Of a DNA stretch of 48,508 bases, positions 1 to 48,508 are shown piece by piece. The position numbers were made by a program, and so were the translations under genes. The stretch spans positions 1-48,508 of the forward strand of contig JBAXPY010000001.1 in assembly GCA_037132035.1 (NCBI GenBank), in the 5' to 3' direction. Source of the stretch: Candidatus Moraniibacteriota bacterium. GTDB taxonomy: Bacteria > Patescibacteriota > Minisyncoccia > Moranbacterales > UBA2206. Each line of letters begins with the position of its first letter. Position 1 is the first letter of the stretch. The notes under the pieces were generated by a model. That model saw only the letters and a program-made list of their open reading frames with translations. It was not told the origin of the DNA and searched no databases.

Positions 1-1238
1 TGATTTTCCTCAGGCGCATCGGGAGCTTCTTCCATATAGATATGCCCAGTTTTTTTATCGACAAAATCTTTTTTTGGTTCATCGAGTTTTGCAGTCTTTT
101 GGTCTAAAAACTTAATTTCTGGAGGAGCTTTTTTGATTTTAATCTGGGAAATTTTAGTGCGGATTTTTTCCCAGAGTGAAACAGATTGATCTTTTATTGC
201 GCCTGTTGCGCTTTTGAGTAGCTTTGCACTTGATTGCCCCAAGCTAGAGAGTTTTTCTTTGAAAAGGGGGAGCGGGTCGAATTCAATTTTTTCGGCATGA
301 TTTTCCTCAGGCGCATCGGGAGCTTCTTTTATGTAGATATGCCCAGTTTTTTTATCGACAAAATCTTTTGCTTCATCTTTGAGCTCTTGGATTATTTCTT
401 GCCTTTCCTTTTTTATGATGGCGTCCTTAGCTCTTTCTTTTTCTAGCATTTTTGGAGAAGGTTTTTTTTGAAAGGCGGCTTGGCTAAAAACATTCATATC
501 CTCTCTTCTTGCGGCTGTTGGGGCTTCGGGAAGCTCATCGTTTTTTTCGTCTATATCGATAACGAGAGAGGCCACCTGGTCAAGTTCGTTGACGAGGGCG
601 GTGTTTAGGAACTGGATGAAATTTTCACGTGAAAATTTGAGTGCGCTTTTTTTAATTTCTTCTAGGGAAAAAATGTTAAAAATTTTCTTTGTAGTGAGTA
701 GCAGTTTGTTATTTTTTTCGATTTTTCCCGAAATGACATCCTGAAACGTTTTCAAAGGATTAGAATCGATGTTTTCATCTTGAATCTCCGTAATTTCAGC
801 GAAGGTATTGCCGCGCAAAAGAAAAGCTGAGGCATTTCCGGTTTGAGAGAGGAGAATGTTATTCTTTTCGATTACAGCACAAATAGCATTGACATGCCCA
901 ATCCAGCCGATATTTTCATGCGTGGCGAGTTTGGCGAGAGCAAGATTGGCTTTGTGTAGGGCTGATTCGAAGTTTTCAATAGGACCGCGGTTGGCACGGG
1001 AAAAATACTCCTTTTTAATGATGGAAATTAGGTAATTTACGACATAGGAAGAATCTTCGCTTCTGTCGTCAATCTGGAAGATTCCCACCAGAGTCCCAAG
1101 ACTATGATGTGAAATATTTTCCGGTTCTTCAATCAGTATTTCAAGGAATGGTCGACAATCATTTTTTTTGCAAATCAAAATATCATGAAAGTTCGGTTCC
1201 AAGTGGGGCATTCTTTTGTCGATTTTTTTTCTGGTCAT
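1..1238 (-). CDS. Partial CDS (runs off the left edge): degenerate PP2C/SpoIIE-like domain protein with a Lys/Glu-rich repetitive C-terminal region
   Basis: Absent from the ORF track because there is no stop inside the window. The reverse complement from ATG (1238..1236) reads MTRKKIDKRMPHLEPNFHDIL... and stays open for 412 codons to position 1. ILLSQTGNASAFLLRGN resembles the PP2C 'vaNvGDSRayl' strand but lacks the Asp. There is an in-frame 72-nt direct repeat at 1-72 and 298-369. Confidence 0.5.
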   Translation of the reverse strand, partial: MTRKKIDKRMPHLEPNFHDILICKKNDCRPFLEILIEEPENISHHSLGTLVGIFQIDDRSEDSSYVVNYLISIIKKEYFSRANRGPIENFESALHKANLALAKLATHENIGWIGHVNAICAVIEKNNILLSQTGNASAFLLRGNTFAEITEIQDENIDSNPLKTFQDVISGKIEKNNKLLLTTKKIFNIFSLEEIKKSALKFSRENFIQFLNTALVNELDQVASLVIDIDEKNDELPEAPTAARREDMNVFSQAAFQKKPSPKMLEKERAKDAIIKKERQEIIQELKDEAKDFVDKKTGHIYIKEAPDAPEENHAEKIEFDPLPLFKEKLSSLGQSSAKLLKSATGAIKDQSVSLWEKIRTKISQIKIKKAPPEIKFLDQKTAKLDEPKKDFVDKKTGHIYMEEAPDAPEEN

Positions 1239-1487
1239 ATTGAAAACTAACAGGAGGCTTGTCTATTAATATAATTTAGCATAATTTGGCAAAAAATAGA
1301 AATAGCTTGGCAGTCAGAATGAATATTTGGAAGTTTTTGTATTTTATGGTACTATGAAGTCATTGAGATGTTTGCTTGTCGGGGTGGGGCTGATTATGAT
1401 GAGATTTATATGATAGATTAAAAAAAAGATGACCCTGATTTTGTTGTCGGTTAAAAAAGTTATAATTATTTTTTACAAAACAAAAAA

Positions 1488-4400
1488 ATGAAAAAAAAAT
1501 TTCTCACTCTCGCACTGTTTCTGGCATTTATTCTTTTCAATCAAAAGGCACAAGCCACAGCAGTTTCACCGACAACAATTCCTCCGGCAGTAACATCAGA
1601 AACAGTGCCCAGGCAAGTTGACGTGGGAAATCAACAAGGCGAAGTTGGCAAAATGACAGTCATTGCTGATATTAATTTCAGAGACCCCAGTATCATCAAG
1701 CAGGAAAACAACAAATTGATTCTCTATTTTAGTTTAGAAAATAAGTTTCCAAAAAGTGAAGCAGGTATTCGCTATGGTGTCCAATTGATCAAGGACAAAA
1801 CGCTCATAGACGAAAAAGTCTATACTGATGATGTGCTGTCTGTTGAAAGCAATAATTTTATTCAAAAAATCTTCAGTTATGATGCTCCTGGTTATCTCTT
1901 TGGCGATTTTGAATTGTGGCTTGTGTCTGAAAATGAAAGTGGTCTGCCCCTTGCCACTTTCAAATTTGAAAAACCGCTGACGCTTATGGGCACTGGGGAA
2001 TATTTGGAAATTAATAATAAATCTTGCAGTCTAAAGATTGAAGGGGATAAGGATAATAAAATATATTCACTAATGCAGGGCGTTTCCCTGAAGCCGGAAG
2101 AAACACTCAGGCTTAATTGTGAAGTGATTAGTCATTTCAAGGAAGCAGTTACAATCTCTCCAAGCTATAGCACCTTTGAACGCACCCTTTTTGGCAATCT
2201 GGTTGACAGGGATAGGAAAGGAGCAGAATTGACTTTTCAATCGGGAGAAAAAAAGACAGTTAATCTGGCAATTGAAAAACCAAAAAATCCTCAAGCCTAT
2301 GAAGTCAAGGTGGATTTAGTCCAAAATAGTAGACCTGTTTCTGGCCAATTAATAAATGCTAAAGTCAAAAAAACAGATTCAGCTCAAAATAACATCTCTG
2401 TTTCCAGCCCGGTCATTTTTCATTATGTGATTGCCGGAGAAAGTGCCACGATTCGAAAGCTGGATTTGGATAAGATCAGCTATCAAAAAGGCGACATCAT
2501 CAATGCTACTCTGCGATGGTCCGGCTCGGCTGATAATTTCGGGGATTCGCGCACCGGAAATACAAAAGACAATACTGTATTGCTTAGTCTCGACATTTCC
2601 GATGATGCCAATCAAAAATGTGCTGACAGCTTGGAAGAAACACTTGAGCCAAATTCGCCAGAGGCCAAACTTGCTCTCACGGCCAAGATCAATTGTACTG
2701 ATCCGAAAGTGAAAGTAACTCTCAAGAATGGACAGGGAGTGGTTCTCGCTCAAAAGGAATTTAATTATTTGAAAAATAAGGAAATTTCTCCAAAACAGCC
2801 TGGAGCAACTGCACCTACAGCTAAACATAAGAGCAGTAACTCGGTGATCATTATTATATTAATTCTTGTGCTTGTTGTGACTCTGATTTTATTTTTTTTG
2901 AAAAAAAGAAATAAAACTGGGAAGTTATTATTTTTGCTTTTGCTTGGAGTTTTGTTTAGTTGCAGATTGCAAAATGTGAGAGCTATTACAATTGATAAGC
3001 CATATAATAGTTGGGGAGATTTTTGTTATTCTGTAAATTTGAATAAAGGGTCAGGACCCTACGACACAGGAGAGGCAATGTCTGTGACGTATAGTGGAAG
3101 TGCGACCAATACTGGTTGTTTTGATCATGATGGGAATACTACGTTATTAGCTTCAACGAACACATCCGATAGCTGGTCTGATGTTAGCTGGAGGGGCAAT
3201 CAAAATTTTAAGGATGGAAATTGTAATGTTAGTATTCCTAGTTCCACTTGGAATGCGGGTAGCGCACCATCGTCAAGTGGCTCAATTTCTCTTATAGCTT
3301 GCATAACTGGAGAGGGTTCTTTGGGCGTTAGATCTTATTGTTCTGGCACATCATCTGGTGGGGGTAATTTTGATTCTGCGAGTGGGAGTATCCCCTATAC
3401 CGTTCGTGGCGCCACTCCACTTCCAACGCCTACTTGCGATATTAATTTTGGCAGCGGCACATATACCGCTGGTAGTTGGGGGACAATGACTTGGTCAAGT
3501 ACTAATACAACGAATGCTTATCTGACTTGTTCTTTGGGCTCTAGCGTTCTCGTAAATGGTGCTGAGGTATATTCATCAACATCTTCCTATGCGACCAAAA
3601 ATTATGGAGTATCACTTGCATCAGCAGGAACGGTTGCTTGCACACTTAAAGTGGTTAACTCAGCCGCTAGTTCTGAAAGCACACAAAGCACTTGTTCCGC
3701 TTGGGCGGTAGTCAGTGGGCCAATTCCTACCCCCAAGTGCGTCGCTTCATTTAGCGTTGTAAATATTCAAGCTCCTGGTACAGCATATCTTTCCTGGTAT
3801 TCTTTCGATGCGGATAAGACGATTGGTTCTTGTTCTGGCATTGGAAGTCCGGTTCCAGCAGCTGATTATGGTTTGGCTTATGACAATTATCCTATTGCTT
3901 TCGTTGCGACGGATAGTGGGACAGAGACTTGCACTTTTACGCCATATATTGGTGCGACCGCGGGAACTCCATGTTCGGCTAGTGTGCTAGTGAGATCACA
4001 AGGGGTTTGTGGTTCCGCCGATGGAACATCCTCATGCACGCAGCCGACTACTGGCCTTTGCGGTTCATCGAGTACTGCTTCTGCGGTTACTGGCACTGGT
4101 CCATGGAATTGGACTTGTACGGGAGCTAGTGGCGGTGGCAGCGTGAGCTGTTCTGCGACTAAAAGTTGCGCACTAGCTTCGTGTCATGCTTCTTTTTCTC
4201 CTTCTAGTATCCTTACTTCTTCAACTACTCCTGGCGTTTCTGTTCTTGCGTGGGATTCCACGGGTGATTCAATGACAGTGTCTTGTACAGGGCCAATGCC
4301 GATTAGCCCTGCGATGAGCGTTGTTAATCCTGCGAGTGGTTCTGGCCCTGTTCCCTTTACCGTGGATCAAACTGGAATAGAGAAATGTACGTTTACTCCG

Positions 4401-5642
4401 TATAATGGAGTAACTCCAGGCACTACTTGCGAAGCGACCGTTTCTGTCAGGGCTGATGCAATCTGCGGTTCTGCAAGCGGGGGAACTTCCTGCTTGGCGC
4501 CAACTAGCAATCTTTGTACTTTAGGTACATTACTAGCAGCTCCGACGGTATATTCTGGTACATGGTGGGGATGGACATGCTTGGGATTGAACGGTGGTGC
4601 TAATGGAAGTTGTAGCACGACAATAGACTGCGCTAGTCCTTCTTGTGTTGCGAATTTTTCACCAACGAGCTTGACTGCCCCGGGAACTGCCAGTCTTACT
4701 TGGGTTCCTTCTAATGCTGATAAGATGCTTGGTACATGTTCTGGAATTGGTGCAATAATTCCAGAGAGTGATTATGGACTATCTAATACTGTTGGCTATC
4801 CTTTTGCTTTTACTGCTTTGCAAACCGGAACGGAAACTTGCACGTTCACTCCATATATGGGAGCGACAAAAGGCGCCCCTTGTTCTGCTAGCGTAGTAGT
4901 TAGGGATACTTGTGAATGTAGTACAATAGTTAGCACTGGAGTACCTTGTCCGGTAGGAACAACTTGCGATGGTTGTAATTGTATTTCTCCAAACACTTGT
5001 ATGCCATTAGATCCACCTGTGGGCACAACAAGGTGTCCCTTAACCAGAGAAACGGGTCTTAGTTCTGTTCAAGCATGGACGGATCGCATAACCCTTTCTG
5101 CTTGCACCGGAGTGCTTGGAATATGCGAGTACTATACTCCTATTGCAACATTCGGTTGTGACCCGTCCGATCCACCAACAGGAATAAGATGTGCCGGAAC
5201 GAGAGAGTCAGGTTTTAGCGTTTCTCAATCATGGACGCCTGTGGGAACAGTTTCCTCTTGCACTGGATTGAGTGGCATATGTGAATATTATACCCCAGCT
5301 GGAACATTTGGTTGTGACCGGCCCGATCCACCACCAGGACATGCAAGATGCCCTGCAACTCAAGAATCAGGCTTTAGTTCTGTAAAGTCTTGGCTTCTAA
5401 AAGCAAGTCTTAGTGCTTGCACTGGTCCAACCGGAATTTGCGAGTATTATCCTTGTCCGACAGCTCCTCAATGCTATTATCCGACCACCTGCAGTTCTGG
5501 TGGTTGCGGAATCCAATATGAAGCATGTCTTTCTATCCCTGCATCCCTTGGATGCACTGCTCCCGCTTGTCTCTCAACTTCTTGCACGGGAACGATGAAT
5601 TGTCCTTGTAATTCGGGAGGATGGCAGGAGATTTCTCATTAA
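1488..5642 (+). CDS. Giant (1384 aa) secreted/membrane-anchored Cys-rich repeat surface protein
   Basis: ORF track. N-terminal signal peptide MKKKFLTLALFLAFILFNQKAQA. Internal hydrophobic hairpin at aa ~452-492. The C-terminal ~890 aa are Cys/Gly/Ser/Thr-rich with modules ...ETCTFTPY.G...G..C.A.V.VR, CGS..G..C....LC...W.W.C.G..GG....CS, and three 50-52-aa repeats ending GICEYY. Confidence 0.75.
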   Translation: MKKKFLTLALFLAFILFNQKAQATAVSPTTIPPAVTSETVPRQVDVGNQQGEVGKMTVIADINFRDPSIIKQENNKLILYFSLENKFPKSEAGIRYGVQLIKDKTLIDEKVYTDDVLSVESNNFIQKIFSYDAPGYLFGDFELWLVSENESGLPLATFKFEKPLTLMGTGEYLEINNKSCSLKIEGDKDNKIYSLMQGVSLKPEETLRLNCEVISHFKEAVTISPSYSTFERTLFGNLVDRDRKGAELTFQSGEKKTVNLAIEKPKNPQAYEVKVDLVQNSRPVSGQLINAKVKKTDSAQNNISVSSPVIFHYVIAGESATIRKLDLDKISYQKGDIINATLRWSGSADNFGDSRTGNTKDNTVLLSLDISDDANQKCADSLEETLEPNSPEAKLALTAKINCTDPKVKVTLKNGQGVVLAQKEFNYLKNKEISPKQPGATAPTAKHKSSNSVIIIILILVLVVTLILFFLKKRNKTGKLLFLLLLGVLFSCRLQNVRAITIDKPYNSWGDFCYSVNLNKGSGPYDTGEAMSVTYSGSATNTGCFDHDGNTTLLASTNTSDSWSDVSWRGNQNFKDGNCNVSIPSSTWNAGSAPSSSGSISLIACITGEGSLGVRSYCSGTSSGGGNFDSASGSIPYTVRGATPLPTPTCDINFGSGTYTAGSWGTMTWSSTNTTNAYLTCSLGSSVLVNGAEVYSSTSSYATKNYGVSLASAGTVACTLKVVNSAASSESTQSTCSAWAVVSGPIPTPKCVASFSVVNIQAPGTAYLSWYSFDADKTIGSCSGIGSPVPAADYGLAYDNYPIAFVATDSGTETCTFTPYIGATAGTPCSASVLVRSQGVCGSADGTSSCTQPTTGLCGSSSTASAVTGTGPWNWTCTGASGGGSVSCSATKSCALASCHASFSPSSILTSSTTPGVSVLAWDSTGDSMTVSCTGPMPISPAMSVVNPASGSGPVPFTVDQTGIEKCTFTPYNGVTPGTTCEATVSVRADAICGSASGGTSCLAPTSNLCTLGTLLAAPTVYSGTWWGWTCLGLNGGANGSCSTTIDCASPSCVANFSPTSLTAPGTASLTWVPSNADKMLGTCSGIGAIIPESDYGLSNTVGYPFAFTALQTGTETCTFTPYMGATKGAPCSASVVVRDTCECSTIVSTGVPCPVGTTCDGCNCISPNTCMPLDPPVGTTRCPLTRETGLSSVQAWTDRITLSACTGVLGICEYYTPIATFGCDPSDPPTGIRCAGTRESGFSVSQSWTPVGTVSSCTGLSGICEYYTPAGTFGCDRPDPPPGHARCPATQESGFSSVKSWLLKASLSACTGPTGICEYYPCPTAPQCYYPTTCSSGGCGIQYEACLSIPASLGCTAPACLSTSCTGTMNCPCNSGGWQEISH

Positions 5643-5676
5643 AAAAGTAACTTATTGTAATAATTAAATTAATTCT

Positions 5677-6093
5677 ATGGATAAAAAAAAGATTCTCATT
5701 TTATGTTTTGCGTTTTTTGTGCTTCTGGTTGGACTTTTTGTGGCAGTCAAAAGCATCAATGAGAAGAATAAAAAAACAAGTTCTCCTCAAAAAACGATTG
5801 CTGAAAAAAAAGAAGTTAATGTCTCATCGAAACAAGATGCTGCTGTGAGCATTATGGGCAGTATCGGCGCGATTGATGAAAAAACCTTGAGCATAAGACA
5901 GATGAGAGAAGTGGTATCTGTCAACATTAACAGCTCAATTGTAGTGTCAAATGTCGATCTTGATGGAAAAAAATTGGGAGCTGCTAAATTGTCCGATCTC
6001 AAGACAGGGGATTCTGTTCGGGTGACTTATGATGGGGCCACGAAGAATGCGACAGAGATTTTTGTAACAAGAGTTCAGGCGCAAGAGAAATAG
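5677..6093 (+). CDS. Small N-terminally anchored/secreted protein (unknown function)
   Basis: ORF track. N-terminal TM/signal KKILILCFAFFVLLVGLFVAV. The C-terminal ~75-aa domain (GSIGAIDEKTLSIRQ...DLKTGDSVRVTYDGATKNATEIFVT) is repeated in the next ORF. Confidence 0.6.
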   Translation: MDKKKILILCFAFFVLLVGLFVAVKSINEKNKKTSSPQKTIAEKKEVNVSSKQDAAVSIMGSIGAIDEKTLSIRQMREVVSVNINSSIVVSNVDLDGKKLGAAKLSDLKTGDSVRVTYDGATKNATEIFVTRVQAQEK

Positions 6094-6198
6094 AGCTTGA
6101 GCTAGGATAGGCAATAAAACAAAAGTCGAATTAAAAAAGAAAAGGCACCCGAAGGCGATTCGCTTGCTCAGGTATTTGCAGGAGCCGATCAAGCTCAA

Positions 6199-6465
6199 GT
6201 GAAGACTACATCTGATGCTATGGGCAGTATTGAAGCGGTTGATGGAAAAACCTTGACCATAAAACAAGTATTGGGAAGTGTCACGATAAATATTGATAGC
6301 GCTTCTCAAATAACAGTAATAGATGACAAAAATCAGTCAGCTCCTGGAAAATTGGCAGATCTTTTGGTGGGTGATTCAGTCAAGGCAACTTATGACAAGG
6401 CGACTAAAAATTCTGTTGCGATTTTTGTTACAAAAAAGCAAGCAGTTGCAAAAAAAACTAAATAA
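6199..6465 (+). CDS. Paralog of the preceding small protein, lacking a signal/anchor (possibly a truncated duplicate)
   Basis: ORF track with a GTG start. MGSIEAVDGKTLTIKQ...DLLVGDSVKATYDKATKNSVAIFVT aligns with 5677..6093. The frame is open back to ~6115 without an ATG or any hydrophobic N-terminus. Confidence 0.4.
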   Translation: MKTTSDAMGSIEAVDGKTLTIKQVLGSVTINIDSASQITVIDDKNQSAPGKLADLLVGDSVKATYDKATKNSVAIFVTKKQAVAKKTK

Positions 6466-6488
6466 TCGCGCGAATAATTTCAATAGAA

Positions 6489-6516
6489 TTGTTTTTTTGA
6501 GAAAGTATGGTATACT
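6489..6516 (+). promoter_or_regulatory. Candidate sigma70-type promoter with extended -10 upstream of pilM
   Basis: TTGTTT (6489-6494), a 16-nt spacer, then TGGTATACT (6508-6516). The same TGnTAnnnT extended -10 form recurs upstream of several genes in the window. Confidence 0.4.
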
Positions 6517-6583
6517 AAATTTATCTACTGACGCTATTATTTGTGTGTGGAGCGAATTCTAGAAAAATAAACATAGTCGGTGG

Positions 6584-7753
6584 ATGGGGAAAGATAAAAA
6601 GCAAAAACTATTTATAATAATGTTTGATTTTAGTTTCAAAAAAAATGTATTTGTTGGTGTCGACATTGGATCAGCTGCTATTAAAGTAGTTGAGCTTACT
6701 GTGGTGGAGGGAGAGCCAATGCTTTCAAATTATGCTTGGATGTCGCTTGCTGGAAATAATATCGGAAAAGGAGACGAAAATGTTGAGTATTTTCAGGTTA
6801 TCTTGCCACAATGTCTAAAAAGAATCATCAAAAAGGCTAAATTTTCAGGACGAGATGCCTATGTTTCTTTGCCAGCCTTTGGAGGCCTCATAACGCTCAT
6901 TGATTTTCCTGAAATGGCTGATGGTGACATGGAGCAAGCAATTAGGTTTGAGGCGCACAAATATATCCCAACTGCGCTAGATGAGGTGGTGATTAGTTGG
7001 GAGATCGTGGAGAGGGGAAATCGTTCTGCGTCTTTGATTAAAGAGATTCCTGTTCCTGGTAATTCTGGAGATGCCAAGGAGACTGATTCTGGCGTACGGG
7101 TTAAGGTTTTGCTCGTGGCTGCTTCACGAAAAAAGGTTTTGAAATATGAAAATTTAGTCAAGCTTTCCGGGCTGGAATTGAAATCGATTGATATCGAAAC
7201 ATTTTCGGTTGTGCGCTCGCTGGTGGGCAATGATATGGGTAGTTTTGTTATTGTGGATATTGGTGCACGAGTTTGCAATATTGTCTTGGTTGAAAAGGGG
7301 GTAATTAGGATTAATCGAAATATTGATGCTGGTGGAGATGAAATGACCAAGGCAATTGTGAAAGCCATGGGAATTGAAATGGAAAGGGCAGAAGCGCTCA
7401 AGGTTTCTGGCAAGAATTTTTTTGAAACTGAATCAGCGGTTAGTTTTTTCACACTCGAGCTTATTACGGGAGAGGTAGAACGAATGATCCGTGCATATTG
7501 CAAGGATGGTGATCGGGACAAAATTGAGGAGATTATCCTTTCTGGCGGAACATCGAGACTGACAGGTATCGCGGATTATTTTTCCAATAAATTGAAAATA
7601 AAAACAACAATTGGTAACCCTTTTGCACGAATCGGCTATGACAGTCGATTGAAATCAACCATCGCAGATATTCAAAATAATCTCAATATTGCGGTGGGGT
7701 TGGCGTTGAAAGGTGTGGATGAATATTTGAAAGATAATTTAAATAAAAAATAA
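6584..7753 (+). CDS. pilM: Type IV pilus assembly protein PilM (actin-like ATPase fold)
   Basis: VGVDIGSAAIKVVEL phosphate-1-like motif, VDIGARVCNIVL, ILSGGTSRLTGIADY, and position at the head of the pilN/O/B genes. Confidence 0.85.
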   Translation: MGKDKKQKLFIIMFDFSFKKNVFVGVDIGSAAIKVVELTVVEGEPMLSNYAWMSLAGNNIGKGDENVEYFQVILPQCLKRIIKKAKFSGRDAYVSLPAFGGLITLIDFPEMADGDMEQAIRFEAHKYIPTALDEVVISWEIVERGNRSASLIKEIPVPGNSGDAKETDSGVRVKVLLVAASRKKVLKYENLVKLSGLELKSIDIETFSVVRSLVGNDMGSFVIVDIGARVCNIVLVEKGVIRINRNIDAGGDEMTKAIVKAMGIEMERAEALKVSGKNFFETESAVSFFTLELITGEVERMIRAYCKDGDRDKIEEIILSGGTSRLTGIADYFSNKLKIKTTIGNPFARIGYDSRLKSTIADIQNNLNIAVGLALKGVDEYLKDNLNKK

Positions 7754-7842
7754 TTAAAACAATTTAAAATATTTCGCTGAGCTTGCTTTCAAGCAGGGTC
7801 GTCTAGAATGATGGACGAATCTAGCGAAGTAGGAATAATAAA

Positions 7843-8355
7843 ATGGCAAATATAAATTTAATTACAGACAGAGAAAATGCGAGAATGCTTGGAACTGGAA
7901 CTGTTGTGCTCCTGGTAGCATTCTTTATCGTCATCCTGATTTATGGAGGACTGATTTTCTATGGGAATAAGCTGGGGACTGACTTGACGACAGCCAAGGA
8001 AGAATATGCAGCTAAATTCAATATTTTTGCTGTTGGTGGTTCTGGGCAAGTCTTAGATTTCCAAAACAGATTAACAATTTCAAATGAGCTTCTTGCGACG
8101 GAGCGGGACAACGGAAAGGATCTGCAAAACATTGAAAGTGTGATGATTGATGGCGTATACCTTGATTCCTATGTCTATGATGAGTCGGCTAAGTCAATTA
8201 AGATTGATTGCTTCGCCGACAGCTATGAAACGGTGGCAAAGCAAATTTTGAGTTTCAAGGGTGACGATTATTTTTCAACTGTACTTGCCGGTGAGACTAA
8301 GCTTGACCCAAAAAGAAAGATGATTAATTTCCCTGTTGTCTTAACGATTAAATAA
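7843..8355 (+). CDS. pilN: PilN-like pilus alignment protein
   Basis: 170 aa. N-terminal INLI motif followed by a single TM (GTVVLLVAFFIVILIYGGLIF). Lies directly after pilM. Confidence 0.65.
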   Translation: MANINLITDRENARMLGTGTVVLLVAFFIVILIYGGLIFYGNKLGTDLTTAKEEYAAKFNIFAVGGSGQVLDFQNRLTISNELLATERDNGKDLQNIESVMIDGVYLDSYVYDESAKSIKIDCFADSYETVAKQILSFKGDDYFSTVLAGETKLDPKRKMINFPVVLTIK

Positions 8356-8360
8356 AAAAT

Positions 8361-9152
8361 ATGAAAATAAAAATACTATTAGCTCCGGGACTAATCGTTG
8401 TTATCGTAGTAGCAATTATCTGGTATGTCTATCCGGCCTATGACGGCGTGGATGGTGTCAGAGATAGGCGCGCGAAAATGACAAGTCAGGATGTGCTCAC
8501 GGCTAAGCTGGATGGTAATATTAGCAGTGCGGAAAAATTAGGAACAGAGTTGCGTGTTAATGCGACTCAAAATGCAGTTGTTTTTAATTATATTCCCAAG
8601 GGTAAAGAGGAAGAGAAAATTATTGAAAATCTGAACTTGCAAGCAACGGGAAGCACTCTAGCTGTATTGGAAATTTCTGTTTCCGAATTGGCGGATGTTG
8701 TCGCTGCAGCAGAGGTTAGCACACTTTCGATTGCCCCGCCCATTGCCGATCCTGTCACGGGAGCTGTTGTGCTCGAAGCGCCAAAAGTGGTGCCTAAGAA
8801 ATTGAAAGTAAAGTATTCTGTTGTTGGTGATTATGCCAATATTAAGGTTTTAATAGGAAAAATCCAAAAGCTGAAAAGATTTAACAAGTTCTTGGGGCTG
8901 GATATAAAGACATTGATGACGGAAGGGCAGGAGATTAGTGATTCCTTACAAGCGAATATGACGCTAGAGTTTAATTATTTGAGTGAGCCTAAACGACTGA
9001 CCGATGCTGATTTGAGTAATGAGATTTTTTCAGCCACAGGAGGTTTTAGTAGTCAGATTATCGGAAAAATACGTGAGAGTAGAAATGTTGAAGTTAATAA
9101 TGTTATGCCGGGACAAAAAAGAGGGAATAATCCTTTTATCATTGCAAAATAA
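8361..9152 (+). CDS. PilO-like bitopic pilus assembly protein
   Basis: N-terminal TM (LLAPGLIVVIVVAIIWYVY), located between pilN and pilB, with its stop overlapping the pilB start (TAATG). The assignment is positional and topological only. Confidence 0.5.
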   Translation: MKIKILLAPGLIVVIVVAIIWYVYPAYDGVDGVRDRRAKMTSQDVLTAKLDGNISSAEKLGTELRVNATQNAVVFNYIPKGKEEEKIIENLNLQATGSTLAVLEISVSELADVVAAAEVSTLSIAPPIADPVTGAVVLEAPKVVPKKLKVKYSVVGDYANIKVLIGKIQKLKRFNKFLGLDIKTLMTEGQEISDSLQANMTLEFNYLSEPKRLTDADLSNEIFSATGGFSSQIIGKIRESRNVEVNNVMPGQKRGNNPFIIAK

Positions 9153-10816
9153 TGACTCCGAAAGATGATGATGTAAAAAAAGAAGAAGCTGTTGCTGCGG
9201 AGGGACTTCGGCAGAATATTTTGCGTGAAGCGCCGAAAACTGTCGCTGGCAGTCTTGTTAATATGATTCCCAGGGAAGTCGCGGAGAAATATAGCATGAT
9301 GGTTTTTGACAAAGTGGAAGATGTTTTGAAAGTGGCAATGGCCGATCCAGAAGACGCGCAAGCTTTGAATACTTTGAATTTTGTGGCGGAAAAAGAGAAA
9401 GCTAGGATTGAAACTTATGCAGTTTCACAAAAAGTATTTGCTGATTTATTTGCTTTCTATAACGAAACGAACGAAGCATTGAAAGAAGCAGTTGATTCTT
9501 TTGAAGATGAAAAAGATCAATTGGCGATTGAGGATAGTAACAATGATTTACTGGGAAAGAAGAATACGGCGGAAGTTTTGAAAGATGCTCCTGTTACGAA
9601 GTTGGTTGAAGTGATTATTAGTCACGCTGTGGAGGGAAAGGCCAGTGACATCCACATTGAGCCGATGGACAAGGATTATCGCGTGCGATTTCGAGTGGAC
9701 GGCGTGTTGCATGTTAGCTTGATTTTCCCAATCGAGATTGGTCCGGTGGTGATTTCTCGCATAAAGATTTTGGCCAATTTGAAAATTGATGAAAAGAGAA
9801 AGCCACAAGATGGTCGATTTCGACTGAATTTCAACAAAAAAGATATTGACTTTCGCGTCTCATCATTGCCTGTTGTCGGTGGAGAAAAGATTGTGATGAG
9901 AATTCTGGATAAGGATAGCGGCACGAGTAGTATTGAGAATCTTGGACTTGTGGGAATGGCAAAGCGCGATATTGGCGTGGCAATTCGTGAGACATACGGG
10001 ATGATTTTAATGACTGGTCCAACTGGCAGTGGAAAATCAACCACCCTTTACACTCTTTTGAAAATTTTGAATAACGAAGAACGCAATATTATTACGCTAG
10101 AAGATCCGGTGGAATATTTTATCGAAGGTCTAAATCAGAGCCAGATCAAACCGGAAATCGGCTATACTTTCGCTTCCGGTCTTAGGACAGTTTTGCGTCA
10201 AGATCCGAATGTGATTATGGTGGGAGAAATTCGCGACGCCGAAACGGCAGAGCTGGCGGTCCACGCTGCTCTCACGGGACATTTGATGTTTTCCACATTG
10301 CATACAAACACAGCGATTGGCGCCATTCCGCGTCTGATTGACATGAAAATTGAACCATTTTTGCTTTCTTCAGCACTTCGGATGGTGATTGCTCAGCGTT
10401 TGGTGCGGCGAATCTGTGAGAAATGTAAAAAAGAGATTACCGTTTCTCCTGTGGTTAGTGGTGGGATAGCGGAAAAAATAAAGAATATTAGCGAGAAGGA
10501 ATTGAAAAGCTATGGAATAAAGTTGGCGGATGGGCTCAGATTTTATCATGGCGACGGATGTGACGCTTGCAATGGAACGGGACTCAAGGGGCGATTGGCA
10601 ATCTATGAAGCCGTGCCGGTAACAGAGGAAATCAGAAATATCATGATTGAAAAAAGAGGTAGTGAAGAATTGATCAAAAAAGAGCGCGATCGGATGGGTG
10701 TTATTACAATTGAACAAGATGGTATCTTGAAGATTATCCAAGGACTCACAACGATTGAAGAGGTGGAGCGAGTGACGGAGTGTAACTTCACAACCCTGAC
10801 TGAAGAAAACGACTAA
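9152..10816 (+). CDS. pilB: Type IV pilus extension ATPase PilB (GspE family)
   Basis: T2SSE N-domain-like N-terminus, Walker A GPTGSGKST, Asp box, Walker B MVGEIRD, His box TGHLMFSTLHTN, tetracysteine CEKC...CDAC. Confidence 0.92.
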   Translation: MTPKDDDVKKEEAVAAEGLRQNILREAPKTVAGSLVNMIPREVAEKYSMMVFDKVEDVLKVAMADPEDAQALNTLNFVAEKEKARIETYAVSQKVFADLFAFYNETNEALKEAVDSFEDEKDQLAIEDSNNDLLGKKNTAEVLKDAPVTKLVEVIISHAVEGKASDIHIEPMDKDYRVRFRVDGVLHVSLIFPIEIGPVVISRIKILANLKIDEKRKPQDGRFRLNFNKKDIDFRVSSLPVVGGEKIVMRILDKDSGTSSIENLGLVGMAKRDIGVAIRETYGMILMTGPTGSGKSTTLYTLLKILNNEERNIITLEDPVEYFIEGLNQSQIKPEIGYTFASGLRTVLRQDPNVIMVGEIRDAETAELAVHAALTGHLMFSTLHTNTAIGAIPRLIDMKIEPFLLSSALRMVIAQRLVRRICEKCKKEITVSPVVSGGIAEKIKNISEKELKSYGIKLADGLRFYHGDGCDACNGTGLKGRLAIYEAVPVTEEIRNIMIEKRGSEELIKKERDRMGVITIEQDGILKIIQGLTTIEEVERVTECNFTTLTEEND

Positions 10817-10845
10817 GTATATTTTTTATTTTTAATTATAATTTT

Positions 10846-11235
10846 ATGGAAGAGCAGAAAAAGAAGATCATGATTATCGAGGATGACTATTTTGTTATGG
10901 ATATCTATTACACAAAACTCACGCAGTCCGGCTTTGATGTGATTAGCGCAAACAACGGACTTGACGCGTTGAAAAAGTTGCAAGAAGAAAAACAAATTCC
11001 CGATTTAATTTTGCTAGACATCATTATGCCTTATCTTGGCGGGTTGGAAGTTTTGGAGCGGATTAAAGCTGATGAACAATTAAAAGGTATCCCGGTAATT
11101 TTGCTCACTAATTTGAGTCAAAAAGCCGAGATTGATAAGGGGATGGGGTTGGGAGCGAAAGATTATTTGATCAAGTCGCATTTTACGCCGTCAGAAGTTT
11201 TGGAAAAAATAAATTTACTTATTAGTAATGCCTAA
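10846..11235 (+). CDS. Stand-alone response-regulator receiver (CheY-like)
   Basis: 129 aa. Acidic pocket IIEDD, phospho-acceptor LILLDIIMP, conserved LLTNLS and KDYLIK. Confidence 0.85.
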   Translation: MEEQKKKIMIIEDDYFVMDIYYTKLTQSGFDVISANNGLDALKKLQEEKQIPDLILLDIIMPYLGGLEVLERIKADEQLKGIPVILLTNLSQKAEIDKGMGLGAKDYLIKSHFTPSEVLEKINLLISNA

Positions 11236-11241
11236 ATATTT

Positions 11242-12312
11242 ATGCTACGTACTGAACAAAAAATAAAAAATTTGCTCAGAATTGCCGCACAACGCGGGGC
11301 TTCAGATTTGCATTTGGTGGTTGGTCGCTATCCGACCTATCGAATTGATGGGAAGCTTATTTCGCTCAATCAAGATGAGATTATCACGCCAGAAGTTACG
11401 CGGGAAATTTGCGATGTTGTTTTGAACGAAGAGAAGAGAAAGCAATTGGAGAAAGAAGGGCAAGTCGACCTGTCCTATAATTTTGAAGACAAGGTGCGTT
11501 TTCGTGTTAATGCTTTTATTCAGCAGGGTTATACGAGCATGGCATTTCGTCTGATTTCCAAAGAGATTCGGACACTGGAGGAATTGGGTGTGCCGGAAAT
11601 TCTTTATGATTTTACCAGAGTTTCCCAAGGATTATTTTTAATGGTAGGACCGGTGGGACATGGAAAATCGACGACACTGGCCGCCATGATTAATGACATT
11701 AATCATAATCAAGAAAAACATATTCTGACTATCGAAGATCCGATTGAATATGTCTATGAGCAGGATCGTTCAATCATCAATCAGAGAGAAGTCTATCAAG
11801 ACACAAACTCTTTTCAATTGGCACTCAAGGGGCTTTTCCGTGAGGACGCTAATGTGGTGCTCATTGGTGAGCTTCGAGACCTGGACACGATTTCTGCGGC
11901 AATGACAGCAGCTGAAACCGGGCATTTGATTTTTGGGACACTTCACACTAATGATGCTCCGCAAACTATTGATCGGATCGTGGATGTTTTTCCGGCTCAT
12001 CAGCAAAATCAAGTCCGAGCGCAATTGGCTAGTGTGCTTTTGGCGGTCGTGTCTCAGCGCTTGATTCCCAGGGTTGATGAGGGTCGGTCTCCGGCGGTTG
12101 AAATTATGATTAAAAATCACGCAGTGGAAAACTTGATTCGAGAGAACAAAAGTTATCAGATTGGCAACGTGATCGAAACAAGTTCGCAAGAAGGGATGGT
12201 GACAATGGACCGTTCGCTAGTAGATTTGGTCAGGAGAGGTTTGGTTTCACTCGAAATTGCTTCGGCCTATGCAAGGGACGCAAAAAATTTCGAAACGCTG
12301 CTCAAATACTAA
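11242..12312 (+). CDS. pilT: Type IV pilus retraction ATPase PilT
   Basis: 356 aa. Walker A GPVGHGKST, LIGELRD, TGHLIFGTLHTND, and the PilT-type C-terminal AVENLIRE motif. Confidence 0.9.
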   Translation: MLRTEQKIKNLLRIAAQRGASDLHLVVGRYPTYRIDGKLISLNQDEIITPEVTREICDVVLNEEKRKQLEKEGQVDLSYNFEDKVRFRVNAFIQQGYTSMAFRLISKEIRTLEELGVPEILYDFTRVSQGLFLMVGPVGHGKSTTLAAMINDINHNQEKHILTIEDPIEYVYEQDRSIINQREVYQDTNSFQLALKGLFREDANVVLIGELRDLDTISAAMTAAETGHLIFGTLHTNDAPQTIDRIVDVFPAHQQNQVRAQLASVLLAVVSQRLIPRVDEGRSPAVEIMIKNHAVENLIRENKSYQIGNVIETSSQEGMVTMDRSLVDLVRRGLVSLEIASAYARDAKNFETLLKY

Positions 12313-12349
12313 TTGAAAATTTTTTGGATTTTCTATTTATTTGAAATGA

Positions 12350-12358
12350 TGGTATAAT
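12350..12358 (+). promoter_or_regulatory. Extended -10 element (TGGTATAAT) upstream of pilC
   Basis: Perfect TGnTATAAT about 60 nt upstream of the pilC start. No good -35 was seen. Confidence 0.35.
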
Positions 12359-12418
12359 AAAAAAGTTATAAGACTGGAGATTTTTGAAAAAATAAAAAAA
12401 TGATTAAGGGTGAAAAAT

Positions 12419-13627
12419 ATGAAATTTAAGTTTAAGGCTAAAACAAAAACAGGAGAAGAAAATGCTGGTTACATCAGCGCCGCTAGTCGCGATTTAGCTG
12501 CTGCTATTTTGCAAAAAAATGAACTTTTTCCGATTAGTCTTGAGGAAGAGGTGGGGAGTTCAGCCAAAAAATTAGTCGCTCAATATTTCGACAAAGTCAC
12601 GAGCAAAGAATTGGTGATCTTTTTTCGACAATTGGCAATTTTAATTGAAGCACGAGTGCCGATTGTTGTGGCCCTCACAGCTATTGGTGAGCAAACAACG
12701 AGCAGTTTTTTGAAAATCATTTTAGCTGAAGCGATGAAGGATATTGAAGATGGTCTTCCGCTGTCTGATGCTTTTGCGAAACACAAGGAGGTCTTTTCTG
12801 ATTTGGTCATTAATATTGTCAAAGCTGGTGAAGCCTCGGGAAATTTGAAAAAATCGGTGGAATATGTGGCGGATAATATTGAGAAAAACTATAATCTGAC
12901 CAATAAGGTGAAATCTGCCATGCTTTACCCTGCAATAATTATGGTAGTGTTTTTTATTATTGGTTTTTTAGTGATTACGCTTATCATCCCGAAGCTGACT
13001 ATAATGATTAAAGAGTTGGACGCAAAAGTTCCTTGGTATACAAATGTGCTCATCAAAACTGGAGATTTCATGGTGAATTATTGGTGGGCAGTGCTCGTGC
13101 TTATTTTTGGTTTTGTTGCCGGCGTCGCCTATTATCTGAACACGCCAGAGGGGAAAAAGGAATGGGATCAGATAAAATTAAAGTTACCAATTATGGGAAC
13201 GCTGTTTCGCTATGTCTATATTACAAGATTCTCTGAAAACTTAGCTGTGCTCTTGGCTGGTGGCATCCCGATTATTAAGGCACTCACGATTGTGAGTGCG
13301 GTGATTGGAAATTCGGCCTATGAAGAGTTGCTTTTGCGAACAGCGGAGAGTGTAAAAAAAGGAGAGACGATGAGTGATATTTTGCGCAGAAGCCCACTTT
13401 TTCCACCAATGGTTTCGCATATGATCAAGATTGGTGAAGATTCCGGTCAAGTCGATGCAGTGCTTGGGCATATTACCAAATTTTACAGTCAAGAGGTAGA
13501 ACTGATGGCAAAAAATATGTCAACACTGATTGAACCAATTTTAATGATTATGATTGGGCTCGGTGTCGGTTTTATGGCTGTGGGAGTTCTCATGCCGATA
13601 TATAATATTGCGGGACAGATAAAATAG
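12419..13627 (+). CDS. pilC: Type IV pilus platform protein PilC (GspF family)
   Basis: Two GspF-like repeats with 3 TM segments. The ORF track starts at GTG 12410, but ATG 12419 is preceded by AAGGGTG and gives the typical MKFKFKAKTKTGE N-terminus. Confidence 0.9.
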   Translation: MKFKFKAKTKTGEENAGYISAASRDLAAAILQKNELFPISLEEEVGSSAKKLVAQYFDKVTSKELVIFFRQLAILIEARVPIVVALTAIGEQTTSSFLKIILAEAMKDIEDGLPLSDAFAKHKEVFSDLVINIVKAGEASGNLKKSVEYVADNIEKNYNLTNKVKSAMLYPAIIMVVFFIIGFLVITLIIPKLTIMIKELDAKVPWYTNVLIKTGDFMVNYWWAVLVLIFGFVAGVAYYLNTPEGKKEWDQIKLKLPIMGTLFRYVYITRFSENLAVLLAGGIPIIKALTIVSAVIGNSAYEELLLRTAESVKKGETMSDILRRSPLFPPMVSHMIKIGEDSGQVDAVLGHITKFYSQEVELMAKNMSTLIEPILMIMIGLGVGFMAVGVLMPIYNIAGQIK

Positions 13628-13660
13628 AAAAATTTTTAAAACTAGGAAGGTGGGTGAAAT

Positions 13661-14032
13661 ATGAAAAATAAAAAAGGTTTTACTCTAATTGAACTTTTGA
13701 TCGTAATCGCGATTATCGGAATTTTAGCTTCAATTGTGCTCGTTAGTTTGAATAGTGCGAGAGCGAAAGCCAGACAAGCTGATTTTAAATCTGGAGTTGC
13801 AAGTCTAAAATCTGCTTATGCTAGTGAGTGTAGTTCCGATGACGGTGATACAATGCTCATTACGGCAATTCCACCATCTGTGAGTTCGCCAGCTTCGACA
13901 GATAATATGTGCAATGGATCGGGAAGCTTTGATGATATTGATGTAACTCCAGTTGATCCGGCCAGTTTGCCTGAGACTTGTACGGGAGCAGTTATTACAA
14001 GTGCCGGAGTTAATTTTGATCTCTGCCCATAG
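13661..14032 (+). CDS. Type IV (pre)pilin, candidate major pilin 1
   Basis: Class III signal MKNKKG|[19 protein letters not shown] (G-1, F+1, E+5). 4 Cys in the C-terminal domain. Strong SD AGGTGGGTGA. Confidence 0.85.
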
Positions 14033-14184
14033 AAAGAATTAAGATTTGATTTTACATAGAAAGTGAGCTCACCAAATCCAGCGAAGCTGGTACCCGACTG
14101 GAGCGGAATTTAGTGAGAAGGATAATGCTTTTGATCATCTACTTGTTGGTGATTTAGGGGCAAACTAGAAAGGTGGGTGAAATT

Positions 14185-14619
14185 ATGAAAAATAAAAAAT
14201 TAAAAGGTTTTACTCTGATTGAACTTTTAATCGTGATTGCGATTATTGGAATTTTGGCGTCAATTGTTTTGGTTAGTTTAAATGCGGCGAGAGCGAAGGC
14301 AAAATCAGCATCGTTTAAAGCTGGTATTTCTAGCTTGGTGCCGGCGTTTGCGATGTGTGAAGATATGGGATCTACTCTTACTACTCCAACTAATGCTGGC
14401 TTTGGAACAACTTCAACTAACGTTTGTCCAGGAACTGTTTCCATGCTTCCAAACCTAGTTCCAAAAACGTGTTCGTTTATCAGTTCAATAACCTTTAATG
14501 GTACTACGAGCAATTCTGATGGTATATTTTTTCTCAATATGACTTGTAATGTTGGAACTGGAACGGTGACTTCTACATGTTCTGAAGCTGGATGCACCTA
14601 TGTTGAAGCAGGACTCTAA
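14185..14619 (+). CDS. Type IV (pre)pilin, paralog 2
   Basis: MKNKKLKG|[19 protein letters not shown]. The ORF track begins at GTG 14173, but ATG 14185 reproduces the SD/start arrangement of pilin 1. The C-terminal domain is divergent and Cys-rich. Confidence 0.85.
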   Translation: MKNKKLKGFTLIELLIVIAIIGILASIVLVSLNAARAKAKSASFKAGISSLVPAFAMCEDMGSTLTTPTNAGFGTTSTNVCPGTVSMLPNLVPKTCSFISSITFNGTTSNSDGIFFLNMTCNVGTGTVTSTCSEAGCTYVEAGL

Positions 14620-14662
14620 GGTATTTTTGAGGATGTTTTTGTCGATAGACGTTAATGAATTT

Positions 14663-14707
14663 CCCGCTCCGCATAGATAAATTATTTAAATTTAGTTGCG
14701 GAGCGGG
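14663..14707 (+). terminator. Stem-loop downstream of the pilin genes (possible terminator)
   Basis: The 11-bp perfect stem CCCGCTCCGCA (14663-14673) pairs with TGCGGAGCGGG (14697-14707) around a 23-nt AT-rich loop. There is no clean T-run immediately after. Confidence 0.35.
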
Positions 14708-14822
14708 TCGACAAGATAATGGTGTTTTTGCGATTATTCAAAAATGGCTGTTTGATATTTTTTTAAAGTTTATTTCGCAGTGCCCATCTTTATCGGTTTA
14801 ATTTATTCTGAATAATCTTTAT

Positions 14823-16526
14823 ATGCCTCTTCGCTTACGGCTATTTTTAAATAAAGTTAGATTCTTATATTCAAATTATCCGGCACTTATTTCCGTAGGT
14901 GTTTTTTTGGTTGTAGCACTGCTTTATTCGTGGGCGTATTTGGATAACTCGGGAATCTCAACTATTGATGATCATTTTTATTATTTTAAGTATGCTGAAA
15001 TTTTAAGAAAAGGTGGTTGGGATGAAATGAAAAATTTCACAGGAGGCTTTCTGCTAAAAACAGAAGTTGGACAAAGCAAATTCGGACTATCCTTATTTAA
15101 TATTGCTACCGTTCCTTTTACTTTTTTCAAGGATAGTATAGCTGGATTAAAATTGAGTGATATATTTTTCGCATCCAGTCTTTTAGCGCTTTTTTATTAT
15201 GTCTTAAAAAAAGCAAATATAAAGTATCCTCTATTTTTTACTTTTTTTATACTTGCTTCTCCTTTTTTAATCCATCGCTTATTGATGGGTCGGCCATTTA
15301 TTTTAACAATAGGTCTGGTTTTTTTGGAAATGTTTTTGGTGGTCAAGAAAGAATATCGAAAGTTATTTTTACTTACATTGGTGCATTTATTTTGGCATAA
15401 TGCAACATTTTGGCTTCCACTTGTGATAGTTGGGATTGTTGAGATAGCGCGATATCTGGTTTTGCAGAAGTTTTTTTATTATAATTTCTTTGCAGTTTTT
15501 TTTGCGACTGCTTCAGGGATGGTCTTTTTGCCCAACTTTCCTAATCTTTGGACTTGGCTCGGGAATATTTTTGTTGCACAGACAAGCGTGATAGATAGAT
15601 CATCTAAGGTGTCCGGAATGGAATTGTCGGCGCTAGATGCTTTTAGCGGACGTTTTATCGGTATAGATGTATTTTTTGTTATTGCACTTATTTGTGTTGC
15701 AACAATAATCTTTTTCTATATAAGACAAAAAAAAGAACCAAGTTCTTTGATTTGTATAGGTCAAGATTGTGAATTGGCAGAACGTTATATCATAGCATAC
15801 TCTTCTTTTATATTTCTTTTACTTCTTATATTGGGAACAATGGTCATTTCTGGAAGATTTTACGATTATTATCAGTTCACCCTAATTTTTTTGTTGGCAG
15901 TTATTGTGAGTATATTCCAAAAGGAACGACTAGTTGTTTTCAATGGAGGCCTATATAGATATCTGGCTGTGGGCTTGGTGGTATTTATCGCGCTGGTTTC
16001 ATTGAATAATTTTATTGAGCTAAAAAAAATGATTGGCAATATTCGCTATGCTAGCTATATTGAAGCTGCTCGGTGGCTAGAGTCCCATTCAAACGAAAAA
16101 GAGTTAGTTTTTATTCATGATTGGGGTAGTTTTCCTCGATTATTTTTTGGTGATAGCAAAAATGTTTATACGATGGGGATGGATCCAACTGCGCTGAAAC
16201 AATATGACCAGAAGCTGTATTGGCGTTGGTATAACATGTATAGGTATAATTTTTATTGTGATGAAATGCGAGATTGTGAAGATTTGGTAAAAGCAACAAG
16301 TGATAGATTGGCTACGCAGGGGGAAGATGCCGGCAAAGAATATGCCAAGGAAAATGGAAGAAAAATGGTTGATTCAGTTAAGACTGAATTTGGTTCTCGA
16401 TTTATTGTTTCTGACGTTGATGCCTTTAGTCGAATAATCGCATTAAACCCTGATTTAATCGAAGAACATTATGAGGCCAAGGCGCAGAATGAGAATGTGA
16501 AAGTTGATGTATTTAAACTTAAATAA
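14823..16526 (+). CDS. Polytopic membrane protein, GT-C-fold glycosyltransferase-like (ArnT/PMT/YfhO type) with a C-terminal soluble domain
   Basis: 567 aa with >=10 hydrophobic segments. Acidic motif STIDDH in the first predicted external loop. ~160-aa hydrophilic C-terminus. Directly followed by a GtrB-like GT2. Confidence 0.5.
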   Translation: MPLRLRLFLNKVRFLYSNYPALISVGVFLVVALLYSWAYLDNSGISTIDDHFYYFKYAEILRKGGWDEMKNFTGGFLLKTEVGQSKFGLSLFNIATVPFTFFKDSIAGLKLSDIFFASSLLALFYYVLKKANIKYPLFFTFFILASPFLIHRLLMGRPFILTIGLVFLEMFLVVKKEYRKLFLLTLVHLFWHNATFWLPLVIVGIVEIARYLVLQKFFYYNFFAVFFATASGMVFLPNFPNLWTWLGNIFVAQTSVIDRSSKVSGMELSALDAFSGRFIGIDVFFVIALICVATIIFFYIRQKKEPSSLICIGQDCELAERYIIAYSSFIFLLLLILGTMVISGRFYDYYQFTLIFLLAVIVSIFQKERLVVFNGGLYRYLAVGLVVFIALVSLNNFIELKKMIGNIRYASYIEAARWLESHSNEKELVFIHDWGSFPRLFFGDSKNVYTMGMDPTALKQYDQKLYWRWYNMYRYNFYCDEMRDCEDLVKATSDRLATQGEDAGKEYAKENGRKMVDSVKTEFGSRFIVSDVDAFSRIIALNPDLIEEHYEAKAQNENVKVDVFKLK

Positions 16527-17447
16527 ATGAATAATAAAATTGTAGTAGCAATTCCTTGTTATAACGAAGAATTGACAATTGGTAAGGTGATAGCGGATTT
16601 CAAAAGAGAGCTGCCGGAAGCGCGGGTTTTGGTCGTGGACAATAATTCGAGAGATCAGACGGCAGAGATTGCTCGAAAAGCCGGAGCAGATGTGACTAGT
16701 GAAAAAAGACAAGGCAAAGGTTTTGCTGTCCAAAAAATATTTAATGAGTTCGATGGAGATGTGCTCATCTTAGTCGATGGTGATGATACTTATGAAGCTA
16801 AAAACGTGCATGATTTGTTAGTGCCAGTGTTAGAGGATAATGCCGATATGGTAGTGGGAAATCGGATACACTCAAAGAATGCGAGTATTTTTACCGGTAG
16901 TCATTGGGTGGGAAATAAATTTCTCACCAAATCACTAAATTTTCTGTTTGGGACGAAACTTCAAGATATGGAATCGGGTTTTCGAGCAATTGATAAAAAG
17001 TTTGTTCATTCAAGTGCGCTCTTGGCAGGCGGCTTTGGGATTGAGCCGGAGTTAACTATCCAAGCTTTGGAGCGCGGCGTGCGAATAGGGGAGGTTCCGA
17101 TAGCGCTTTATCTGAGAAAAAAAGGGAGTCATTCAAAACTTAATGCAGTAAGGGATGGTACGGTTGTCCTCTATACAATTATCTCCCTGTTTCGAGACTA
17201 TAAGCCGTTGCAATTTTTTACACTCTTGAGCTCTATCTTTTTTTTGATAGGCATGTTTCTTGGATGGTATAGCATTCGAGATTATATACACACGGGTATT
17301 GTTTTGCGCATTCCAACGTTAATTGTTGCCGGCCTTTCAATGATCGCTGCTTTTATCAGTTTTATTGCTGGATTGATTTTAAGCTCAATTAAAAGGAGGC
17401 ATGAAGAGCTGCTAGTTATAATTAATAGAAGACGGAGAATTGAGTGA
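16527..17447 (+). CDS. GT2 polyprenyl-phosphate sugar synthase (GtrB/CsbB/DPM1-like)
   Basis: VAIPCYNEE, VVDNNSRD, LVDGDDTY (DxD), and two C-terminal TM helices, which is the GtrB topology. Confidence 0.85.
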   Translation: MNNKIVVAIPCYNEELTIGKVIADFKRELPEARVLVVDNNSRDQTAEIARKAGADVTSEKRQGKGFAVQKIFNEFDGDVLILVDGDDTYEAKNVHDLLVPVLEDNADMVVGNRIHSKNASIFTGSHWVGNKFLTKSLNFLFGTKLQDMESGFRAIDKKFVHSSALLAGGFGIEPELTIQALERGVRIGEVPIALYLRKKGSHSKLNAVRDGTVVLYTIISLFRDYKPLQFFTLLSSIFFLIGMFLGWYSIRDYIHTGIVLRIPTLIVAGLSMIAAFISFIAGLILSSIKRRHEELLVIINRRRRIE

Positions 17448-18043
17448 TGCAAAATAATTTAACTGGCGATATTGATATGATAAGAAAACTAAATTTAGGA
17501 TGCGGAGAATTTAAAAAGAAAGGATTTGTTAATGTGGATTATTTTTCGATTTCAGAGCCTGACATTCGGCATAATTTAGAGGTGTTTCCCTATCCTTTTG
17601 CAGACAATGAATTTCTCTTGGTTGAGGCGGATCATGTTTTAGAGCATCTAAATAATCCATTCGGAGTTATGAAGGAATTGCATCGCATAGTTGAAAATGG
17701 AGGGATGGTAAAAATAAAAGTCCCTCATTTTTCAAGAGGATTTACTCATCCAGAACACAAAAGAGGATTCGACTTAGCCTTTTGTCATTATTTTAATCCA
17801 TCTTTTCAAGGAGGTTATCAGGGGTTTGAATTTGTTCCAGAAAAGATGATCTTTGCCTGGATGTGTCAACCGTATTTGAAAAAAACCCTAGTATCTCCAT
17901 TTGTTTACCATACGGCCGTGTCAACCGGGAAAATTTTAGATTTTTTTGCTAATCTAGCCCCTCTTTTTTGTTCGAGAGTATGGTGTTTTTGGGTAGGAGG
18001 ATTTGAGGAAATAGAGTTTCATTTTAGAGTAGTTAAAAAATGA
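17447..18043 (+). CDS. Class I SAM-dependent methyltransferase
   Basis: LNLGCGEFKKKGFVNVD motif I, ADHVLEHL, ENGGMVKIKVP. ATG 17447 overlaps the upstream stop (TGATG); the ORF track lists GTG 17444. Confidence 0.7.
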   Translation: MQNNLTGDIDMIRKLNLGCGEFKKKGFVNVDYFSISEPDIRHNLEVFPYPFADNEFLLVEADHVLEHLNNPFGVMKELHRIVENGGMVKIKVPHFSRGFTHPEHKRGFDLAFCHYFNPSFQGGYQGFEFVPEKMIFAWMCQPYLKKTLVSPFVYHTAVSTGKILDFFANLAPLFCSRVWCFWVGGFEEIEFHFRVVKK

Positions 18044-18057
18044 TTGATGAGAGTGTT

Positions 18058-19209
18058 TCAGTTTCTTTCTAGTATTTTCTGATACAATTTTATCGATTTT
18101 TCCCAGCTAAATTTTTTTACTATTTTGCTTTTCATTTCTCTCCCCATGGAGACCCTTTTTTCTTTATCGGAAATGATATTTGTTATGGTGGCGCTTATTT
18201 TGCGTATATGAGGAATTTCCATAAGAGTGTCTTCTTCTAGATTGATAACTTCATCCGCTCCCTCATTTGGCGTAGCAATGATTGCGCAGCTGCAATACAT
18301 TGCTTCTAGGAGAGATGTGGAAAGTCCGCCACCGTGCAGGGCGGAATGGATGTAGATGTCTGATACCTTCATTATTCCAATTGCTTTTTCTCTTGGCATG
18401 CTTCCAAGCAGGATGGTTGATTCGTCACATAACTCTTGCAGCCTGGAAAAATCTTCTCCATCACCGATGACAATAAAAATTATTTGTTTTTTTATGTTTT
18501 CTGAGAGGTTTTTGATTGCCTCTATGCTATATTCAATCCCTTTCCATTTATAGAGTCTGGCCACGGTCAAGATGATTATTCTGTCTTTAAATCTGTTTTT
18601 AAAATCAATATCGGGAGGGATAGAATCTATCGCTTCCAAATTCAGTCCGCGGTAGATTATCGGAGAATGTCTTTTATCAAATTTATAGACAAACTTCTGG
18701 ACTGCTCTCGAGATAGAAATGTTTATATCTGACGATCGGAAAATGAGTCTACCGATCGTTAGGTCATATATTTTCGCAATAAATGATTTTAGTGGGCTTG
18801 ATAGGATGGTGAAGTTGGAAGTATGCTCAATGTGGATCCATCTAATTCTTTTGATTTTGGCGAACAGCATGGCCAAAAGAGACGTGTTGAAAAATCTAAT
18901 GCGTGAGATGATAAGCTCATAGTCTGTTTTAAATAGGCCAAGATATAGTTTCCAAAACTTAAATTTCCAAAATTTTGGCAGGGGATAGTTGGGAACAATT
19001 TCAAAGGCCGGAAATCTGATGATGTCTAGGTGTTCATTGATTTTTTCATATTCGGCCGAGTCTTTGATGAGTAGGCAGGTAAAAACAGTGATTCTTGTAT
19101 TTTCACTAGCTAGGTGTCTATTGAATTCATCGGCATGACTGCTTAGTCCTCCAATACAAGGGGGGTATATTGCAGTAAAAACAAGTATTTTCATGGTATT
19201 TTTAGTCAA
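18058..19209 (-). CDS. GT4-family (GT-B) glycosyltransferase
   Basis: N-terminal IGGLSSHADE. C-terminal GGLSTSLLEAMYCSCAIIATPNEGADEVI (E-x7-E type). Confidence 0.85.
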   Translation of the reverse strand: MTKNTMKILVFTAIYPPCIGGLSSHADEFNRHLASENTRITVFTCLLIKDSAEYEKINEHLDIIRFPAFEIVPNYPLPKFWKFKFWKLYLGLFKTDYELIISRIRFFNTSLLAMLFAKIKRIRWIHIEHTSNFTILSSPLKSFIAKIYDLTIGRLIFRSSDINISISRAVQKFVYKFDKRHSPIIYRGLNLEAIDSIPPDIDFKNRFKDRIIILTVARLYKWKGIEYSIEAIKNLSENIKKQIIFIVIGDGEDFSRLQELCDESTILLGSMPREKAIGIMKVSDIYIHSALHGGGLSTSLLEAMYCSCAIIATPNEGADEVINLEEDTLMEIPHIRKISATITNIISDKEKRVSMGREMKSKIVKKFSWEKSIKLYQKILERN

Positions 19210-21094
19210 AATATTTTTTAAACCAATTTTCTAAAATTATCATCGACCAAATTTTATGAGACAGGTCAACCGGGGTATTCTGTTGAATATGGAGCAGCTT
19301 TTTCACGGTAGCTTCGTTGAAGATATTTCTATTCTTAGCTCTTTCGGAAAGCAACAGGTCATTAGAATAATCTTTCATCTGATTTTTGAGCCAAATATTC
19401 AGGGGTGTTTCAAAGCCTTTTTTGGACCTGTCAATTATTTGATCAGGCAAAAGGTCTCTCAGCGTTTCTTTCAAAATCCATTTTGTTTGATTGAAGTTTT
19501 TAATCTTTAAGTTGGACGGAATCTTGGCTGTTAGCTCTAGAAGCTCATGGTCCAGAAAAGGCGATCGCGTTTCCAGCGCAACGGACATGCTGGCGAGATC
19601 CACTTTTGTCATAAGGTCGTCTGGCAGATAGGAGGAGAAATCGGCATAGAGAGTTTGATCTAATCTATTCTCAGTTGTCGATTCATTGAATTTATTGACT
19701 ATCAACTCAAGGCTATTTTCTCTCAATGTGATTTTCTGAAAGTTTTCGGAGAATAAGTTATTTTCAATATGATTGTTTTGGCGATACATGTAACTTACAT
19801 AGCGCTTTCGATAATCTAGCGGCAAATGACTCAAGAAAAGAAATATCTTGGACAGTAGTTCGCTTTTTATATTTTCAAGGGGAATTTTGGCAATAATATT
19901 GGCCGGGAGTTTGTTAAAAAAACGCAAGTAATCAAGTTGAAGGGAGCATTTTTGGATGGCGTGCCTGAGATATCCGGCGAAGTTTTCATCTCCGCCGTCT
20001 CCTGACACGGCAACTGTAACGTGTTCGCGGGTCAATTTGCTTAAATAATATGTTGGGATGGCGCTGGAATCTGCGAATGGTTCTTCATAGAGTCGGACGA
20101 GCTCAGGCAGGATTTCCATGGTCTGAGGCTTTACAATGAATTCAGTATGATCCGTTTTAAATTTGTTAGCCACTATCCTCGCATAAGGCAGTTCATCATA
20201 TTTTTTTTCCGAAAATCCAATGGAAAAAGTTTTGATTGGTGTGGGGCTGAGTTTGCTCATCATTCCAACGATAGCACTAGAGTCAATTCCTCCGGAAAGA
20301 AAAGCGCCCAGGGGAACATCGGCGGTCATGCGTAGTTTTACGGATTCCTCTAATTTATTGATAATTTTTTCTTTCCAGTCATCGATAGATAGGTCTAATT
20401 TTTCGGAATAATCTAGCTTCCAGTAACGTTCAAGTTTGGCCTGCTTTGTCTTGAGATCTATCAATAAGAAGTGGGCTGGTTCAAGTTTTTTGATATTTTT
20501 GAATCCAGTAAATGGCGCTGGGCAATATTGAAATGTTAAATAATGGCGGATAGCTGCATAGTCCGGTTCTTTCTTGTAATCCGTTTGGGTTAGGATTGCC
20601 TTGAGCTCTGATGCGAAAATGAAGACCTTGTCATCAAGGTAATATTTGAAGGGTTTTTTTCCAACTCTATCTCTGGCGCAGAATATGGTTTTTTCTTTGT
20701 CGTCATAGATAGCGAAAGAAAACATCCCTCGCAAATGATGGAGACAATCGGTGCCGTATTTGTGATATAGCGCCATGATTACTTCTGTATCAGTGTTTGA
20801 TTTGAATGTACATATTTTTTCTTTTTGTAGATTTTTTTTTAAGGCTTGAAAATTATATATTTCGCCATTGAATACAATCCAATAGCGATCCATGTAGCTC
20901 ATTGGTTGATGTCCAAAATGGGAGAGGTCAATAATGGATAATCTTTGGTGTCCGAGTCCAATTTTTTGGTTAGGGGAGATGTATGTTCCACTATCATCTG
21001 GTCCGCGATGGGCGATAGCCAAATTCATTTTTTTCATATCTCCAACTGAAACAGTGCCAGTGTCAAGATGAATTTTTCCTGTGATTCCACACAT
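19202..21094 (-). CDS. asnB: Asparagine synthase (glutamine-hydrolysing) family amidotransferase
   Basis: N-terminal MCGI nucleophile Cys2 and the PP-loop SGGIDSS. 630 aa. Confidence 0.9.
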   Translation of the reverse strand: MCGITGKIHLDTGTVSVGDMKKMNLAIAHRGPDDSGTYISPNQKIGLGHQRLSIIDLSHFGHQPMSYMDRYWIVFNGEIYNFQALKKNLQKEKICTFKSNTDTEVIMALYHKYGTDCLHHLRGMFSFAIYDDKEKTIFCARDRVGKKPFKYYLDDKVFIFASELKAILTQTDYKKEPDYAAIRHYLTFQYCPAPFTGFKNIKKLEPAHFLLIDLKTKQAKLERYWKLDYSEKLDLSIDDWKEKIINKLEESVKLRMTADVPLGAFLSGGIDSSAIVGMMSKLSPTPIKTFSIGFSEKKYDELPYARIVANKFKTDHTEFIVKPQTMEILPELVRLYEEPFADSSAIPTYYLSKLTREHVTVAVSGDGGDENFAGYLRHAIQKCSLQLDYLRFFNKLPANIIAKIPLENIKSELLSKIFLFLSHLPLDYRKRYVSYMYRQNNHIENNLFSENFQKITLRENSLELIVNKFNESTTENRLDQTLYADFSSYLPDDLMTKVDLASMSVALETRSPFLDHELLELTAKIPSNLKIKNFNQTKWILKETLRDLLPDQIIDRSKKGFETPLNIWLKNQMKDYSNDLLLSERAKNRNIFNEATVKKLLHIQQNTPVDLSHKIWSMIILENWFKKYFD

Positions 21095-21109
21095 AGAATG
21101 ATCGAATTA

Positions 21110-21118
21110 TGCTATACT
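21110..21118 (+). promoter_or_regulatory. Extended -10 element (TGCTATACT) upstream of the 21170 methyltransferase
   Basis: TGnTAnnnT element located in the divergent intergenic region. Confidence 0.35.
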
Positions 21119-21169
21119 GAAGATATTGTTTAGCTTATATGTAATTAGTCTATCAACTCTGTCGCTTTT

Positions 21170-21961
21170 ATGCAAAATAATACAATCGATATCGAGGTAT
21201 GCGAGGGTTTGGTTGTGAAAAGAACTATTAAAGAAATCATCTCCGAGAGAATGAATCCGCGAATATGGCAGTGGGCATATTTAAGCCTCCGGGCGTTGCT
21301 TAGGGAGGTGAAGATTTTTTCCGGGATGCTTGAGCGGGAGAGAGCTGAAAAAATGCTTGATCTGGGCTGTGGAGTGAAGCCGTACCGATCTCTATTTCCA
21401 GAAGTAAGGGCGTATGTTGGTTTTGATGTCAGCAGAGATAGTGGCGCAGATTTTTTTGGATTTAATTGGGAGCTTCCTTTTGGGGAGAGCGAATTTGATG
21501 CTCTGATTTCGACTCAAGTATTGGAGCATACCTTAAAAATACATGAGACCATCAAGGAAATTAAGCGAGTTGTGAAAAATGATGGGCTGATCTTTATTTC
21601 AGTGCCACTGGCTTTTCCTGAGCATGAAATTCCTCATGATTATTATCGGTTTACTCAATATGGACTCAGGGAGTTATTTGAAGGTTTCGAAGTGATTAAA
21701 ATCTGCCCACTTAGCGGTTACCTTAAAACTCTTATAATCCTTTGGAACAATTTTTTACATTATTTGCCAGGATCGAAATATTGGCTTTTTCCGCTATTTG
21801 CTATGAATAATTTTTTGGCTCTTGCGATTGACAAGGTTGCCTTGCTAGTCTCGTCTATGTTGTTCAAAATGAGCGGCAGGGCAGTTATTAAGGAAATTTA
21901 TGCCAAATATTATGCTAGTTTTACTGAAAGTTATGTTGTTATCTTGAGAAATAGGAAATAA
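21170..21961 (+). CDS. Class I SAM-dependent methyltransferase
   Basis: LDLGCGVKPY motif I, STQVLEH, NDGLIFISVP. Confidence 0.7.
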   Translation: MQNNTIDIEVCEGLVVKRTIKEIISERMNPRIWQWAYLSLRALLREVKIFSGMLERERAEKMLDLGCGVKPYRSLFPEVRAYVGFDVSRDSGADFFGFNWELPFGESEFDALISTQVLEHTLKIHETIKEIKRVVKNDGLIFISVPLAFPEHEIPHDYYRFTQYGLRELFEGFEVIKICPLSGYLKTLIILWNNFLHYLPGSKYWLFPLFAMNNFLALAIDKVALLVSSMLFKMSGRAVIKEIYAKYYASFTESYVVILRNRK

Positions 21962-22008
21962 TCTTCTTTTCTGAAGCTGAATCTTTAGGGATATTGCTTG
22001 CAATTTTT

Positions 22009-22037
22009 TTGCGCCATTTGGGGATTTGTGGTAAGAT
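22009..22037 (+). promoter_or_regulatory. Promoter block copy 1 (TTGCGC-17-TAAGAT with TG extension); predicted leaderless MNT transcript
   Basis: -35 at 22009-22014 and -10 at 22032-22037, with the ATG 6 nt after the -10. The block is conserved at 24447-24475 and 25385-25413. Confidence 0.5.
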
Positions 22038-22043
22038 TGTGAT

Positions 22044-22457
22044 ATGGAAAAGATTAATACTGAAAAGTTCAAAGAACTTGCCCAAAAATATGATCTTAAG
22101 CTGCTGATTCTTTTTGGTTCGCAAGTCAGTGGAAAAACTCATCCAATGAGCGATTTTGATTTTGGTTTTATCGGCGAAAAAGAACTGAACTATGAGAATA
22201 GGAGTAGGCTTATGCGGGACCTGTCAATATTAGTGAAATTCTCTGACGTTGAGGCAGTGGATCTTAAAAAAGCCAGTCCATTTCTGTTGAGGGAAATAGC
22301 AAGAAATAATAGTGTTGTCTTTGAAAAAAATGGAGCTTATGCTGACTTTTTTTCGAACGCTGTTCGAAAATATTTTGATGCTAAGCCAATTTTCGAGTTG
22401 CAAGAAGTGTTATACTCCAATATCATTAATAATTATCGAAAAAAATATGCCAAATAA
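22044..22457 (+). CDS. mntA: MNT-type nucleotidyltransferase antitoxin (type VII TA), copy 1
   Basis: LFGSQVSGKTHPMSDFDFGF (GS-x10-DxD). Overlaps the downstream HepT start by 11 nt. Confidence 0.85.
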   Translation: MEKINTEKFKELAQKYDLKLLILFGSQVSGKTHPMSDFDFGFIGEKELNYENRSRLMRDLSILVKFSDVEAVDLKKASPFLLREIARNNSVVFEKNGAYADFFSNAVRKYFDAKPIFELQEVLYSNIINNYRKKYAK

Positions 22458-22869
22458 GGAATTGATAAAGCGAAAAATTAATAAAATTGAAAGTTATCTC
22501 AAAGAGTTGATGCCGATCTTGAAGCTTGATTCCAATGAGATTCTTAAAGATTATACGAAACTTAGGACGCTGGAAAGAGATTTTCAACTTATTGTCGATA
22601 CGGTAATAGACATAAATACTCACCTCATTTCAACGGAAAATTTGCGTGCTCCGGAAAATGCAACGGAGACATTTAGTATTTTAGGTGAAGCAAAAATTCT
22701 TCCTACGGATTTTGTGAACAAGTTTTCTCCGGTTGCGGGAGTGCGAAATATAATCGTGCATGATTATGATAAGGTTGATGTGCAAAAATTGATTGATGAT
22801 ATCAAAAAGGATATTGATCAATTTGGTGAGTATGCGGTGTATATCGATGATTTCATAGACGGAGTATGA
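22447..22869 (+). CDS. hepT: HepT (HEPN/DUF86) RNase toxin, copy 1
   Basis: RNIIVHDY matches the R-x4-H-x-Y motif. Start taken at ATG 22447 (MPNKELIK), not the antisense-extended 22312 of the ORF track. Confidence 0.85.
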   Translation: MPNKELIKRKINKIESYLKELMPILKLDSNEILKDYTKLRTLERDFQLIVDTVIDINTHLISTENLRAPENATETFSILGEAKILPTDFVNKFSPVAGVRNIIVHDYDKVDVQKLIDDIKKDIDQFGEYAVYIDDFIDGV

Positions 22870-23040
22870 GTATCCCGACATAAAGTAGTGTCTTCGCAGG
22901 AGCAGGTTGTAAAACTCGCTTCTGCTATGTAAAAAGGAGCGGACAATTTGTTCGTTCTTTTTTTGTGCCTTATTTCAGCCATTTTTAGCGAAAATTTGAC
23001 AAAATCATTAAAATATGCATAATTATAGTATAATCAATTC

Positions 23041-24186
23041 ATGATAATTGATACAACTATGGTTAATATAAATAGAAAAATCAGCGAAGGCTTGAAAAAA
23101 GCGATTAAGGGAGAGAAAAAAGTAATAATTCTTTATGGACCGAGGCAGGCCGGAAAGACCACGCTCATCAAGCAATTGCTTTTTGAGATGGGAAAGGAAT
23201 TTGAATATTTCACCGGAGACGATCTTTACGCGCAAAATATTTTCAGTCGGAATGAGCTTGAATCTTTGAGAAAGGTTTTGAAAAACGAGATTGTGGTTAT
23301 TGACGAAGCGCAAAAAATTGAAAATATTGGAAATTCTTTGAAGCTGATTTTTGATAATTTAGACATAAAAATAATCACTTCCGGTTCGGCATCTTTTGAT
23401 TTGGCCAATAAACTTAGCGAGCCATTGACCGGTAGGACAAAAACTTTTTGGCTCTATCCGTTAGCCTATTCGGAGGTAGCCGATAGATATTACAAAACTG
23501 ATCCTGGCACGGCGTTGGAAGAAATGTTGCGTTTCGGGATGTATCCAAAAACACATACACTGGAAAGCAATAAAGAAAAAGAAAGCTATCTGTATGAATA
23601 TTTGAATAATTATTTGTATAAAGATATTTTAACTTTTTCCGGCGTGCGTAAACCCAAAAAAGTGATTGATCTCTTGACTCTTTTGGCTTTGCAAATTGGA
23701 AAAGAAGTGGCGATTTCGGAGTTGGCGCAAGCTCTCTCCTTGAGCCAGCAGTCAGTGAATAATTATTTGGATATTTTGGAAAAAATGTTTGTAATTGTCA
23801 ATTTAAGGGGCTTTAGTCGGAATTTACGCAAGGAAATATCCAAGACTTCTAAATATTATTTTATGGATGTCGGTCTGCGGAACGCTCTTATCAGGAACTT
23901 CAATTCTGTTAATGTGCGCTCTGATTTTGGTGAGTTGTTGGAAAATTGGTTTGTGGTTGAAAAAATTAAAGCAGCGGACATATTCGAAAATCCGGCTAAT
24001 TTTTATTTTTGGCGCACCTATGACCAGCAAGAAATAGATCTTATCGAAGAGCGGGAGGGGAAGTTAATCGGGTATGAAATAAAATGGAAAAATAAAGCTA
24101 TCAAAGAGCCAAGTGAGTGGCTTAAGGCGTATGATGAGTCTTCATTTAATGCAGTGAACAGAGAGAATTATAATAAGTTTTTGTAG
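23041..24186 (+). CDS. AAA+ ATPase with C-terminal DUF4143/PD-(D/E)xK-like domain (COG1373-like)
   Basis: Walker A GPRQAGKTTL, Walker B VVIDEAQ. C-terminal QEIDLIEE...GYEIKW resembles a D...ExK nuclease core. Confidence 0.75.
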   Translation: MIIDTTMVNINRKISEGLKKAIKGEKKVIILYGPRQAGKTTLIKQLLFEMGKEFEYFTGDDLYAQNIFSRNELESLRKVLKNEIVVIDEAQKIENIGNSLKLIFDNLDIKIITSGSASFDLANKLSEPLTGRTKTFWLYPLAYSEVADRYYKTDPGTALEEMLRFGMYPKTHTLESNKEKESYLYEYLNNYLYKDILTFSGVRKPKKVIDLLTLLALQIGKEVAISELAQALSLSQQSVNNYLDILEKMFVIVNLRGFSRNLRKEISKTSKYYFMDVGLRNALIRNFNSVNVRSDFGELLENWFVVEKIKAADIFENPANFYFWRTYDQQEIDLIEEREGKLIGYEIKWKNKAIKEPSEWLKAYDESSFNAVNRENYNKFL

Positions 24187-24226
24187 AATAAATCGATGAC
24201 CTTTTTCGACTCAAGAAATAACAAAA

Positions 24227-24389
24227 CAGGTTTAGGACTTACGCGTTTGCCAAAAAGTTATTCTAAAAGCGACGTTTCCTTGTTTTGGTTAATCTCTCGC
24301 TTGTTTACCAATGGTTTTTCCTGCGAAGAGAGATGCTCCGTGCGAACAACTCTTTGGCAAACGCGTAAGTCCTGAGGTTGTGAAACCTG
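24227..24389 (+). repeat. 163-nt imperfect long hairpin followed by a T-run
   Basis: CAGGTTT+AGGACTTACGCGTTTGCCAAA (24227-24254) pairs with TTTGGCAAACGCGTAAGTCCT (24353-24373) and AAACCTG (24383-24389). Inner stem ATCTCTC/GAGAGAT. Followed by CCTTTTTTTCT. Confidence 0.6.
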
Positions 24390-24446
24390 CCTTTTTTTCT
24401 GAAGGTTCTCCAGAGATTCAACCCTCAGAGACATTCTTGGCTGTTT

Positions 24447-24475
24447 TTGCGTCGCTTGGTGAGTTGTGGTAGGAT
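24447..24475 (+). promoter_or_regulatory. Promoter block copy 2 (TTGCGT-17-TAGGAT); predicted leaderless
   Basis: Same architecture as copy 1, with the ATG 24482 lying 6 nt after the -10. Confidence 0.5.
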
Positions 24476-24481
24476 TATAAT

Positions 24482-24892
24482 ATGGAAAAGATTAATGTCG
24501 AAAAATTTAAGGAACTTGCCCAAAAATATGATCTTAAACTGCTGCTTCTTTTTGGTTCGCAAGTCAGTGGAAAAACTCATCCAATGAGCGATTTCGATTT
24601 TGGTTTTGTCAGTAAAAAAGAATTGAGCTATGGAACCATGGGCGGTTTGAGTGTTGATTTGTCTCGGTTAGTTGAAAAGGAGGCCGATGTGGTCGATTTG
24701 AAAAATGCCGGACCGTTGCTTAAATACGAGATTACTAAAAACAATAAGATTCTATATGACGCGAAAAACGAATATGAGTATTTTTTTGTCATTGCTATGC
24801 GAGAATATTTTGAAGCTAAACGTCTTTTTGAAATGCGAGATAGGATGGTTGCCAATAAGATAAATGAATTTAAAAAAGTTTATGCTAAATAA
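24482..24892 (+). CDS. mntA: MNT-type nucleotidyltransferase antitoxin, copy 2
   Basis: LFGSQVSGKTHPMSDFDFGF. The first 126 nt differ from copy 1 at only 9 positions by manual alignment. Confidence 0.85.
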   Translation: MEKINVEKFKELAQKYDLKLLLLFGSQVSGKTHPMSDFDFGFVSKKELSYGTMGGLSVDLSRLVEKEADVVDLKNAGPLLKYEITKNNKILYDAKNEYEYFFVIAMREYFEAKRLFEMRDRMVANKINEFKKVYAK

Positions 24893-25304
24893 GGAGCTGA
24901 TAAAATTCAAGCTGGGAGCCATTGTCGGTTATCTTGGAGAAATCGAATCTATCAAAAATATGGACATTTTCGATATATTGGGCGATGTCAAGAATTTGCG
25001 ATTTTTTGAAAGAAATTTTCAACTGATTGTGGATACTATGCTAGATATAAATTCGCATATTATCGTAGAAGAAAGTTTTGGAATTCCTGATACATATAGC
25101 AATACCTTCATTATTCTTGGAGAAAAGGAGGTGCTTCCATTCGATTTTGCCTATAAAATAGCAGAGGCGGTCAAGCTGCGAAATATGGTTGTGCATAAAT
25201 ATGATAAGGTGGATAATAAAAAAATGATTCAGGATTTAAAAAATGGAATTTCGCAATTTGAAGAATATTTGGTGTATATTGATAATTTCATAAAGCCAAA
25301 ATGA
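24882..25304 (+). CDS. hepT: HepT (HEPN/DUF86) RNase toxin, copy 2
   Basis: RNMVVHKY (R-x4-H-x-Y). Start at ATG 24882 (MLNKELIK) with the same 11-nt overlap as copy 1. Confidence 0.85.
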   Translation: MLNKELIKFKLGAIVGYLGEIESIKNMDIFDILGDVKNLRFFERNFQLIVDTMLDINSHIIVEESFGIPDTYSNTFIILGEKEVLPFDFAYKIAEAVKLRNMVVHKYDKVDNKKMIQDLKNGISQFEEYLVYIDNFIKPK

Positions 25305-25334
25305 AAAATTTCATGCCTGTCATTTTTCTCGCAT

Positions 25335-25360
25335 GAACAGGTTCTATGGCCTGTTTTTTG
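25335..25360 (+). terminator. Rho-independent terminator candidate after hepT copy 2
   Basis: GAACAGG / CCTGTT stem with an 8-nt loop, followed by TTTTGATTTTTTG. Confidence 0.45.
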
Positions 25361-25384
25361 ATTTTTTGATTTTCTCACAATCTT

Positions 25385-25413
25385 TTGCGCCGTTTGGTGA
25401 TTTGTGGTATATT
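25385..25413 (+). promoter_or_regulatory. Promoter block copy 3 (TTGCGC-17-TATATT)
   Basis: Conserved block TTTTGCGCCGTTTGGTGATTTGTGGTATATT, here with a 42-nt leader before ATG 25456. Confidence 0.45.
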
Positions 25414-25455
25414 GGAAACAGGGAAAAATAATAAAAATTTTTAAGGCTTAAATAT

Positions 25456-25869
25456 ATGAAAAAAAATAGGGAAACCACAATCGATGAATTAGCTATCATG
25501 ATTCAAAAGGGTTTCGAAGAGTCGGATAAGCGAATGAAGGAAGGATTTAAGGAGTCGGATAAGCGAATGAATGATGGATTTAAGGAGTCGGATAAGCAAA
25601 CTGATAATAAAATTGAAGCGCTAGCCAGTATGGTTCAAAAAGGATTTGATGGTATGGATAAAAAATTTGATAAGAAGTTTGAAGTTGTGCATGAGGAATT
25701 GAAAAAAATCAATAAGACTCTGGTTGCGCTAGAAAAAGGGCAAGAGGATTTGAAATTGCGCCAGGATAATGTGCCGTATCGGTTTGAGTTGAAAGAACAG
25801 GGGGATGTGATAACTGATCACGATAAGCGTATTAGATTTCTTGAGCGAAAAGTGCTATTAGCGAATTAA
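25456..25869 (+). CDS. Small coiled-coil protein with 3 x 11-aa repeat (GF[EK]ESDK..), unknown function
   Basis: ORF track. 33-nt tandem repeat x3 (25509-25607). Driven by the same promoter block as the MNT genes. Confidence 0.55.
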   Translation: MKKNRETTIDELAIMIQKGFEESDKRMKEGFKESDKRMNDGFKESDKQTDNKIEALASMVQKGFDGMDKKFDKKFEVVHEELKKINKTLVALEKGQEDLKLRQDNVPYRFELKEQGDVITDHDKRIRFLERKVLLAN

Positions 25870-25891
25870 AAAGTAAAAATAAAAAAGTTCT

Positions 25892-26677
25892 ATGCTTATC
25901 ATTTTTTTTCTTTTCGGTCTGATTATTGGCAGCTTTCTCAATGTTGTTGTTTATCGTATTCGCACGGCAGAAACTATAATGGGGCGCTCCCATTGTCGAC
26001 AATGCAAAAAAACTATCCGCTGGTATGATAATATCCCGGTTTTGAGTTTTGTCCTTCTGAAATTTAAGTGTCGTGATTGTGGAGAAAAGATTTCTTGGCA
26101 GTATCCTCTAGTGGAGTTGCTCACGGGCGTTGTTTTTGCGCTTTTGGCAAATCAATACTTTATTCTAGGAAATCCTGCTACCTGGCTTATCACTGGTGTG
26201 ATGCTTGCTCTTGCTAGTGCGCTCTTGGTAATTTTCATCTATGATATTTTGTACATGGAAATTCCCAATTTGATTCTTTGGCCAGCGATCATTTTGGCTT
26301 TAATTTTCAATTTCTATCTTGATTTTGGACAAATATTTTCAACTGTCTGGGAGCGAATGTCAGTTTCCGGGATTATGGCTGGCGGAGGCGCATTTTTGTT
26401 TTTTTTCTCCTTGTCCTATTTTTCAAAGGAAAAATGGATGGGAATGGGTGATGCCTATCTCGTCGTTCTCCTTGGGCTCATTTTGGGTTGGCCAAGAATT
26501 CTTCTCGGGCTTTTTCTGGCTTTTGCGATTGGCGCTATTTATGGTATAATTCTTATTGGGATGAAGAAGAAGGAGATGAAGAGTCAGCTTCCCTTTGCTC
26601 CGTTTTTGATTATTGGGACATTTTTTGCTCTTTTTTACTACGCTCCCATCGTGGGTTGGTATCTGAGTCTATTTTAG
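25892..26677 (+). CDS. pilD: Prepilin peptidase/N-methyltransferase PilD (A24 family)
   Basis: GSFLNVVVYR, CRQC...CRDC zinc-like pairs, WQYPLVELLTG, GMGDAYL. Confidence 0.9.
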   Translation: MLIIFFLFGLIIGSFLNVVVYRIRTAETIMGRSHCRQCKKTIRWYDNIPVLSFVLLKFKCRDCGEKISWQYPLVELLTGVVFALLANQYFILGNPATWLITGVMLALASALLVIFIYDILYMEIPNLILWPAIILALIFNFYLDFGQIFSTVWERMSVSGIMAGGGAFLFFFSLSYFSKEKWMGMGDAYLVVLLGLILGWPRILLGLFLAFAIGAIYGIILIGMKKKEMKSQLPFAPFLIIGTFFALFYYAPIVGWYLSLF

Positions 26678-26689
26678 TATTATTTATCT

Positions 26690-27232
26690 ATGACTGGTAA
26701 TTTGTTTTCGAAAAAAAAAGTGACACATGAAGACGAGCCTGTTTATGACGCAGTTATTTCGGGCAGGCAAGGATTTACAATTCTAGAACTGATTGTGATT
26801 ATTGCTGTTGTCACTATAATCACTGCAATGTCTTGGAGTGCGCTGAGTGGTATGAAAAATAGGGCGAGTATTAATAATGCTTGTGGGCAGGTGTCGGCGA
26901 TGATTAATAAAACGCGAAATTATGCTTTGTCCGGGAAAATGGTTGGCGGGGCTGGCGGTAGCGTTCCATCATCTTTCTCGGTGGCTGTGAATGGCTCTGT
27001 TATACAAATCTCGTCTAACCCTGTTGGCTTAAGCGAATCATTTGCTATTTCTGGTGGTGTTAACTGTTTCAGTATTGTCGGTGGAGTACCAGCTGGTCCT
27101 TGGTCTTCTGTGTATTCTACTCCCAATGCGGTTGGTGCCATTTCTCCTGCTAGTGCAACAGGTGTTCGTTGCCTTGGTCATGGAGGGAGTCGGGATGTGG
27201 AAGTTACGCCTTATCAGGCAATATGTAAATAG
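26690..27232 (+). CDS. Minor pilin/pseudopilin with a long leader
   Basis: ...ISGRQG|FTILELIVIIAVVTIITAM (G-1, F+1, E+5). Confidence 0.75.
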   Translation: MTGNLFSKKKVTHEDEPVYDAVISGRQGFTILELIVIIAVVTIITAMSWSALSGMKNRASINNACGQVSAMINKTRNYALSGKMVGGAGGSVPSSFSVAVNGSVIQISSNPVGLSESFAISGGVNCFSIVGGVPAGPWSSVYSTPNAVGAISPASATGVRCLGHGGSRDVEVTPYQAICK

Positions 27233-27259
27233 TTTTTTTGTTTGAATAAAAAATATAAA

Positions 27260-27826
27260 ATGCGAAAACGAGTTTTGGAAAATAAAAAAAACAGGTCTGG
27301 TTATATGCTCATTGAGGCAGTAATTGCTACTTTCATTGTGGGGATTGTGCTTGTTACATTTCTGACTGTAATGGCGGCTTCATATCGTACGGAATTTTCC
27401 AAGCGAGAGATTATCATCGCTTCGAATTTGGCTCAGGAGGGGATTGAAATCGTTAGAAATATTCGGGATAATAATTGGAAGACTTGTGGGGCGGGCGATC
27501 CTCCGTGTAATGATGGATTTAAGAGTCCTCCTTTTCCTGCGAATAATTCTGGTTTTTGTATTTTTTATAATTCTGATTTCAGTATCAACGCCCCAGTACT
27601 TGGTTGTGGTGGGGCAATTTTATGTAGAAATAATACTACCGGTTTTTATAGTAACGCATGCGGAGTAGGAACGACAGCAACAAAGTTTAAGCGAAATATT
27701 ACTATTAGTAATGGACCATCTATTCCTCTTACAGATTCAAGGACAATAACTAGCATAGTGACATGGGGTAGCAGTAATACTCTAACCATGACCGATACTA
27801 TTTATTCATGGGGAAATATAGAATAA
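27260..27826 (+). CDS. Minor pilin (PilV-like position)
   Basis: MRKRVLENKKNRSG|YMLIEAVIATFIVGIVLV. The ORF track starts at TTG 27242. Confidence 0.7.
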   Translation: MRKRVLENKKNRSGYMLIEAVIATFIVGIVLVTFLTVMAASYRTEFSKREIIIASNLAQEGIEIVRNIRDNNWKTCGAGDPPCNDGFKSPPFPANNSGFCIFYNSDFSINAPVLGCGGAILCRNNTTGFYSNACGVGTTATKFKRNITISNGPSIPLTDSRTITSIVTWGSSNTLTMTDTIYSWGNIE

Positions 27827-28398
27827 TGCAAAAAGCTAACATGAAAAATATTTTAAATAAAAACAAAAAATACCCTACTGCTTGCAACGTCAACGCTTTG
27901 ATTGAGCCTGCGGGAAGACGAGGGTTGACGTTTATTGAGCTGCTCGTTGCCGTTGCTATTATGAGCATTTTAACCATGACGATTGTGGCTGTTGCTATTG
28001 CTTTCCTCAATAATCGCACGGCAGTTAAGAGGTATCAGGCTAATAATGAAGAGTTATCTCTAGCTTTGAATTCTTTGGCAAAAGATATTCGTATGAGTGA
28101 TTTTAATGTGGTACCAGCATTGGGTAGCTCCATAAGCAGTATCAATTTGAAAAACAATGCTACTGGAAATGTTGTCGTTTATACATTTAACGCTGGATCT
28201 CCCGCAACGCTTTCAAGAGCTGAAATTATATCGGGAGTGACAACAACCTATGTGGTCGCAAGTGATGTAACGGGAAGTTTTTTTGTGAGAGGAACTAAGA
28301 TTGGCAGGATTACAACAGTACTTGTGAAAGCCGGTCCTCCGGGGATGACAGCGCAGACGACTGTTTCGATGCGAGCTAAGTATAAGGATGAAAATTAA
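27826..28398 (+). CDS. Minor pilin (PilW-like position)
   Basis: ...PAGRRG|LTFIELLVAVAIMSIL. ATG 27826 overlaps the upstream stop (TAATG); the ORF track alternative start is 27808. Confidence 0.7.
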   Translation: MQKANMKNILNKNKKYPTACNVNALIEPAGRRGLTFIELLVAVAIMSILTMTIVAVAIAFLNNRTAVKRYQANNEELSLALNSLAKDIRMSDFNVVPALGSSISSINLKNNATGNVVVYTFNAGSPATLSRAEIISGVTTTYVVASDVTGSFFVRGTKIGRITTVLVKAGPPGMTAQTTVSMRAKYKDEN

Positions 28399-31297
28399 GA
28401 GGATTTTTAGTAATAATTTTGAAAAAATGAAGATTCAAAAAAACAAACGAGGAAGTTTCATGATTGGGGTGCTGATCATGCTTTTGGTGGTTTCAGCGAT
28501 TTCAATCGCGATTGTCAATCGCGCAATTCAAGGAACGACCCTTGCGCTTGATTCAAAAAAAGGCTATAGCGCCTATCAGGCTTCAGACACTGCTGCGGAA
28601 GCTTTTTTGAATAATCTGAAGGCATTGGACAATGAGCTAGCCGCAAGGATTCCGGAAAATGCGGTGTATAACGAGATGGGTTTTTGTGACGGGAGTGTTA
28701 TAAAATGTTTTGATGCATCTCCTGTGCCATTGCAAGTCACCGCTGGTCATCTTTCGGACGTGTATAAGCTCCAAAGTCAAAGCAACGATCCTAGCAATGG
28801 CTTGAATCGCAAAATTCAAGCGGATTTGAGTGATCGAATCAATAGTGGATTGGGAAGTAATAATTTTACTGTAGCAAGTTGTGGGAGTGGTCCCACTACT
28901 TCTTGCACATGGAATAAATGTGATATAAAGCTGACCGTCGTTCCCAATGGTGACCCAGTTATAGTGAAAAAAATTAAAGATTATGAAGTGAGAAGGTCGA
29001 TGCAGGGTAGTCTAAAGGCTGGTCATATTATTCCCAACAATGGCTGGTGGATAACAACGAATAGGGATGCTTCCGATGTATTTGTTCCGTTCAGATTAGC
29101 CACAGCGCCAGATGATAGTAAGATACTTAAAAACGGAGACTACAATCTTTCAGGAGGAAGCTTTCCTGCTGATGGTTCGGCCACATCTGGCGGACAATAT
29201 GGTAGGGATTATTTTTTCACAATCAAAGCAAGAAATAAATATCCATTGAGCCTTGATTCGCTTTATTTGGATACGAGTGGAACTGGAGCCGGAACAACAG
29301 ATAAGAAGGTGACGATTGACTCGACCTTTGATTGTGACGTAGCAGGCGGTTCTTTAGGTGGACTTAAGTGTGTCAAGTTCTGTGCTAACCCCGGGCAAGT
29401 TAATTGTCAACCGGTGGGAACTATAACAGCGACAGAACAATATAATTGTTGTAATGGTACGGAGTGTTTTCAGCCTGATCCTAATTGGACGCCGCAATTG
29501 CCAGAGGAAAATTGTGCGCTTCAAAAATGTGTTAACAGAGAGGGCTATTTAACTGCTTCTTCTACGTTCAAAGATCCGGTTACTGACACTGTGGGAATTG
29601 GTGTCGCTGCTGGTAGTGGGGTGGCATCAGGGGCTAACGAGGGAATTACTACTGGGCTTGGCTGGTGTAAGACAGCGCAGAATTGTGTTCCTGGGGATGC
29701 TTGTTTGCATCCATATCGAACGGTGGGGTATTGTTCGGATTGTCCCGATCCGTCTGATGGCTCTGTTCTGTTCCTAAAACTCAATCCTAGCTCATGGTCG
29801 GAAAAGAATACAATAGATGTCGATATGAATCCAGCTAATGGGCGCTATCAAGGAGTGTCATTTACCTCTCCAACTGAGTTATCCAAACCCCGATGTTGCA
29901 AGCAGGAATGTCCACTTCAGTCTGGTTTGCCAGCTACGATTGTGGCTGATCCGGATGCATATTGCGCGCTGAATCCTTTTAAGAAGGCTTCTTGGAATAC
30001 GACAGCTACGAGTTGCGCAAATACTAATAATTGCGGGCCATATGCTATAACAAAGAGATGTAATTTAACGTGTGCGGCAAATTATAATCCTTTTGTTGAT
30101 GGTGCTGCTGACCCTGAATATCCGAGTGGTAAGTGTTGTTCTGAAACTTGTCCTTCTGCAAACCCTCCATTCGTATCTCATGATACGCCGACTGTTACGG
30201 AGGGAGCGTGTAGTTATATATTACCCGCTCATGGAACGAGTTGGACTAATACTAGCATTTGTGCGTCAGATACAAATTGTGCAGCAGCGGGTGTTCCTGG
30301 CTATGACGTTACGGAGCGTTGTAGTTTAGTTTGCGATAATGGTTCTGGAAAGTATGGCGTTACGAATGCTGATCATTTTGTTGATCCTGACAAGGCTTGC
30401 TGTTTTCATAAATGCTCGGACTGGACTGAACCAGCTTGTACCCAGGCTATCCCGGACCATAGTACTCGTATTGGCAAATATTCCTGTACTCCTCAGACTT
30501 GTGGTGAGTATAGTATAACTAATAATTGTGACTTTGCGTGTGATCTTAACTATACTCGTTCAGGTGCAACTTGCGTTCCTAACACTCGATCTGCAAATTG
30601 CTTCTCTCAGCCTTCAAATACCGTCTGGAATACCACTTCAACATTCACTCAGACATGGAACGGGCATACGGCTGCATGGGAGCCTGCCACTAAGACTGCT
30701 GTGTATGATATAAATCCGACGGCAGGTGACTGTCATGTGAAGTGTGCTGTCAATTATACCCCGGACGCATGGAACAATTGTATCGGTAGCACCCAAACAT
30801 ATACTTGTTCTAAGCCGGCTAATTCGGATGGGAACCCAGCTTCTTATACCCAGACTTGGTCTGGATCTTGGGTTCCTGCTGATGACCCTTGGCCGAGACA
30901 TAGTGATACGGCATGTAGTGGAGAATGTTGTTACAAATGTAATGCTACATCTACTTGGGATTCGTTGAGTGGTACTTGTGATGCTGCTGCTACTGCTTCT
31001 TGCACATATTCTTTTAATCTAAGTACTATCACTACAAGTCAAAGTGTTGGTTATTCTTGGTCATCCACAGCCGTGTTGGGGCTAAAATCGTCGTGCTTTA
31101 AACGCACTTTTGCTCCCCTTGTTGATACACTGCAGGGTATTCCTAAAATAATGGCTTCGCTTAATGGGAGCGCCACTGTACCTGCTGGACTGTCCGTTGG
31201 TACTTATTGGTGTCAGCTGGATGCATATTCTAATGCCCTATGTACTGGTACACCGGTTACTACGTGTTATACTAATCAGTTAACCGTTACTAATTAG
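28388..31297 (+). CDS. 969-aa PilX-N-like anchored, Cys-rich putative pilus-tip adhesin
   Basis: N-terminal KNKRGSFMIGVLIMLLVVSAISIAIV (PilX_N-like hydrophobic segment without canonical G|F..E). Last gene of the minor-pilin operon. The C-terminal 600 aa carry repeated C.[LFV].C..NY...C and TQTW.G.W.P modules. Confidence 0.6.
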   Translation: MKIKRIFSNNFEKMKIQKNKRGSFMIGVLIMLLVVSAISIAIVNRAIQGTTLALDSKKGYSAYQASDTAAEAFLNNLKALDNELAARIPENAVYNEMGFCDGSVIKCFDASPVPLQVTAGHLSDVYKLQSQSNDPSNGLNRKIQADLSDRINSGLGSNNFTVASCGSGPTTSCTWNKCDIKLTVVPNGDPVIVKKIKDYEVRRSMQGSLKAGHIIPNNGWWITTNRDASDVFVPFRLATAPDDSKILKNGDYNLSGGSFPADGSATSGGQYGRDYFFTIKARNKYPLSLDSLYLDTSGTGAGTTDKKVTIDSTFDCDVAGGSLGGLKCVKFCANPGQVNCQPVGTITATEQYNCCNGTECFQPDPNWTPQLPEENCALQKCVNREGYLTASSTFKDPVTDTVGIGVAAGSGVASGANEGITTGLGWCKTAQNCVPGDACLHPYRTVGYCSDCPDPSDGSVLFLKLNPSSWSEKNTIDVDMNPANGRYQGVSFTSPTELSKPRCCKQECPLQSGLPATIVADPDAYCALNPFKKASWNTTATSCANTNNCGPYAITKRCNLTCAANYNPFVDGAADPEYPSGKCCSETCPSANPPFVSHDTPTVTEGACSYILPAHGTSWTNTSICASDTNCAAAGVPGYDVTERCSLVCDNGSGKYGVTNADHFVDPDKACCFHKCSDWTEPACTQAIPDHSTRIGKYSCTPQTCGEYSITNNCDFACDLNYTRSGATCVPNTRSANCFSQPSNTVWNTTSTFTQTWNGHTAAWEPATKTAVYDINPTAGDCHVKCAVNYTPDAWNNCIGSTQTYTCSKPANSDGNPASYTQTWSGSWVPADDPWPRHSDTACSGECCYKCNATSTWDSLSGTCDAAATASCTYSFNLSTITTSQSVGYSWSSTAVLGLKSSCFKRTFAPLVDTLQGIPKIMASLNGSATVPAGLSVGTYWCQLDAYSNALCTGTPVTTCYTNQLTVTN

Positions 31298-31321
31298 CTA
31301 GTTTTAAGTTAAATTATAAAA

Positions 31322-32542
31322 ATGATACAAATTAAATCAAATCAAAAGTTACTTGCTTTCGTTGGGTTATTTTTGGTTTTTGCCTTGGTGTTAACTGGGT
31401 TATTCGAACTTAAAAAAGGGACTTTATTTAGAGCTGGAAATGGCCGAGAAAAGGGGCGTGCTATTGCCTTTCCGAAGGATGTTTCTTTTGTGCGCTTTGT
31501 CGGCAATGAGCCACACCTGATTAGTGATGGAAAAGACGTTGGAGGATTGGCTAATCGATATTTTGAGTTTTCCAATGGAAGACTGGTTTTTGAAAGAGAT
31601 GTTGACGGTGAGAACCACGTTTTTTTTAACGGAAAAGATGTTGGTGTGGGTTTTAGATCGATGATCTCAGCTGATAATCTAGCTTTTTATCGTAAGGTTG
31701 GTGATGATACTCATCTGATTTATAATGATATTGACCTGGGAACTGTTTTTATCACGGAAAACTATTATTCAGCTAGGATTGCTGGTAGCAATATCGCTTA
31801 TGAGAAGCTAGTTGATGGCGTGATTCATGTTATCTATAATAATAAAGATTTGGGCGATGGTCATGGTTTTGTTTTGTCGGAAGATGGAAATGATATTGCG
31901 TTTGAACGCGATAGCGATAAGGGTGGTGTGGTTATTTACAAGGGAAACATTTTTGCTCCTGGGGCCCGGATTTATGCCGTGAGTAACGGTTCGGTCTGGT
32001 ATGCATCAGCAGCATCTTCTTCTATTTTTTCTTCGACTTCTTCTGATGGTATTGCCGGTCTGTCGGGTATTTCAAAAAATGGTGAAAAGATAGGCGAAGG
32101 CATCGGTTTTAGTTGTCTTGAAAAAAAATGTGCCTATCAAACAATCGTGGGGGGTAAGTTGCATTTTATCTATGACGGAAAAGATTTTGGTGAGATTTGG
32201 AATATTGGCGATGCCTTTGGGATTGCAAAGAACAATTTTTTCTTCATGCGATTAAATGAGGCTGGTGAGACCATTGTTGTGCATAATGGAAAAGAATTGG
32301 GCGTAGGCTCTGATCCGGTGATTGGGGATGAAGGTTTCGCTTATGTTAAAAAGGTTGATGGTAAAAAACATGTGATTTATAATGAAAAAGATTTAGGTGA
32401 AGGGGTCAAGCCGATTATTTCTACCGATGGGAAGAGTATCGCTTTTGTGCGAGAGGTTGATGGAAAAAAACATGTCTTCGTGGGAGCGGATGATTTGGGT
32501 GAAATTGGTGGCGATGAGCTTTTTTTGAAGTTTTCTAATTAG
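31322..32542 (+). CDS. N-terminally anchored repeat protein (~9 x ~40-aa units, beta-propeller-like)
   Basis: TM LLAFVGLFLVFALVLTGLF. Repeats of the form [FY].[RK].VDG..HV[IF]YN.KDLG.G. Confidence 0.6.
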   Translation: MIQIKSNQKLLAFVGLFLVFALVLTGLFELKKGTLFRAGNGREKGRAIAFPKDVSFVRFVGNEPHLISDGKDVGGLANRYFEFSNGRLVFERDVDGENHVFFNGKDVGVGFRSMISADNLAFYRKVGDDTHLIYNDIDLGTVFITENYYSARIAGSNIAYEKLVDGVIHVIYNNKDLGDGHGFVLSEDGNDIAFERDSDKGGVVIYKGNIFAPGARIYAVSNGSVWYASAASSSIFSSTSSDGIAGLSGISKNGEKIGEGIGFSCLEKKCAYQTIVGGKLHFIYDGKDFGEIWNIGDAFGIAKNNFFFMRLNEAGETIVVHNGKELGVGSDPVIGDEGFAYVKKVDGKKHVIYNEKDLGEGVKPIISTDGKSIAFVREVDGKKHVFVGADDLGEIGGDELFLKFSN

Positions 32543-32556
32543 AAATTGATTGATAG

Positions 32557-34740
<2,184 letters not shown>

Positions 34741-34756
34741 GCTTAGAATTAATATT

Positions 34757-35038
34757 ATGTTAAGCGCGGAAGAGGTAAAACATATTGCAGCTTTGGCTCG
34801 CGTGGGCTTGGAAGAGAAGGAGATTGAAAAATTTTCCCATGATTTGTCGTCTATTTTAGATTGGATAGCTCAGCTGGAAGAAGTTGATGTTACTGGAGTT
34901 CTCCCGACGGCGCATATTACAGGAATGAATGATGTTTCCAGAGGAGATCGGCTGGAAAGTTTCGCAAATAGAGAAAAAATTGTTGAATTGTTTCCAGAAA
35001 GTAAGAATGGGTATGATAAGGTTAAAAGCGTTTTGTAG
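34757..35038 (+). CDS. gatC: Asp/Glu-tRNA amidotransferase subunit C
   Basis: 93 aa. EEVKHIAALARVGLEEKEIEKF...LDWIAQLEEVD. Confidence 0.88.
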   Translation: MLSAEEVKHIAALARVGLEEKEIEKFSHDLSSILDWIAQLEEVDVTGVLPTAHITGMNDVSRGDRLESFANREKIVELFPESKNGYDKVKSVL

Positions 35039-35041
35039 CCC

Positions 35042-35149
35042 CTACGAATTACGAAAAAATACGAATGTACTAATGTGAGTTGAGCTAAATCTAACTTTAT
35101 TTAGTACTCGAATTTTATTCGTACATTCGTACAAATTCGTAATTCGTAG
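35042..35149. repeat. 108-nt palindromic (long-hairpin) element filling the gatC-gatA spacer
   Basis: CTACGAATTACGAA...ACGAATGTAC pairs with GTACATTCGT...TTCGTAATTCGTAG. Inner pairs are GTACTAA/TTAGTAC and CTAAAT/ATTTAG. Built from TACGAA(T) units. Confidence 0.6.
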
Positions 35150-35158
35150 AGAACTGAC

Positions 35159-36613
35159 ATGATTAGAGAACTCCACAATAAATTAATATCAGGTGAAATC
35201 ACTTCAGTAAAATTAACGGAAGACTATTTTGACGTGATTGAAAAAAAAGACAAAGATATCTTTGCTTATTTGACTTTGACTAAAGACTTGGCTTTGGAGC
35301 AGGCGCGAAAAGTGGACGCAAAAATTGCTCGAGGTGAAAAAATTGAACTCTTGGAGGGAATTCCAGGGGCAATCAAGGATAATCTTTGTATTTCTGGTGT
35401 GAGAACAACAGCTGCTTCTAAGATTTTAGATAGCTACATTGCGCCTTATGACGCGACGGTAATTGAAAGATTGAAAGAAGTTGGGGCGGTATTTTTGGGA
35501 AAAACGAATCTGGACGAATTTGCTATGGGATCATCGACAGAAAATAGTGCATATGGTGTTACAAAAAATCCGCTAGATTTAACTCGTGTTTCTGGTGGTT
35601 CATCTGGTGGTTCGGCGGCAGCGGTAGCGGCTGGCGAGGCTGTCTGGGCATTAGGGACGGATACGGGTGGTTCAATTCGTGAGCCGGCTTCTTTTTGCGG
35701 AGTAGTCGGTTTGAAGCCGACCTATGGTCGCGTTTCGCGCTATGGAGCAATTGCGATGGCGTCAAGCCTTGACCAGATTGGACCGCTGACAAAAAGCGTG
35801 GAAGATGCAGCGATTGTGCTTAGTGCGATTGCCGGACAGGACAAGATGGACGCTACTTCTGCTCATAGCTCGGGAAAGGATTATACCAAATATCTGACCG
35901 GAGAAGTCCAGGGGCTTAGGATTGGAATCGTGACTGAATATATTGATGGACTGGGTGAAAAAGAGAAGAAATCCATTCTTGAAGTTATTGAAACATACAA
36001 GAAATTAGGAGCGGAAATCATAGAGATTGAGTTGCCACATTCAAAGTATTCTCTGGCAATATACTATATCATTCAGCCTTGCGAAGTCAGCTCGAATTTG
36101 GCGAGATATGACGGAATAAGATATGGGCTTAATGTTGATGATGAGAAGGCCTCTGGTGTGAGGGAGGATGGCATGCCAAAGAAACTCTTGGAAACATATC
36201 TTGATTCTCGTCAATATGGTTTTGGCAGGGAAGTGAAGAGACGAATTATGCTTGGAACGTACGCACTTTCTTCTGGTTATTATGACGCCTATTATCTCAA
36301 AGCGCAAAAAGTGCGAACACTTATCAAAAAAGATTTCGAAAAAGCATTTGAAAAAGTTGATCTGGTTCTTGCTCCTACTGCGCCTACTCCCGCTTTCAAA
36401 ATAGGAGAAAAAACCCAAGACCCTTTGCAAATGTATTTGGCTGATATGTTTTCCATTACAGCTAATATTATTGGTGTGCCGGCTATTTCTGTTCCAGGGC
36501 CAGAGGTTGAAGTTGATGGGAAAAAACTTCCGTTTGGATTTCAATTAATGGCAAAATGGTTTGATGAAGAAAATATGTTGCGCGCGGCGCATGCTTATGA
36601 GATTAGTAAATAA
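35159..36613 (+). CDS. gatA: Asp/Glu-tRNA amidotransferase subunit A
   Basis: Amidase signature GGSSGGSAAAVAAG and DTGGSIR. Confidence 0.93.
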   Translation: MIRELHNKLISGEITSVKLTEDYFDVIEKKDKDIFAYLTLTKDLALEQARKVDAKIARGEKIELLEGIPGAIKDNLCISGVRTTAASKILDSYIAPYDATVIERLKEVGAVFLGKTNLDEFAMGSSTENSAYGVTKNPLDLTRVSGGSSGGSAAAVAAGEAVWALGTDTGGSIREPASFCGVVGLKPTYGRVSRYGAIAMASSLDQIGPLTKSVEDAAIVLSAIAGQDKMDATSAHSSGKDYTKYLTGEVQGLRIGIVTEYIDGLGEKEKKSILEVIETYKKLGAEIIEIELPHSKYSLAIYYIIQPCEVSSNLARYDGIRYGLNVDDEKASGVREDGMPKKLLETYLDSRQYGFGREVKRRIMLGTYALSSGYYDAYYLKAQKVRTLIKKDFEKAFEKVDLVLAPTAPTPAFKIGEKTQDPLQMYLADMFSITANIIGVPAISVPGPEVEVDGKKLPFGFQLMAKWFDEENMLRAAHAYEISK

Positions 36614-36659
36614 TTTTCGCTAAAATAAAAATTAAAAATTGGCGAAGAGTAGCTAAAAA

Positions 36660-37199
36660 ATGGACGTTTTTTTAGAAAATTTTATTAACGGGATATTATC
36701 TCTGGCAAAAGCGTTTCATGCTTCGCTTACTTTTTCTTTTTTGAAATTTTTTTTGGAAGTATATGTGATTGTGATGTTTATTGATCTGGCGTTGATGCTT
36801 AAGCAACGTGGCTTGGGCGCTGATATCCGTGACACGCTTGTGGGAATGAATATCCCGCCAGAGCTTGCATATAAAAAGGGAAAATTGCGTGTGAAGTGGG
36901 CTAAGGTAAAAAGAAGACTTGATAGCAAGAACGAATCGGATTATAAGGTGGCGATCATTGAAGCGGATAAGATTGTTGATGATCTTATCGCTGAGATGAA
37001 TTATAAGGGTGAGAATATGACTGAGCGCTTGGATAACATTACTCCTGGTCAAATCGATAATATCGAAGAATTGCGACATGCGCACGAGATTCGGAATCGT
37101 ATTATTCATGATGATAGTTTTGTTCTCACCAGGGAAGATGCGTTGAAGACATTTGATTGTTATGAAGAATTTTTGAGATTTTTCTTGGTGTTTGATTAG
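36660..37199 (+). CDS. Membrane-anchored protein with C-terminal HEPN-like (DUF4145-like) R-x4-H motif
   Basis: N-terminal hydrophobic segments. C-terminal ...ELRHAHEIRNRIIHD. Confidence 0.45.
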   Translation: MDVFLENFINGILSLAKAFHASLTFSFLKFFLEVYVIVMFIDLALMLKQRGLGADIRDTLVGMNIPPELAYKKGKLRVKWAKVKRRLDSKNESDYKVAIIEADKIVDDLIAEMNYKGENMTERLDNITPGQIDNIEELRHAHEIRNRIIHDDSFVLTREDALKTFDCYEEFLRFFLVFD

Positions 37200-37282
37200 T
37201 TTTTGGGAATAATTGACGTTTTGGATTTTTTGAGTTAGACTGAATAATAGTTTAGAAATTGTTAGGTGTAGCCTATTTTTTC

Positions 37283-37402
37283 TGTCATCCCCGCGAAGGC
37301 GGGGATCCAGTGGAGATACTTAGTTCAACGGTCAGTCTAAATACTGAGCAAATCTAGTTAAGTATGTTTTTGCACTAGATTCCCGCCTTCGCGGGAATGA
37401 CA
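37283..37402. repeat. Inverted pair of ~30-nt GC-rich palindromic repeats (MITE-like 120-bp unit) just upstream of tRNA-fMet
   Basis: TGTCATCCCCGCGAAGGCGGGGATCCAGTG (37283-37312) versus the reverse complement of 37373-37402, TGTCATTCCCGCGAAGGCGGGAATCTAGTG. Each contains an 8-bp stem/4-nt loop hairpin (37287-37306 and 37379-37398). Confidence 0.6.
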
Positions 37403-37406
37403 ACGA

Positions 37407-37478
37407 AGCGGGATGGAGCAATGGCAGCTCGTCTGGCTCATAACCAGAAGGTTCCAGGTTCGAATCCTGGTCCCGCAA
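37407..37478 (+). tRNA. Initiator tRNA-fMet (CAT)
   Basis: Manual cloverleaf: AGCGGGA TG GAGC AATGGCA GCTC G TCTGG CTCATAA CCAGA AGGTT CCAGG TTCGAAT CCTGG TCCCGCA A. It aligns closely with E. coli tRNA-fMet. It has a 1:72 mismatch (A.A) and A11:U24. No CCA is encoded. Confidence 0.85.
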
Positions 37479-37558
37479 CAAATAGTATTTAGTATCCAGT
37501 ATGATGTTCTGGTATTATTTTTTTCCGATACTAAATACAAAATACCAGATACTGATTC

Positions 37559-37632
<74 letters not shown>

Positions 37633-37650
37633 CAAAGGAAAATTTAAATT

Positions 37651-37724
37651 GGGGGCGTAGCTCAGTTGGTTAGAGCGACTGCCTGTCACGCAGTAGGTCA
37701 CCGGTTCGAGTCCGGCCGTCCCCG
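37651..37724 (+). tRNA. tRNA-Asp (GTC)
   Basis: GGGGGCG TA GCTC AGTTGGTTA GAGC G ACTGC CTGTCAC GCAGT AGGTC ACCGG TTCGAGT CCGGC CGTCCCC G. Discriminator G as expected for Asp. Confidence 0.88.
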
Positions 37725-37837
37725 CATCTTAAGTCATCCCGCCAAGGCGGGACCGTCCCCGCATCTTAAGTCATCCCGCCAAGGCGGGACCGTCCCCGCA
37801 TCATAAGTCATCCCGCCGCGGCGGGACCGTCCCCGCA
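37717..37837 (+). repeat. 37-nt tandem repeat x3.3 that starts inside tRNA-Asp and reiterates its 3' acceptor strand
   Basis: Units at 37717-37753, 37754-37790 and 37791-37827, plus a partial unit at 37828-37837. Each unit is CGTCCCCGCA + TCTTAAGTCA + hairpin TCCCGC-CAAG-GCGGGA + C. The third unit has 3 substitutions. Confidence 0.9.
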
Positions 37838-37844
37838 GAAAAAA

Positions 37845-37867
37845 ACGAAGCATTTCGCTTCGTTTTT
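37845..37867 (+). terminator. Rho-independent (bidirectional-looking) terminator closing the tRNA cluster
   Basis: ACGAAGC / GCTTCGT stem with a 5-nt loop, an A-run before and a T-run after. Confidence 0.6.
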
Positions 37868-37890
37868 ATGTTGTTAAAAATTTCAAAAAA

Positions 37891-37919
37891 TTGACAAAAA
37901 ACATCTAAAATGATACAAT
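37891..37919 (+). promoter_or_regulatory. Promoter TTGACA-17-TACAAT (with TG extension) upstream of the RhuM-like gene
   Basis: -35 at 37891-37896 and -10 at 37914-37919. Confidence 0.55.
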
Positions 37920-37947
37920 ATCACCATGATGAGCTGTAATAAAAAAT

Positions 37948-39009
37948 ATGAAAAAAAGAAAGCAAAAAATTGTTCCAAATAATAGTTTCACGGAGTTTTT
38001 GTTTTACACCACTCCGAATGGAAAGGTGAAGGTCGAAATTTTTTTGCGTGATGAAACTGTGTGGCTGACTCAAGAGAAAATTGCTTTTTTATTCGGTGTT
38101 CAGAGGCCAGCCATCACTAAACACCTTAAAAATATCTTCGAAAGTGGAGAATTAGATGAAAAAGTGGTTAGTTCCATTTTGGAACATACCACGGAGCATG
38201 GAGCTCTGGAGGGGAAAACACAAACTCAGCTGGTAAAATTTTATAACCTCGATGCGATCCTCTCAATTGGTTACAGGGTAAATAGCTCACAGGCTACACA
38301 ATTCCGAATTTGGGCAACAGAGCGACTAAAAGAATATATCATCAAGGGATTTACGATGGATGATGAAAGACTAAAAACCCCCAACTACACCTTTGGTCAA
38401 GATTATTTTGAAGAGCAGTTGGCGCGTATAGCGGACATTCGCAGTAGCGAACGTAGATTTTACCAAAAAATCACCGATATTTATGCCCAGTGCAGTGCGG
38501 ATTATGACAAGAGTAGTGTTGAAGCTCAGCATTTTTTTGCTACCGTGCAAAATAAATTACACTTCGCAATTTCAGGCTACACGGCTGCGGAAATTATTAG
38601 CAGTCGTGTGAGTAGTGCTAAGCCAAGTGTTGGTCTCACTAACTGGAAAAACAGCCCACAAGGTGCTATACGAAAATCAGATGTAGTAGTGGCTAAAAAT
38701 TATCTAAATAAAGAAGAGCTCGCAGGTCTCAATAATATTGTGGAACAATATTTAATCTTTGCTGAGTCACAAGCGAACCGTAAGCAGGCCATGTTTATGC
38801 TGGATTGGAAAAAAAAGTTAAGTGAATTTTTAAAACTTAATGATCGTGACATCTTGGGAGATTTGGGCAAAGTCAGCCATGTTGTGGCTGAAGCTCTGGC
38901 GCTGGAAGAATACAAGAAATACCGAATAGATCAAGACAAAAATTACATTTCTGATTTTGATCGAGAGGTGAAGAGGATGCTGGAGAGTAGGAAGAAAATT
39001 AAGAAATAA
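37948..39009 (+). CDS. RhuM-family (virulence protein RhuM-like) protein
   Basis: TTPNGKVKVEIFLRDETVWLTQEKIAFLFGVQRPAITKHLKNIF...YNLDAILSIGYRVNSSQATQFRIWAT is the characteristic RhuM N-terminal region as I recall it. Confidence 0.75.
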   Translation: MKKRKQKIVPNNSFTEFLFYTTPNGKVKVEIFLRDETVWLTQEKIAFLFGVQRPAITKHLKNIFESGELDEKVVSSILEHTTEHGALEGKTQTQLVKFYNLDAILSIGYRVNSSQATQFRIWATERLKEYIIKGFTMDDERLKTPNYTFGQDYFEEQLARIADIRSSERRFYQKITDIYAQCSADYDKSSVEAQHFFATVQNKLHFAISGYTAAEIISSRVSSAKPSVGLTNWKNSPQGAIRKSDVVVAKNYLNKEELAGLNNIVEQYLIFAESQANRKQAMFMLDWKKKLSEFLKLNDRDILGDLGKVSHVVAEALALEEYKKYRIDQDKNYISDFDREVKRMLESRKKIKK

Positions 39010-39111
39010 ATGATTCAAGCTAATGACTCGAAAATTGATTTTCTGTATATATGCTATTAGTATATAGGTAGAACAATTCGCACAAAAGAATATGCCATTT
39101 TTATCGAAAGG

Positions 39112-39285
39112 ATGAAAAAGGCTAGGCTGGAATCAGGGCTTAGGCAGATTGACGTCGCAAAGAAGATGAAACGACCGCAGTCTTATGTTTCCCGTGTTGA
39201 ATCGGGGGAATATAGGCTCGATATTTTGGAAGTGAAAAAGTTTACAGGGCTTTATAAAAAGAGTATTGATTATTTTTTGAAATAA
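39112..39285 (+). CDS. Small XRE-family HTH protein (57 aa, below the ORF-track cutoff)
   Basis: MKKARLESGLRQIDVAKKMKRPQSYVSRVESGEYRLDILEVKKF matches the HTH_3 pattern (..Q.ela..l...qs.vs..E.G.r..d). The frame is open upstream to 39061 without a start codon. Confidence 0.55.
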   Translation: MKKARLESGLRQIDVAKKMKRPQSYVSRVESGEYRLDILEVKKFTGLYKKSIDYFLK

Positions 39286-39578
39286 TCAAACAAAAAATAA
39301 ATTAAAGGGTAATTAAGGAAAAGATTGAAAAAATTAAAAGAAAAAGGCATAAAAATAAAATAATAATAAGTGCTAGCAGCTAAGATATCAGGAAGAATTG
39401 GTGGTAGTATTAGTTCTAACTTCATCCCAAACTCTCCGCCAATAAGGATAAGTTGCTTTTCAACCACCCCATCAAAGGGTGGTTTTAGCTTATAGCTAGC
39501 CACTATTTTATCCTTTATAGATTCTTTATTATGTCGTTATCAGCTTCATTCTTTAGAAGGCGAGTGCTATTATAATAA

Positions 39579-39606
39579 AGAAAAGGGAACCGAAGTTCCC
39601 TTTTTT
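39579..39606. terminator. Bidirectional terminator hairpin downstream of the minus-strand rSAM gene
   Basis: AAGGGAAC CGAA GTTCCCTT flanked by an A-run and a T-run. Confidence 0.6.
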
Positions 39607-39623
39607 GTTAGCGAGTTTATGCC

Positions 39624-40949
39624 CTATGTCATATAGGGTCTTGCAAATCGTTCTTCGTGATAAAGACGTTTCACGAAAATTCGATAGCAGAGATTGCCGA
39701 AAAAATTGATGAGCGAAGGGGTCTCCGATTGAAGAATTGTTCGTTTAGCAATATGAGTGAGTTGAAAAGTTTTTTCATATGCCCACTTGAAGCCTCTGTA
39801 TAATTCTTCAGGTGACATCTTGGCCGGTTGGAACACCACATGCATAGTGTCGTAGTTTTCCCAATTGAGAGTAAGAATACGATTTTCTTCTGACAATCGT
39901 TTGAACAAACGCGTGCCTGGATAGGGGGTATAAATCGAATAACGAGGAATGTCAATCTTTAAATCGAGTACGCGCTGAACTGTAGTTTCGAAAATGGATG
40001 AATCATCTTCGTCAAACCCAAAGACGAAACAGCCTTGGAGGGAAATGCCATATTCATGTAGAGTTTTGACAACTTCTCTGTACTCATTTTCCTTGTTAAA
40101 GCCCTTGGAAATGCTACAAAGAGTTTTTTGATTGGCCGATTCCATTCCTAAAAGCAAATAGATGCAGCCGCTTTTTTTCATCAGCTCAAGCAGCTCTAGG
40201 TCACGGGAAACCATTGTAGTGGCTAGTCCACCCCAACGTTTTTTAAGCGGAATCATCGCGGTAAATAGTTCTTTGGCGTATTCCCTGTCATCTACAAGAC
40301 TTACATCATTAAAAGCAATATATTTTCCAGGAAGACTTTGAATGTGGCTAATAACATCGGACACGGGGCGTTTGTAGAATCCTGGCCAGACTGATGGCAC
40401 GGTGCAAAAATCACATTGATGTTTGCAGCCCCGCGTAGCCTGAACTGTGTCGGGTATCATATAGCCCGATCTTCTTTGGAGATCAATTCTTGGTGACGGA
40501 ACTCCTTTTAATGTGAAATCATCCGGCAAGCGATCATCGCGGTAGACCTTTTTCATTTTATTTAGAGAAAAGTCTTTTAAGAGTTGAGGCCAGGTTTTCT
40601 CAGCCATGCCAATCACAATCGTATCAGCATATTGAGCAGCTTCGCCTGGAAGAATAGTGACATGCACTCCACCTAAAACGACAGGAATACTACGTCTTCG
40701 AAAATACTTTGCATACTCGTAGGCCCTACAAGCAGTTCCTGTTATGACGCTAATTGCGACAAGATCTGCTGGGTAGTCAAGCGGAACCTTGTCTATGCTT
40801 TCGTCGATCAATTTGAAATGGAATTGGTCGGAAGGAGCAAGCGCTGCCAATGTTGTTAGTGTTAAAGGAGCTTCACGAAATGAACGTGTAAAAGAACCAA
40901 TTCTTAGTTTGTGCATATGCGCATCCGGCATTATCATCAATATTTTCAT
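39624..40949 (-). CDS. Cobalamin-binding (class B) radical SAM enzyme with DUF4070-like C-terminus, paralog 1
   Basis: N-terminal Rossmann-like B12-binding region (DLVAISVITGTACRAYEYAKYFRRRSIPVVLGGVH), CxxxCxxC (RGCKHQCDFC), GMES, and a C-terminal extension. SD AAGGGAG. Confidence 0.8.
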   Translation of the reverse strand: MKILMIMPDAHMHKLRIGSFTRSFREAPLTLTTLAALAPSDQFHFKLIDESIDKVPLDYPADLVAISVITGTACRAYEYAKYFRRRSIPVVLGGVHVTILPGEAAQYADTIVIGMAEKTWPQLLKDFSLNKMKKVYRDDRLPDDFTLKGVPSPRIDLQRRSGYMIPDTVQATRGCKHQCDFCTVPSVWPGFYKRPVSDVISHIQSLPGKYIAFNDVSLVDDREYAKELFTAMIPLKKRWGGLATTMVSRDLELLELMKKSGCIYLLLGMESANQKTLCSISKGFNKENEYREVVKTLHEYGISLQGCFVFGFDEDDSSIFETTVQRVLDLKIDIPRYSIYTPYPGTRLFKRLSEENRILTLNWENYDTMHVVFQPAKMSPEELYRGFKWAYEKTFQLTHIAKRTILQSETPSLINFFGNLCYRIFVKRLYHEERFARPYMT

Positions 40950-41171
40950 CCGATTCTCCCTTGTTTATGGTGAAAAATTGTTTAAATTTATACTATCAAG
41001 CTAAGTAGGATCATTCTATCAATAATAATCGCCAGACGTCAAGGAAAAGGCTGTAATTGACAGCAGAAGGCGGGCATAGTAAGTTTATTATTACAGTACT
41101 TTGACAATTTTCGCAGGTAAATGGTAATTACAGAAATTCAGATAATCATATTAAAGAAAGGAATTGAAGCG

Positions 41172-42494
41172 ATGGATATCACTCTTATATTTCCTGCTGT
41201 TGGACGCAAAAAGGGATCTTCGTACATTAAATCATGGCAAATGGAACCACTATCAATTGCGATATTGGCTGGACTGACACCAAAACATATCAATCTTCAT
41301 TTTTTTGATGATCGCATCGAGTCGATACCTTATGATCGTCCGACAGATGCCGTAGCGCTTAGTGTTGAAACATATTCTGCTAAGCGTGCTTATGAGATTG
41401 CCAAAGAATATCGCCAAAGGGGCGTCTTGGTCATCATGGGTGGTTATCACCCAACATTGGTTCCTGGAGAAGTTTCGCAGTATGCAGACGCAGTTGTTAT
41501 TGGCGAGGCGGAGGATTGTTGGCTGAAGGTACTTGATGATTTGCAAAAGAAAAAGTTGCAGAAAGAATACCGGAGCAGTGGCAATTTTTCATTGGATAAA
41601 GCTACTCCTGATAGGAGTATTTTTAAGGGAAAACATTACTTCGACCTTACGTTAGTTGAGACTGGGCGCGGTTGTCACTTTCAGTGCAACTTTTGTTCTG
41701 TCACCGCGTTTCATCGGGCAACATATCGGAGAAGACCAGTCGGTGAAATTGTTTCTGAAATCAAGCAGACAGGCAAAAAGCGCATCTTTTTTGTGGATGA
41801 TAATATTATATCCGATTTTGATTCGGCTCAAGAATTATTTGAGGCTCTGATCCCTCTTGAGATAAGTTGGATCAGTCAATGTAGTATAGATGTGACCAAA
41901 AATGAGCAACTGTTGTCCTTGATGAAACAGAGTGGTTGCAGCGGTCTATTGGTCGGATTTGAATCGATCCATAAGGAAAACTTGACGCAAATGGGTAAAT
42001 TCCATAACGCGCAGAACATCGACTATGCTCGGGTTATTAGTAAATTTCGAGAAAAGGGCATCGTCATTTATGGAACATTTGTTTTCGGCTACGATCATGA
42101 TAATGAGGAAACTTTTCGGAAAAGTGTTCTTTTGGCAAAAAAAAGCAAGCTTTTCATTGTTGCTTTTAATCATTTGGTGCCTTTCCCGGGAACTCCGCTT
42201 TATAAAAGACTTGAAGCTGAAGGTAATCTGTTATACCAGAAGTGGTGGCTTAGTCCGGAATATTTCTTTGGCGATGTCGCTTTTAAGCCAGCACAACTTT
42301 CCGCGGTTCAATTGAGTGATTTGTGTATTTCCAGTCGGCGTGATTTCTATGGCATGTTGTCTATCTTGAGTCGAGGTTTTGATTTTAAAGCTAATTGCTT
42401 GAATTTATCAAGAGCAATTGCTTTTCTTTTGACAAACCTGATGCTTCGCAAAGAAATTGATCAAAGAAAAGGCTTGCCGCTCGGTAACGGATAA
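41172..42494 (+). CDS. Cobalamin-binding (class B) radical SAM enzyme, paralog 2
   Basis: DAVALSVETYSAKRAYEIAKEYRQRGVLVIMGGYH and GRGCHFQCNFC. Start taken at ATG 41172 (MDITLIFP, aligns with the paralog 1 N-terminus); the ORF track lists 41121. Confidence 0.8.
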   Translation: MDITLIFPAVGRKKGSSYIKSWQMEPLSIAILAGLTPKHINLHFFDDRIESIPYDRPTDAVALSVETYSAKRAYEIAKEYRQRGVLVIMGGYHPTLVPGEVSQYADAVVIGEAEDCWLKVLDDLQKKKLQKEYRSSGNFSLDKATPDRSIFKGKHYFDLTLVETGRGCHFQCNFCSVTAFHRATYRRRPVGEIVSEIKQTGKKRIFFVDDNIISDFDSAQELFEALIPLEISWISQCSIDVTKNEQLLSLMKQSGCSGLLVGFESIHKENLTQMGKFHNAQNIDYARVISKFREKGIVIYGTFVFGYDHDNEETFRKSVLLAKKSKLFIVAFNHLVPFPGTPLYKRLEAEGNLLYQKWWLSPEYFFGDVAFKPAQLSAVQLSDLCISSRRDFYGMLSILSRGFDFKANCLNLSRAIAFLLTNLMLRKEIDQRKGLPLGNG

Positions 42495-42504
42495 GGAGAG
42501 ATAT

Positions 42505-43617
42505 ATGGATAAATTTATACTCGGATTAGCAGATCAATCAGATGACGAGATGCTTCAAGAGGTAATTCGCAGTAATTCTATGGAGGGAAAAATTCAGTTA
42601 TCGTTTGGTCGCAGTCCCAGTTTTTTCCAAAGCGTGGGTCTTCTGGGGGATGAAAGTCAAATTATTGTAGCCAGAAATGCAGAAAACAAAGCTATTGTCG
42701 GATTTGGCATACGTTCGATCCGGCGAGTATTTTTAAATGGTCATGAGGAAACAATTGGTTATCTCAGTGGTCTAAGGGTAGCACAAGAATATCGGAATCG
42801 CACCCTTTTGGCACGAGGCTATAAATTTTTGAAGCAGCTTCATGAGGATGGAAGAGCCTCGGTATATCTGGCTAGTATCATGGAGGACAATAGTACGGCT
42901 ATCGATTTGCTTACCAGTAGAAAAGCGTGTATTCCAATTAGCCAAGATTTGGGGAGATATTGTACTTTTGTCTATCGAGCAAATAAAAAACCAATCAGCT
43001 TGACCAATGCAGGATTAGAAGTTAGGCGAGGAAAAGCGGATTATATCGGTGATATGTTGAAATTTTTAAACAAACATAATTCAAAGAGACAGTTTGCTCC
43101 TTGCTACAAAGAACAAGATTTTTTCGACCAGAAGCTTTTTCTTGGACTAGCGCTGGAAGATATTTATCTTGCGTTTCGAGGTAAAAGAATAGTGGGGATG
43201 CTTGCCAAATGGGATCAACATGCTTTCAAGCAGATAAAAATTGATGGCTATGATATTAAATTGAAATATCTTAGACCGTTAGTAAATCTGGTTGCTAAAG
43301 CAAAGGGACTGCCGTATCTTCCGATAGCAGGAAATGAGCTTGATTTTTTTTATGTTAGCCTAATTTGTATTTCTTCAGATGAACTGGGGGCTTTTTCCGT
43401 AATTCTCAATAAACTCCAGCAGGATAATATGGATAGAGATTATTCGCTATTCATGTTGGGAATGCACAGCGGGGATTCGCTTATTGATGAGGCAAAAAAA
43501 TTCCCTCATCTACAATATAATAGTCGTGTGCATATGATGTACTGGGAAGATCAGCGAGCGAAAGCAGAAAAAATAGATCGAGACATGGTTCCTTATCTTG
43601 AATTAGCAACTTTATGA
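42505..43617 (+). CDS. Two-lobed GNAT/FemAB-like acyltransferase-fold protein (tentative)
   Basis: SD AAGGAG before ATG 42505; the ORF track start 42457 is a non-ATG extension. IVGFGIRS...GYLSGLRVAQEYRNRTLLARGY resembles a GNAT beta4-alpha3 CoA-binding region. The second half has a similar pattern. Confidence 0.35.
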   Translation: MDKFILGLADQSDDEMLQEVIRSNSMEGKIQLSFGRSPSFFQSVGLLGDESQIIVARNAENKAIVGFGIRSIRRVFLNGHEETIGYLSGLRVAQEYRNRTLLARGYKFLKQLHEDGRASVYLASIMEDNSTAIDLLTSRKACIPISQDLGRYCTFVYRANKKPISLTNAGLEVRRGKADYIGDMLKFLNKHNSKRQFAPCYKEQDFFDQKLFLGLALEDIYLAFRGKRIVGMLAKWDQHAFKQIKIDGYDIKLKYLRPLVNLVAKAKGLPYLPIAGNELDFFYVSLICISSDELGAFSVILNKLQQDNMDRDYSLFMLGMHSGDSLIDEAKKFPHLQYNSRVHMMYWEDQRAKAEKIDRDMVPYLELATL

Positions 43618-43635
43618 AATAGGGGAGGATTCAGT

Positions 43636-44385
43636 ATGGGAAAATTGTTTGGTCGTACAATTAGTCAAAAAACACTTTCAAGAGTCGAAGTATCCGCAAT
43701 GCATAGTCTCATGACGCGTTACTATGATAACGTTGATGAGGCTATATTCCAGAAAGACTTGATGGAAAAAGATCAAGTGATTTTACTGGAGGATAATCAG
43801 ACCGGTCAGCTAAAGGGATTTTCTACTTTCATGTCTTTTGATGTGTCAGTGGATTGCCAATCAGTCAGGGCTATATTTTCTGGCGATACAATTGTTGAAC
43901 GGGAATATTGGGGGGACTTTGGATTATTGCGAAGTTTCTGTCGGTATTTAAATCATGTGGCCAATACGTCAAATATACCGGCCTACTGGTTTTTGATTTG
44001 CAAAGGGTACAAGACCTATCGGTATCTGCCACTCAATTTCAATCAGTTTTATCCCCGATATGACATGGCTACCCCACAGTATGAACAGTCAATTCTAGAT
44101 GCTCTTGCCTTTCATAAATATCCTTCCGAGTATGATGCTCAGAAGGGTATAATAGGCTTTTCCTCTCCGTCAGAATGTTTGAAGGAAGGAGTAGCAGAAA
44201 TTACGGACGCAAGATTATCAAATCCGCATGTCAAGTTTTTCTTAGAACGGAACCCTAACCATCAATCAGGTGATGAACTGGTTTGTGTGGCCAGGTTGAG
44301 TCATGGAAATTTCACCAAAGCTTTTTATCGTTCTGCTCTGCATAAGGAGGATCGGCATGAAAAGAATTGTCCTGATACTGGCTAA
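43636..44385 (+). CDS. GNAT-like acyltransferase-fold protein (tentative)
   Basis: SD GGGGAGGA. ...LKGFSTFMSF...AIFSGDTIVEREYWGDFGLLRSF is GNAT-like. No confident family call. Confidence 0.3.
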   Translation: MGKLFGRTISQKTLSRVEVSAMHSLMTRYYDNVDEAIFQKDLMEKDQVILLEDNQTGQLKGFSTFMSFDVSVDCQSVRAIFSGDTIVEREYWGDFGLLRSFCRYLNHVANTSNIPAYWFLICKGYKTYRYLPLNFNQFYPRYDMATPQYEQSILDALAFHKYPSEYDAQKGIIGFSSPSECLKEGVAEITDARLSNPHVKFFLERNPNHQSGDELVCVARLSHGNFTKAFYRSALHKEDRHEKNCPDTG

Positions 44386-46036
44386 TCTGATCTGGATTTT
44401 GGTGAACATCAAAGATGCATTGCTTTTCAGGTATTCTGCCGACTGCGTGAAAGAAACGCAGAAAAAAATTCTCCAGGAAATTATTGGAGCTAATCGGCAA
44501 ACGGAATATGGCCGGAGATATGATTTTTCAGCTTTGCAATCGGTCGATGACTATAGAAAAAAAGTGCCAATAAGTTCTTATGCTGATTATAAGGAATATA
44601 TTCAGCGCATCTTGTTAGGCGAACAAAATGTATTGACCAAGGAATTGGTCAGTGTTTTGGAACCGACTAGTGGTTCTACTGATGGAACAAAGCATATTCC
44701 TTACACTAAGTCTTTGCAAAAAGGATTCGGTAAGGCAATTGCGCCTTGGGTAGTTGATCTATTCTTTTCACATCCTCGAATGATTCTGGGGAGCAGCTAT
44801 TGGTCAATAACGCCATCAGTAAAAAAAGAATGTCCTGAGGATGCAAATGTTGCTATCGGTTTTAAGGATGATAGTGAATATTTTGGACGGGTAGAAAAGT
44901 GGATGATAGAAATTCTTATGGCAGTCCCGAAAGAAATCAGCCAGATAAATAACATGGAAAATTTCTGGTATGCCACAGCGCTGTTCCTTCTCAGAGATCA
45001 GCGCCTATCTTTCATCTCAATCTGGAATCCAACTTTTCTGCTTCTTCTGATCGATAGGATTAGTCTTCGTTGGGAAGATCTGTTGAAAGACGTGGAGATG
45101 GGAAAGATTTCTTTTCCCGAGGAGGAGGATGGTTTGGCAGTATGCAGTATGCAGAAGCGATTAAGACCTAGCTTGGTCAGAGCAACTCATTTGCGGAAGT
45201 GTCAAAATGATGATAATAGTTTGCAGTGGGATAAGATTTGGCCCAACTTGAGAGTGATAAGCTGCTGGGGATCGGAACGTTCATTACCGTATCTACAGAA
45301 GCTTGAGAGAAAATTTTCTCAAGTCGTAGTTCAAGCTAAAGGGCTTATTGCTACTGAAGGATTTATAACTTTTCCACTTGAGGGGATTGGCTTTGCACTT
45401 TCTGTCCGTTCTCACTTCTTTGAATTCGAAGAAATAGCTGGTAATGGTGAGAAGAATGAGTTAAGGCTTGCGCATGAGCTTGAAGAAGGAAAAGAGTATT
45501 CAGTCATAATTACGACAGGGGGAGGGCTTTATCGTTATCGCTTGGGAGATGTGGTTAGCGTGGACGGTTGGTATGAACAATGTCCATTACTAGAATTCCG
45601 AGGAAGAGGTCAATTCGTCTCAGATTTATTTGGAGAGAAGCTGAACGAACGCTTTGTTCAAAAGATTCTTGACAAAGAGTTGGATATTTTGAATATTTGG
45701 CCGGATTTTTCCATGATAGCACCGGAAATAAATGAAGACACTCAATCCGCTGCCTATACTTTGTTTTTAGAGGTTTCTTCTCGGCGTTGCTTGGAATCTT
45801 TAAGAGTATTGAAATTAACTCTGGAAGAAGGGCTATGTGATAATTTTCATTATGCTTATTGTCGAAAGCTTGGGCAACTCTCATCCTTTCGACTATTTCT
45901 AATTGATTCTTCTGCTAGCAAGGCATATATGAACGGTTGTATTTCGCTAGGACAGAAACTTGGCAATATCAAACCTCAGCTGCTTCGCAAGGAAGTAGGG
46001 TGGTCTAGCCGATTTATCGGAAATTATCTCGATTAA
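44357..46036 (+). CDS. GH3-family adenylate-forming acyl-acid amido synthetase
   Basis: Three GH3/ANL-like motifs: EPTSGSTDGTKHIPY (P-loop), GLIATEGF, and TTGGGLYRYRLGDVV. SD AAGGAGG before ATG 44357, with a 29-nt overlap on the upstream gene. The ORF track lists 44303. Confidence 0.8.
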   Translation: MKRIVLILANLIWILVNIKDALLFRYSADCVKETQKKILQEIIGANRQTEYGRRYDFSALQSVDDYRKKVPISSYADYKEYIQRILLGEQNVLTKELVSVLEPTSGSTDGTKHIPYTKSLQKGFGKAIAPWVVDLFFSHPRMILGSSYWSITPSVKKECPEDANVAIGFKDDSEYFGRVEKWMIEILMAVPKEISQINNMENFWYATALFLLRDQRLSFISIWNPTFLLLLIDRISLRWEDLLKDVEMGKISFPEEEDGLAVCSMQKRLRPSLVRATHLRKCQNDDNSLQWDKIWPNLRVISCWGSERSLPYLQKLERKFSQVVVQAKGLIATEGFITFPLEGIGFALSVRSHFFEFEEIAGNGEKNELRLAHELEEGKEYSVIITTGGGLYRYRLGDVVSVDGWYEQCPLLEFRGRGQFVSDLFGEKLNERFVQKILDKELDILNIWPDFSMIAPEINEDTQSAAYTLFLEVSSRRCLESLRVLKLTLEEGLCDNFHYAYCRKLGQLSSFRLFLIDSSASKAYMNGCISLGQKLGNIKPQLLRKEVGWSSRFIGNYLD

Positions 46037-46074
46037 AAAAAAGGCCTTTTGTGCAAAGCACAGAGGCCTTTTCT
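46037..46074. terminator. Strong bidirectional terminator between convergent operons
   Basis: AAAAGGCCT-TGTGC AAA GCACA-AGGCCTTTT forms a near-continuous ~15-bp stem flanked by A- and T-runs. Confidence 0.7.
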
Positions 46075-46148
46075 ATTAGATTTTTAAATGATGTATCAAG
46101 AAATATTATAAATATGAGAAAGACTATTGAACATATCTGCCTTGCTTT

Positions 46149-47258
46149 TTAGAATTGAATATTTTCCCCTTCCTTAATTCTTTCCAATAAGCATGACGGC
46201 ACCAATTTACCGTCATATAGAATTGCATCAGGACATGGATCGCAAAGATCCCACCCCTCGGAAGTTTGATCGGGGCCATAATTAACAGTAATTATTTGAT
46301 AATTCATCCTGTTGGAAAATTTATTATCAATACTCTCTTTGGTATAATTTTTTAATATTTTTCTTGCATTTAGATTAAAGATACCAAAAAATAACGTGTA
46401 TGGATTTATTGTATTTTTATTAGTTAAAAACCAATGTTTTCCTTTAATAAGTCTAGCTAGCTTTGAAGAAATAGCATACAAGGAACTGTCAATATATCCG
46501 ATTGCCCTACCATCTGAAAAAACTGGAACAAAAATTAGCCAAGATGGGATTTTTTTATTTATTTTCTTTCCAAAATAAGCAGCAGGGCTGCAATTATATC
46601 TTGCAGAAAGAAAAACAATTAACTTTTCCAGATTTTCAGTGTTTGGATTGGCTTGCACTTGTTCACTTCGAATATCCTTGGTGAAAATAAAACTAACAAG
46701 TCTGATAACATCAGAATTGGCAATATAAAACGAAGCTAATCTTTCCAAATTATCCTCCTCAACCCCCCTAATCATAACCATGAATCCCAAATTGACCTCG
46801 GGAAATTCTCTGAATAACTCACAGAATCTTTTTCTGATCGCATATTGCTCATTTTCATCACCCCTGCCTTGATATTTATCGAGATGGATAAGTACTTCGT
46901 TAGTGCCAGCATTTCTTAATTTTATGAGTAATTCGCTATCTAATAGAATCCCATTAGTACATATCCTAACTTTAATATTAATTTTTCTACAATATTTGAC
47001 CAGTTTAATTATGTGTGGGTACAAAAGTGGATCTCCGCCTGCCAATGTAACTGTTTCAATATTGCGTATTTTTTTTAATTCATCTATTTCCTTTCTAACT
47101 ATATCCAAGTCAATGTTTATTGGACGAGAACCTTCTTTTCCGACCTCTCTGTAGCATTTTGGGCAATTTAACTGGCAAAAAGTTGTTGGCTCAACCATTG
47201 CATTTGCATTATCAAAAGTATTCCATCTTACTCGATATAATTTATCTACATTTAACAT
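46149..47258 (-). CDS. Radical SAM enzyme (MoaA/PqqE/HpnH-like core) with Cys-containing C-terminal tail
   Basis: FCQLNCPKCY (CxxxCxxC), LAGGDPLL, and C-terminal WDLCDPCPDAILYDGKLVPSCLLE. Confidence 0.75.
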   Translation of the reverse strand: MLNVDKLYRVRWNTFDNANAMVEPTTFCQLNCPKCYREVGKEGSRPINIDLDIVRKEIDELKKIRNIETVTLAGGDPLLYPHIIKLVKYCRKINIKVRICTNGILLDSELLIKLRNAGTNEVLIHLDKYQGRGDENEQYAIRKRFCELFREFPEVNLGFMVMIRGVEEDNLERLASFYIANSDVIRLVSFIFTKDIRSEQVQANPNTENLEKLIVFLSARYNCSPAAYFGKKINKKIPSWLIFVPVFSDGRAIGYIDSSLYAISSKLARLIKGKHWFLTNKNTINPYTLFFGIFNLNARKILKNYTKESIDNKFSNRMNYQIITVNYGPDQTSEGWDLCDPCPDAILYDGKLVPSCLLERIKEGENIQF

Positions 47259-47334
47259 AATTCGATTACAATAGACCCGTCGCCTTTTAAGCAGTGAGGT
47301 TAAAATTTAGTTGTATTATTAATCAGTTGGTCTA

Positions 47335-47718
47335 TTATTTATTTTTGGAGTTGACGATGCTAAAAGCTTTATCAATTGCTTCTGTTGCCCAGCCGTTTTC
47401 CTTCAAGTTGCTCCTTATGATCTCGTTACTCATGCCAGCGTTGCGAGCATCTGTTATATAATTTACGACAGCCTGATCAGCGGAATTTAATTCAGAGGTC
47501 ATTTCTATACTTGATTGTCTTCCTGTGATAGAATAAAAAATTTTTTCTATCCCAAGGCCGATAAGATATGCAATAGGAATATATGCAATGAGGGTAATTC
47601 CTAGCGTGCATATTATAGTCGTCACAAGGGCTTGAATTGCTTCTGCTCCTCCAAGGATGAAGAGTAATATTAAGGCTGTTATTAAGCCAAAGAAAAAACG
47701 TTGAAGCTTGAGAAGCAT
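47335..47718 (-). CDS. Small two-TM membrane protein with a soluble C-terminal domain
   Basis: ORF track. The start abuts the upstream stop (TAA-ATG contiguous). Confidence 0.55.
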   Translation of the reverse strand: MLLKLQRFFFGLITALILLFILGGAEAIQALVTTIICTLGITLIAYIPIAYLIGLGIEKIFYSITGRQSSIEMTSELNSADQAVVNYITDARNAGMSNEIIRSNLKENGWATEAIDKAFSIVNSKNK

Positions 47719-48483
47719 TTATTTTTTTGTTAGCTTATTATAGTAATATGTCCAATAATACATAAAGCTCATAATTAAAATTAAATAGAACATAATGGCA
47801 AAAGCGGCTTCAACGGGGATGTTTAATCCGGGAATATATAATTCAGAAAAGTTTTCTACTGTCGATGGGGGATATTCCCTGATTTTAGCGGCGACTAATA
47901 TGGCCTCAATCGGCAGTGTGATTATTGTTGCCAAAAGCACATAGCTGAAAAATTTTAACGCAGCATTAATATATGGAAATATTTTATCAATCACCAGGAT
48001 TGATGACCAAATAATGACAATCCAGCCACCTGTCATTAAAAGGCTTATATCCCTGTAGATGTAGGACCAGCTAGGAAGGCTAGTATTTATAAGCATGGGA
48101 TCAACCATTATTTCAAAAAGTAAAATTGCAACAAGCGAGATGCCTAATTTTCTTGGCCAGTGCATATTGTTAAATGGTGCCATTACTTTATGATCAAGAA
48201 AGGTGGACCAGAATTTGTAGAAGCTGATCACTAAGGCCATAAAGACCGGGATATAATAAAACGCAGCAAGCGGAATATTCAGCCCTGGTAAATATAGGCC
48301 ACTGATTATATCTTTGACTTCAGGGGAATAGGTTCTGATTCCCAAGTTAACGACGGCTGTCTCTCCGAGCAAACCAAAAATCGTAACGAAAGTTAGGGTA
48401 AGAATAAATTTTCTTATTTCAGTGTAGTCATCATAGTATTTTTCCACAAGAAACATAGCGAAAAAAACAATGGCTGAACTCAA
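47719..48483 (-). CDS. Polytopic membrane protein with internal duplication, lycopene-cyclase-domain-like (tentative); the 5' end may lie beyond the window
   Basis: Two repeats: GIRTYSPEVKDIISGLYLPGLNIPLAAFYY and KIREYPPSTVENFSELYIPGLNIPVEAAFAI (pattern ..Y.P....G...P.E..f). The listed start is TTG, and the frame stays open to 48508. Confidence 0.5.
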   Translation of the reverse strand: MSSAIVFFAMFLVEKYYDDYTEIRKFILTLTFVTIFGLLGETAVVNLGIRTYSPEVKDIISGLYLPGLNIPLAAFYYIPVFMALVISFYKFWSTFLDHKVMAPFNNMHWPRKLGISLVAILLFEIMVDPMLINTSLPSWSYIYRDISLLMTGGWIVIIWSSILVIDKIFPYINAALKFFSYVLLATIITLPIEAILVAAKIREYPPSTVENFSELYIPGLNIPVEAAFAIMFYLILIMSFMYYWTYYYNKLTKK

Positions 48484-48508
48484 GCAGGATACCCGTCTTG
48501 TTCGGTTG

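Follow-up and report, generated by a model that had tools for sequence, protein, structure and literature searches.

Directly behind the tRNA-Asp gene of a tiny CPR (Moranbacteria) genome lie three tandem 37-nt units, each of which carries a GC-rich hairpin and a copy of the tRNA 3′ end. We think it probable that this array is the scar of a nuclease/hairpin cassette that invaded the tRNA gene, and that it was later amplified via slippage or unequal recombination. The main evidence comes from the anatomy of the units, from relatives of the hairpin throughout the genome, from the variation in copy number among related genomes, and from intact cassettes and their statistical association with tRNA genes in the same clade.

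The array and its setting

The window, i.e. the whole stretch of 48 508 nucleotides that was analysed, comes from a short-read MAG (G000; assembly of 1.08 Mb, 83% complete). The array sits within a tRNA operon, between tRNA-Asp and the operon terminator, and the features of the region are as follows.

37213..37241, + strand: promoter-like site of the tRNA operon (TTGACG-17-TAGACT), 5′ of the hairpin-pair element and three tRNAs
37283..37402, no strand assigned: MITE-like element in the operon leader, two inverted NTS/SRM hairpins around about 64 nt
37407..37479, + strand: tRNA-Met(CAT) number 1
37559..37633, + strand: tRNA-Met(CAT) number 2
37651..37725, + strand: tRNA-Asp(GTC), found by ARAGORN and Rfam
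37727..37763, + strand: unit 1, spacer TCTTAA, GTCA and hairpin TCCCGCCAAGGCGGGA (37737-37752), tail copy CCGTCCCCGCA (37753-37763)
37764..37800, + strand: unit 2, same sequence as unit 1, hairpin at 37774-37789
37801..37837, + strand: unit 3, spacer TCATAA, hairpin loop CCGCGG (37811-37826), tail copy
37841..37867, + strand: hairpin and T run resembling an intrinsic terminator, end of the tRNA operon
37891-37919, + strand: separate promoter of the RhuM gene (11/12 matches)
37948-39009, + strand: RhuM-family gene, first accessory gene past the array

The tRNA-Asp(GTC) gene is the sole one of the assembly and its CCA is not encoded. A first-pass annotation, made from the sequence alone, had claimed that its 3′ end is reiterated in tandem, and this was borne out by the sequence itself, by ARAGORN and Rfam, by shuffling and by TRF. 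Since the tRNA is followed directly by three units (37727-37837), CGTCCCCGCA is present four times, with exact matches at 37717, 37754, 37791 and 37828; 0.05 matches are expected from shuffled sequences and none of 100 shuffles reached four. TRF gave a period of 37, 3.3 copies, 96% matches and a score of 223 for the region 37716-37837, i.e. an array of 122 nt in which the tail copies are spaced by 26 nt. The four copies are located where the annotation had placed them; the length of the duplicated block had to be corrected to 11 nt, CCGTCCCCGCA, which corresponds to 37716-37726 at the tRNA itself.

The hairpin that had been noticed after every tail copy is indeed there, in the form of TC(T/A)TAAGTCA followed by CCCGCC-NN-GGCGGG (37738-37751, 37775-37788 and 37812-37825). 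Unit 3 differs from the two others by three changes (T>A in the spacer, AA>GC in the loop) and this distal unit is probably the oldest. Its TCATAA spacer is also present in three relatives (G011, G010 and G082), where the loop is AA and not GC. The last tail copy is followed by the native trailer, and empty sites in relatives keep the same one (locus L019 compared with L007). As had been stated, the array ends at a terminator, the hairpin and T run at 37841-37867; it belongs to that native trailer and is homologous to the trailers found behind an orphan unit in the relative G005 and in the metagenome Ga0268283. The accessory genes reported downstream were found as well, starting with the RhuM-family gene and its separate promoter. 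At the other end of the operon, the position homologous to the promoter reads TTGACG...TAGAAT in G005.

Each unit resembles a partial copy of tRNA-Asp with a hairpin in place of the T arm

Alignment A1 shows units collinear with positions about 37-76 of tRNA-Asp, except that a GC hairpin of 16-17 nt, with GTCA on its 5′ side and CCGTCCCCGCA on its 3′ side, stands where the tRNA has its T arm. Judged by this alignment, it would not do to describe the unit as a tail copy and some filler. The unit of G015 retains GCAGTAAGTCA, which is identical at 10 of 11 positions to GCAGTAGGTCA of tRNA-Asp, and TAGGTCA is kept exactly in G001 and in the distal unit of Ga0268283.

Two simpler origins were considered and rejected. 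Plain insertion of a transposon with an 8-13-bp target duplication does not fit, because tRNA-derived sequence lies left of the hairpin as well (G015, G001), related MITE-like elements have no target duplication and, at other tRNAs, the 'duplication' spans 30-45 nt. A retro-copy of the mature tRNA, suggested by the presence of CCA on two downstream copies, is contradicted by the tRNA-Glu-ttc case, where the block extends 16 nt past the tRNA end. When the region was searched with Rfam, only the three tRNAs passed and nothing reached the gathering score on the array, the best other match being Guanidine-II on the minus strand (20.6 bits for a threshold of 32); no family was obtained for the other pseudo-tRNA inserts either. 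Our literature searches found no description of hairpin-plugged tRNA remnants.

The hairpin belongs to a family present throughout the genome

NTS/SRM hairpins are the ssDNA target of single-domain GIY-YIG nucleases named Ssn (Chenal et al. 2025, PMC11893778), and the NTS consensus used here, CGTCATTCCCGCGMAVGCGGGAATCYRG, was taken from that paper. Without its first C, it has 20 exact matches in G000 and 43 matches with at most three mismatches, and the reversed control has none. The genome displays the features of NTS/SRM repeats, many copies that are mostly intergenic and have a defined orientation. About 65 CCCGC-N-GCGGG loci were found in the 1.08 Mb, most of them inverted pairs forming MITE-like elements of 120-160 bp without target duplications. 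One such element occupies the operon leader, with hairpins at 37283-37310 on the plus strand and 37375-37402 on the minus strand; it is located 4 nt from tRNA-Met and both of its ends correspond to the published consensus with no more than three mismatches. Transposases of the Y1/RAYT (PF01797), IS110 (PF01548) and TnpB (PF07282) types were searched for in G000 and none was found.

The array hairpin is an NTS variant in which one base pair was symmetrically dropped and a G>C change occurred in the loop. Over 28 positions the array hairpins show three substitutions and three deletions relative to NTS, and so constitute a variant match only, but they retain the 5′ GTCA, the TCCCGC/GCGGGA stem and the C after the stem, and the hairpin is identical at 20 of 21 positions to the genome-wide NTS terminus. 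All lie on the plus strand in the orientation in which NTS is cleavable, with GTCA 5′ of the stem and C 3′ (cf. PMC11893778). The plus strand is the non-template strand of the tRNA operon and GC skew suggests that it is the lagging-strand template. The stem is conserved and the loop varies across units, with one compensatory change, from C-G to T-A, in G055.

Two other sources of similar sequences were set aside. The 23S rRNA of G060 matches the hairpin at 21 of 22 positions, on the opposite strand, yet this stretch forms one of the native helices of the rRNA, with the conserved GACUGCG after it, and was therefore treated as a coincidence. Sequences that fit the pattern in Bacteroidota, Omnitrophota and further phyla are separate REP-like families which have the GC core in common and are not tRNA-linked.

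Copy number varies among related genomes

The comparison of copy number across related genomes, proposed in the first-pass annotation, revealed a length polymorphism: a tRNA-Asp locus has no unit, one, two (G005), three (G000) or, in Ga0268283, at least four identical units plus a degenerate one. Thirteen of the 25 related tRNA-Asp loci carry no unit at all, with an identical tRNA, so that presence and absence are polymorphic at orthologous sites. Units are identical within one array and different between lineages (TCTTAAG, TCGTAAG, TCATAAG), and the most divergent unit is the distal one.

Other tRNAs and GIY-YIG cassettes

The hairpin followed by the tail of the tRNA itself is also found in G000 at tRNA-Met (13-nt tail), Gln-ttg, Leu-tag and Leu-gag; the arrangement is less clear at Thr-cgt, where the tail match extends over 8-9 nt only. 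When all CCCGC...GCGGG and CCTGCC...GGCAGG hairpins of the genome were scanned for a sequence X repeated in an X...hairpin-X arrangement, meaningful hits were obtained only at Asp, Met, Gln-ttg, Leu-gag and Leu-tag, the two remaining ones being A/T-rich chance matches of 8-10 nt. The annotation had reasoned that the array, if found behind many unrelated genes, would be a generic repeat without link to the tRNA. The hairpin alone is generic, as its 43 NTS-like copies indicate, whereas the combination of hairpin and tail is confined to tRNAs, each with its own tail, and the link to the tRNA is therefore real.

The clade is rich in genes for small single-domain GIY-YIG proteins (83-95 aa), with 0-12 genes per genome, and the closest solved structures (PDB) to these are UPF0213 proteins. 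Five relatives (G005, G011, G015, G030 and G031) have a GIY-YIG ORF in or beside tRNA genes, as does G000 at tRNA-Gln. An intact cassette exists in G005: tRNA-Gln, 16 nt, a GIY-YIG ORF, the hairpin in the place of the anticodon arm, and the tRNA 3′ part. The arrangement in G030 is alike except for a different hairpin, and the tRNA-Gln remnant of G000 is an ORF-less version of the cassette. In G031 the order is a psi-5′ half of tRNA-Asp, the GIY-YIG gene, a full tRNA-Asp and a psi-3′ part.

A tRNA was found within 168 nt at 16 of 28 GIY-YIG loci, for a background of about 3% that we estimated ourselves from tRNA density. Moreover, a GIY-YIG or LAGLIDADG gene is located at most 1.5 kb from tRNA-Asp in 6 of the 12 genomes that possess a psi-3′ remnant (in these six it sits in the Met-Met-Asp operon) and in 0 of the 13 that do not (Fisher test, P = 0.005, genomes being treated as independent and shared ancestry ignored). 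The single GIY-YIG gene of G000 encodes 83 aa (C12:2622-2870, PF01541 E = 6e-18) and is located at tRNA-Gln; its flanks are CCCCGCC-NN-GGCGGGG hairpins, not strict NTS, and among the relatives strict NTS flanks occur at one of 28 GIY-YIG loci. An NTS-flanked homologue is present in G009 (C76). No ORF matching a GIY-YIG profile was detected within 1.5 kb of tRNA-Asp in G000, so the array there is at most a remnant.

Origin of the array

The following scenario would account for these data. Each unit may be a relic of an older tRNA-Asp, of which it would preserve the 3′ third, from the variable loop to the 3′ end, with the T arm replaced by the 16-17-nt hairpin of the NTS/SRM family. Such hairpin-plugged pseudo-tRNA pieces could be a by-product of the small nuclease cassettes lodged inside tRNA genes of the clade: the cassette would supply or regenerate an intact tRNA and thereby displace part of the old one. 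At the tRNA-Asp of G000, the nuclease gene would then have been lost, probably because the duplicated parts of the tRNA recombined with each other. What stayed behind would be tRNA-Asp and, after a short spacer, the hairpin with the old tail and the native terminator. The direct repeat thus created, two tails separated by 26 nt, might grow or shrink by slipped-strand mispairing or by out-of-register break repair, hence three units here and from none to at least four elsewhere. The array itself would presumably have no function. At tRNA-Asp, the involvement of a cassette is suggested by analogy with tRNA-Gln and by the arrangements of G031 and G030; no intact cassette with the exact hairpin of the array was found at tRNA-Asp among the relatives. 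Between tRNA-Asp and an orphan unit, G005 and G007 contain 13-20 kb of genes in which neither a nuclease nor an integrase was seen; other recombination routes therefore act at the tRNA-Asp site.

Two of the explanations offered in the first-pass annotation are in this way retained in part. Slipped-strand amplification of a palindromic element holds for the growth of the array, given that units are identical within arrays and vary in number. Serial scars of mobile DNA at the tRNA 3′ end are supported by the pseudo-tRNA units and the GIY-YIG cassettes, with the restriction that the agent was probably not an integrase.

Alternative explanations

Perhaps, though we doubt it, the units are active modules rather than relics: an Ssn-type nuclease would nick the exposed plus strand in the spacer between tail and hairpin, and the resulting breaks would drive both changes in the array and an integrase-free turnover of gene blocks, as in G005 and G007. 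The T arm of a tRNA (GGTCA, hairpin, C) could be a natural mimic of the nuclease target, which may be why tRNA arms are replaced by the hairpin. If a nuclease does act on the units, the locus would provide a compact model of break-driven repeat dynamics at essential genes and, should the units be active modules, a novel type of island hotspot, driven by a nuclease, in CPR bacteria.

An unlikely possibility is that islands or phages were repeatedly integrated at the 3′ end of tRNA-Asp and lost, leaving attR-like tails, the hairpin being part of the att region. Indeed, tRNA 3′ ends are classic integrase targets, a RhuM accessory gene lies past the array in G000, a type I R-M and defence island separates tRNA-Asp (two units) from an orphan tail and unit beside RhuM in G005, and an orphan psi(T-loop to CCA) plus unit is located 13.4 kb from tRNA-Asp in G007. 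Tail copies kilobases apart thus exist in part in G005 and G007 (13-20 kb), but in G000 the search for a distal att site that had been recommended found no distal tail copy. The sole tyrosine recombinase of G000 is Xer-like (311 aa) and encoded on another contig, far from the locus, and no integrase was seen among the genes downstream in the window or in the G005 and G007 segments. Two scans of IMG/VR revealed no attP-like copy; their one hit, in a GC-rich phage gene, is due to chance. Besides, the 26-nt 'element' alone cannot serve as integrase substrate, tRNA-derived sequence lies to the left of the hairpin and the T arm has been exchanged instead of kept, and at other tRNAs, beside GIY-YIG genes, this hairpin stands in for the anticodon arm.

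It is rather improbable that the units form a domesticated NTS/SRM cluster, in which the hairpins would be retained for recognition by an Ssn-type ssDNA nuclease and would tune recombination or transformation where the operon meets the variable region, as proposed for Neisseria (PMC11893778). The cleavable orientation of the variants on the plus strand, the non-template strand and, as GC skew suggests, lagging-strand template, would agree with this, as would the fact that units border variable gene blocks in G005 and G007. However, no NTS-flanked ssn gene was found in the G000 assembly, which is 83% complete, and about half of the relatives are without units.

We give still less credit to a role as functional RNA, whereby the array, as 3′ trailer of tRNA-Asp, would assist maturation (decoy acceptor strands, exonuclease blocks) or yield small RNAs. 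Its position between tRNA and terminator is suitable, the RNA is predicted to fold stably (z = -4.1), each of the four tails is a possible partner for the 5′ acceptor strand, and the stem is conserved with a variable loop and the compensatory change of G055. A DNA hairpin target, however, predicts stem conservation equally, the same hairpin also lies at DNA sites outside trailers, and no Rfam family matches. The processing or decoy array put forward in the first-pass annotation is thus unlikely, since the 13 unit-free loci have an identical tRNA and the copy number is unstable.

A purely local accident, i.e. a chance palindrome and an 11-nt tail duplicated by replication slippage in the absence of any mobile-element history, is very unlikely. 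Slippage alone can turn tail-X-tail into an array, and neighbouring units are identical; but the origin of the first tail-hairpin-tail is left unaccounted for, and so are the near-identity (20/21) with the NTS terminus, the same arrangement with their own tails at four other tRNAs and the association with nuclease genes.

Finally, an assembly artefact (wrong repeat number or chimeric array) is hardly credible in spite of the short-read origin of the contig and of the breaks that occurred in the Ga0268283 assembly inside its own array and in G000 at a pseudo-tRNA-Leu repeat (contigs C60 and C52), because the 122-nt array is shorter than the usual read length, is anchored by its divergent third unit and has counterparts of the same design in independent assemblies (G005 and Ga0268283).

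Comparison with known systems

A close parallel to the cassette scar that we favour is the Ssn/NTS system, including the dRS3/NIME arrays of Neisseria (PMC11893778): there as in G000, oriented hairpins with a 5′ GTCAT are grouped in clusters or arrays beside variable genes. Here, in contrast, the hairpin is a shortened variant, swapped for a tRNA arm in a partial tRNA copy and reiterated together with the tail. The cognate ssn gene (cd10448, about 94 aa) is typically flanked by the motif (PMC11893778), and the local GIY-YIG proteins are to be considered as putative Ssn (cd10448) only. The describing paper mentions neither tRNA genes, nor pseudo-tRNA fragments, nor CPR bacteria; the present findings would tie the system to tRNA genes and CPR bacteria.

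Another parallel is SegB of phages T4 and T6, a free-standing GIY-YIG homing endonuclease in a tRNA gene cluster, which cuts inside tRNA genes at the motif RAWTSGAAC, drives tandem segmental amplification by recombination and has tRNA-associated homologues across phages (PMC13096335). By our own reading, which is absent from that paper, the motif appears to resemble the T-loop region. As in the cassettes of the clade, the gene is embedded among tRNA genes; SegB, however, acts on dsDNA in phages and amplifies kb-scale segments with whole tRNA genes, and no hairpin-plugged pseudo-tRNAs are described. SegB also has a DNA-binding extension (about 220 aa), whereas in this case we deal with a cellular CPR genome, proteins of 83-95 aa, units of 37 nt and a locus from which the nuclease gene is gone.

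Tandem copies of a tRNA 3′ end downstream of the gene are known, as the classic example, from tyrT-tyrV of E. coli (rttR/tpr region), in which a 178-bp unit is present 3.1 times directly behind tyrV, each with the last 19 nt of tRNA-Tyr. The period is thus 178 instead of 37 nt, the tail includes CCA and begins inside the T loop, there is neither an NTS-type hairpin nor a known link to a nuclease, and the region yields the RttR sRNA. Integrases that target tRNAs likewise leave a partial 3′ copy downstream of an intact tRNA, beside accessory genes, but their attL and attR sites lie on either side of kilobases of DNA and depend on an integrase. In the array, only 26 nt separate one copy from the next, and a hairpin from a repeat family has taken the position of the T arm. 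In fungal mitochondria (e.g. Allomyces atp6), a GIY-YIG ORF inserts with a copy of the end of the host gene and the displaced end stays downstream as a pseudo-fragment. The targets are in that case protein-coding organelle genes, and neither hairpin replacement nor tandem amplification takes place.

If the cassette scenario holds, GIY-YIG cassettes embedded in tRNA genes would, after loss of the nuclease gene, leave hairpin-plugged tRNA tails able to grow into arrays, and these can pass mistakenly for integrase att sites. For annotation, short tandem copies of a tRNA 3′ end split by a GC hairpin need not mean integration of a prophage or island. Repeats of this kind also break short-read assemblies, as in the two instances encountered here.

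Anatomy of the tRNA-Asp array

The tandem array behind tRNA-Asp is a real feature of G000, a 1.08-Mb genome in 104 contigs (39.8% GC, 83% complete), of which the window is the whole 48.5-kb contig C1.

Features around the array (window coordinates)
37213-37241, promoter-like site upstream of the three tRNAs
37407-37479, tRNA-Met, in the same operon as the second tRNA-Met and tRNA-Asp (ARAGORN and Rfam)
37559-37633, tRNA-Met, same operon (ARAGORN and Rfam)
37651-37725, tRNA-Asp(GTC), third tRNA of the operon (ARAGORN and Rfam)
37716-37837, tandem array, period 37 nt, 3.3 copies, 96% matches (TRF)
37841-37867, terminator-like hairpin directly after the array
37948-39009, RhuM family gene, next after the array, with a strong promoter of its own

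The sequence CGTCCCCGCA occurs at 37717, 37754, 37791 and 37828, where 0.05 matches would be expected, and each unit reads TC(T/A)TAA, GTCA, TCCCGCC-NN-GGCGGGA and CCGTCCCCGCA; units 1 and 2 are identical and unit 3 deviates at three positions. Direct count and TRF thus agree with the first-pass annotation, which had seen the tRNA-Asp tail reiterated four times with a hairpin behind each copy, a terminator at the array's end and accessory genes right downstream. Since a promoter-like site precedes the tRNAs, a terminator follows the array and the RhuM gene has its own promoter, the array belongs to the 3′ trailer of the tRNA operon. Elsewhere in the window (25519-25597), a 33-nt tandem repeat (2.4 copies, 95% matches, TRF score 144) lies within or beside a small gene at 25456-25869.

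When units from ten genomes and metagenomes were aligned with positions 37-76 of tRNA-Asp, their right side, CCGTCCCCGCA, corresponded to the acceptor 3′ strand and their left side to the end of the variable loop, while the 17 nt of the T arm were taken up by the hairpin and one flanking base. The unit of the related genome G015 retains GCAGTAAGTCA (tRNA counterpart GCAGTAGGTCA), and TAGGTCA is retained in the G001 unit and in the distal unit of the JGI metagenome Ga0268283. Because tRNA-derived sequence stands on both sides of the hairpin and the place of the T arm is filled, the unit is, to judge by this alignment, a pseudo-copy of tRNA-Asp's 3′ third in which the hairpin has taken over the T arm. 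Such a structure is not explained by a plain target-site duplication, since the left side of the hairpin is also tRNA-derived and the T arm is replaced.

Copy number among relatives

At orthologous loci tRNA-Asp is nearly identical and the number of trailer units differs.

Units behind tRNA-Asp in the 25 genomes compared
0 units: 13 genomes, e.g. G002, G004, G006, G007, G009, G012, G013, G016, G018, G020
1 unit: G001, G008, G010, G011, G015, G055, G082
2 units of 42 nt each: G005
3 units: G000

A scan of JGI metagenomes extends this polymorphism to at least four units: one Ga0268283 contig terminates in tRNA-Asp plus at least four identical units, and a second opens with at least three such units, after which come a distal unit in degenerate form and a homologue of the G000 terminator. 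The native trailer follows the last copy, the empty site of G016 matching the G008 sequence beyond the unit. Units are alike within an array and unlike between lineages (TCTTAAG, TCGTAAG, TCATAAG), and the greatest divergence is always found in the distal unit; taken together, this is the signature of in-situ amplification and not of independent insertions. The comparison of relatives proposed in the first-pass annotation therefore upholds its idea of growth in place; the slippage that it named would be only one route, out-of-register repair being offered equally. The exact hairpin-tail junction was found in 7 of 319 genomes of the order.

The same design at other tRNAs of G000

The trailers of all 29 tRNAs of G000 were listed and aligned, and a hairpin followed by the tRNA's own 3′ part recurred behind several of them.

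Hairpin-plus-tail trailers
tRNA-Met on contig C13: GTCAT and the hairpin, followed by 13 nt of its own tail
tRNA-Gln(ttg): hairpin, then at least 30 nt identical to its own 3′ part
tRNA-Leu(tag): hairpin, then 41-45 nt identical to its own 3′ part
tRNA-Leu(gag): hairpin and own 3′ part
tRNA-Thr: less clear, tail match of just 8-9 nt

The hairpin exactly replaces the anticodon arm in Gln and Leu(tag) (17 nt become 16 nt), and the T arm in Asp and Met. A scan for X...hairpin-X arrangements with the two main hairpin patterns, CCCGC...GCGGG and CCTGCC...GGCAGG, gave meaningful cases at tRNAs only, two further matches being short, A/T-rich and due to chance. A generic repeat following unrelated genes had been envisaged at first; it describes the hairpin alone (CCCGC-N3-6-GCGGG, about 65 loci across G000), but not the hairpin with a tail.

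Pseudo-fragments of tRNA-Val(gac), Glu(ctc) and Glu(ttc) carry other T-loop inserts, which matched no Rfam family. In the 3′ pseudo-copies of both Glu tRNAs this is a structured insert of ~112 nt, GGACGGGTATTTC...GACGGATGAAGAG (C67:~1845-1960, minus strand; C22:~6130-6245, plus strand), and a related one lies in a pseudo-tRNA-Asp of the relative G031 (L097, ~805-915). In the tRNA-Ser(cga) trailer (C23:~2990-3105, minus strand), a 37-nt unit, GCTAAAGCTTCGGCGGATGAATCYGCAGGRYAT, is repeated in tandem about 2.5 times; it differs from the Asp array in sequence and has the same position and period. A hairpin with a pseudo-tRNA-Leu(tag) 3′ part is common to the end of C60 (6897-6937) and the start of C52 (14-54); the contigs are neighbours, separated by an assembly break at this repeat.

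NTS-type hairpins and GIY-YIG genes

Most of the genome-wide hairpins form inverted pairs, giving MITE-like elements of 120-160 bp without target duplication and with ends (T)GTCAT[TC]CCCGCG[ARG]AGGCGGG[AG]ATC[CT]AG. One pair occupies the leader of the tRNA operon (window 37283-37402), 4 nt from tRNA-Met; at this position G005 has a tRNA-Met 5′ fragment, the palindrome CCTGCCTGCCGGCAGGCAGG and a GIY-YIG gene. The Neisseria Transformation Sequence (NTS) is defined as CGTCATTCCCGCGMAVGCGGGAATCYRG; its hairpin is bound, only as single-stranded DNA and on one strand, by SsnA, a 94-aa single-domain GIY-YIG protein that cuts a few nucleotides 5′ of it, and ssn homologues across many phyla are flanked by NTS-related motifs, called SRM (Chenal et al. 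2025, PMC11893778). The word ‘tRNA’ is absent from that paper. Without its first C, the NTS consensus matches G000 exactly at 20 sites, and 43 matches result if up to three mismatches are allowed; the reversed pattern has none, and on these counts we identify the genome-wide repeat as NTS/SRM. From this motif, the array hairpin (AGTCA-TCCCGC-CAAG-GCGGGA-C) differs by the symmetric loss of one stem base pair and a G>C change in the loop. Despite the 43 NTS-like hairpins, no NTS-flanked nuclease gene was found in the 83% complete G000 assembly.

Two other resemblances were noted. Bacteroidota and Saprospiraceae MAGs (L037, L040, L042, L044, L046, L049) have several copies per genome, not near tRNAs, of a REP-like family, GGCACAAGTCATCCCGCCAAGGCGGGACAGGAAGACTTGCGCC, sharing an exact 20-nt core with the unit hairpin. 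A 23S rRNA helix (L022, G060:C5, ~948-967) agrees with the unit's GTCAT-hairpin, taken as its reverse complement, in 21 of 22 positions; the helix is native, conserved GACUGCG follows it, and we judged the match a coincidence of GC-rich helices.

Relatives carry up to 12 small GIY-YIG genes (PF01541) per genome; a tRNA lies within 168 nt at 16 of the 28 loci fetched, against a chance expectation of ~3% estimated from tRNA density, and strict NTS flanks occur at just one. The nearest solved structures to these 83-95-aa proteins are UPF0213 proteins. In G005, tRNA-Gln is followed after 16 nt by a GIY-YIG ORF (stop within GTAAGGCA), a hairpin that stands for the anticodon arm, and the tRNA 3′ part; G030 shares this layout but has another hairpin, and G001 shows, in order, a full-length tRNA-Gln copy with hairpin, GIY-YIG, the working tRNA-Gln and an ORF-less remnant. 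The remnant behind tRNA-Gln in G000, TTGTGTGCAATATCAAAAG|TGTAAGGCA-hairpin-3′ part, is a cassette of this kind without the ORF. The tRNA-Gln(ttg) anticodon stem itself varies among congeneric genomes (GGGGC/GCCCC, CGGAC/GTCCG or CCGGG/CCCGT; L066-L071, from G000, G001, G005, G007, G010 and G030), the rest being nearly constant, and this may reflect escape from a nuclease targeting that arm.

At tRNA-Asp, G031 has a pseudo-5′ half (its D loop contains a 35-nt palindrome, and it ends in the anticodon loop), GIY-YIG, the full tRNA-Asp with terminator, and a pseudo-3′ part with the same terminator; G030 has pseudo pieces with other palindromes, then a GIY-YIG gene. In G010, a LAGLIDADG gene neighbours a variant tRNA-Asp, and the tail of the unit behind this tRNA fits the standard tRNA, not the variant. 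With a profile built from the relatives' GIY-YIG proteins, a homing-type nuclease gene was found no more than 1.5 kb from tRNA-Asp in 6 of the 12 genomes that have a pseudo-3′ remnant, and in none of the 13 without (Fisher's exact test, p = 0.005, kinship ignored; 0.01 by hand recalculation if the orphan unit of G007 counts as a remnant). Three nested tRNA-Met genes (L024, G010:C11, 365-1492; also L098, G015, 440-650), the inner intact, the middle split in the D loop and the outer in the anticodon loop, with inserts bearing long inverted repeats, look as if incoming copies had replaced a resident tRNA one after another; in L024 the LAGLIDADG gene (725-1396) and the variant tRNA-Asp follow.

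Origin of the array

Most likely, the array is the amplified scar of a tRNA-invading nuclease/hairpin cassette. Serial integrase scars at the tRNA-Asp 3′ end, as first proposed, seem improbable: the sole recombinase in G000 is Xer-like, a search across G000 found no distal tail copy, and no attP was found in IMG/VR. In their favour, 13-20 kb of genes separate tRNA-Asp from an orphan piece (pseudo T-loop to CCA) with unit in G005 and G007.

Gene blocks from tRNA-Asp to orphan piece, unit and terminator
G005 C24:8600-14562 and C4:26100-34932 (L050, L051)
G007 C5:98217-111650 (L109)

These blocks mark the site as a general recombination hotspot, where older events of another kind are likely. The G005 block is a type I R-M and defence island and the 13.4-kb G007 block includes a TyrRS-like gene; neither showed an integrase or a GIY-YIG gene. 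That the trailer yields a functional RNA, such as a processing or decoy array, is less probable still; its fold is stable, yet half of the relatives lack units. An assembly error is unlikely because the third unit is divergent and independent arrays exist in other assemblies.

Under the cassette origin, tRNA-Asp would have been invaded by a nuclease/hairpin cassette that restored an intact tRNA and moved the old 3′ part out of place; this old part would bear the hairpin instead of the T arm. Later, recombination between the duplicated parts of the tRNA would have removed the nuclease gene, and the leftover (tail, 26 nt, tail) would have expanded by slippage or out-of-register repair. The variable loop and T arm of a tRNA gene read GGTCA, hairpin, C, i.e. 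the SRM layout, which may explain why T arms get replaced. Tandem amplification driven by a nuclease at tRNA loci has a precedent in SegB of phage T6, which cuts tRNA genes at RAWTSGAAC and is required, with recombination genes, for ladder-like segmental amplification (PMC13096335); in our reading, this motif resembles the T-loop region. In the literature searched, we found neither NTS-type hairpins in place of tRNA arms nor arrays of such remnants described. Ssn/NTS and SegB are the closest mechanistic relatives, and the closest architectural precedent, with a tRNA 3′ end reiterated in tandem, is E. coli tyrT/tyrV, where we counted 3.1 copies of a 178-bp unit, each with the last 19 nt of tRNA-Tyr.

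Follow-up and report, generated by a model that had tools for sequence, protein, structure and literature searches.

A conserved cross-phylum cassette of GH3, GNAT-fold and B12-type radical SAM genes in a Candidatus Moraniibacteriota genome, suggestive of a lipid-like acyl amide product

Genes A–E of a Candidatus Moraniibacteriota MAG are one copy of a conserved cross-phylum cassette, having C, D and E as its core together with 0-5 B12-binding radical SAM (B12-rSAM) genes. We give a probability of about one half to the reading that this cassette makes a lipid-like acyl amide, tailored by the radical SAM enzymes and either inserted into the membrane or exported, and that a second module has been joined to it here. 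The window is the whole stretch of DNA analysed, 48,508 nucleotides. All eight genes (A–H) of the initial annotation were found as open reading frames where it had placed them (Table 1), and its overall interpretation is partly supported.

Table 1. Coordinates of the genes and other features in the window
Feature	Positions	Strand	Description	Basis
tRNA genes	37407-37725		tRNA-Met, tRNA-Met, tRNA-Asp	
Hairpin 3' of gene A	39581..39604	-	Intrinsic-terminator-like; 10-bp stem, then T-rich tail	
A	39624..40949	-	Class B (B12-binding) radical SAM enzyme, 441 aa	Pfam
A–B intergenic region	40950..41171	.	Divergent; presumed promoters	
B	41172..42494	+	Class B radical SAM enzyme, paralogue of A, 440 aa	Pfam
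C	42505..43617	+	Tandem-GNAT acyltransferase-like protein, 370 aa; core gene	AlphaFold, Foldseek
D	43636..44385	+	GNAT-core protein, 249 aa; core gene	Predicted structure
E	44357..46036	+	GH3-family ATP-dependent acyl-acid amido synthetase, 559 aa; core gene	Pfam
Hairpin between convergent E and F	~46039..46072	both	Bidirectional terminator hairpin	
F	46149..47258	-	Non-B12 radical SAM enzyme, 369 aa; variable accessory gene	Pfam
G	47335..47718	-	Small membrane protein, soluble C-terminal tail, 127 aa; partner of H	
H	47719..48508	-	Internally duplicated polytopic membrane protein, cut by contig end	

Homologues of D were found in at least 591 species-representative genomes from more than a dozen phyla, including Acidobacteriota, Planctomycetota, Chloroflexota, Bacillota, Myxococcota, Desulfuromonadota, Nitrospirae, Gammaproteobacteria, Elusimicrobia, CPR and one Woesearchaeota MAG; one cassette copy is carried by a Citrobacter IncF plasmid. 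Among 85 unrelated loci, C was present at 80 and C, D and E were co-located at 73, a conservation that places the grouping beyond chance, and 58 of these 73 had B12-rSAMs as well. Co-location in other genomes had been set beforehand as a test, and the outcome clearly favoured A–E and favoured F, G and H only weakly. The number of B12-rSAM copies per locus varies from 0 to 5, and the 22 loci without any still keep C, D and E; the B12-rSAMs are thus tailoring enzymes outside the core. B12-rSAMs only were found at 49 loci, oxygenases only at 13 and both at 14. Neither Pfam, NCBIfam nor a literature search yielded a curated family or paper on the cassette, and every NCBIfam equivalog, HpnJ, HpnR, HpnH, BchE, OlsH and Tes among them, scored far below its cut-off, in keeping with the earlier statement that the cluster matches no named pathway.

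The GH3 call for E was borne out by the N, M and C domains in Pfam (GH3, GH3_M and GH3_C, with E-values of 1e-51, 4e-20 and 9e-9). The reading frame opens at 44303, and the start given in Table 1 is backed by the orthologues P0002 and P0003. The nucleotide motifs TSGSTDG, ATEG and YRYRLGD are conserved relative to AtGH3.12, and the nearest solved relatives are plant GH3.12 (a benzoate/isochorismate-glutamate ligase), JAR1 and the IAA-amido synthetases. These plant enzymes (GH3.12/PBS3, JAR1, IAA-amido synthetases) share the three-domain architecture and the nucleotide-binding motifs with E, but they are distant (E-value about 5e-24), and E lies in a bacterial operon alongside GNATs and radical SAM genes. 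OlsH was considered as an orthologue and rejected, as E scored 76.9 bits on the equivalog model against a cut-off of 620. With 77 bits on this model and 88 bits to plant GH3.12, the sequence assigns no substrate to E.

The only characterised bacterial GH3 takes fatty acids: the GH3-like OlsH converts free fatty acid and ATP to N-acyl-ornithine (PMC12493201). As in the OlsH/OlsI ornithine-lipid pathway of Singulisphaera acidiphila, we propose a bacterial GH3-family enzyme for the first step, in which E, like OlsH, would form an N-acyl amide from the free acid in an ATP-dependent manner, needing neither CoA nor ACP; the cassette also resembles that pathway in a second acylation, here a proposed step, and in having lipid-modifying enzymes nearby (PMC12493201). 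The partners in the cassette are two GNAT-fold proteins, whereas OlsI is an alpha/beta-hydrolase, and unlike that pathway the cassette has 0-5 B12-rSAMs or O2-dependent oxygenases for tailoring, with exporters being frequent. GH3 enzymes conjugate aromatic and other non-lipid acids too, an observation that counts against a lipid.

C and D are GNATs, chiefly by predicted structure, as first proposed. A Foldseek search with the AlphaFold model of C (pLDDT 93.6) returned the tandem GNAT 7q3a and N-myristoyltransferases (NMT) with E-values of about 1e-13, and the tandem GNAT MAB_4324 and N-myristoyltransferases with TM scores of 0.58-0.64. The Pfam score of C itself (20.2 bits) falls slightly under the cut-off of 20.7, and Acetyltransf_1 is matched by 19 of 35 C orthologues. 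The predicted structure of D (pLDDT 93.8) has a GNAT core followed by a C-terminal extension; Foldseek matched it to AAC(2')-Ia and NatD over about 135 residues, and hhalign aligned D to the N-terminal GNAT domain of C (E-value 3.8e-5), profile scans giving no Pfam or NCBIfam match.

Two fused GNAT domains are common to C, N-myristoyltransferase, MAB_4324 and Eis/MshD-type enzymes, and as in NMT-type enzymes a CoA-binding-like motif is kept in the N-terminal half of C only. The identity between C and the tandem-GNAT acyltransferases is 10-14% at a TM score of about 0.6, which carries no evidence of a protein substrate, and unlike these enzymes C is always paired with a separate GNAT-core protein, D, whose C-terminal extension is unique. 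The N-acyl amino acid synthases and the aminolipid N-acyltransferases OlsB/OlsF/GlsB, also having GNAT-like folds, N-acylate amino acids to give lipoamino acids; they draw on acyl-ACP or acyl-CoA and work without a GH3 ligase. The product class proposed for the cassette would be comparable to these lipoamino acids. C and D gave no match to these families in Pfam or NCBIfam scans.

A and B had been described as divergent, paralogous cobalamin-type enzymes. Both contain B12-binding and Radical_SAM domains (34.0 and 49.2 bits in A, 36.6 and 55.9 bits in B), with DUF4070 in A at 22.1 bits, and they are 36% identical (E-value 5e-82) and divergently transcribed. A belongs to an 'A-type' orthogroup of the cassette (orthologues of 44-68% identity at 47 or more loci), and other loci have 1-4 B-type copies each. 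The reading frame of B opens at 41121 and the start used here agrees with the orthologues, the one in the relative L086 (81-86% identical) being 440 aa long. The N-terminal B12-binding domain and radical SAM core are shared with HpnP/HpnR/HpnJ, BchE, GrsA/B and MgmA, and the weak top NCBIfam matches are BchE, HpnJ and a ladderane-associated lipid radical SAM family. Scores on the class B equivalog models were all 4-10 times under the cut-offs (for A, which reached no equivalog, the top was BchE with 109 bits against 481), and at this level the reaction type is not assignable. The closest solved structure is 9ccb, which we take to be an MgmA-type enzyme only on the ground that the entry is cited in a paper on MgmA. 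Between A and B, the top sigma-70-like site for A lies at 41042-41013 and has an extended TG; promoter-like sites were not enriched relative to shuffled sequences, so the promoters are presumptive.

The neighbourhoods of the cassette in other genomes suggest an exported or membrane lipid-like acyl amide, by way of fatty-acid, oxygenase, efflux and phospholipid genes. FA_desaturase was found at 20 loci, FA_hydroxylase at 7, Rieske proteins at 22, P450 at 8, SnoaL-like proteins at 10 and a small 4-TM protein at 15. A deltaproteobacterial MAG has genes for a CDP-alcohol phosphatidyltransferase, a PlsC-type acyltransferase and CdsA directly downstream of the cassette; locus L005 has a PLD/cardiolipin-synthase-like gene, and the Citrobacter plasmid copy a PAP2 phosphatase. 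Export genes comprise MATE (6 loci), RND/MFP/OEP and MacB-like ABC systems, and in A. baumannii EmrAB-TolC-like genes are interleaved with the cassette. These neighbourhoods elsewhere, and not the cues first cited for it, support the broad proposal of a lipid-like product that is acylated, amide-linked and tailored by radical SAM enzymes. Counting against it, the window itself contains no gene for fatty acids, ACP or CoA.

The GH3 enzyme could instead join an amino acid or polyamine to an aromatic, amino or keto acid, and the water-soluble hormone-, siderophore- or antibiotic-like amide so formed would be N-acetylated by the GNATs, decorated by radical SAM enzymes or oxygenases and then exported. 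This is unlikely in our judgement. It would account for the plant GH3.12, JAR1 and IAA-amido synthetases as nearest solved relatives of E, for Rieske neighbours of the KshA/NdmA/DdmC/SxtT type which, like P450 and SnoaL-like proteins, often act in the tailoring of aromatics, alkaloids and polyketides, and for the efflux pumps and a pentapeptide-repeat protein adjoining some cassettes; a patchy, HGT-like spread including a plasmid copy also suits secondary metabolism. It sits badly with the membrane-bound FA_desaturase, FA_hydroxylase and small polytopic membrane proteins and the phospholipid enzymes (CDP-OH transferase, PlsC, CdsA, PLD, PAP2) that recur near the cassette, with the fatty-acid substrates of the characterised bacterial GH3 (PMC12493201), and with the long-chain acyl-CoA transferases among the closest folds of C.

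Three further observations weigh against a lipid. Rieske, P450 and SnoaL proteins belong just as typically to aromatic and polyketide chemistry. The lipid-phosphate genes occur at few loci only, and lineage synteny could account for them. A secreted secondary metabolite would explain the pumps and the scattered occurrence no less well than a membrane lipid would.

Modification of a ribosomal peptide or protein by the radical SAM enzymes, with a GNAT acylating the N-terminus or a lysine and the GH3 enzyme ligating a further group, is highly improbable. Up to 5 B12-rSAMs plus SPASM radical SAM enzymes are typical of RiPP clusters, the weak NCBIfam matches of the radical SAM enzymes include RiPP maturases, lipidation of RiPPs by GNATs is known, and the fold of C resembles protein N-myristoyltransferase. 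Against this, no family of small ORFs is conserved among the 85 loci up to 1.5 kb from the cassette, all clusters being shadow ORFs or low-complexity sequence, which agrees with the absence of a precursor peptide noted earlier. Nor did a peptidase, RRE-type or leader-binding gene occur among the annotated neighbour families recurring in several loci; moreover, C, D and E persist at the loci lacking B12-rSAMs, and membrane desaturases and hydroxylases are ill-suited to a peptide substrate.

The convergent unit is of another kind. F is a radical SAM enzyme, as annotated (Radical_SAM 77.6 bits, and Fer4_12), with no SPASM or DUF3463 match in Pfam; the HpnH model covers the radical SAM core only, at 31.6 bits against a cut-off of 225, and the HpnH-like tail is not supported. 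F is absent at this position from L086, has a 70% identical copy on the opposite strand in locus L109, and weak F-like proteins flank the cassette at 6 of the 85 loci. The frame of H is open up to base 48508 and lacks about 90 N-terminal residues, the full length being 345 aa on the identical metagenome contig L111. Its internal duplication was confirmed (E-value 8e-13). The proposed likeness to lycopene cyclase was not upheld, H having no Pfam match and only 2 of 10 homologues a faint Lycopene_cyc match (E-values 0.02-0.05). The H family is rare (78 representatives in 1.84 billion proteins), and a G homologue follows H at 42 of 58 H-family loci; in L086, G (56% identity) directly adjoins the GH3 gene. 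Two more SPASM radical SAM genes lie upstream of H on L111, so the unit reads rSAM4-rSAM5-H-G-F, which brings the cluster of this organism to five radical SAM genes where three had been counted.

The SPASM radical SAM gene, H and G form a separate CPR-type module that mostly occurs apart from the cassette. The triple rSAM5-H-G is conserved at 58 metagenome loci, and the module mostly adjoins prenyl/CDP-alcohol lipid genes (UbiA-like, CarS-like and CDP-OH transferase genes at H-family loci), being fused to the cassette in few genomes. The genes first described are real, but they do not form a single three-unit cluster delimited by the two hairpins; the cassette and the G/H module are distinct, and the window is truncated. 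Both hairpins are real. The one 3' of A (dG -13.4 kcal/mol, z = -4.6) was equalled in 0 of 200 shuffles. The other can form on either strand (dG -19.6 and -19.5 kcal/mol, z = -4.4 and -5.2), and its flanks are an A-run and a T-run; it is therefore an internal bidirectional terminator and not a cluster edge.

Two or three unrelated systems may lie side by side, the CPR membrane module (SPASM radical SAM enzymes, H, G and F) having a substrate of its own; we consider this possible, if rather doubtful. Of the 58 H loci, 56 have no cassette, and H and G are missing from all 85 cassette loci of other phyla, so a functional link between the modules rests on three related genomes; the units converge on a strong terminator, and F-G-H have a lower GC content (0.34-0.37 vs 0.39-0.41). 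Arguing for a link, rSAM4-rSAM5-H-G-A-B-C-D-E is contiguous on one strand of L109 with gaps of about 15-165 bp, the adjacency recurs in the window, L111 and L086 despite rearrangement, and both modules occur independently in lipid-type neighbourhoods elsewhere.

The substrates, the order of steps and the product given here for the lipid-like acyl amide pathway are our inferences from what was observed on the genes present, their folds and motifs, their co-location and their neighbourhoods. The enzymes look functional as judged from sequence and models, the GH3 motifs being kept in E, the CxxxCxxC motif in A (RGCKHQCDFC), B and F, and C being an NMT-like tandem GNAT. Using ATP, E would adenylate a hydrophobic carboxylic acid, most probably a free fatty acid, and couple it to an amine or amino acid, giving an N-acyl amide. 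C, possibly with D, would add a second acyl group from an acyl-thioester. A and B may then modify unactivated carbons of the product without O2, by methylation or other C–H functionalisation; in aerobes this role appears to fall to Rieske, desaturase, P450 and hydroxylase enzymes. The product would be a lipid-like amphiphile entering the membrane or being exported. In this CPR genome the cassette is joined to the module of two SPASM radical SAM enzymes, H, G and F, and the substrate of this module, given the lipid genes next to it elsewhere, is probably that same membrane lipid or a related one. A cassette on which no paper was found is thus present in hundreds of species, and here it occurs in a CPR bacterium with a tiny genome.

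Eight open reading frames are present in the region 39.6-48.5 kb of the window, which confirms the gene cluster described in the initial annotation. They encode two B12-type radical SAM enzymes (rSAMs; A and B), a tandem-GNAT protein (C), a protein with a predicted GNAT core (D), a GH3 ligase (E), a non-B12 rSAM (F), a small membrane protein (G) and a membrane protein with a clear internal duplication (H). The cluster is not complete in the window, as the frame of H (47719-48508) is open through the last base of the contig; full-length H homologues have about 345 amino acids. The two hairpins proposed as boundaries both fold far better than shuffled controls, but the second (about 46039-46072) is internal: it separates the convergent genes E and F as a bidirectional terminator.

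The stretch just before the cluster (37407-39285) carries two tRNA-Met genes and a tRNA-Asp gene, then a RhuM-like gene that matches PADLOC candidate PDC-S05 (E = 1e-136) and a gene for a 57-aa HTH protein. It looks like an island-type junction.

The class B rSAM and GH3 assignments were borne out by HMM searches. A and B are 36% identical to each other, and both carry the N-terminal B12-binding domain and the Radical_SAM core with CxxxCxxC that define class B (B12-binding) rSAMs. E matches the N-terminal, middle and C-terminal GH3 domains with 176 bits (PF03321), 72 bits (PF23571) and 36.5 bits (PF23572), respectively, all exceeding the Pfam cut-off of 23.6 bits. E also keeps the family's three ATP/AMP-binding motifs (SSGTSxG-like, YxxSE-like and YRxGD), with TSGSTDG, ATEG and YRYRLGD at these positions in an alignment to AtGH3.12. 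A conserved hydrophobic N-terminal helix of the GH3 orthologues, 'ANxLWxL', was considered as a possible membrane anchor; only 14 of 117 pass a threshold for TM-like hydrophobicity.

AlphaFold models of C and D were built from orthologue alignments. For C (100% identical to NCBI locus tag WCO05_00220) two GNAT domains are predicted (pLDDT 93.6; Foldseek E about 1e-13), and the nearest folds are MAB_4324 and N-myristoyltransferases. The sequence is borderline, having 20.2 bits against the Pfam acetyltransferase cut-off of 20.7, and 19 of 35 C orthologues match Acetyltransf_1 (best E = 9e-8). Fold and orthologue matches together place C in the GNAT superfamily, as had been suggested. D, also called GNAT-like, is a predicted GNAT core with zero sequence matches in Pfam, NCBIfam or PDB. 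Its model (pLDDT 93.8) assigns about 135 of the 249 residues to a single GNAT core (TMq 0.42 with Foldseek E = 3e-6), and profile-profile alignment maps this core onto the N-terminal domain of C (hhalign, E = 3.8e-5). PDB sequence searches using the C and D profiles gave nothing useful. A 744-aa 'C fusion' in Sandaracinus was discarded as a functional clue, being an artefact of ORF extension in high-GC sequence.

Table. Positions of window genes A-F and of related features on other contigs and replicons.
Feature	Location	Strand	Description
A	39624-40949	minus	B12-binding 34.0 bits and Radical_SAM 49.2 bits, above cut-offs (Pfam); motif CKHQCDFC
B	41172-42494	plus	B12-binding 36.6 bits and Radical_SAM 55.9 bits, above cut-offs (Pfam); motif CHFQCNFC
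C	42505-43617		Tandem GNAT; Pfam GNAT score just below cut-off
D	43636-44385		GNAT core with C-terminal extension of ~110 residues
E	44357-46036		All three GH3 domains
F	46149-47258	minus	Non-B12 rSAM
Extra SPASM rSAMs	L111:176-1153 and L111:1161-2306		Co-directional with H-G-F; 325 and 381 aa
Citrobacter portucalensis plasmid copy (L148)	NZ_CP134684.1, 51417-60726		Order D, GH3, rSAM, rSAM, C, rSAM, rSAM, PAP2 phosphatase
A. baumannii X4-300 cassette	L146:6153-15586, NZ_CP064203.1		D, GH3, C interleaved with TolC-like outer-membrane protein; assigned by eye, not HMM
4-TM protein	L006:9169-9570		Example
4-TM protein	L027:5146-5574		Example
4-TM protein	L040:3204-3668		Example
4-TM protein	L062:15759-16169 and 18522-18992		Example
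4-TM protein	L087:3024-3449		Example
Pentapeptide-repeat protein	L016:2988-3407		Between cassette rSAM genes; also in 3 other Caldilineae-type loci
Cluster bearing rSAM5-H-G	L088:6739-15998		Also L099, L101, L104, L107, L110, L115, L121, L123, L141

Genes A-E form a cassette that recurs across bacterial phyla. GH3 orthologues at 41-47% identity were found in Brevibacillus, a Clostridiales MAG, a deltaproteobacterial MAG and an unclassified ENA metagenome contig (L005), all having the gene order rSAM-rSAM-C-D-GH3. Scanning one genome per GTDB species with the D alignment gave D-family homologues in at least 591 genomes; among the matches listed are Acidobacteriota, Planctomycetota, Chloroflexota, Bacillota, Myxococcota, Geobacter/Pelobacter, Nitrospirae, Gammaproteobacteria, Elusimicrobia, Riflebacteria, Sericytochromatia and one Woesearchaeota MAG. 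Of 85 cassette loci, 84 have D, 80 have C and 78 have GH3; the three occur together in 73 loci, and the exceptions are mostly at contig ends. The number of B12-rSAM copies varies from none (22 loci) through one (10), two (29), three (9) and four (6) to five (9), about a quarter of the loci being rSAM-free. Therefore, C, D and E are the invariant core, and the rSAMs are optional tailoring enzymes.

One copy is located on a mobilizable IncFIB/IncFII plasmid of Citrobacter portucalensis, where PGAP annotates the genes only as 'hypothetical', 'GH3 auxin-responsive promoter family', 'radical SAM' and 'N-acetyltransferase'. This plasmid is the sole occurrence in PLSDB, and its cassette is absent from 5,426 complete E. 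coli genomes. Two A. baumannii records carry EmrA-, EmrB- and TolC-like efflux genes intermixed with D, GH3 and C. By eye, the X4-300 cassette is preceded by the EmrA- and EmrB-like genes, is followed by SurE-like phosphatase and lipoprotein genes, and contains no rSAM.

The Woesearchaeota MAG (DPANN; L015, CAZKBE010000001.1) has A, B, B, C and D together with SPASM rSAMs and a 4-TM protein, with no GH3 within 10 kb; this archaeal copy is either a cross-domain transfer or a binning error. Azospirillum brasilense Sp7 p1 (L149) and seven other Azospirillum replicons carry a divergent D-family homologue (about 29% identity) with no detectable GH3, C or rSAM within 9 kb, and thus the D fold also exists outside the cassette.

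The cluster had been said to match no nameable pathway, and comparison to curated models agrees with this. No NCBIfam equivalog was reached by any of the eight window proteins, and C, D, G and H had no NCBIfam match at all. Against the PADLOC models of anti-phage defence systems, C, D, E, G and H had no match, and the matches obtained are weak and of a generic rSAM kind (PDC-M51A, E = 1e-9; pVip on the F core). Among NCBIfam candidates, the hopanoid rSAMs HpnJ (88 and 86 bits, cut-off 578) and HpnR (50 bits, cut-off 650) were rejected. An HpnH-like tail of F, proposed earlier, is unsupported: F has no DUF3463 match in Pfam, and its HpnH score of 31.6 bits (cut-off 225) is confined to the rSAM core.

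The main comparison for E is OlsH, a bacterial GH3 enzyme with characterised function, which N-acylates ornithine from free fatty acid and ATP (PMC12493201). E was rejected as an OlsH equivalog, having 76.9 bits against the NF052613 cut-off of 620 in NCBIfam and an alignment restricted to an N-terminal stretch. Furthermore, the OlsH/OlsI operon includes the alpha/beta-hydrolase O-acyltransferase OlsI, whereas Pfam found no alpha/beta-hydrolase among the window genes; in the annotated cassette neighbourhoods an Abhydrolase neighbour was limited to 3 Caldilineae-type loci. No description of the cassette was found in the literature searched or in curated families, and searches for GH3 combinations returned OlsH papers alone. 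We file the cassette under GH3-initiated acyl-amide or aminolipid biosynthesis, in a previously undescribed form.

For the identification of recurrent neighbours, all ORFs of the 85 loci were clustered and then annotated. The families found were Rieske oxygenases (22 loci), FA_desaturase (20), a small 4-TM protein (15), FG-GAP/ASPIC proteins (12), SnoaL-like proteins (10), P450 (8), FA_hydroxylase (7), MATE exporters (6) and F-like non-B12 rSAMs (6). B12-rSAMs are the only tailoring set in 49 loci and O2-dependent oxygenases in 13 (mostly Acidobacteriaceae), while 14 loci have both. We infer from this split that rSAMs and oxygenases may be alternative tailoring sets for anoxic and oxic lifestyles, respectively. 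Phospholipid enzymes are found beside the cassette as well: CDP-alcohol phosphatidyltransferase, PlsC and CdsA directly 3' of the GH3 gene in the deltaproteobacterial MAG, a PLD-type enzyme and then an RND pump at the same position in L005, and PAP2 on the Citrobacter plasmid.

Taken together, the neighbour families, the phospholipid enzymes and the OlsH precedent favour a lipid-like acyl-amide, membrane-resident or exported, and the earlier idea of such a product holds up. It is not proven: aromatic acids are GH3 substrates too, and with 77 bits against a cut-off of 620 E falls outside the OlsH orthologues. A RiPP had been considered unsupported for want of a precursor peptide, and this extends to all 85 cassettes: a search of ORFs of 18-110 aa gave only clusters of shadow ORFs or low-complexity sequence and no conserved small-ORF family, though highly divergent precursors could escape it. 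The rSAM-free quarter of the loci likewise gives no sign of a RiPP.

The 4-TM protein (~140 aa) lies inside or beside the cassette and has a faint DUF4345 match (E = 0.014); it is present in a 62%-identical relative (L087) and absent from the window. The pentapeptide-repeat protein of Caldilineae-type loci may be a self-protection factor.

Beyond the window end the convergent unit can be followed on a 4.6-kb metagenome contig (Ga0194044_10008729, L111:1-4604), which is 100% identical over H, G and F and carries two additional SPASM rSAM genes, rSAM4 and rSAM5. The unit is therefore rSAM4-rSAM5-H-G-F. The three rSAMs initially reported (A, B and F) are real, but the organism's cluster has five. 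The H family is rare, with 78 representatives among 1.84 billion proteins. The lycopene-cyclase-like repeats claimed for H could not be supported, since Lycopene_cyc (PF18916, cut-off 27 bits) does not match H with the E threshold relaxed to 10; among 10 full-length homologues, two give faint scores of 14.5-15.7 bits.

A metagenome scan with an 8-sequence H alignment yielded 58 loci, across which rSAM5-H-G is a conserved triple. Elsewhere the triple adjoins UbiA-like, PEP-utilizer-domain, CDP-alcohol phosphatidyltransferase, CarS-like, NAD_binding_4 and small GNAT genes, and its neighbourhood is thus lipid-type. Only one of the 58 loci, L109, also carries the cassette, there as a contiguous, single-strand rSAM4-rSAM5-H-G-A-B-C-D-E, flanked upstream by F in the opposite orientation and downstream by MraZ. 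In an 81-86% identical relative (L086) G lies directly 3' of the GH3 gene, a position from which F is absent. A functional link between the cassette and the H/G/SPASM-rSAM module is plausible. As it rests on three related genomes, the possibility that the two are independent neighbours is kept as a serious rival. Neither the window nor any of the 85 cassette loci contains an equivalent of the lipid genes of the H-family loci. The proposal of one cluster stands for the conserved genes A-E; as a whole, the cluster combines a pan-bacterial cassette with a CPR module.

The position of the cassette varies among related genomes, and it adjoins MraZ in L109. In ten loci of the L088 type the triple is accompanied by a UbiA-like prenyltransferase, a weak match at 27.5 bits, a PEP-utilizer-domain protein, a CDP-alcohol phosphatidyltransferase, a small GNAT, a 212-aa protein without assignment, a CarS-like protein of the CDP-archaeol-synthase family and an NAD_binding_4 reductase. 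Together these genes resemble a lipid gene cluster, so far undescribed, of putative CPR-type metagenome contigs.

CPR bacteria are generally thought to be without normal lipid synthesis, which raises the question of how they form or remodel their membranes. Here the cassette is a testable candidate independent of CoA or ACP. In a joint reading, to which we give a probability of roughly 0.15, the GH3 route, for which free fatty acid, ATP and an amine suffice, would let a lipid-auxotrophic CPR cell turn host-scavenged fatty acids into its own amino-lipids, five rSAMs would tailor these anaerobically, SPASM-rSAM + H + G would mark an undescribed membrane-lipid pathway, and the C-D-E core would make a new, widespread bacterial class of acyl-amide lipids with interchangeable rSAM (anoxic) and oxygenase (oxic) sets.

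Beyond CPR, hundreds of species carry the D-GH3-C core as an orphan pathway, among them gut Ruminococcaceae, soil Acidobacteria, Planctomycetes and A. baumannii, and a copy lies on an enterobacterial plasmid. Two of the three core proteins are without an established family, D having none in Pfam or NCBIfam and C being borderline to generic GNAT acetyltransferase models. Cultivable hosts of the cassette exist. As OlsH is the sole bacterial GH3 of known function, identifying the product would extend the chemistry described for bacterial GH3 ligases, and the cassette could offer a natural case of rSAMs and oxygenases exchanging their tailoring roles.
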